Virus genome (UHGV): UHGV-0079647
From: a virus
Length of the DNA: 13,797 nt
Strand: one strand, 5' to 3'
The notes below the pieces were generated by a model. The model had not been told where the DNA came from, ran no database searches, and was given only the letters and a program-made list of their open reading frames with translations. The translations under genes were made by a program, and so were the position numbers. Positions 1 through 13,797 of this stretch are shown here, one piece after another. Each line of letters opens with the position of its first letter. Within the stretch, counting starts at the first letter, position 1.

Positions 1-70
1 CATTCTCATTTTGCGTACCGATGCCAGCCAGAAAACCACCAGAATTAATACCCTGCTGCCACGTAGCCAT
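1..70 (-). CDS. Ejection (injection) protein, gp20-like; N-terminal 23 codons only, gene continues beyond the window start
   Basis: ATG at 70..68 on the minus strand, preceded by AAGGGG with a 6-nt spacer; the frame stays open to the window edge (MATWQQGINSGGFLAGIGTQNEN...). Position immediately after gp7 matches P22 order 26-14-7-20-16. Product assigned by synteny only. Confidence 0.5.
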   Translation of the reverse strand, partial: MATWQQGINSGGFLAGIGTQNEN

Positions 71-80
71 TGATTACCCC

Positions 81-776
81 TTAATAAAGTAGTGAACCAA
101 GCAGACCGATACCAGCACCGATACCAGCACCCCACGGAGTTGATGAACCAATTAATTTCGCAAGTCCAGCCCCAGCAATGGCACCAGACGCACCTCCGCC
201 AATAGCAGATTGCATTGCTGATGGTCTGTTGGCGTTTGCCGCTGCAAGAGCCGCGCTTTGCTGTGAAATCTGACTCATGTTGTTGGCATATGTTTGCCCG
301 GCGTTTGCCTGACCTTGCAGTGCGCCAAGACCAATATTTGCCAGATTCTGGTAGTTGTTCATCTGACCAGATAGCCATTGCTGACCAAGCGTTGGTGCGA
401 TTGTTGCTAACTGATTACCGGTTGCAGTGGAACCCAATCCACCTGTTGCTTCCGCTGCAGCCAGACTCTGATAGCGAGCCTGACCAGCAAGATCTTTGTA
501 CTGCTGAGAGTTGTAATACTGGTTAAGTGCCTGACCTTGCCCTTCCAGAGACGATAAGTTCTCGAGGCTGCCGACATACTTATCAGCCAGAGGAGTAAAC
601 GGCTTCAGGTTGTTCATGATGGTGTTGAACTGCTGATTTTGCAGGTCTGCTGCATACTTCTGAGCTTCTGCGGCATACTTTGCGCTTTTATCAGAACTGC
701 CACCTTTCCCACCCTTTTCAGGGCAATAAGGTTCCTCGCCGCGCAGTTTTCTGCCCAGCTTAAATGCATATAACAT
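81..776 (-). CDS. Ejection protein gp7-like (231 aa)
   Basis: ORF with Q/N/A/G-rich low-complexity body and Gly/Ala-rich hydrophobic C-terminus; length close to P22 gp7 (229 aa as recalled) and correct synteny after the gp14-position gene. Start ATG lies 2 nt after the upstream gene's stop. Confidence 0.8.
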   Translation of the reverse strand: MLYAFKLGRKLRGEEPYCPEKGGKGGSSDKSAKYAAEAQKYAADLQNQQFNTIMNNLKPFTPLADKYVGSLENLSSLEGQGQALNQYYNSQQYKDLAGQARYQSLAAAEATGGLGSTATGNQLATIAPTLGQQWLSGQMNNYQNLANIGLGALQGQANAGQTYANNMSQISQQSAALAAANANRPSAMQSAIGGGASGAIAGAGLAKLIGSSTPWGAGIGAGIGLLGSLLY

Positions 777-778
777 GG

Positions 779-1234
779 CTATCTCCCGTGATTCAGGAAG
801 TCGATTAGTTCTTCGCGTGTGGCGCTGTAAAACGTCACGTCATCAACGCCTTTGAAGTATTTCTTGATGGTTCCTACACGCTTAAGGCCAATCATTGCGC
901 AGTACATCTGACCGTGGCGGAATTTGCGTGCAGCGAACGATGTGACGCACTGAACAGTGGTGTTAGTCAGAATGTATCGCCAGAACGCCAGCCCGATTTC
1001 CTTGCTGAAGCCGCGAATCTCTGGCAGGTACATGGCGTGGCAATCGAATGTCAGCGGCTGAATCTCCTGATAGTAAACAATGCCGCCGAACTGCCCGTGC
1101 ACGTTCACCTCAAAGTAACGGCAATCATGTTTGTAGTCGTATCCATCACCGTTGTTGCTCCCGGCAATAATGTCAGGGTGATTTCCGACTGCTTCGATCA
1201 GGTCGATGTTTCGCGTTGGTTTGAACTGAATCAT
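779..1234 (-). CDS. gp14-position protein (about 151 aa), function unclear
   Basis: ORF between the tail needle and gp7 genes, the slot occupied by gene 14 in P22. ATG at 1234..1232 overlaps the needle gene's TGA stop (TGATG); the ORF track begins one codon earlier at a GTG (1237). No motif recognised; assignment is by position. Confidence 0.6.
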   Translation of the reverse strand: MIQFKPTRNIDLIEAVGNHPDIIAGSNNGDGYDYKHDCRYFEVNVHGQFGGIVYYQEIQPLTFDCHAMYLPEIRGFSKEIGLAFWRYILTNTTVQCVTSFAARKFRHGQMYCAMIGLKRVGTIKKYFKGVDDVTFYSATREELIDFLNHGR

Positions 1235-2082
1235 CACTGCTCCGCAATGATTTTGATGGTTGTGGCAGTAAACGCCGCCCCATTTGACTGAATGGTTAAC
1301 GTACTGCCATTTGTGGCAAGAAAGCCGTCTTTATCCACGCTGAAGAACGTAGCTAACAGGATGTTGTCGGTTGTTGTCGCCGCATTACGACTGCTGACCA
1401 ACGTGTCAGGAACAGAGCCGGAAAAGGTTAGCTGCATTGACCTGTTGGCGGTTCCGCTGGGCCACGTGCCGACAATCGACAACTTGAAGAGCAGGGTTTT
1501 GTTCTCGTTGAACACAACCATCTTGTTGTTAACGGTGTCGAAGAATGGTGCCAACGAGCCTGATGACGGCGTGAGCGTTTTCAGCAGGCTAACAAGGTTG
1601 GTCGGCGCTGTCGGAATGGTTACTGATACGCCAGAGTAAACAACCTCTGACTTCTTGCGAGCAGTGGCATACTCCAGAGCATCGATGCGCGTTTCATGGT
1701 CTGAAACCTGCGACTCCAGCGACTGAACTCTGGTATCAAGCGACGCAATATCGCTTTCATTCTGAGTGATTCGTGTTTCATGTTCCTGAAGAGTTGATTC
1801 TGCCTGGCTGATTCGCTCCTCATGATTAACAAGCGTTGCTTCCGCAGCAGAAATTCTCTGCTCATGGTCAGCGAGAATCACATCCTGCTCATCATTCCTT
1901 ACCTGCGCGTCATAAGCGCCCTGTCCGGCCTCGTTGGCCTTATTCGCCACGTTACCAACATCAGTGCCCTGTGCGATAACGTACAGCAGATATGACTGCG
2001 AGAAGATATTGCGTGGAAGAACTGATGTATCGAGCCGTGTAGCCTGAATGATTACCGGCACATTGAGATTCGAATCAGCCAT
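1234..2082 (-). CDS. Tail needle protein, gp26-like, with extended C-terminal knob domain (282 aa)
   Basis: N-terminus [43 protein letters not shown] resembles the P22 gp26 N-terminal plug as recalled. Central region carries repeated H-E-x-R-I type coiled-coil units ([43 protein letters not shown]). C-terminal ~130 residues are Ser/Thr/Asn-rich and beta-like, unlike P22 gp26 (233 aa) but matching the length of Sf6/HK620-type knobbed needles. Start ATG overlaps the gp10 stop. Confidence 0.85.
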
Positions 2083-3500
2083 TACTCAATCCTTATCTGG
2101 CAGCCTGACAGAGTGACAGGTGACTTCGTGATAACGCGCAATTTGAAGCCGACATTTTTTCTGATGCGCCCTACTCGCTTCCACAAAACACGTTTGTCGT
2201 AAACGAACGGTTCATTCTGCTCAATCATCTGCTCACGCCCGTAATTGATGCCGTCAGTGGTTGCAGAGAGGAACAGGCGGTCGGCGTACTGAGCTACGCC
2301 AGTGGATGATTCCACCTCCAGATCGAAGCATCTGGCGTTATCCGCTTTGAACAGTGGAGTAAACAGCAGGTGTTCCTGTTGCTTGTCGTACTGGCTGCTG
2401 ATGTCGAATTGCAATTTCCCGGTCACGGATTCCAGCTTATCGCCGCACGTTATCTGATTGCCTTCGTAAATGAAATCGATAGCGCGGTACACATCGTCAT
2501 ACAGGTCTGTTTTCAGCACACACCATTGCGGACCATTGGCACTTGAAGATGCGTCGTACACGAGTACATGGCGCGGAAGGTGGATAATCAGCAGCTCATG
2601 AGCATCAAACCGCAGCGATTCCATCACACCATCAGCCAGTTCATCAGCAGTGTAGGAGCGGAGAATTTTCTCAATGCTCGCGCTGGCGATTGGTGACACC
2701 TGACCGGAGCCGATGATATATACAGACGGTGCACCTGTTGCCGGATTGCTGATGAAAGCATAGGAATCAGCAAACGGCGTTTTGCAGTAAGTCCCGGCGA
2801 TGCCTTTTTGCACCATCAGTGATGGCTGCGCGACATACAAAGCAGCACCAACGGTGGTTGCGCCAGTCAGGGAGAAATATTCAATAGTCGATGAACCAAA
2901 GCAGACGATGAAGTCTCGCCATGTTCCGATGCCGAGGATACCGTCCGGCTGCGATTCTGCGCGATATTGTGCGCTGTAACGGTCAGGATGCGATTCGTCT
3001 TCAAGGTCAGTGATAAACCATGAATCAGAGCCGTCTTTTGACCACGCATAACGCCCACGTAAGCGCGTAATGTCACGAACAGAACCTAACTCATACTGAG
3101 TGAATCCGCTGTCTGTAGGCCAGTTTGAGACGGTTTTAACCGTGCCATCATAACGATACTCGACCAGTTTCCCGTTAACGCCTACCGCCTGTGATGTCCG
3201 ACCATGCGCCATTGATACACGACCACTTCCGGCGACGTCACCGACTTCGCTTTCGCCTTTGTAGAGCTTGCCGCCACACACGCGATAAACAGCACTCTGC
3301 GCCATGTTGTACTCGACGCCTCGAGATATACCGTTCACATCAGAACGTTTGGCAATGCCCGGGAATGAGCGAAGATATCCGCTGCTGTTAAGGATTTCTT
3401 TGGGTGTAGCCAACATATTCACTGGTAGATAGTCGATATAGTCGGCATTTCGGAAGTCTTTGCCGACACCTTTCATGAGCGGAAGTTGCTGAATCGGCAT
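2082..3500 (-). CDS. Tail accessory / head completion protein gp10-like (472 aa)
   Basis: Same length as P22 gp10 (472 aa as recalled) and correct synteny between gp4 and the needle gene; start ATG overlaps the gp4 stop (TAATG). Confidence 0.85.
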
Positions 3501-4000
3501 TATTCGCTCCCGTTATCGCAAGGTTCCTTTCGGTGGAAGTAATTCCAACCGTTCCACTTCGCCAACTGGTTACCGCTACCAACAGGCATACGGTTTGGAT
3601 AACCGGACTTACATTTAGCGGCTTTTGCTCTGTCCATTGCAGACAGTTTGACGAGTCGCTCTTTCCCGTATCTGGCAGTGGTTATAAGTTTTGCAGGCGC
3701 TTCCAGCGCATAATCCGGTGCAATGCGGCAGGCAAGGTTGAAAATGACAGCATTGATAGCGTTATTTGATAAACCGTGCTCATCGCCCGGATCTGGAGCG
3801 ACATCTGCATCAGCGAAAATGTAGCCAACGTTGATACCAGGTGACACATCACCGCCAAGCCATTCAGCCATCATCATTTCAAGGTCGTTGACGCCGTCTT
3901 CCATAGACTGCGGTTCGACATCGGTTAACGTGGCATTTGATGCCACACCGAGCTTACGTAATGCCGCAAGAACTAAATCACCCTTCGTTGTCAGGTTCAT
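3500..4000 (-). CDS. Tail adaptor / head completion protein gp4-like (166 aa)
   Basis: Taken from the internal ATG at 4000..3998 ([33 protein letters not shown]...), which gives the 166-aa length of P22 gp4 and a similar N-terminal sequence as recalled. The 24 codons upstream in the ORF track overlap the preceding ORF and are probably not translated. Confidence 0.85.
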
Positions 4001-4577
4001 CTGCTGCCGCCTTAGGTTTTCGACCAGGCTTTTTACGCTGTTTTTCTTCTGGCTCTGACTCCGGCTCTGCAATAGCCGGACGCAAACTCAGGAGTCGTCC
4101 AAGAACATCATTTGCTTCATGACCATCCCACTCTTTCCCGAACTCAAGCTCAGTACCTTCAGGAAGGAACTCGATTTCTTCAACAGGTAGGTGATAAGTG
4201 ATTTCGCCTTCTGGAGTGGTGATACCAGCAATGATCCAGCCATCCCACTCTTCACCGTCACTGTGTTTGCGAGACCACCACGAAAGCTCAGCGTAAGCAT
4301 GCATCAGCGATGAGAAGAGTCGCACTCGGTGAGCGTAAAGCTCGTTAAAAGTGTGATAACCGTCGGACACTTCGCCCATATCAACTGGGGAAGTTTCACC
4401 TCCGCCAACACTCCCAATTTGATCACCAACAAGAGGATCATCAGGAACATCGTCAGGGTGCTTATACCAGCCATTTGCTAAGTGCACAGCTACATCATCA
4501 GGATCAACGGTTTTCGTTTTCAGCTTGCGTCCCCAGATTTTGGTATCTCCGCCAGCCTGAAAAATCATTACGCTCAT
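3978..4577 (-). CDS. Hypothetical accessory protein (199 aa) between coat and gp4; acidic, Trp-rich body with a Pro/Lys/Glu-rich C-terminal tail
   Basis: Start placed at ATG 4577..4575 ([15 protein letters not shown]...) because GGAGA sits 5 to 6 nt upstream and the longer 259-aa track ORF would run through the coat 3' end and the terminator hairpin. Ends with ...[29 protein letters not shown]. Overlaps the gp4 start by 23 nt in another frame. No domain recognised. Confidence 0.6.
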
Positions 4578-4590
4578 TGGTATCTCCAAT

Positions 4591-4612
4591 AGAAAAGGGA
4601 GCCGAAGCTCCC
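4591..4612 (-). terminator. Rho-independent terminator/attenuator hairpin immediately downstream of the coat gene
   Basis: On the minus strand: GGGAGC-UUCG-GCUCCC (perfect 6-bp GC-rich stem, UUCG tetraloop) followed by UUUUCU, 8 nt after the coat TGA stop and directly before the SD of the next ORF. Confidence 0.6.
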
Positions 4613-4620
4613 TCTGGTTA

Positions 4621-5916
4621 TCACGCGGTCTGGTTAGGCAGACCAACACCAATTGCCTCTGGTCGTACAGCACATGCTGAATACCACACAGCAATACGGC
4701 ACTTACCAGACAGAGTATTGATATCACCCTGCGTTGCGAAGATGCCGTTAACACCAATACCAGGAATGCTGAAGGAAGACGTTTTCATACCAGCAAACAG
4801 TTCATGGGTTACCGGGATCGGCTGAGACAGCAGACGGATTGAGTCATCAGCCCAGAACACGTTAGCGGTGGTTGTTGCCACGTTCAGAACGTTTACCGGA
4901 GTGGTATCAGCAAGAGAGGTGTTTACGTTAGCGTAAGCCTTCTCTTCTTTTGTCAGTGACGCGTCATCCAGTGCAATCGGCTTCGGCGTGATTTCGATGT
5001 GAGTACCATCGATCACACGGGTGATTGAGAAAGTCGCATCATCAGTCAGCACGTTCTTCGCCATCTGAGACAGGAATTTCACACCAGTGAAACTGATTTT
5101 GTCGCCGCGCTTAAATCCGGTGGTGGAGGATACGGTCACCGTTGCAACACGGTTGTCGACGTTCTCTTTGTTACCATCGGTATCAAGGGTGTATGCCTGC
5201 GGCTTAAACTTCTGCTCACCAGAAACAGTTACACCAGTAGCGGTTGACTTGGTAACTGCCGGAAGTTTCGGTGAGCGAAGAATTTCATCAAAGCCAGCAA
5301 TCTGACGCTGAATAGTACCGTTGCGATACGCTTCTTCAGGAACGCGCCCAAAGATGTCTCCATCTACCAGGTTGCGGCCTGCTTTGCGGTAATCGTCAGG
5401 GTTCAGGAAGTAACTGATGCCCATATCGCGGTTTAGCTCACGGGAGAACATCAGGCGCTCTGCATCAGACACAAAATCCCAGCCAGACAGGCCAGTAGAT
5501 GGACCAATTGCGCGGGTATCGTGAACAACAAGTGAGCCCATTTCGGTTGCCTGTTTGGCAATTGCTGACTCAATGTTATTCGCCAGTTTTTTGGCGGATG
5601 CCTGGATGCGGCGACGGTAAGAACGCTCATCACGCAGGTCATCTGCACGAAGCTCGAAGAAATCGTTATCCGGATCACCCATGTTGCATTTCACGGAGAG
5701 TTCCAGAATCCCAGTAGCTTTGCCAGTTAAATCCCAGCCAGTCTGAGTTGGCGCTTCCTGCTCAACAGGCATCCACACGGTGTTGCTTGAACGCTGCATG
5801 GATTCTGCCGGAGGGGTGTATTTTGTCACTTTGGACGCCATTGGCGTCAGGTTCTGGACGGTTTCGATGATTTCATCGATAGCGTAAGTAACTAACTGCC
5901 CTTCTTTGAGAGTCAT
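4621..5916 (-). CDS. Major capsid (coat) protein gp5-like (431 aa), HK97-fold coat of P22 type
   Basis: Length (P22 coat is 430 aa as recalled) and strong recalled similarity along the protein (e.g. ...[15 protein letters not shown]..., ...[20 protein letters not shown]..., ...[34 protein letters not shown]..., C-terminal ...[15 protein letters not shown]). Synteny after scaffold. Confidence 0.95.
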
Positions 5917-5942
5917 ATATTGAATACCTTACTTTCTTTATG

Positions 5943-5951
5943 TGCTATACT
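5943..5951 (+). promoter_or_regulatory. Candidate extended -10 promoter element (TGcTATACT) for the plus-strand HNH gene
   Basis: TGnTATACT-like motif in the AT-rich 67-bp spacer, about 33 to 40 nt upstream of the HNH start codons. No well-spaced -35 found (TTGAAT at 5920..5925 is 20 nt away). Sequence-only prediction. Confidence 0.25.
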
Positions 5952-5983
5952 ATTGTTATATCAACATATAGCGCATTAGGGTT

Positions 5984-6505
5984 ATGAGCATGGAACTGAA
6001 TGAATACTTCGAATACCGCGATGGTTCTTTGGTTTGGAAAGCCAGAAGCTCTGAATTTTTCAACAACAAAAAGAATCGCAACTATCACAACGTTTGGAAT
6101 GCAAAACACGCTGGGAAAGTTGCTGGTCTTTTAGAAAGCAATGGATATATCCGCATAAGAATTAACGGCATTAAGTGGCTAGCACACCGCATCGTATGGG
6201 TAATGTTTAACGGAGATATTCCAGAAGGCATGGAAATTGACCATATAAATGGGATTCGCCACGACAACAGAATTGAAAATCTTCGTCTTGTGAAAAAATC
6301 AGCAAACCAAAGGAATAGAATCAAACTATCTAAAAATAACTCCAGCGGAATATCTGGAGTTTACTTTTGCAACACGCGGAAAAGATGGATCGCGCATAAG
6401 CGACTGCTTAATGCAAGAGTGCAAAAAGTATGTTCTTCATTCGAAGAGGCGAAAGAAGTAATCAGAAAGTTTGACGAGGAAAACAACATCACGATATCGA
6501 AATAA
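5984..6505 (+). CDS. HNH-family homing-endonuclease-like protein (HNH_3 type core with an AP2-like C-terminal DNA-binding region), about 171 to 173 aa
   Basis: Only convincing plus-strand gene. Contains HRIVWVMFNGDIPEGMEIDHINGIRHDNRIENLRLVKKSANQRN, matching the His-Asn-His core and conserved Asn of HNH_3 endonucleases, followed by SGISGVYFCNTRKRWIAHK, an AP2-like motif. Gene is visibly AT-rich with AGA/ATA codons, unlike its flanks. Start may be the second ATG at 5990 (AGGG lies 8 nt upstream of it). Confidence 0.85.
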   Translation: MSMELNEYFEYRDGSLVWKARSSEFFNNKKNRNYHNVWNAKHAGKVAGLLESNGYIRIRINGIKWLAHRIVWVMFNGDIPEGMEIDHINGIRHDNRIENLRLVKKSANQRNRIKLSKNNSSGISGVYFCNTRKRWIAHKRLLNARVQKVCSSFEEAKEVIRKFDEENNITISK

Positions 6506-7417
6506 TTATCGAATTCCTTTATTCAGTTGCGCCTTGAGCTTGCGGTACGTCTCTACATCCCCTTTGTTTGCTGCCGCCTCCATCTGCTTTTCAATCGCAG
6601 AGATATTTGCAGCAACAGCGTGTCCCTGAATGGGTTCATCAGGTAGCGGGGCTTCTGAAACAGGTTTGGCTCGAGGCTTGAGAGTTAAACGTTCTGACAG
6701 TCGAGTGAGTTCAATCAACGCGGATTGCCCGTCCATCGCCAGCAACTGGCGTGTTTTTTCAGGATTAGCACCAAGGTGATACATGAGAGCAGCGGATTTC
6801 TCCGGGAAGAGGCGCATGATGTCGGCACCGACTGCTGGCGGCACCAGTTGCATGAATGCATCCTCTTTCTCCTGATAGTCAGGGATATTGAGCTTTTCCG
6901 CTGCGTCGTAGTGCTTACGGGCTGCCTCGACGTATTGCGCTGATTGCTGGGTGAACTCCTGAGTTTTGCGACCCTGCTCGGCGACAGCCTGGCTTCGTGC
7001 GTCCATAGCCTTGATCTGCCATTCACTGTTTGCCTGCTGGAAGGCAGCCAGTGCGCGGCTCTGGTCATAGTCGTACTTAGCCAGTGCATCTTCGGAAAGA
7101 TAATCGTTAGGGTCTGGTTGTTTTGGTAACTCAGGGTTCACCCGCAGGTGCTCCGGCAACTCTCCACGCTTAACCGCTTCCATCTGCTGCTCAAGCTCAC
7201 GCTGGCGTTTGCGTTCGATGCGGCGACGGGCAAATTCAGCATTAGTTGCCGGGTCTTGTTTTGGTTTCTCATCGTCTTTCAGGACAATCTCGAAGCCTTC
7301 TTCCTGACCTGCGTTGTCGTTGGCATTATCGACAACTAAGCCATCAGCAGATGCCGCTGCATGATTGCCGGGCATGGTTAATTCTTCAGAAGCCTGAATG
7401 TCGGTGGTTTGGTCCAT
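6506..7417 (-). CDS. Scaffolding protein gp8-like (303 aa)
   Basis: Same length as P22 gp8 (303 aa as recalled); charged, helical, Glu/Lys/Arg/Gln-rich sequence; recalled similarity including the C-terminal coat-binding helix-turn-helix (...[17 protein letters not shown]). Synteny between portal and coat. Confidence 0.9.
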
Positions 7418-7430
7418 GGTTAACTCTCTC

Positions 7431-9596
7431 TTATTGAGGTGTCTCGGCTACTCCGCCGGAGGGGATTTGAACTTGACGCATAAGATTCGCGAAATCCATG
7501 CGTTGTGAATGAGTCTGGTCTGCATCTTTAAGAAGCAGCTCAGCGTTAGCACGAGCATCTTTGCTGCGCTGTTGCTGGAATTGACCTACGAGCTTGAGGT
7601 ACTCACGCAGTTCTGCCTGCTTGTCGAGGTCCATATTGTTGAAGATTTCCGCAATCTTCGCGGCGTTGAGTTGGTTTTGGGCTTCAACCTTGGCGGCTTC
7701 AACCTGAATCTGCGCCTGTTGGTTCTCTGCCTTGAGCAATTCAGCCTGACCTTGCAGAAGGATACCCTGCGCCTGAATTTGCTCTGCTGATGGCTGCTGC
7801 GGCTGCTGTTGAGCCTGCTGTACCATCTCCATCTCTTCAGGTGTTTCTGGTTTCTTCAGCCCCATCATCACCAGTTGCTTGTTCGCGTACTCTCGCATCA
7901 TCTCGACGCCTTTACCGTCAAGCAGCGTGAAGTATTGCAGCATCAGCATCTGGAACTCTGGAGTACCTTGTGGAACCTTGGTGAGTAACTCCTGAATCTC
8001 TGCGCGGTTCTGTTCCTTCATACTCTGGAAGGATGGTCCAACGTCTGTATAGCACTCATAGCGACCGCGAATGTCGTTGAGTGTGACCACATTGCCGGAC
8101 TGGTAATCTACAACTTGCGCGTAGAGTTGAACGTCTTTCTCGCTTCCGTCTTCAAGAGTCAGCGTTACATGGCGAGGAACGTCATAAATATCGTTGACCA
8201 TTGAGGCATAAATCTCGCCATCACGTCGCATTGCGGTAGCCAGGTTATCCTGAAACACGTATGTCTCAAGGTCTGCCCGCATGTTCAGTTGATTGACGGT
8301 ATCGAAAGCGACCTGACCATTTGCCGCCTGCGCATCCACGCCAAGACTAGCTACCTCTTTCACTGCGTTGGTGGCAGCCTCAAGCATGTAAGCGTTGGCT
8401 TGCGGCACTTCAGGGTTTTCCATGTAGGAGATTGGACCAATCGGCAGGTCGTTACCGTTTTCATCGGTCTTGTTCTGCAGATAGTACGGATAGTCATCAT
8501 TTCCTCCGTACATGTATTCGTAGCCTTCGATTTGCTCAGGGAAGAAGGTCGGTTTCTTCTTCGGTGAACGAGCAACGATATCGGCGTTGAATGACATGAT
8601 CATGTTACGAAGGCGTTGACCGTCTTTCGTCAGCCTTACCACTCCTTCGTAGCACTCCTTGTCACCAGCGAATGACCATTCGCCGTACACTGGAACGATT
8701 GGGATATGCTCTCCAGCTATCTTCTCGCGGTCTTTCAGTATCTGCGTGCAGGTGATGATCGACTTATACACACGCCGACGCTTGACCTTACGCTCTGCTA
8801 CCTTAATGAATCCACGATTAGCCAGGTCGTCGATGACGTCTTTGATATCCTGCTGGAAATAGCTGACCGGCTCACCTGTCAGCGGGTCGCGGTAGATGAA
8901 GACTTTCTCCTTCTTCTCTTCTACCTCGTAATACTCAGCGACGTAGACGACATCATTCGATACCCACGGAAACAGCCATGTATCGTTCGGATTCTGGAAA
9001 GATGGCAAGGTATCCGGATCAATACCGTAATCCTCTGCGAACTCTTTCCAGCCATTGCGTGACAAAGCGTTAATCACCGTGCAGTGCTTAGCGTCGCTCT
9101 TATCCATCTGCTTGCTGTTGGCGTCCCATATGACGTGTGAGCAGGCTTCATGAATTGGCAGGCGTCGAATTACCTGATTGTTGCTTGTTGGATCGTTGTC
9201 TTCGTACTGCGTGACCAGACGCCATGCACCAACGCCGGACTCTATCTGCTCACGAACGCCAACGTTAACGGCAATTTTTGCCGTGTTATGGCGCATATCA
9301 GTACGATACATCCCCATCAGCACATCGGCAGCATCAGGATTAGCGCCGTCTTTGGGTCGGAAGAGAACGTCGATAGGGTTCCGGCGCATCTCTGCGACCA
9401 GTTTCCTGACCACCGGGCGAACAACATCGAATTGTCCACGATATTGCAGGGTGGTGTAGTTTGATAGCCAGTCATCCCATTGCGACACTCGGCTAAAATA
9501 CAGGTCATTTGTCGCCTCGGTTCTGGCTTCATCGCTCGCCATCCAGTCCGCGTCAAACTTACACAGAATGGAATTGAGTCTGTTTTCGTCGGCCAT
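7431..9596 (-). CDS. Portal protein gp1-like (721 aa)
   Basis: Strong recalled similarity to P22 portal over the whole length ([38 protein letters not shown]..., ...[33 protein letters not shown]...), including the long Gln-rich C-terminal helical barrel. Start ATG immediately follows the terL stop (TAAATG). Confidence 0.95.
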
Positions 9597-11096
9597 TTAA
9601 GTTCTCCGTGCGATGGGCCTGATTGGGGCTGGTATCTTTTTCTCTTTTGGTTTTTTGATGTCGCGCATCATTTTTGCGAAGCGGCGCATCATGTATGCAT
9701 AGCGAACGGCGGAGAGAACGTCATCGTTAAGCTTGACGATTTTCCCGTTTTCATCACGGTGATAGAGGCGGAACTCCTCAAAGAATGGCTCACAGGTGTT
9801 GAATACTTTGAAGCGGCCATCAAGCATCATGTCGCGCAATTCAGTGATTCCAGGCTCAACAGCATTACCGCCATCAGGCCATGTCGCATGCTCCTGCAAC
9901 ATCATAAAACCAGCGTCGGCATACTGCCCTTTGAGCTGCTCACCGCCGCCCTTCTCATGCTGGTTTCCGTCATGAGGCCATGCGGTTGGCACTTTATGCG
10001 CCCATGATTTAACGGCTCCCCACGCCTGAACGGCTGTTTTTTCTTTCGCCTTCCACACGCGTGAAACGTAGATTATGTCTGCGTCCTTATCCCACCAAAG
10101 CTGAACCTGCGCCTGAGGGTGATCCCATCCGAAATCCATCCCGCCAATTACGTAGAAGTGATCAGGACACTCGAACGGCTGACACTTAATCGTCTCTTCC
10201 GGTATCTGGAAGATTCGACCACTACCCATCGTAGGAATACCGCGAGCACGCGCCTCTCTCTCATGCTCGGGATAGGATGCGATGATTTGCTCTTTCTGCT
10301 CTTCGGTATAGTGCTCAGCGTCATAGATGGTCATGTTGACCACTTTCTGCGACTTGCTGGGGTTCTTCAGGAACTTGGTAACAACGTCAGACATCCCCAT
10401 CAGCGGGGTAAACGTCAGAATTGAGAATTGCCCGTATTTGTTGGTACGGGTAAGGCCTTCGCCATAAATGCTGTATGGTGGCTCTTCGTCAAACCACACG
10501 CCGTGGATTGTGTCACCCTGCCAGCGAGCACGGCCTTGCGAGTATGGCTTGAAGTAGCAGATTGAAATGCCATCTTCAACGCCATCAGCCGTGTGATGCT
10601 TAACCAGAAGATGATCAACAAGGTTCGGAAAGAAAGGAGACTTCTTCCAGCTAATGATGTCTTCTTTCGGTATGGAACCGTAGCCAGGCTCATCATTCTC
10701 TTCGATACGACCGCACAGGATGCGTTGAGTCGTTTTGGTTACAGTCTCGTTTGTCTCGCCACCAATCCAGAAGACAACAGGCTCATAGAAACGCTTACCT
10801 TTCCACTCACCGCCATATTTACCATCAGCAGGATAGCCTTTTGTGCCCGGATAACGCCCTGTAAGGTGAAACGCGACTTCAGCAGCACCAGTAAATGACT
10901 TACCAAGCTGGTTACCAGCCATAAAACATCGCTCTGGGTAGTCATGTCCGGCGTCGATGAACTCACGCTGTTTGCTGTATGGCGTAAATTCATATAGCAG
11001 GTGTGTGTTCCGGTAGTTCTCTTCTTCTTCGAGTAGCTCGAGCAATTCGATTTGCTCTTCGTCGCTCAGGTTATCAAGAATCGCGTCCAGTTCCAC
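9597..11096 (-). CDS. terL: Terminase large subunit gp2-like (499 aa)
   Basis: Same length as P22 gp2 (499 aa as recalled); deviant Walker A-like segment (...[17 protein letters not shown]...) near the N-terminus as in phage large terminases; synteny between terS and portal. Start overlaps the terS 3' end by 23 nt. Confidence 0.95.
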
Positions 11097-11562
11097 GGTT
11101 GAATAGCTCCTTGATACGAGAGCGTCGCTTATCGCGATCTCCCTTATCAGGTGTCACGTCTTCAACTTGCGACTGCTCTTTGAGGCCCAAATCACGGGCG
11201 ATGATGTTAGCGTTGAGAAGGTCAGCGGCTGCGCCAGAGAATTTCTGATCGTAGATGATGTCTTCCGCTCGTGATGTGACGTCAGAAAAACCTTCCATTG
11301 ACCGGAAGGTTCCCCATGTTTGCCTGGTGATATCAAGGAAGGTACACAATCCTGAAATAGTCATGGCTCGCATCTTAGGGACATTAGCCTTAATTATTTC
11401 TCCCTGATATGAAAATACCTTACCCTCCCATAGTGGGTTATCATCAGCCCACTCGAAGTATTCACAACAAGCAGCCCACAGCGCCTCAGGCGATTCGAAT
11501 TTAGGATTTCGCCCATGACTACTGCGGGCCTCCCAAAATCGGTTGCCCTTTGGTGCTGCCAT
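11074..11562 (-). CDS. terS: Terminase small subunit gp3-like (162 aa from the second ATG)
   Basis: Synteny directly upstream of terL; length equals P22 gp3 (162 aa as recalled) when started at [17 protein letters not shown]...; GTGAG lies 6 nt upstream of that ATG. The ORF track starts two codons earlier at 11568 (MNM...). Confidence 0.85.
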
Positions 11563-11585
11563 ATTCATCTCACTTAGTTGTTATT

Positions 11586-11765
11586 TCAGGCTGAGGACTC
11601 TTTCGCGCCTTCAATCAGTGACTGCTTCAGCAATTCGAGTGTGCCAATCGCCTCGCATAAACTGATTTCACCATCGTAATCATGGATGACGCTTTCCAGC
11701 CGATCGTATAGCTCTTGAGTAATTGGGAATTTCTTCTCCTTACCCAAATTGATTACGCGGCTCAC
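11586..11765 (-). CDS. Candidate small protein (59 codons, GTG start), not in the ORF track
   Basis: Manual translation: GTG at 11765..11763, preceded by GGAG with a 6-nt spacer, open to TGA at 11588..11586, giving (M)SRVINLGKEKKFPITQELYDRLESVIHDYDGEISLCEAIGTLELLKQSLIEGAKESSA. Starts 1 nt after the upstream ORF's stop and ends 17 nt before terS, filling an otherwise non-coding ~200-bp gap. Confidence 0.35.
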   Translation of the reverse strand: MSRVINLGKEKKFPITQELYDRLESVIHDYDGEISLCEAIGTLELLKQSLIEGAKESSA

Positions 11766-11766
11766 A

Positions 11767-12009
11767 TCATGCTCCGGTGGTGAACAGGTCTAACGCTTCC
11801 TTCGATTTACGCACCGCTTCAAATGTGCGGATCGTGATATCCGAATTAGCGCCGCCTGATTGGAAGTGAATTTTGAATAGCTCAAGCTTCAACTCGTCAG
11901 TGCCGATGAATTGAAATGCTTCTTCTGCGGCTGCGTTCTGGTTCATGACCAGCTTGTAAATCTCTAACTGGAATTTCTGTTCTTCAGTCATGGGAATAAT
12001 CTCTGCCAT
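11767..12009 (-). CDS. Hypothetical small phage protein (80 aa)
   Basis: ORF with GGAG 6 nt upstream of the ATG (aacGGAGccaacaATG), lying in the lysis-to-terS accessory region. No motif recognised. Confidence 0.55.
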   Translation of the reverse strand: MAEIIPMTEEQKFQLEIYKLVMNQNAAAEEAFQFIGTDELKLELFKIHFQSGGANSDITIRTFEAVRKSKEALDLFTTGA

Positions 12010-12112
12010 TGTTGGCTCCGTTTATCCGTTAAAAGGGATATCAGTTAAGTTATCCCGTGTAGGGTATAAGCCATTATCAAAGCCACTCTGTAGGGAATGG
12101 CTTTTGTAATAA

Positions 12113-12493
12113 CTACTGTTCGCTTAGCTTCTGCTTCAGCAAGTAACCTTCGAGCATCCAGATTTTGTTTACAGCATTTTGCCGGGCAATCTTCCGACCA
12201 ATTTCTGCATCAAAGTTTTCCGGGCTTGCACAGGCACTCTCTCCGGTGACGGTGAAGCCATTCTTCAGCACCAGCACGCAGAAAGTGAGCAACTTCAATG
12301 GTGATAAATCACGATCGCCTTCTTCTGGTTTTTCTCTGCCACAATATTCGTTGCTGGAAATGGCACCATTACGTCCATCATAAGCAGTAAAGTAATGCTC
12401 GCTTTTAATCACGTCTTCGATGTGATGAGGAGTGATTCGCGGGGATGTTTTGCCTTTCTCAACGATTTCTTTTTCGATTTGCTGGTCGTTCAT
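12113..12493 (-). CDS. Hypothetical phage protein (126 aa), possibly of the N4 gp49 / Sf6 gp66-like family
   Basis: Clean ORF with AGGGT upstream of the start. Family guess is based on position (Sf6 gene 66 sits just upstream of terS) and on recalled resemblance only; unverified. Confidence 0.5.
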   Translation of the reverse strand: MNDQQIEKEIVEKGKTSPRITPHHIEDVIKSEHYFTAYDGRNGAISSNEYCGREKPEEGDRDLSPLKLLTFCVLVLKNGFTVTGESACASPENFDAEIGRKIARQNAVNKIWMLEGYLLKQKLSEQ

Positions 12494-12651
12494 AATTATG
12501 ACCCTGTAGAGTGGTTGCTTGATTAGGATGTCTTTCCATCAGTCCGCCACCACAAAGAATCTTTTTTGCCATCAGGCAGGAGGTTCATCTTTCAGTGGCT
12601 GCCAGTGTTATTTCCCCACTTACTGGCTTGGGTTGTTTCGCGGTACTGCCG

Positions 12652-13194
12652 TTAATTGGTGAGTCCGGGGATTACGGTTTGCCCGTGCTGTTCAAGGCGT
12701 TCAATTCTCGCCAGTAGCTGAGGCTTCTTAATTTTTCCCCAGCGATTAAGCAGGCGGCCTGACATGCTGGCAACATCCTTCTCTTTCATGTACTCCAGCA
12801 TTACGGCATTTCTCTCTTCTTCAAATTGACGATGACCAACCTGAAGCATGGCGTACATCCAGTTGAATGCGTTGATGTAAGCAATTTTGATACGCATTGC
12901 TTCTTTTTTGGTGTAGGACATAACCAAAAGCATCAACCCATCCTTACGTAGCCGATAGAATTTTTGTGGCTTACCATTCTGTAACTCATTGTTTTTATAG
13001 CAAACCTCAAAATTGAGTTTTGTATCAAACTCTTCAGGACAAGCAGCGATAGTTCTTTCTACATCACGCACAACGTTGTCATGTCGCTTACGAAATGCTT
13101 TCGCCACCATAAATGAATCGGTGACAGGGTCATTGTTGGTAATAAAAACCAGTTCTTTGAAATCAATGCCGTCAACGATAGTTGGATAATTCAT
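12652..13194 (-). CDS. Rha-family phage regulatory protein (180 aa)
   Basis: N-terminal region ...FITNNDPVTDSFMVAKAFRKRHDNVVRDVERTI... matches the Rha-domain consensus core (...iA..fgK.H.nVlRdi...). Location between lysis genes and terS is where rha lies in P22. Confidence 0.75.
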   Translation of the reverse strand: MNYPTIVDGIDFKELVFITNNDPVTDSFMVAKAFRKRHDNVVRDVERTIAACPEEFDTKLNFEVCYKNNELQNGKPQKFYRLRKDGLMLLVMSYTKKEAMRIKIAYINAFNWMYAMLQVGHRQFEEERNAVMLEYMKEKDVASMSGRLLNRWGKIKKPQLLARIERLEQHGQTVIPGLTN

Positions 13195-13341
13195 CGGTAA
13201 TTACCTTTTAGTGATGAACCTTGTCACACAGGATTCCGGCCCACAGAAAGGCACCGATTACCAAACCGGCATCCTCAAGGGTCATCCTGAAAGGTTCTGT
13301 GTTCATAAGTCGCGCGTGTGAAGCGCGTTTACTGCGGACAT

Positions 13342-13364
13342 AAAAAAGCCCCGCATCGCGAGGC
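13342..13364 (-). terminator. Rho-independent terminator downstream of Rz
   Basis: On the minus strand: GCCUCGC-GAU-GCGGGGC (7-bp stem with one U-G wobble) followed by UUUUUU, about 33 nt after the Rz stop codon. Confidence 0.5.
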
Positions 13365-13396
13365 TCATTAAATGGACTTTGTGATTTGCAAAAAAA

Positions 13397-13797
13397 TTAT
13401 TTCAGGCACTGAGTCCTGATGTATTCCTGCAGGTAGTTAACCTGCGCGGTTATCCTGTCGATTCCACTTCGGAGACGGTAATAATTGAGTTCAGCATCTG
13501 CTGTAAGTCTTGGGCTTTCTCCATCGCCCATGCCGCTGGCTCCGGTCGTTGACTTTGCACAGGTGGCGGCGACTTGCAGGCGCTTACGCCCAGCAGAAAC
13601 ATCATCACGGAGACTTTCGATAGTCGCGTTAGCATCAGCAAGCTCCTTTGTATATCTGGCGTCGAGTTCTGCTACGTCACGTTGACGCTTCTGCATGTCA
13701 GCGATGATGGATGTGGCTTTGTCGCGCTGGGCTTTGTAGGCGATGGCGTTATCACGGTAATGATTAACAGCCCATGACAGGCAGACGATGATGCAGA
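13397..13797 (-). CDS. Rz: Rz i-spanin (lysis protein), 5'-truncated by the window edge
   Basis: Reading frame is open from the window end; hand translation of 13797..13697 gives ...[55 protein letters not shown]..., closely resembling lambda Rz as recalled (N-terminal TM segment and periplasmic coiled coil). The track ORF (13397..13696) is only its C-terminal part. Confidence 0.9.
13450..13641 (-). CDS. Rz1: Rz1 o-spanin (outer-membrane lipoprotein), embedded in the +1 frame of Rz
   Basis: 63-aa ORF wholly inside Rz in another frame: hydrophobic signal-like N-terminus ending in a lipobox-like L-G-V-S-A-C, then a Pro-rich stretch ([16 protein letters not shown]), the hallmark arrangement of lambda-type Rz1. 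Confidence 0.8.

Follow-up and report, generated by a model that had tools for sequence, protein, structure and literature searches.

The gene between the coat protein gene and gene 4 of P22-like phages has been catalogued since the papers on P22, phage L and epsilon34. Compared with long forms such as epsilon34 gene 6, the homologues from P22 and Scho1 are internally deleted, and the role of these proteins is unknown (PMC2629481). The P22 gene was reported to be non-essential (PMC2629481, citing Eppler 1991), and the term used for phage L orf186 is 'function unknown' (PMC8022706). Our literature search returned nothing on the function of P22 orf69, and the coat/gene 4 slot is not mentioned in the main text of the accessory-gene screens of Silas et al. 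The long forms of Salmonella phages (phage L orf186, ST64T, ST104 orf54, g341c and epsilon34 gene 6) share a layout of N-terminal domain, WDGH domain (Pfam PF25311), linker and basic/acidic tail, the last of which overlaps gene 4. The short forms are P22 orf69 (69 aa; NC_002371, 6135-6344, 210 nt) and the E. coli alleles of 76-88 aa (IME10, Bas106, and the ws5-3 prophage), all without WDGH. In Sf6 (gene 6), HK620 (hkbT) and APSE, the same slot after the coat terminator is taken by another type of small protein, also without WDGH.

In the window, by which we mean the whole analysed stretch of 13,797 nt, this slot holds an ORF of 199 aa on the minus strand, with its ATG at 4577 and its TGA at 3980-3978 (Table 1). 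Translation reproduced exactly the extent that a sequence-only reading had given for an extra ORF between coat and gene 4, and the tail letters quoted there were correct. In a 98%-identical E. coli C4 prophage, the counterpart of the upstream coat gene carries the PGAP name 'P22 phage major capsid protein family protein'. The hairpin between the two genes is positioned just past the coat stop codon, and the 61-nt segment around it (4570-4630) folds with -20.9 kcal/mol (z = -2.76). A simple terminator scan did not list it and the call rests on direct folding; the corresponding element goes by stem_loop in the P22 annotation, terminator in that of phage L and t coat in that of Sf6. The location of the ORF downstream of the coat terminator, noticed earlier from the letters, is correct. 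The promoter scan detected nothing sigma-70-like in the interval from the coat gene to the ORF, and no terminator follows the ORF, which overlaps gene 4, so that the gene has neither the promoter nor the terminator of its own that would mark a moron. Transcripts of the gene would start at the late promoter and read through the coat hairpin, and translation would begin at the Shine-Dalgarno sequence of the ORF itself, 6 nt before the ATG.

Table 1 Features in and around the coat/gene 4 slot of the window
Feature	Position	Strand	Basis
Coat protein gene (P22 gp5 type, 431 aa)	4621..5916	-	ORF list; directly upstream of the 199-aa ORF, late operon
Coat-gene hairpin (t-coat)	4594..4615	-	9-bp GC-rich stem AGAGGGAGC/GCUCCCUUU, UUCG loop
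U-rich tract UUUUCUAUU after coat hairpin	4586-4593	-	Sequence reading
Shine-Dalgarno GGAG of the 199-aa ORF	4584..4587	-	Read from sequence
199-aa ORF, long allele of the P22 orf69 / phage L orf186 / epsilon34 gene 6 family	3978..4577	-	phrog_3769, tblastn, selection
orf69-type N-terminal domain, aa 1-46	4440..4577	-	phrog_1175, alignment, AF2
Variable low-confidence linker, aa 47-66	4380..4439	-	pLDDT <50 at aa 47-61; poor conservation; pN 0.51
WDGH domain (Pfam PF25311), aa 68-165	4083..4376	-	Pfam; AF2; conserved columns
Acidic Glu/Pro-rich linker, then basic patch	4015..4082	-	Alignment with ws5-3 short allele
Gene 4 Shine-Dalgarno region TAAGGCGG within Lys-Ala tail codons	4007..4014	-	Cross-phage comparison
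Gene 4 (head-tail adaptor / packaged-DNA stabilisation protein, 166 aa)	3500..4000	-	Pfam P22_Tail-4, E 5e-58; PGAP
23-nt overlap of the ORF and gene 4 (codons ...ADEPDNEG* vs MNLTTKG...)	3978..4000	-	Sequence; PGAP coordinates in E. coli C4

The sequence-only reading had proposed a remote homology search, a structure prediction and a comparison of the slot across P22-like genomes, all of which were carried out here. The ORF matched phrog_3769 over its full length (E 1e-100), and PF25311 was hit with 134.8 bits (cut-off 27; E 1.4e-39) over model positions 1-97 of 97. Its 199-codon frame is unbroken in three other E. coli prophages. The ORF is a real gene, far beyond a chance ORF, because of these Pfam and phrog matches, the purifying selection described below and the intact frame in relatives. 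Pseudogenisation, which the shorter PGAP models of 133 and 108 aa had brought up, was rejected because the full frame is intact in the genomes with these models. It is near certain that the gene is the WDGH-bearing long allele of the orf69/orf186 family. The earlier description of the ORF as uncharacterised stands.

The protein is a chain of modules, made up of an orf69 N-domain of ~45 aa, an inserted WDGH domain of ~100 aa, a flexible Glu/Pro linker and a basic-then-acidic tail. It is acidic (pI 4.65) and rich in Trp, as had been described, with five of its seven Trp residues inside the WDGH domain. The N-domain matched phrog_1175 (aa 1-44, E 2e-14) and was predicted by AF2 to fold as a beta-hairpin plus a helix (pLDDT ~84) with a GW..HP motif; G8, G15, G35, W36, H39 and P40 are invariant in the alignment of the 199-aa ORF, P22 orf69, L orf186 and the short E. 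coli alleles. A search with this domain gave 392 clusters, and the best-scoring among the matches listed were Enterobacterales proteins of 65-80 aa. The WDGH domain, modelled alone, reached a pLDDT of 95.3 and contains the motifs SDGYHTFxELYxHR, WWS.KH.DG and WDGH, the last as W150-D151-G152-H153 (numbering with Met1). In the same numbering, S71, D72, G73, H75, T76, F77, E79, L80, Y81, H83 and R84 fit near-invariant columns of 150 diverse WDGH representatives. The copy number of (EP)n in the linker differs between alleles, and the basic patch of the 199-aa ORF reads K-K-P-G-R-K-P-K. A canonical AT-hook (core R-G-R-P with basic flanks) was looked for in this patch and PGRKP was found instead; AT-hook-like KRGRPTKV or KKRGRPAKV is present in some homologues, and KKQRKGK or KKPRKNK in many alleles.

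Slot genes were present in all P22-like genomes examined, in long, short and Sf6-type forms. The close relatives recovered by tblastn were phage L orf186, ST64T, ST104 orf54, g341c gene 6, BTP1 and Emek, with 59-63% identity over aa 1-167. Compared with the Salmonella long forms, the allele in the window is an E. coli one with another linker and a longer tail (overlap with gene 4 of 23 nt vs 17 nt), and it is, unlike them, associated with an Sf6-type needle knob and a nearby HNH insertion. P22 had been described as having no gene here, which is incorrect, as orf69 occupies the slot and shares homology with the 199-aa ORF in N-domain and tail. P22 orf69 and the short E. coli alleles share the N-domain invariants (G, G, GW, HP), the Glu/Pro linker, a GRKPKA-type patch, the acidic end and the overlap with the gp4 Shine-Dalgarno sequence and start, with N-domains 26-38% identical to that of the 199-aa ORF. 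The statement that Sf6-type phages carry an ORF in this slot was correct for the position, but not for the kinship: the Sf6 type has a KRGRK patch, overlaps the gp4 homologue by 26 nt and uses the same TAAGGCGG Shine-Dalgarno sequence, while the N-domain profile had no detectable homology to Sf6 gp6 (hhalign probability 1.4%). A tblastn search with Sf6 gp6 recovered Sf6, HK620, APSE and Vibrio phages, and the orf69/orf186 phages were not recovered. What the 199-aa ORF has in common with all of these is its place after the coat hairpin and a 3' end that runs across the Shine-Dalgarno sequence and start of gene 4.

The start codon of gp4 is the ATG at 4000-3998, and the last 8 codons of the 199-aa ORF overlap its N-terminus. 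The gp4 Shine-Dalgarno sequence TAAGG (4010-4014) is placed inside the tail codons, which agrees with the overlap noticed before. The octamer TAAGGCGG occurs once in the whole window; there and in P22, phage L and Sf6 it precedes the gp4 ATG by 8-9 nt, and the slot gene overlaps gene 4 by 17-26 nt across four lineages, the non-homologous Sf6 gene 6 included. In the comparison with phage L orf186, pS was 0.60 in the tail vs ~0.9 elsewhere. The tail, singled out earlier as unusual, is indeed charged, but its sequence is largely dictated by the translation-initiation region of gene 4: much of the oddity arises because the region doubles as Shine-Dalgarno sequence and start of that gene. The tail also travels with the gp4 module, and this simple explanation accounts for mis-annotations such as the extended gp4 of IME10 and the inconsistent PGAP start codons.

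Translation of the ORF would end 23 nt inside gene 4, after crossing the gene 4 Shine-Dalgarno sequence, and because of this anatomy the two genes are probably translationally coupled. One could go further and regard the ORF as a translational leader for gene 4, which carries ribosomes across the coat hairpin and whose protein is incidental. This would account for the conserved overlap with its TAAGGCGG site, for the fewer synonymous changes in the tail and for a mosaic boundary (see below) that keeps the tail with the gp4 module. We regard it as very unlikely, given that 146 codons far upstream of the overlap are under strong purifying selection, that WDGH is predicted to fold autonomously (pLDDT 95) and is conserved over thousands of clusters, and that 600 nt are needless where P22 manages with 210 nt. 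Coupling may add a role but cannot explain the 199-aa protein. The selection itself was estimated against phage L orf186, where synonymous sites are saturated (pS 0.88-0.94) and pN reaches 0.16 for WDGH and 0.30 for the N-domain, giving pN/pS of ~0.17 and ~0.33, respectively; these ratios indicate that the ORF is under strong purifying selection.

The modularity shows in the E. coli ws5-3 prophage, in which coat and gp4 are ~98-100% identical to those of the window. Between them, a short allele that lacks WDGH and has another N-domain takes the place of the stretch from 4577 to ~4050: identity collapses over this stretch and is back to 100% from ~4031. This places the right-hand mosaic boundary at ~4030-4080, in the region of the acidic linker and basic patch. 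Judged by this alignment, the N-domain plus WDGH block behaves as an exchangeable cassette between late operons that are otherwise ~98% identical. Among the roles suggested by the sequence-only reading, an accessory, moron-like one is the best supported, with the qualification that the variable part is the N-domain plus WDGH cassette and not the whole gene.

Such exchanges bear on the idea that the slot protein is a head-assembly or DNA-packaging factor, with the orf69 core acting together with coat, portal or gp4 and WDGH as a passenger. In phage lambda, gpFI is encoded between the major capsid and head-completion genes, has folded ends with a flexible, charged linker between them, and is required for efficient packaging; it offers a positional analogue. 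A small ORF sits in the exact slot in P22, phage L, IME10, Bas106, Sf6, HK620 and APSE phages, and these ORFs overlap the gp4 start and end with a KRGRK-like patch even where the N-domains are non-homologous. However, N-domains only 33-38% identical are swapped between operons with ~98% identical coat and gp4, and therefore do not co-vary with their presumed partners. The likeness to gpFI is positional only, as no lambda FI-type domain was found in the 199-aa ORF with Pfam at E up to 1, and WDGH is also found in early regions and in phages whose heads are unrelated. Together with the reported dispensability of the P22 gene (PMC2629481, citing Eppler 1991), these points make a packaging role unlikely.

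A minor virion, internal or ejected protein, packaged with the DNA (e.g., via the basic tail) and with WDGH acting at the start of infection, was another option. Here, the location in the virion module, the basic RGRK or RGRP-like motif in part of the family (reminiscent of minor-groove AT-hooks), and a Streptococcus phage whose WDGH gene is part of the head module, flanked by the portal and minor head protein genes, could be read in its favour, while most WDGH genes lie in early regions, the motif of the 199-aa ORF is PGRKP rather than RGRP, many alleles have no GR at all, and the tail sequence is constrained by the initiation signals of gene 4. We know of no published virion inventory of P22, L or Sf6 that lists the slot protein. 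Neither proteomic nor structural evidence of a virion, decoration or ejected role, as had been suggested earlier, was found, and the ORF showed neither the OB-fold Dec homology nor the capsid presence of a phage L Dec-type decoration protein. The T4 proteins Ip1-3, which are injected anti-restriction proteins (PMC12373910), provide a precedent for such delivery, but we consider a virion or ejected role very unlikely for this gene.

The WDGH family itself comprises 3657 clusters at 50% identity and was found in phages of Listeria, Bacillus, Streptococcus, Lactococcus and Klebsiella, mostly in arrays of small early genes; its place in large lytic phages is likewise among early genes. Most PF25311 members have WDGH alone or with other N- or C-terminal extensions, unlike the 199-aa ORF, and within the family search P22-like (pro)phages of Enterobacterales showed the combination of an orf69 scaffold and WDGH beside a coat gene. 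In 150 diverse representatives, WDGH was accompanied by 10 Pfam families in 17 family matches, 11 of which were to anti-defence families (six Sequestin (PF21825), three Lar, one Tad2-like and one Acb2/Tad1 hairpin). The ten longest representatives had no extra Pfam domains. It was fusions to Tad2 and Acb4 that led to the discovery of Sequestin as a Thoeris sponge (bioRxiv 10.1101/2025.07.12.664507), and the fusion or adjacency of WDGH to anti-defence families is the same kind of evidence. For instance, one phage with a P22-type portal encodes a Tad2-WDGH-Sequestin fusion between its lysis genes and its terminase, and in another neighbourhood a WDGH-Sequestin gene lies directly 3' of a Tad2-like gene. 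Elsewhere, an Acb2/Tad1-hairpin gene comes directly after a WDGH gene, another WDGH gene is found directly behind a Tad2-like gene, and the late operon of the window also has an Acb4-family gene (PF13876). The anti-defence proteins Tad2, Sequestin, Acb2/Tad1, Acb4 and Acb5, which sequester or cleave signals, are, like the 199-aa gene, small, phage-borne, patchy and non-essential, but WDGH has no sequence or fold similarity to them. Searches with the 199-aa ORF itself gave only PF25311 in Pfam at E up to 1 (no Tad2 PF11195, Sequestin, Acb2/Tad1 or Acb4), no match in PADLOC and NCBIfam, nothing below E 0.7 in the PDB sequence search, and only WDGH proteins with Foldseek against BFVD. No function was reported for 'WDGH' or PF25311 in the searched literature.

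The conserved residues could also belong to a metal-dependent hydrolase or binding domain that serves phage nucleotide or nucleic-acid metabolism or host takeover, not immune evasion. Near-invariant His74, His82, Arg83, His104, Asp106, His128, Asp150 and His152 (Met1 not counted) together with Trp/Tyr residues would suit such a site, one of the 150 representatives is fused to an RNase_T-type exonuclease, and the early position in large lytic phages would fit as well. Against this, WDGH had no similarity to known hydrolase folds or families, its identifiable partners and neighbours are predominantly anti-defence families, and the gene is dispensable and patchy among near-identical prophages, so that we assign this reading a low probability. 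A 2H-phosphoesterase interpretation of the His motifs was rejected because they read H-T-F and H-L-P, and not H-x-T/S-x.

The explanation that we favour, with a confidence that falls a little short of even, is that the gene is a long orf69/orf186-family allele encoding a non-essential accessory protein of the late operon, with WDGH as a candidate counter-defence module; this estimate covers the explanation as a whole, counter-defence role included. WDGH would be the functional payload, being widespread, phage-borne, predicted to fold autonomously, and provided with a conserved cluster of His, Asp, Arg, Trp and Tyr. From its associations we infer that it most likely acts in counter-defence, its target being either a small immune signal of nucleotide type, which it would bind or cleave, or a defence protein that it would block, and that it would do so in the cytoplasm late in infection, beside the Acb4-family gene product of the phage. 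More tentatively, PF25311 as a whole may be an unrecognised family of phage counter-defence domains, directed most plausibly against Thoeris/CBASS-type nucleotide signalling, which in P22-like phages would have been grafted into the orf69 scaffold, giving some prophages a swappable immune-evasion cassette by the coat gene, possibly delivered with the DNA; we hold this to be possible rather than probable.

The gene itself is ordinary, an E. coli prophage allele of a long-catalogued slot gene, and WDGH is already a Pfam domain and named by RefSeq; new is the candidate functional lead. The domain deserves attention for its more than 3600 clusters, the lack of a solved structural relative and the Sequestin-like signature of fusions and adjacencies. 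Of 5426 complete E. coli genomes, 373 have this late region and 43 the long allele, and long and short alleles in prophages ~98% identical around the locus constitute a natural, ready-made comparison.

On its minus strand the window carries the late operon of an E. coli prophage of P22-like (Lederbergvirus) type (see the table); positions 3400-6600 are 98% identical to a prophage in E. coli C4. The ORF between the coat gene and gene 4 (the slot gene) runs from an ATG at 4577, with a GGAG Shine-Dalgarno (SD) sequence 6 nt upstream, to a TGA at 3980-3978 (minus strand). Its translation reproduced the 199-aa protein of the sequence-only reading, charged tail included, and the described acidic, Trp-rich character was borne out by a pI of 4.65 and 7 Trp. 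As that reading had proposed, the ORF lies downstream of the coat terminator: a hairpin with a 9-bp GC-rich stem, UUCG loop and U-tract (61-nt region, -20.9 kcal/mol, z -2.8) stands between the coat stop codon and the SD. It was not flagged by a crude terminator scan; in the annotations of P22, phage L and Sf6 its equivalents appear as a stem-loop, a terminator and t-coat, respectively. A scan of the coat-to-ORF interval found no sigma-70-like site.

Features of the window and neighbourhoods of WDGH genes in other genomes
Locus	Feature	Position	Strand	Remarks
Window	Rz	13397-13696	-	
Window	Rha-like gene	12652-13194	-	
Window	PF13876 gene	12113-12493	-	126 aa, Phage_gp49_66 (N4 gp49 / Sf6 gene 66), Pfam E 8e-35
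Window	DUF2560	11767-12009	-	
Window	small terminase	11074-11568	-	
Window	large terminase	9597-11096	-	
Window	portal	7431-9596	-	
Window	scaffold	6506-7417	-	
Window	HNH gene	5984-6505	+	173 aa, HNH_3 Pfam E 4e-22; PADLOC 'homing endonuclease' models
Window	coat	4621-5916	-	
Window	slot gene	3978-4577	-	199 aa
Window	gp4	3500-4000	-	
Window	gp10	2082-3500	-	
Window	needle with Sf6-type knob	1234-2082	-	gp26 homologue, 282 aa; knob PF16532 E 3e-115
Window	gp14	779-1237	-	
Window	gp7	81-776	-	
L015	Tad2-WDGH-Sequestin tri-domain gene			between lysis genes and terminase, phage with P22-type portal
L016	WDGH-Sequestin gene			directly 3' of Tad2-like gene
L017	WDGH gene, then immediately Acb2/Tad1-hairpin gene			Tad2-Sequestin gene 3 kb upstream
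L018	WDGH gene			directly 3' of Tad2-like gene

Matches to Pfam PF25311 (the WDGH domain, E 1.4e-39) and phrog_3769 (E 1e-100), together with saturated pS (0.88-0.94) and low pN (0.16 in the WDGH part, 0.30 in the orf69-type N-terminal domain, aa 1-46) against phage L orf186, leave no doubt, at the level of sequence comparison, that the ORF is coding. The corresponding 199-aa ORF of E. coli C4 is a PGAP 'hypothetical protein' (WP_000115359.1), and RefSeq/PGAP elsewhere name the same ORF 'WDGH domain-containing protein'. The 199-codon frame was unbroken in all three E. coli genomes checked despite inconsistent PGAP starts; the lengths called for the intact ORF were 108 (locus L012, 3274-3600), 133 (L013, 3199-3600) and 199 aa (L001, 6580-7179).

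Comparison of the slot across P22-like genomes, a check proposed earlier, returned homologues in P22 and, by tblastn, in the Salmonella phages L (Orf186), ST64T, ST104 (orf54), g341c (gene 6), SE1, BTP1 and Emek, the tblastn matches being 59-63% identical over aa 1-167. Contrary to the earlier premise, P22 does have a gene in this position: orf69 (6135-6344) fills the slot, flanked by the coat stem-loop on one side and gene 4 on the other, and the protein it encodes can be aligned to the target over the first 45 residues and over the tail. Sf6 does carry a slot gene, as the sequence-only reading stated (gene 6, 61 aa; HK620 hkbT family, also in APSE and some Vibrio phages), but its product has no detectable homology to the target (hhalign probability 1.4%). 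The phage L genome paper gives orf186 as 'detailed function unknown' (PMC8022706); epsilon34 gene 6 homologues vary in length, with large internal deletions in the P22 and Scho1 versions (PMC2629481), and the P22 gene was reported non-essential in 1991 work, as cited there. Versions of 76-88 aa occur in E. coli phages IME10, Bas106 CurroJimenez, Dewey, Louie and HZ41 and in many prophages; their N-domain is related but only 33-38% identical to the target, they share the target's tail exactly and also have an (EP)n repeat. An N-domain profile search recovered 392 protein clusters; those listed with the best scores are for the most part Enterobacterales proteins of 65-80 aa, and none of the clusters listed has a Pfam assignment. 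The target is near certainly the long allele, with WDGH, in the orf69/orf186 family; as a gene it is real, under selection and non-essential, an accessory gene from a family already known. In IME10 (locus L003, NC_019501; 2278-2592, 2465-3070) the short slot gene lacks annotation, and the annotated gp4 begins 35 codons further upstream; this N-terminal extension (MLQSQSQSQSQ...) translates the (EP)n repeat in a different frame, and the start is probably mis-called.

The protein is modular in AF2 models, with a beta-hairpin plus helix (N-domain, aa 1-46, pLDDT about 84), a disordered linker (aa 47-66), the WDGH domain (aa 68-165, pLDDT about 96; 95.3 as a domain-only model), and a disordered Glu/Pro-rich linker leading to the basic-acidic tail. 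Against the prophage of E. coli ws5-3, nucleotide identity is 98-100% across the coat gene to about 4582, drops exactly at the ORF start, stays low to about 4050, within the Glu/Pro linker, and resumes at 100% from about 4031 through gene 4. This pattern indicates that the N-domain and WDGH are exchangeable as a cassette and that the tail is part of the gene 4 module. Of 5426 complete E. coli genomes, 43 have the long allele and 373 have this late-region type. The Glu-Pro repeat (window ~4040-4075; loci L002, L003 and L004; P0251-P0370) varies from 1 to about 8 copies across alleles, sits at the right-hand mosaic boundary of the cassette, and may be a recombination or slippage hot spot.

That tail coding overlaps the gp4 start and SD was confirmed: the gene 4 ATG (4000-3998) gives a 23-nt overlap, and the octamer TAAGGCGG (4007-4014), which precedes the gp4 ATG by 8-9 nt in the window, P22, phage L and Sf6, is read by the slot gene as Lys-Ala. 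The last 6-8 slot-gene codons overlap the conserved gp4 N-terminus. The tail motif '...KPKA...D...' is invariant in the alignment, and tail pS is 0.60 vs about 0.9 elsewhere; both are accounted for largely by the overlap in coding with the translation-initiation region of gene 4, because TAAGGCGG and the gp4 N-terminus share these codons. The tail described as unusual is present and is mostly a footprint of that region. A protein-level role (e.g., DNA binding) is possible, though unnecessary to account for the conservation. A canonical AT-hook was rejected, since the target allele reads PGRKP; RGRP occurs in a few homologues, and KKQRKGK or KKPRKNK in many. The octamer and its spacing are common to P22-, L- and Sf6-type late operons (L010, L011, L014), and are kept despite non-homologous upstream slot genes and very divergent coat proteins. 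The arrangement strongly suggests that gp4 is translationally coupled to the slot gene, which could alternatively be a mere translational leader for gp4.

WDGH forms 3657 clusters at 50% identity (E 1e-3 or better) and occurs in phages of Listeria, Bacillus, Streptococcus, Lactococcus, Staphylococcus, Klebsiella, Arthrobacter and cyanobacteria. Small early genes surround it in Listeria LMTA-148, Bacillus Tsamsa and Klebsiella SopranoGao; in a pneumococcal phage it is flanked by the portal and minor head protein genes. For the slot gene, alternative readings are a slot-bound helper in assembly or packaging, or a packaged or ejected protein. Its nearly invariant residues (S, D, G, H, T, F, E, L, Y, H, R / W, S, H, D, G / G, Y, H / W, D, G, H / R) suggest a catalytic or ligand-binding site, and a metabolic hydrolase is a further alternative.

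Among 150 diverse WDGH representatives scanned with Pfam, most had no identifiable partner; the others gave 17 matches to 10 partner families, namely Sequestin / crAss001_48 (PF21825; 6), Lar restriction-alleviation (3), Tad2-like, Acb2/Tad1 hairpin and YodL (1 each), the exonuclease / RNase H-type RNase_T, Rv2179c-like and RNase_H_2 (1 each, possibly the same protein), and two zinc-ribbon models (1 each). Eleven of these matches fall in families whose names denote anti-defence functions. PF21825 is a type I Thoeris sponge, discovered via Tad2 and Acb4 fusions, and PF13876 is the Acb4 anti-CBASS sponge family (bioRxiv 10.1101/2025.07.12.664507). Five neighbourhoods were looked up, the supportive ones (see the table) being picked from Enterobacterales matches and apparently alike in flanking-gene organisation, so not independent; around the WDGH gene of L019 no known anti-defence neighbour was found. 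In L016 (5071-5952), L017 (1031-2122 and 5523-5846) and L018 (4108-4953), Tad2-like (sometimes Sequestin-fused), WDGH and Acb2/Tad1-hairpin genes cluster in one direction as an apparent anti-defence island. These loci are metagenome/SRA contigs, about 21-53 kb long, that seem to derive from phages. The window's own late operon holds a PF13876 gene between the Rha-like gene and DUF2560/terminase, so a late-operon site is normal for such genes in this phage type. The best-supported mechanism for WDGH would be a counter-defence module, to which we give close to an even chance; interference with nucleotide signals specifically is a more tentative proposal.

The HNH_3 gene, on the opposite strand, is inserted exactly between scaffold stop and coat start. 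It was found in E. coli C4 and ws5-3 and is missing from IME10, Bas106, LD67-1 and VTB97584v, where scaffold and coat directly adjoin; it resembles the insertion of a free-standing homing endonuclease. The needle knob is of Sf6 type, yet coat, portal and gp4 belong to the phage IME10 type (genus Lederbergvirus), a mismatch that is a mosaic junction inside the head-completion genes.

Follow-up and report, generated by a model that had tools for sequence, protein, structure and literature searches.

What is a gene that opposes the late operon doing between scaffold and coat in a P22-like phage? The question is raised by the UHGV virus genome UHGV-0079647, analysed here as one stretch of 13,797 nucleotides (the window). 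The scaffolding gene (gp8, 6506..7417, minus strand; Pfam Phage-scaffold, E=4.9e-179) lies upstream and the coat gene (gp5, 4621..5916, minus strand; Pfam P22_CoatProtein, E=3.6e-163), the presumed target of the element described below, lies downstream; portal, TerL and gp3 stand beyond this pair and share the minus strand. In the gap separating coat from scaffold, an open reading frame of 173 codons plus a TAA stop (5984..6505, plus strand) runs antisense to both and is assigned to the HNH endonucleases by Pfam and PHROG. An earlier note, made from the letters alone, had described a plus-strand ORF of ~520 bp at this place and had read it as the recent insertion of a selfish element that disrupts neither structural gene. 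The ORF is where that note had put it, and we ask here how much of the rest holds and what the element may be doing.

A 589-bp insert at the scaffold-coat junction

The earlier note had proposed aligning the junction with those of relatives in search of empty-site alleles, and these exist. In four phages with flanks of 96-98% identity (Bas106, IME10, HZ41 and APC_JM3.2), the gene is absent and the site is intact, with the scaffold stop and the coat start overlapping as TAATG. Alignment to these four phages therefore delimits the inserted DNA exactly (5917..6505, 589 bp), and its length is identical across all occupied alleles of the E. coli lineage that we examined. At the scaffold end, the TAA of the HNH gene (6503-6505) abuts the scaffold TAA on the minus strand (6506-6508), just as had been noticed before. 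These convergent stops (6503..6508) form a TAATTA that is also present at the diverged loci L007 and L008; at L013 and L218 the stops are separated instead by hairpin-containing spacers of 11 and 27 nt, respectively.

The insert also stands out by its composition. GC content is 0.37-0.41 over positions 5850-6600 against about 0.50 elsewhere, which is the lowest 300-nt value of the window, and it is 0.393 in the HNH ORF against 0.507 in coat and 0.530 in scaffold; the gene is AT-richer than its flanks, as had been claimed (0.39 against 0.51-0.53). With a strong HNH match (see below), close relatives free of the gene and a foreign composition, the reading of the locus as an insertion stands.

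An I-HmuI-type HNH protein with an AP2-like C-terminus

The protein is 100% identical to one annotated as 'HNH endonuclease' in phages Dewey and Louie, and it matches PHROG_99, 'HNH endonuclease' (1.3e-50). Translation may also begin at ATG 5990, which is better spaced from an AGGG Shine-Dalgarno sequence. The HNH_3 catalytic domain (PF13392, E=3.9e-22) spans residues 66-110 (6179..6313, plus strand), covers profile positions 2-46 of 46 and scores 78 bits against a gathering cut-off of 24.8. It contains the motif EIDHINGIRHDNRIENLRLV, on which the earlier note had based its HNH_3 assignment, and the domain is above the gathering score in four orthologues too. Six residues (D86, H87, D94, N95, N99 and N108), among them the catalytic D86, H87, N99 and N108, are invariant in an alignment of 73 homologues, so that the histidine expected as general base and the Asn/Asp ligands expected for the metal are present. 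The nearest solved structure by sequence is I-HmuI (1U3E, E=8e-4, residues 35-120; about 29% identity over 83 aligned columns), with whose motif the DH...N of the protein aligns. I-HmuI is also the best PDB match in Foldseek, with a probability of 1.0 and a TM score of only 0.35 across the whole chain. In the AF2 model (pLDDT 89.5), strands 83-87 and 100-104 are followed by a helix (105-112), and the modelled HNH core has the beta-beta-alpha-metal fold.

The AP2-like motif that had been suggested for the C-terminus fared less well: it is not borne out by Pfam and is weakly backed by fold. The AP2 profile (PF00847) gave no match above threshold (15.7 against 33.3 bits, profile positions 1-19 only), and the five junction genes score between 14.8 and 18.8 bits, all below 33.3; a precomputed PF00847 hit is present in several more distant homologues. 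In the AF2 model, the region consists of strands 126-129, 134-140 and 145-150 and a helix (153-166), for which Foldseek returned weak AP2 matches (3igm, 6sy0 and 7wq5; E 0.2-4, probability 0.57-0.87). We treat residues ~121-166 (6344..6481, plus strand) as an AP2-like, putative DNA-binding domain.

Measured against the orthologue with 82% identity, dN/dS of the HNH gene is 0.06, equal to that of coat, a value that indicates strong purifying selection. Separately, one copy of the HNH gene possibly carries a frameshift.

Expression signals carried by the insert

The gene is preceded by a putative sigma-70 promoter (5920..5951, plus strand), recognized by manual reading and conservation and composed of TTGAAT (5920-5925) and an extended -10, TGCTATACT (5943-5951). 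It directly overlaps the translation-initiation region of coat, in agreement with the earlier note. A generic promoter scan did not report this element, owing to its 20-nt spacer. The -10 is kept in four diverged orthologous loci, reading TGCTATAAT at L007 and TGCTATACT at L008, and L013 has a canonical TTGCAT-N17-TATAAT. It is thus probable that the HNH gene has a sigma-70 promoter of its own.

On the opposite strand, the insertion breaks the native overlap of scaffold stop and coat start. In empty alleles, which have the TAATG overlap, the Shine-Dalgarno sequence of coat is an AAAGGA within the 3' end of scaffold. The insert supplies a replacement, GTAAGGT (5926..5932, minus strand), which is conserved in four lineages, where the coat-proximal end of the insert keeps the form GAAAGTAAGGTATTCAAT(AT)ATG.

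Two hairpins were considered and set aside. A terminator-like hairpin on the late strand (6361..6338) does not qualify as a conserved terminator or attenuator, being weaker in L007 and gone in L008, L013 and L218. A terminator-like hairpin on the plus strand (6737-6751) is no part of the cassette, since it occurs in 85 of 86 loci with at most two mismatches, empty ones included.

The insert travels with a recoded start of the coat gene

A block at the 5' end of coat (coat nt 4-39; 5878..5913, minus strand) always travels with the insert. When 15 occupied and 70 empty haplotypes are compared, all 14 fixed differences between the two classes fall into this block, and none is found elsewhere in 2,208 nt of flanks, scaffold included. 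These 14 nucleotide changes affect the first 13 codons and result in the substitutions A2T, N4K and L13I. Linkage to the insert (r2) is 1.0 within the block. By coat nt 58 it has fallen to 0.001, and in scaffold no value exceeds 0.013 once the first 30 nt are passed; on either side, 20-30 nt thus suffice to bring it close to zero. The claim that neither structural gene was disrupted is thus true only in rough terms: scaffold has no fixed change, but 13 codons of coat are replaced and the TAATG is broken. Frequent recombination, general in mosaic phages such as these, could have made the linkage boundaries this sharp without any nuclease-driven conversion.

Within the block, codons 5-7 read GAAGG(G/A)CAG in occupied alleles and GAAGG(T/C)CAA in empty ones, with one exception. 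A purine at nt 18 and a G at nt 21 are found in 17 of 17 distinct occupied alleles from five lineages, as against a pyrimidine at nt 18 and an A at nt 21 in 119 of 120 distinct empty alleles. One empty allele has CAG at codon 7, and nt 21 alone therefore need not give immunity. The recoded block agrees with MTLKEGQ, the N-terminus native to an L007/L252-like lineage, and is, judged by its sequence, foreign to the coat gene in which it sits. We infer that it represents an altered, immune form of the target site, which would block cleavage.

Recent spread at a site of old association

Occupied junctions were found in 20 of 217 E. coli genomes and prophages with this junction (~9%) and in 6 among the best 80 IMG/VR scaffold loci. 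Occupied haplotypes are interspersed among empty ones, divergence between the classes equals diversity within them, and one occupied haplotype has a scaffold gene identical to that of Bas106. Nucleotide diversity (pi) of the insert, 0.0039, is lower than that of scaffold (0.0105) and of coat (0.020); across the 15 occupied haplotypes, 10 sites segregate in the insert, compared with 28 and 47 in flanking stretches of the same length. Diversity of the insert is thus 3-5 times below that of the flanks, a pattern expected of a cassette that is younger than the flanking haplotypes and has spread across them, and the cassette appears to spread among related phages.

Orthologues with 82, 74 and about 59-61% identity occupy the same junction, likewise antisense, in other P22-like lineages. 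The same site holds, in the same orientation, a different HNH gene (43-44% identity) at locus L218, where the neighbouring scaffold gene shares 98% identity with that of L008. The junction is occupied only by the clade of at least 59% identity and by the L218 gene, and more distant HNH homologues are not adjacent to P22 coat or scaffold genes. These identities indicate that the link between this endonuclease lineage and the junction is old. The adjective 'recent' in the earlier note is therefore apt for the spread in the E. coli phage population (0.4% diversity in the insert against 1-2% in the flanks) and does not extend to the association of lineage and site (orthologues at 82, 74 and 59%). 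Divergence of the HNH gene runs roughly parallel to that of coat (82/74/61% against 89/72/69%), so that long vertical residence with occasional loss would fit as well.

Other searches placed bounds on the distribution of the element. The L008 and L013 junctions had no megablast match among deposited phages, and the best coat identity to any deposited phage is 73% for L008 and 68% for L013. Among GTDB species representatives, a scan with the orthologue alignment recovered only relatives of at most 41% identity, none of them beside P22 capsid genes, and an IMG/VR scan with the L013 scaffold found nothing. The HNH gene was not described in the literature that we searched; such insertions may be mentioned by Casjens and Thuman-Commike (2011).

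A candidate homing cassette

The insert is probably a free-standing cassette built around a homing endonuclease and dedicated to the P22-like scaffold/coat junction; its product would act as a nuclease and drive homing. The cassette consists of an I-HmuI-type HNH gene whose product has an AP2-like C-terminus, a putative promoter of its own that opposes the late operon, a ribosome-binding site for coat and the 36-nt recoded stretch. When carrier and related non-carrier genomes meet in one cell, the enzyme would nick or cut the non-carrier at or beside the coat start, around GAAGGTCAA (codons 5-7), and recombinational repair off the carrier would copy the 589-bp insert and, with it, the recoded block, biasing inheritance in favour of the cassette. 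The carrier itself would be protected by the insert, which splits the junction, and by wobble changes in the target (GGT CAA to GGG CAG). It counts against homing that the low GC content is kept in all lineages (0.39-0.45) despite the old association with the site.

Relation to known HNH elements

I-HmuI of the Bacillus phage SPO1 shares with this protein the DH...N...N motif and the N-terminal strands that precede the HNH core. It differs in being intron-encoded and in having a helix-turn-helix C-terminus, whereas the gene described here is free-standing, intergenic and antisense, and its product ends in an AP2-like region. HNH-AP2 homing endonucleases, which Magnani and colleagues reportedly described in 2004 from phages, cyanobacteria and ciliates, have the same domain order, and many homologues of our protein have Pfam AP2 and HNH_3 domains. 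HNH_3 genes, which are abundant in T1-like coliphages (e.g. endZ of Tls), reach 40-49% identity there and do not lie beside P22-type coat or scaffold genes. HNH proteins of the HK97 gp74 type act in packaging and are conserved, terminase-adjacent and required in cos phages. The likeness to them is that of a small HNH protein encoded in the head-gene region; unlike them, the gene here is optional, belongs to another HNH subfamily and is carried by a headful-packaging phage.

In its genomic setting, the cassette resembles mobA-mobE of T4, which are free-standing HNH genes lying between conserved phage genes and associated with 'intronless homing'. The T4 mob genes target a conserved neighbouring gene and co-convert flanking markers, and some T4 insertions provide the adjacent host gene with signals for its expression (PMC2988022). 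All T4 mob genes are co-oriented with their neighbours and often promoterless, and cleavage can occur up to hundreds of bp away (PMC2988022); the gene described here is, by contrast, antisense, has its own putative promoter, is linked to a block that ends less than 40 nt from the insertion point and resides in a temperate phage or prophage. The sole homing endonuclease gene of T4 that opposes its neighbours is segD, beside the major capsid gene in the gap separating genes 23 and 24 (PMC2988022). It shares with our gene the opposed orientation and the position next to the major capsid gene, and it differs in encoding a GIY-YIG enzyme, in having no promoter that could be found and in being uncharacterised (PMC2988022).

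Alternative explanations

The nuclease may have been co-opted as a weapon, an explanation that overlaps with homing and does not exclude it, and that we regard as possible, if on balance rather unlikely. Expressed from a prophage, the enzyme would cut the coat start of incoming or co-resident P22-like phages and thereby exclude or convert them. As the gene runs antisense to a late operon that is silent in lysogens, and would be driven by a housekeeping-type promoter of its own, lysogens would produce the nuclease. The benefit of exclusion or conversion to the carrier would explain why the gene is under strong purifying selection and has stayed at one site while the capsid genes diverged deeply. 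The antisense orientation, together with a conserved putative promoter that is independent of late transcription, speaks for such a role, as do the dN/dS of 0.06, the fact that the gene has kept its site even where coat identity is down to 69%, and a precedent for endonucleases in phage-phage competition, at least as outlined in one report (PMC11620839). A frequency of only ~8-9% is, however, low for a clearly beneficial trait, and the possible frameshift in one copy points the same way.

That frameshift would fit a passive passenger, whose nuclease is inactive or irrelevant and whose distribution results from ordinary recombination and occasional deletion in mosaic phages. The very fast decay of linkage disequilibrium throughout these genes and the parallel divergence of the HNH gene and its flanks are also in line with this account. 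We nevertheless judge it improbable: dN/dS is low and the catalytic residues are invariant, diversity is 3-5 times lower inside the insert than in the flanks, identical synonymous changes to the target have come up in five lineages, and two different HNH genes are found at one site in near-identical backgrounds.

The insert and its 39-nt recoding might instead tune coat translation or the scaffold:coat ratio, the nuclease being incidental; translation uncoupling, antisense RNA and the hairpin at 6338-6361 are the routes that can be named. The broken TAATG coupling, the newly supplied Shine-Dalgarno sequence and the terminator-like hairpin on the late strand would suit such a role. The recoded 5' end was also considered as a fix for structure in the initiation region, and folding gives this no support (chimera, -10.1 kcal/mol with P(unpaired) 0.58; real allele, -16.3 kcal/mol with P(unpaired) 0.50), the prediction being that the region is open without the recoding. 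As, in addition, L008, L013 and L218 do not share the hairpin and the insert is absent from 90% of relatives, we consider a role in expression very unlikely.

A packaging accessory akin to the HNH proteins that act with terminase in HK97-like cos phages, for which only the head-morphogenesis setting ~3 kb from the terminase genes speaks, is ruled out by optionality (near-identical viable phages such as Bas106 and IME10, and ~90% of close relatives, lack the gene) and by position (portal and scaffold separate it from TerL), and fits neither the make-up of the protein, which as an HNH_3/I-HmuI type with a putative DNA-binding tail resembles homing enzymes, nor the headful packaging of P22-type phages.

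Significance

Elements of this kind are well known, and the gene itself is already labelled 'HNH endonuclease' in GenBank. To our knowledge, however, phage homing endonucleases have been characterised almost exclusively in lytic phages of the T4-like and SPO1-like groups, and the candidate cassette is a compact example in a temperate model family, where it occupies the best-studied assembly operon. Cultured partners that are near-isogenic exist with the insert (Dewey and Louie) and without it (CurroJimenez/Bas106). All of these come from the inflow of Swiss sewage plants and have E. coli hosts. From the comparison of alleles, a target of ~36 nt with two recurrent, diagnostic wobble positions is predicted, and with these partners target mapping, immunity and super-Mendelian inheritance become directly testable.

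The locus also shows a translationally coupled gene pair split, apparently without harm, by an element that brings its own ribosome-binding site. Residue N4 of coat contacts the scaffolding protein in P22 (PMC9965877), and the alteration of this residue by the cassette is relevant to the engineering of P22 capsids. Finally, if the nuclease does serve as a weapon, it would represent a homing endonuclease domesticated for competition among temperate phages.

Results

The window holds a P22-like late (virion) operon whose genes all lie on the minus strand, in the order gp7, DUF2824 protein, needle, gp10, gp4, two small ORFs, coat, scaffold, portal, TerL and gp3, with a DUF2560 gene, a gp49/66-family gene, the Rha gene and Rz beyond gp3. 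Its sole convincing plus-strand gene, a 173-aa HNH endonuclease ORF (5984..6505), occupies the junction between coat (4621..5916, minus strand) and scaffold (6506..7417, minus strand), as the earlier note had proposed in describing an antisense HNH gene, the only one opposing the late operon. Its reading of the local sequence was also correct: the gene is more AT-rich than its flanks (GC 0.393 vs 0.507 for coat and 0.530 for scaffold; 0.37-0.41 over 5850-6600 vs ~0.50 elsewhere in the window), its TAA (6503-6505) directly abuts the scaffold stop (6506-6508), and the HNH_3-type motif lies inside a Pfam HNH_3 match at aa 66-110 (78 bits vs a cut-off of 24.8). The protein also matches PHROG_99 'HNH endonuclease' (1.3e-50), and D86, H87, D94, N95, N99 and N108 are invariant across 73 homologues. 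The second motif that had been claimed, an AP2-like one, scored below threshold for Pfam AP2 (15.7 vs 33.3 bits), and we therefore call the C-terminal tail AP2-like without assigning it to the AP2 family. In the AlphaFold model (pLDDT 89.5), three strands and a helix (aa 126-166) come after the HNH core. Among solved proteins, I-HmuI (1U3E) is closest by sequence (E=8e-4) and the best match in a fold search (probability 1.0), ahead of weak AP2-domain matches. The dN/dS ratio between the window gene and its 82% orthologue is 0.06, equal to that of coat.

Alignment with empty-site phages, in which the scaffold stop and coat start overlap as TAATG, sets the exact bounds of the insert at 5917..6505 (589 bp). 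The cultured Escherichia phages Dewey and Louie have a 99% identical copy of the segment, labelled 'HNH endonuclease' and encoding a protein 100% identical to that of the window. The segment is absent from CurroJimenez/Bas106, IME10, HZ41 and APC_JM3.2, and these four empty alleles with 96-98% identical flanks bear out the proposal of a mobile insertion. Searches by tblastn with the HNH protein hit two places in each of PQ850600 and PQ850616 (Dewey, Louie), which thus bear a second HNH_3 paralogue outside the window-equivalent region. Among 5,426 complete E. coli genomes, the junction occurs in 217, 20 of them with the insert, and the best 80 IMG/VR scaffold loci comprise 6 occupied and 74 empty sites. 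One E. coli prophage copy (L332:1288-1810; EEC_W5, CM130020) has lost 1 nt (TTTAAC to TTTAC) ahead of the catalytic motif, a change that splits the ORF into 85 + 102 aa, reflecting either genuine endonuclease decay or an assembly error. At the insert ends, two copies of TATCGAA (6494-6500 and 6506-6512) straddle the stop-stop junction, and the coat-proximal end as read on the late strand (GTAAGGTATTCAATATATG, 5917-5942) looks like the native 3' end of scaffold (AAAGGAATTCGATAATG, 6506-6530). These similarities could be what is left of a duplicated target, or could have arisen by convergence on a Shine-Dalgarno with an AT-rich spacer.

Comparison of 15 distinct occupied with 70 distinct empty haplotypes revealed 14 fixed nucleotide differences, all within coat nt 4-39 (window 5878-5913), and none elsewhere in the 912 nt of scaffold and 1,296 nt of coat. 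The earlier suggestion that neither structural gene is disrupted thus holds only roughly: the N-terminal sequence of coat is altered in carriers, the other fixed changes being synonymous. Linkage with the insert (r2) stays at 1.0 up to coat nt 39 and has dropped to 0.001 by nt 58; in scaffold it does not exceed 0.013 at 30 nt or more from the insert. Flank diversity is equal in the two classes, between-class divergence equals within-class diversity, and one occupied haplotype has a scaffold identical to that of Bas106. Diversity (pi) is 0.0039 in the insert, below the 0.0105 of scaffold and the 0.020 of coat, with 10 segregating sites in the insert against 28 and 47 in equal-length flanks of the same 15 haplotypes. 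Tight linkage and low insert diversity together indicate that the insert and the 36-nt block act as one young unit entering many older backgrounds.

Within the block, coat codons 5-7 read GAAGG(G/A)CAG in every occupied allele and GAAGG(T/C)CAA in 119/120 distinct empty alleles. An empty IMG/VR locus (L252:1440-1580; 3300036796_000004) with a TAATG junction natively encodes the carrier-like coat N-terminus, with GGC CAA, so that the window's block looks like donor flank and such a lineage is the likely donor. At coat codons 2-4 (5905-5913) the block turns N4 into K, and D14 is retained. In the P22 procapsid, N4 is reported to hydrogen-bond scaffold S285, and D14, E15 and E18 to bind scaffold R293 and K296 (PMC9965877). 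No compensating scaffold change for N4K is fixed in the 15 occupied relative to the 70 empty haplotypes.

Metagenomic contigs of diverged lineages encode proteins 82, 74 and 59% identical to the HNH protein, each antisense between P22-type scaffold and coat genes; their coats share 89, 72 and 69% identity with the window's coat. The claim of a recent insertion holds for the spread within the E. coli phage population, where insert diversity is low; the tie between this endonuclease lineage and the site is older. HNH divergence roughly tracks flank divergence, which argues for long residence with loss and regain as part of the history, and GC is persistently low in the HNH genes of all lineages. 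A different HNH gene (178 aa, 43-44% identical to the window protein and its 74% orthologue) occupies the same junction at L218:2410-2973. The scaffold there shares 98% identity with the one beside the 74% orthologue (locus L008), and 32 further loci of this lineage are empty, with TAATG. Homologues below ~50% identity are plentiful in T1-like and other phages, and none except the L218 gene adjoins P22 capsid genes.

The promoter proposed over the coat initiation region is matched by a putative plus-strand -35-like TTGAAT (5920-5925), beside the complement of the coat ATG, and a putative extended -10, TGCTATACT (5943-5951); that the gene has its own promoter we infer from sequence. Among the orthologue loci, L007 keeps the -10 as TGCTATAAT and L008 as TGCTATACT, and L013 has a canonical TTGCAT-N17-TATAAT. 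The complement of the TTGAAT/-10 spacer provides coat with a Shine-Dalgarno, GTAAGGT, 10 nt ahead of its ATG; this motif is kept in four lineages and substitutes for native TAATG coupling. Late transcription has to pass through the insert in antisense, and phages with the insert form plaques. On the late strand, an 8-bp inverted repeat within the ORF (6338-6361, coding NSSGISGV) gives a terminator-like hairpin with a T-run (-13.4 kcal/mol). L007 has a weaker version and L008, L013 and L218 have none, so the hairpin is probably incidental. In L218, the HNH and scaffold stops are set 27 nt apart by a spacer that includes a small hairpin (GGCAC-AATAA-GTGCC), and L013 has an 11-nt spacer and a GC-rich hairpin spanning the scaffold stop. 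These may be terminators of the HNH transcript, and the window has none like them.

Elsewhere in the window, the interval between coat and gp4 (4073-4620) is a second variable slot, holding two small minus-strand ORFs (4088..4300 and 4304..4474) that have no Pfam match. Relatives carry other small ORFs there: Dewey has 138 nt, Bas106 231 nt, and APC_JM3.2 267 nt together with an annotated repeat. The minus-strand Rha/ORF11CD3 regulatory-protein gene (12652-13194), which is situated between lysis and terminase genes, is second-lowest in GC across the window (~0.38-0.41) and looks like another acquired gene.

Discussion

The insert and its recoded block probably constitute a free-standing homing endonuclease cassette. 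The enzyme would nick or cut empty alleles at the conserved coat start, and carrier-templated repair would copy in the insert together with the recoded, presumably uncleavable block. Such a mechanism follows the 'intronless homing' known from the T4 seg and mob genes (PMC2988022). Unlike the T4 examples, the window gene is antisense (in T4 only segD is, beside capsid gene 23; PMC2988022), has its own predicted promoter, travels with a linked block that stops <40 nt from the insertion point, and resides in a temperate phage.

A prophage-expressed exclusion weapon is compatible with homing, and we consider it unlikely. That the gene is a passive passenger is more doubtful still: its dN/dS, the low diversity of the insert and the target changes that recur all speak against it. 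A role in tuning expression is very improbable, since folding gives no support for a need for recoding and the internal hairpin is not conserved. An HNH protein of the packaging machinery can practically be dismissed, the gene being optional and not adjoining terminase.

Our literature search found no paper describing the junction HNH gene, and GenBank records name it merely 'HNH endonuclease'. The probable homing cassette is an addition to a well-known class of elements, in an unusually clean natural data set for which cultured partners exist with and without the insert.

Follow-up and report, generated by a model that had tools for sequence, protein, structure and literature searches.

The interval between the lysis genes and the small terminase gene of P22-like phages raises the question whether the small genes found there are accessory cargo and, if so, what this cargo does. 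It was addressed here in a P22-like E. coli prophage (the window is the whole 13,797-nucleotide stretch of DNA analysed), which is 99.8% identical to the prophage of E. coli strain E-93. Four ORFs, all encoded by the minus strand, lie between Rz/Rz1 and terS. An original prediction had described them as a moron-like accessory block; the ORFs and gaps that it listed (12010-12112, 12494-12651 and 13195-13396) were reproduced by our ORF check, and RefSeq annotates the identical set of four CDSs in the E-93 prophage. Profile searches assigned all four to phage protein families and, because every ORF has such a match, they are more than chance reading frames. In the E-93 prophage Q, holin and endolysin are found upstream and all genes are co-oriented. 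The Rz segment inside the window (132 of 145 amino acids) aligns at 98.5% with its E-93 counterpart, named "lysis protein" by RefSeq, while the terS start is set at 11562 in RefSeq (CDS of 489 nt). On the coding strand the gene order is Rz/Rz1, a terminator-like hairpin, slot 1, linker A, slot 2, a stem-loop with linker B, DUF2560, orf59 and terS. The individual features are as follows.

13397 to 13797, minus strand: Rz i-spanin gene (PF03245, 121 bits), the upstream flank; its 5′ end is cut by the window end
13450 to 13641, embedded in Rz: Rz1 o-spanin, lipobox present
13346 to 13366, minus strand: intrinsic-terminator-like hairpin, GAGCCUCGCGAUGCGGGGCUU then UUUUAU, directly behind Rz and before the block
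13208 to 13306, minus strand: orf32, a hydrophobic mini-ORF of 32 amino acids (phrog_16173, E 2.1e-23), leader of a Rha or KilA-N cassette
12652 to 13194, minus strand: Rha-family protein, 180 amino acids, ATG start, N-terminal Phage_pRha winged-helix and C-terminal ORF11CD3 domains; one allele of slot 1
12527 to 12651, no strand assigned: linker A, a non-coding spacer of 125 nt between slot 1 and slot 2
12113 to 12493, minus strand: acb4 homologue, 126 amino acids, ATG start (PF13876, N4 gp49/Sf6 gp66 family), predicted cyclic-dinucleotide sponge
12079 to 12104, minus strand: conserved 10-bp stem-loop at the junction of slot 2 and the DUF2560 leader
12010 to 12078, minus strand: linker B, conserved leader upstream of DUF2560 (68 of 71 loci, median identity 100%)
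11767 to 12009, minus strand: DUF2560 protein, 80 amino acids, ATG start (PF10834 over its full length, 143.3 bits, cut-off 25); P22 Orf80, HK620 HkbM, Sf6 gp67
11586 to 11765, minus strand: orf59, 59 amino acids, GTG start (phrog_3546, E 1.7e-42); P22 Orf59c, HK620 HkbN, Sf6 gp68; optional
11074 to 11568, minus strand: small terminase gene terS, gp3 type (PF16677, 106.7 bits; phrog_606), the downstream flank

The content of the interval was compared in 71 viral contigs coding an identical DUF2560 protein, which served as fixed anchor. These loci display 28 different gene arrangements. Rha is present in 30 of them, KilA-N in 12 and T5orf172 in nine, and two known anti-defence families recur at this one locus across relatives, Acb4 (13 of 71) and Tad2-like (four of 71). 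Slot 1 of the window holds orf32 and Rha; at the Rha position relatives carry KilA-N, T5orf172/MUG113, a Tad2-like gene or nothing. Slot 2 holds the acb4 homologue and is empty in most relatives. Its cassette of 413 bp (12114-12526) is missing with exact boundaries in Sf101 and P22; the flanking direct repeats amount to a 6-mer only, and there is therefore no evidence for site-specific insertion. P22 carries the pid moron at the site where the window has 27 bp. A Tad2-like gene (PF11195) adjoins Acb4 in E. coli EC21Z-014 and in the isolated phage Huey. Genes related to the acb4 homologue occur in 524 of 5426 complete E. coli genomes, and the exact gene combination of the window in only nine of the 5426. 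The interval consists of exchangeable gene cassettes parted by conserved non-coding linkers. The variable slot in P22-like phages that had been anticipated is thus real, as relatives differ by precise gene presence or absence, and the block is neither invariant nor composed entirely of core phage functions.

Linker A is found in 66 of the 71 loci with a median identity of 97.6%, whichever genes flank it, and also in Sf6, a phage that has no Rha module. Neither strand of linker A folds significantly (z-scores of −0.25 and −1.37), and a reading of this linker as a structured RNA was rejected. The stem-loop at 12079-12104 exists in three or four sequence variants that all keep the stem, with compensatory changes at four pairs; 97% of cells are paired, compared to 35-51% when the partner is slid. 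These substitutions suggest a structural role beyond recombination homology. The hairpin at 13346-13366 has a 9-bp stem with six GC pairs in the terminator scan, and the same segment is also found in P22, IME10 and 18 of the 71 surveyed loci. An Rfam scan of 11000-13797 returned asX2 as sole match, below threshold (26.5 bits versus 70) and treated as chance. Note that orf32, the hairpin, the stem-loop and the 12527-12651 linker had been missed originally, most of them lying in gaps labelled intergenic.

Among the cassette genes, the 126-amino acid ORF is the one to which a mechanism can be assigned. PF13876 matches its residues 20-123 with 119.6 bits (cut-off 27, E 8.4e-35) and is present in 120 of 120 homologues among the matches listed. 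According to Chang et al., the Acb4 family corresponds to PF13876 and its members are tetramers that soak up CBASS cyclic dinucleotides, on behalf of an infecting phage and against the immunity of its host; their Table S3 has entries for Sf6 gp66 and for E. coli A0A0H2Z1H7, the latter identical to the window protein at 124 of 126 positions. Identity amounts to 98% with Sf6 gp66 (phages Sf6 and Huey have 98% identical copies), to 45% with N4 Acb4 (E 1e-28) and to approximately 29% with SPO1 Acb4, for which phmmer against 9E4W gave E 0.007 and hhalign a probability of 94.8%. The AlphaFold model (pLDDT 87; H3-12, H22-28, E29-36, E69-76, E81-87, H96-125) keeps the elements of the Acb4 protomer in 9E4W: N-terminal helices, a three-stranded antiparallel sheet and a long C-terminal helix. 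In a Foldseek search of the PDB, ranks 1-13 were occupied by 9E4W chains only (E ~3e-4, probability 1.00, target-normalised TM 0.60-0.68), the first other match having an E of 0.12. The window protein and the family have in common the core motif LT.C.L.L.NGF.VTGES...P.NFD.EIGR, of which NF[DN]xEIGR is invariant within the subfamily. Sequence and model together identify the protein as a member of the Acb4 family.

The ligand pocket is only partly conserved. The hydrophobic contacts of SPO1 Acb4 are kept (F48 as F80, F62 as F94 and I66 as I98), and about half of the ten ligand-contact residues differ (K36 to L68, E49 to T81, V56 to C88, Y57 to A89, T70 to I102, K81 to M113; N63 to D95). Since several of these contacts are unconserved, ligand specificity cannot be read from the sequence; N4 Acb4, a c-di-AMP binder, likewise departs from SPO1 at most contact positions. 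The Sf6-type subclade has in addition an insertion of ~27 residues between strands 1 and 2, modelled with lower confidence as two extra helices. A homotetrameric pinwheel with four inter-protomer ligand pockets is reported for SPO1 Acb4 and eight AlphaFold3-modelled homologues, while binding of CBASS cyclic dinucleotides or phage rescue from CBASS is reported for SPO1, N4, Bas69 and eight homologues. Chang et al. state that 8 of 8 purified homologues bound 3′3′-cGAMP and that those from phages of Gram-negative hosts bound 3′3′-c-di-AMP too. From this homology we infer that the window protein would have anti-CBASS activity, form a tetramer and bind ligands of this kind. The statement that none of the four products has a recognisable role is out of date for this one. 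Anti-defence cargo had been expected in the slot, and for this one gene the expectation was right (PF13876, Table S3 and Foldseek); the profile and structure searches gave all four ORFs a family and this one a named function.

The resident of slot 1 is one of several interchangeable regulators. It is assigned to the Rha family by PF09669 (82.8 bits, cut-off 29.9), PF10549 ORF11CD3 (91.1 bits), TIGR02681 (87.8 bits, cut-off 45.95) and phrog_518 (E 2e-81), domains that identify it as a predicted winged-helix DNA-binding regulator of the Bro network. The presence of rha at this place in P22, stated in the original prediction, was confirmed, as ORF201 carries Phage_pRha and ORF11CD3. The 3′ third of the window gene has 93% nucleotide identity to P22 ORF201, and its N-terminal part has no such match. 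The classical rha phenotype, said to go back to Henthorn and Friedman in 1995, is reportedly an inhibition of phage growth in IHF-deficient hosts; a consensus search of the window revealed no IHF site, with 0.5 expected by chance alone, which makes the search uninformative. The mini-gene orf32 is found in 10 of the 71 loci, and every time a Rha or KilA-N gene follows it directly.

The last two genes before terS, DUF2560 and orf59, encode small, acidic and helical products that are confined to P22-like phages; the former is predicted to have four helices. DUF2560 is found in 158 phage records, all P22-like, to be compared with 179 that have a P22-type portal, and 899 of the 5426 E. coli genomes carry it; when 1.84 billion representatives were searched with a profile, only 67 clusters at 50% identity emerged. 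Being near-universal in enteric P22-like phages it is not cargo, and the view of the whole block as accessory has to be abandoned for this gene. AlphaFold modelled it with low confidence (pLDDT 68), a Foldseek search with this model had no match below E=2, a sequence search of the PDB gave a chance-level match only, and a literature search on DUF2560, orf80 and HkbM retrieved nothing relevant. The few longer DUF2560 proteins were rejected as informative fusions, being a GDSL lipase that is truncated, an HTH below threshold and, in a cadherin-repeat protein, a match by chance. The GTG of orf59 is found one base past the DUF2560 stop codon. This optional gene occurs in 45 phage records and in 26 of 78 surveyed loci (about one third of relatives), and is cleanly deleted in phage IME10; its homologues (64 clusters at 90% identity, Enterobacterales only) are all annotated "hypothetical", and searches of the PDB, Pfam and NCBIfam gave no match.

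We consider it very probable that the interval is an accessory late-operon segment of a P22-like prophage, made of linker-separated cassettes, in which a mechanism can be assigned to the Acb4-family sponge alone. To transcribe the block, the Q-modified late polymerase would pass through the terminator that follows Rz. The Acb4-family protein would assemble into a homotetramer and trap, in the pockets between its subunits, cyclic dinucleotides produced by host CBASS cyclases, likely of the 3′3′-cGAMP, cUA or c-di-AMP type; deprived of this signal, the CBASS effector would not be activated and the phage cycle could be completed. The guard systems Panoptes, PanDA and Panoptoo would fire once the sponge drains their decoy signal, and this known cost would account for the patchy carriage of acb4. 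Expression from the late operon might be late for countering CBASS, a point that counts against this explanation.

The term moron-like implies a different reading, autonomous units that a repressed prophage expresses to bring about lysogenic conversion or superinfection exclusion, as pid or lambda bor and lom. The interval is the position of P22 pid, a moron with its own promoter and Rho-independent terminator that is expressed in the carrier state; precise presence or absence among collinear relatives is found for acb4 (Sf101 and P22), Rha (Sf6) and orf59 (IME10); several cassettes of relatives end in terminator-like hairpins; and the block has a slightly lower GC content (0.39-0.46) than the terminase genes (0.48-0.50). 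In its strict sense the term fails, however. The four genes share the orientation of the late operon, and no sigma-70-like promoter was found on the minus (coding) strand of 11000-13797 by a consensus scan that is blind to weak or non-sigma-70 promoters (the plus strand has two such sites, with 3.6 expected by chance). No terminator-like hairpin follows Rha or acb4, the only strong one of the minus strand being that upstream of the block (13346-13366). Acb4 proteins serve an infecting phage against host immunity, and none of the five small proteins matched a defence model in a PADLOC scan, which also rules out that the block is a known defence system. Since the scan detected no promoter specific to the block, its genes are most likely carried along by the late transcript rather than being true morons; their transcription, with a timing deduced from this arrangement, is most likely restricted to lytic growth. 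We regard expression as autonomous morons as highly improbable.

A narrower doubt concerns the sponge itself, whose Acb4 fold, derived from a dsRNA-binding domain, could have acquired a diverged function (another nucleotide, RNA or a role other than in CBASS). Five of the ten SPO1 ligand contacts differ, the insertion is modelled, at lower confidence, as two extra helices, and Chang et al. mention that extensions may add functions and that the Acb4 monomer resembles dsRBDs. Specificity also drifts within the family, N4 gp49 (Acb4) binding c-di-AMP with a Kd of 111 nM and preferring it ~100-fold over cUA. Such a divergence is nevertheless quite unlikely in view of the diverse homologues that all bound 3′3′-cGAMP in that study, of the retained pocket residues F80, F94 and I98, of the motif NF[DN]xEIGR, invariant in the subfamily, and of the Tad2-like sponge that adjoins the gene in relatives, Acb4 and Tad2 being often fused in other phages. 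For DUF2560 and orf59, the alternative is a conserved helper function in virion DNA packaging or late gene expression. The near-universality of DUF2560, its invariable position immediately before terS or orf59, its 100% protein identity across 80 otherwise mosaic loci and the translational coupling of orf59 to it are consistent with such a role. It is rather doubtful all the same: DUF2560 neighbours at least two unrelated terS types (the gp3 type in only 34 of 78 loci), orf59 is lacking in two thirds of loci, and the PDB, Foldseek and profile searches of DUF2560 revealed no structural or sequence link to packaging proteins.

Read as an accessory late-operon segment, the block is an ordinary, already explained case of swappable phage cargo, in which published knowledge is applied to a locus and current understanding is unchanged. 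Its practical consequence is an upgraded annotation, valid also for Sf6, from "Gp49 family protein" or "hypothetical protein" to candidate anti-CBASS sponge of the Acb4 type. The lysis-to-terminase junction of P22-like phages can be described as two linker-bounded cassette slots that sometimes hold sponges (Acb4, Tad2-like), a layout that provides a short, well-defined list of co-located genes for immune-evasion screening. Carriage of Acb4 would moreover predict sensitivity to Panoptes, PanDA and Panoptoo, which bears on prophage-host compatibility. A bolder extension, which we think unlikely, is that the Rz-to-terS interval of enterobacterial P22-like phages is a dedicated linker-bounded anti-signalling island, that its uncharacterised residents are new immune- or guard-evasion factors and that the 12079-12104 stem-loop sets their dosage through regulation or processing; DUF2560, orf59, the 50-amino acid gp65-like and 32-amino acid membrane peptides, the phrog_875 protein of 85 amino acids and DUF551 may then be such factors. 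The literature searched contained no paper linking Acb4 or Tad2 with P22-like phages, and the locus lies outside the coverage of the accessory-gene screen of Silas et al.

The closest known parallel to the island is the anti-signalling hot spot of N4-like phages (Migulavirinae), which also has a fixed position between conserved genes and varied immune-signal antagonists including Acb4 and Tad2. Its flanks are primase, SSB and vRNAP whereas lysis and terminase genes flank the interval described here, whose occupants are mostly Bro-network regulators with sponges in the minority (17 of 71 loci). The Acb4 homologue resembles those of SPO1 (9E4W), N4 (gp49) and Sf6 (gp66) in Pfam family, predicted fold and small phage-encoded size; it differs from SPO1 Acb4 by the strand 1-2 insertion and by half of the ligand contacts, and it is encoded by a temperate P22-like phage, within the late operon, instead of by a virulent phage. 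Rha has the domain architecture and genomic position after Rz of its counterparts in P22 (ORF201) and phi80, but is shorter than ORF201 (180 versus 201 amino acids) and only 58% identical overall, the N-terminal DNA-binding domain having diverged. P22 pid, located in the same Rz-to-orf80 interval, demonstrates that this site accepts foreign cassettes; it is encoded by the opposite strand, while the window lacks pid and its cassettes are co-oriented without detectable promoters. Finally, linker A and the stem-loop with linker B are the window's counterparts of lambdoid mosaic boundary sequences ("bsq" annotated in Sf6; HK620), short conserved non-coding segments that flank exchangeable modules, from which the window stem-loop is set apart by its compensatory base changes.

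The coding strand of the window is the minus strand; the low-coordinate part holds the portal, terL and terS genes, and Rz/Rz1 lie at the opposite end. The four ORFs of the original prediction were all found at the exact coordinates it gave, and each matches a profile family. The features of the interval are listed below in the order of transcription.

high-coordinate flank, minus strand: Rz, cut by the window end (PF03245)
embedded in Rz, minus strand: Rz1, lipobox present
13346-13366, minus strand: strong terminator-like hairpin of the intrinsic type, immediately after Rz and inside the late operon
13208-13306, minus strand: orf32, an unannotated 32-aa hydrophobic ORF (phrog_16173, E 2e-23)
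12652-13194, minus strand: Rha ORF (Phage_pRha, ORF11CD3, TIGR02681)
12527-12651: linker A, non-coding, 125 nt
12113-12493, minus strand: 126-aa ORF (PF13876)
12079-12104, minus strand: 10-bp stem-loop at the junction ahead of the DUF2560 leader
12010-12078: linker B, after the stem-loop
11767-12009, minus strand: 80-aa ORF (DUF2560)
11586-11765, minus strand: 59-aa ORF, orf59 (phrog_3546)
low-coordinate flank, minus strand: small terminase terS, gp3 type (PF16677)

A prophage of E. coli E-93 is 99.8% identical to the region; RefSeq annotates all four CDSs in it, following Q, holin, endolysin and Rz. For terS, 11568 is the start of the longest ORF (MNMAAPKG...); the start used in RefSeq and in P22 gp3 is two codons further in, at 11562 (MAAPKG...).

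The variability expected of this slot was borne out. Pairwise BLASTN of the window against six annotated relatives defined clean, gene-wise gaps: 12114-12526 (the 126-aa ORF and 33 nt of its leader) is exactly missing in Sf101 and P22, 12662-13403 (the Rha module) in Sf6 and 11596-11764 (orf59) in IME10. P22 carries ~630 bp with the opposite-strand pid moron against 27 bp (12024-12050) in the window, consistent with published work that places pid between orf25 and orf80. The 3′ part of the Rha gene (12652-12823, coding ORF11CD3) has 93% nucleotide identity to P22 ORF201, and the remainder (12824-13194, coding Phage_pRha) is unrelated to it at the nucleotide level. A recombination boundary lies between the two parts, an exchange of domains as is typical for the “Bro network”, the group of domain-shuffling, DNA-interactive phage proteins to which Rha belongs; the literature goes no further than calling Rha a putative regulator that contains a winged-helix motif. 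Some part of a 2.8-kb query was found in 4860 of 5426 E. coli genomes, but only nine had at least 80% of it at a single site.

Slot contents were surveyed in 80 IMG/VR loci whose DUF2560 protein is 100% identical to that of the window; the 71 containing both Rz and DUF2560 are the basis of the occupant counts. Their Rz-DUF2560 interval is 307–2164 bp long, with 28 different gene arrangements. Occupants, assigned by profile scan except for the IS element (transposase-like ORFs), are a gp65-like 50-aa peptide (43 loci), several alleles of Rha (30), Acb4 (13), KilA-N (12), orf32 (10), T5orf172/MUG113 (9), DUF551 (5), Tad2-like (4), a phrog_875 85-aa protein (4), a trypsin-like peptidase (1) and the IS element (1). 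The peptidase (246 aa, PF13365) follows a Tad2-like gene in one relative; the IS element is inserted in the slot of another. The occupants always come in one order, which gives two slots with linker A between them: slot 1 ahead of the linker (here orf32 and Rha) and slot 2 from the linker to the stem-loop (here the 126-aa ORF), the latter empty in 40 loci. The arrangement of the window (orf32, Rha, Acb4) was seen once, and in relatives orf32 always lies directly ahead of a Rha or KilA-N gene. On the 3′ side of DUF2560, 26 of 78 loci have orf59 and 34 of 78 a gp3-type terS.

The bounding sequences are well conserved. Of the 71 loci, 66 have linker A (97.6% identity), as does Sf6. It gave no significant RNA fold; a mini-ORF within it (MNLLPDGKKDSLWWRTDGKTS) resembles the start of a DUF551 protein and may be a gene remnant. 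Linker B is found in 68 of the 71 at 100% identity. At least three sequence variants of the stem-loop keep its pairing (AAAGCCA/TGGCTTT, GAGACCA/TGGTCTC, AAGCCCA/TGGGCTT), with 97% of cells paired versus 35–51% in slid controls. It was rejected as a canonical terminator because it has no U-tract.

The original prediction also presented the block as an accessory, moron-like one; neither moron-like autonomy nor uniform cargo status held. The block shows the presence/absence variation of a moron and lacks the two other features, since its genes are all co-oriented with the late operon, no promoter was found on the coding strand in a consensus scan, and the sole strong terminator-like hairpin (13346-13366, common to P22 and IME10) precedes the block, after Rz. 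Given its position inside the late operon, late transcription must pass through this hairpin. Late transcription of lambda and P22 is carried out by Q-modified polymerase, and by analogy such a polymerase would read through it here.

Uniform cargo status is contradicted by DUF2560, found in 158 phage records versus 179 with a P22-type portal. The family does not extend beyond enteric phages and prophages of the P22-like group. Of 5426 E. coli genomes, 899 carry it, and 1.84 billion representatives yielded just 67 clusters at 50% identity. Its presence is independent of terS type. Searches for informative fusions, structure matches and literature on DUF2560 found none. In HK140 and the mEp-series lambdoid siphophages, several keep just its first 28 codons (~93–96% identity), apparently a remnant of recombination at the junction. 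orf59 (P22 orf59c, HK620 hkbN, Sf6 gp68) is a genuine, optional small gene. As a guess, DUF2560 and orf59 might be conserved late-operon helpers or further host-interaction factors.

The expectation of anti-defence cargo is supported by the 126-aa protein. Its sole match in a PDB sequence search was a weak one (E 0.007) to 9E4W, “anti-CBASS 4 (Acb4)” from Bacillus phage SPO1. SPO1 Acb4 has been assigned to PF13876, with the 1,331 proteins of this family taken as the Acb4 family; Table S3 of that work includes Sf6 gp66 (Q716B1) and E. coli proteins that differ by 2 residues in 126 from the one in the window (Chang et al., PMC11722364). The window protein has 45% identity to N4 Acb4 (BLASTP, E 1e-28) and matches SPO1 Acb4 with 94.8% probability by profile-profile comparison. 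Its AlphaFold model (30 homologues; pLDDT 87) begins with helices, continues with three strands and ends in a long helix, and Foldseek against the PDB returned exclusively 9E4W chains at ranks 1–13 (next match E 0.12). Membership of the Acb4 family is therefore secure.

SPO1 Acb4 assembles into a pinwheel-shaped tetramer, with four pockets between the protomers, and binds 3′3′-cGAMP (Kd ~157 nM), other cGAMP isomers and cUA, but not c-di-GMP. In vitro it prevents the activation of Cap5, and it rescued a T4 variant from a Yersinia CBASS. All eight further homologues bound 3′3′-cGAMP, those of Gram-negative-host phages also c-di-AMP. N4 gp49, the other protein behind the Pfam family's name, binds c-di-AMP (Kd 111 nM) and sets off the PanDA guard system. 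In the window protein, the SPO1 ligand-contact residues F48, F62 and I66 are retained, K36, E49, Y57, T70 and K81 are changed, and ~27 residues are inserted between strands 1 and 2. We infer its exact ligand and tetramer from the family.

A second putative sponge points in the same direction. In other E. coli genomes the occupants of the Rha position include a KilA-N protein and a DUF2829 protein, the latter matching PF11195, “Thoeris anti-defense 2-like”. Such Tad2-like genes adjoin an Acb4 homologue at 2024-2503 of the fetched E. coli EC21Z-014 locus and at 1066-1566 of that of the isolated coliphage Huey (gene order Rz, gp65-like, Tad2-like, Acb4, DUF2560). The GenBank record of Huey calls both of its sponge homologues “anti-CRISPR protein”, which looks like automated mis-annotation. 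A single PHROG family, phrog_9467, was hit by the Tad2-like protein through its N-terminal part and by the Acb4 homologue through its C-terminal core, fitting the Tad2-Acb4 fusions published as frequent.

Published work already covers how variable the interval is, as well as rha, the P22 moron pid and the Acb4 family, including nearly identical members from E. coli and Sf6. The literature searched held no explicit account in which the interval from Rz to DUF2560 of P22-like phages has two slots bounded by linkers and repeatedly carries Acb4 and Tad2-like sponges. The interval is similar to an anti-signalling hot spot known from N4-like phages. This description is a modest contextual addition rather than a new kind of system.
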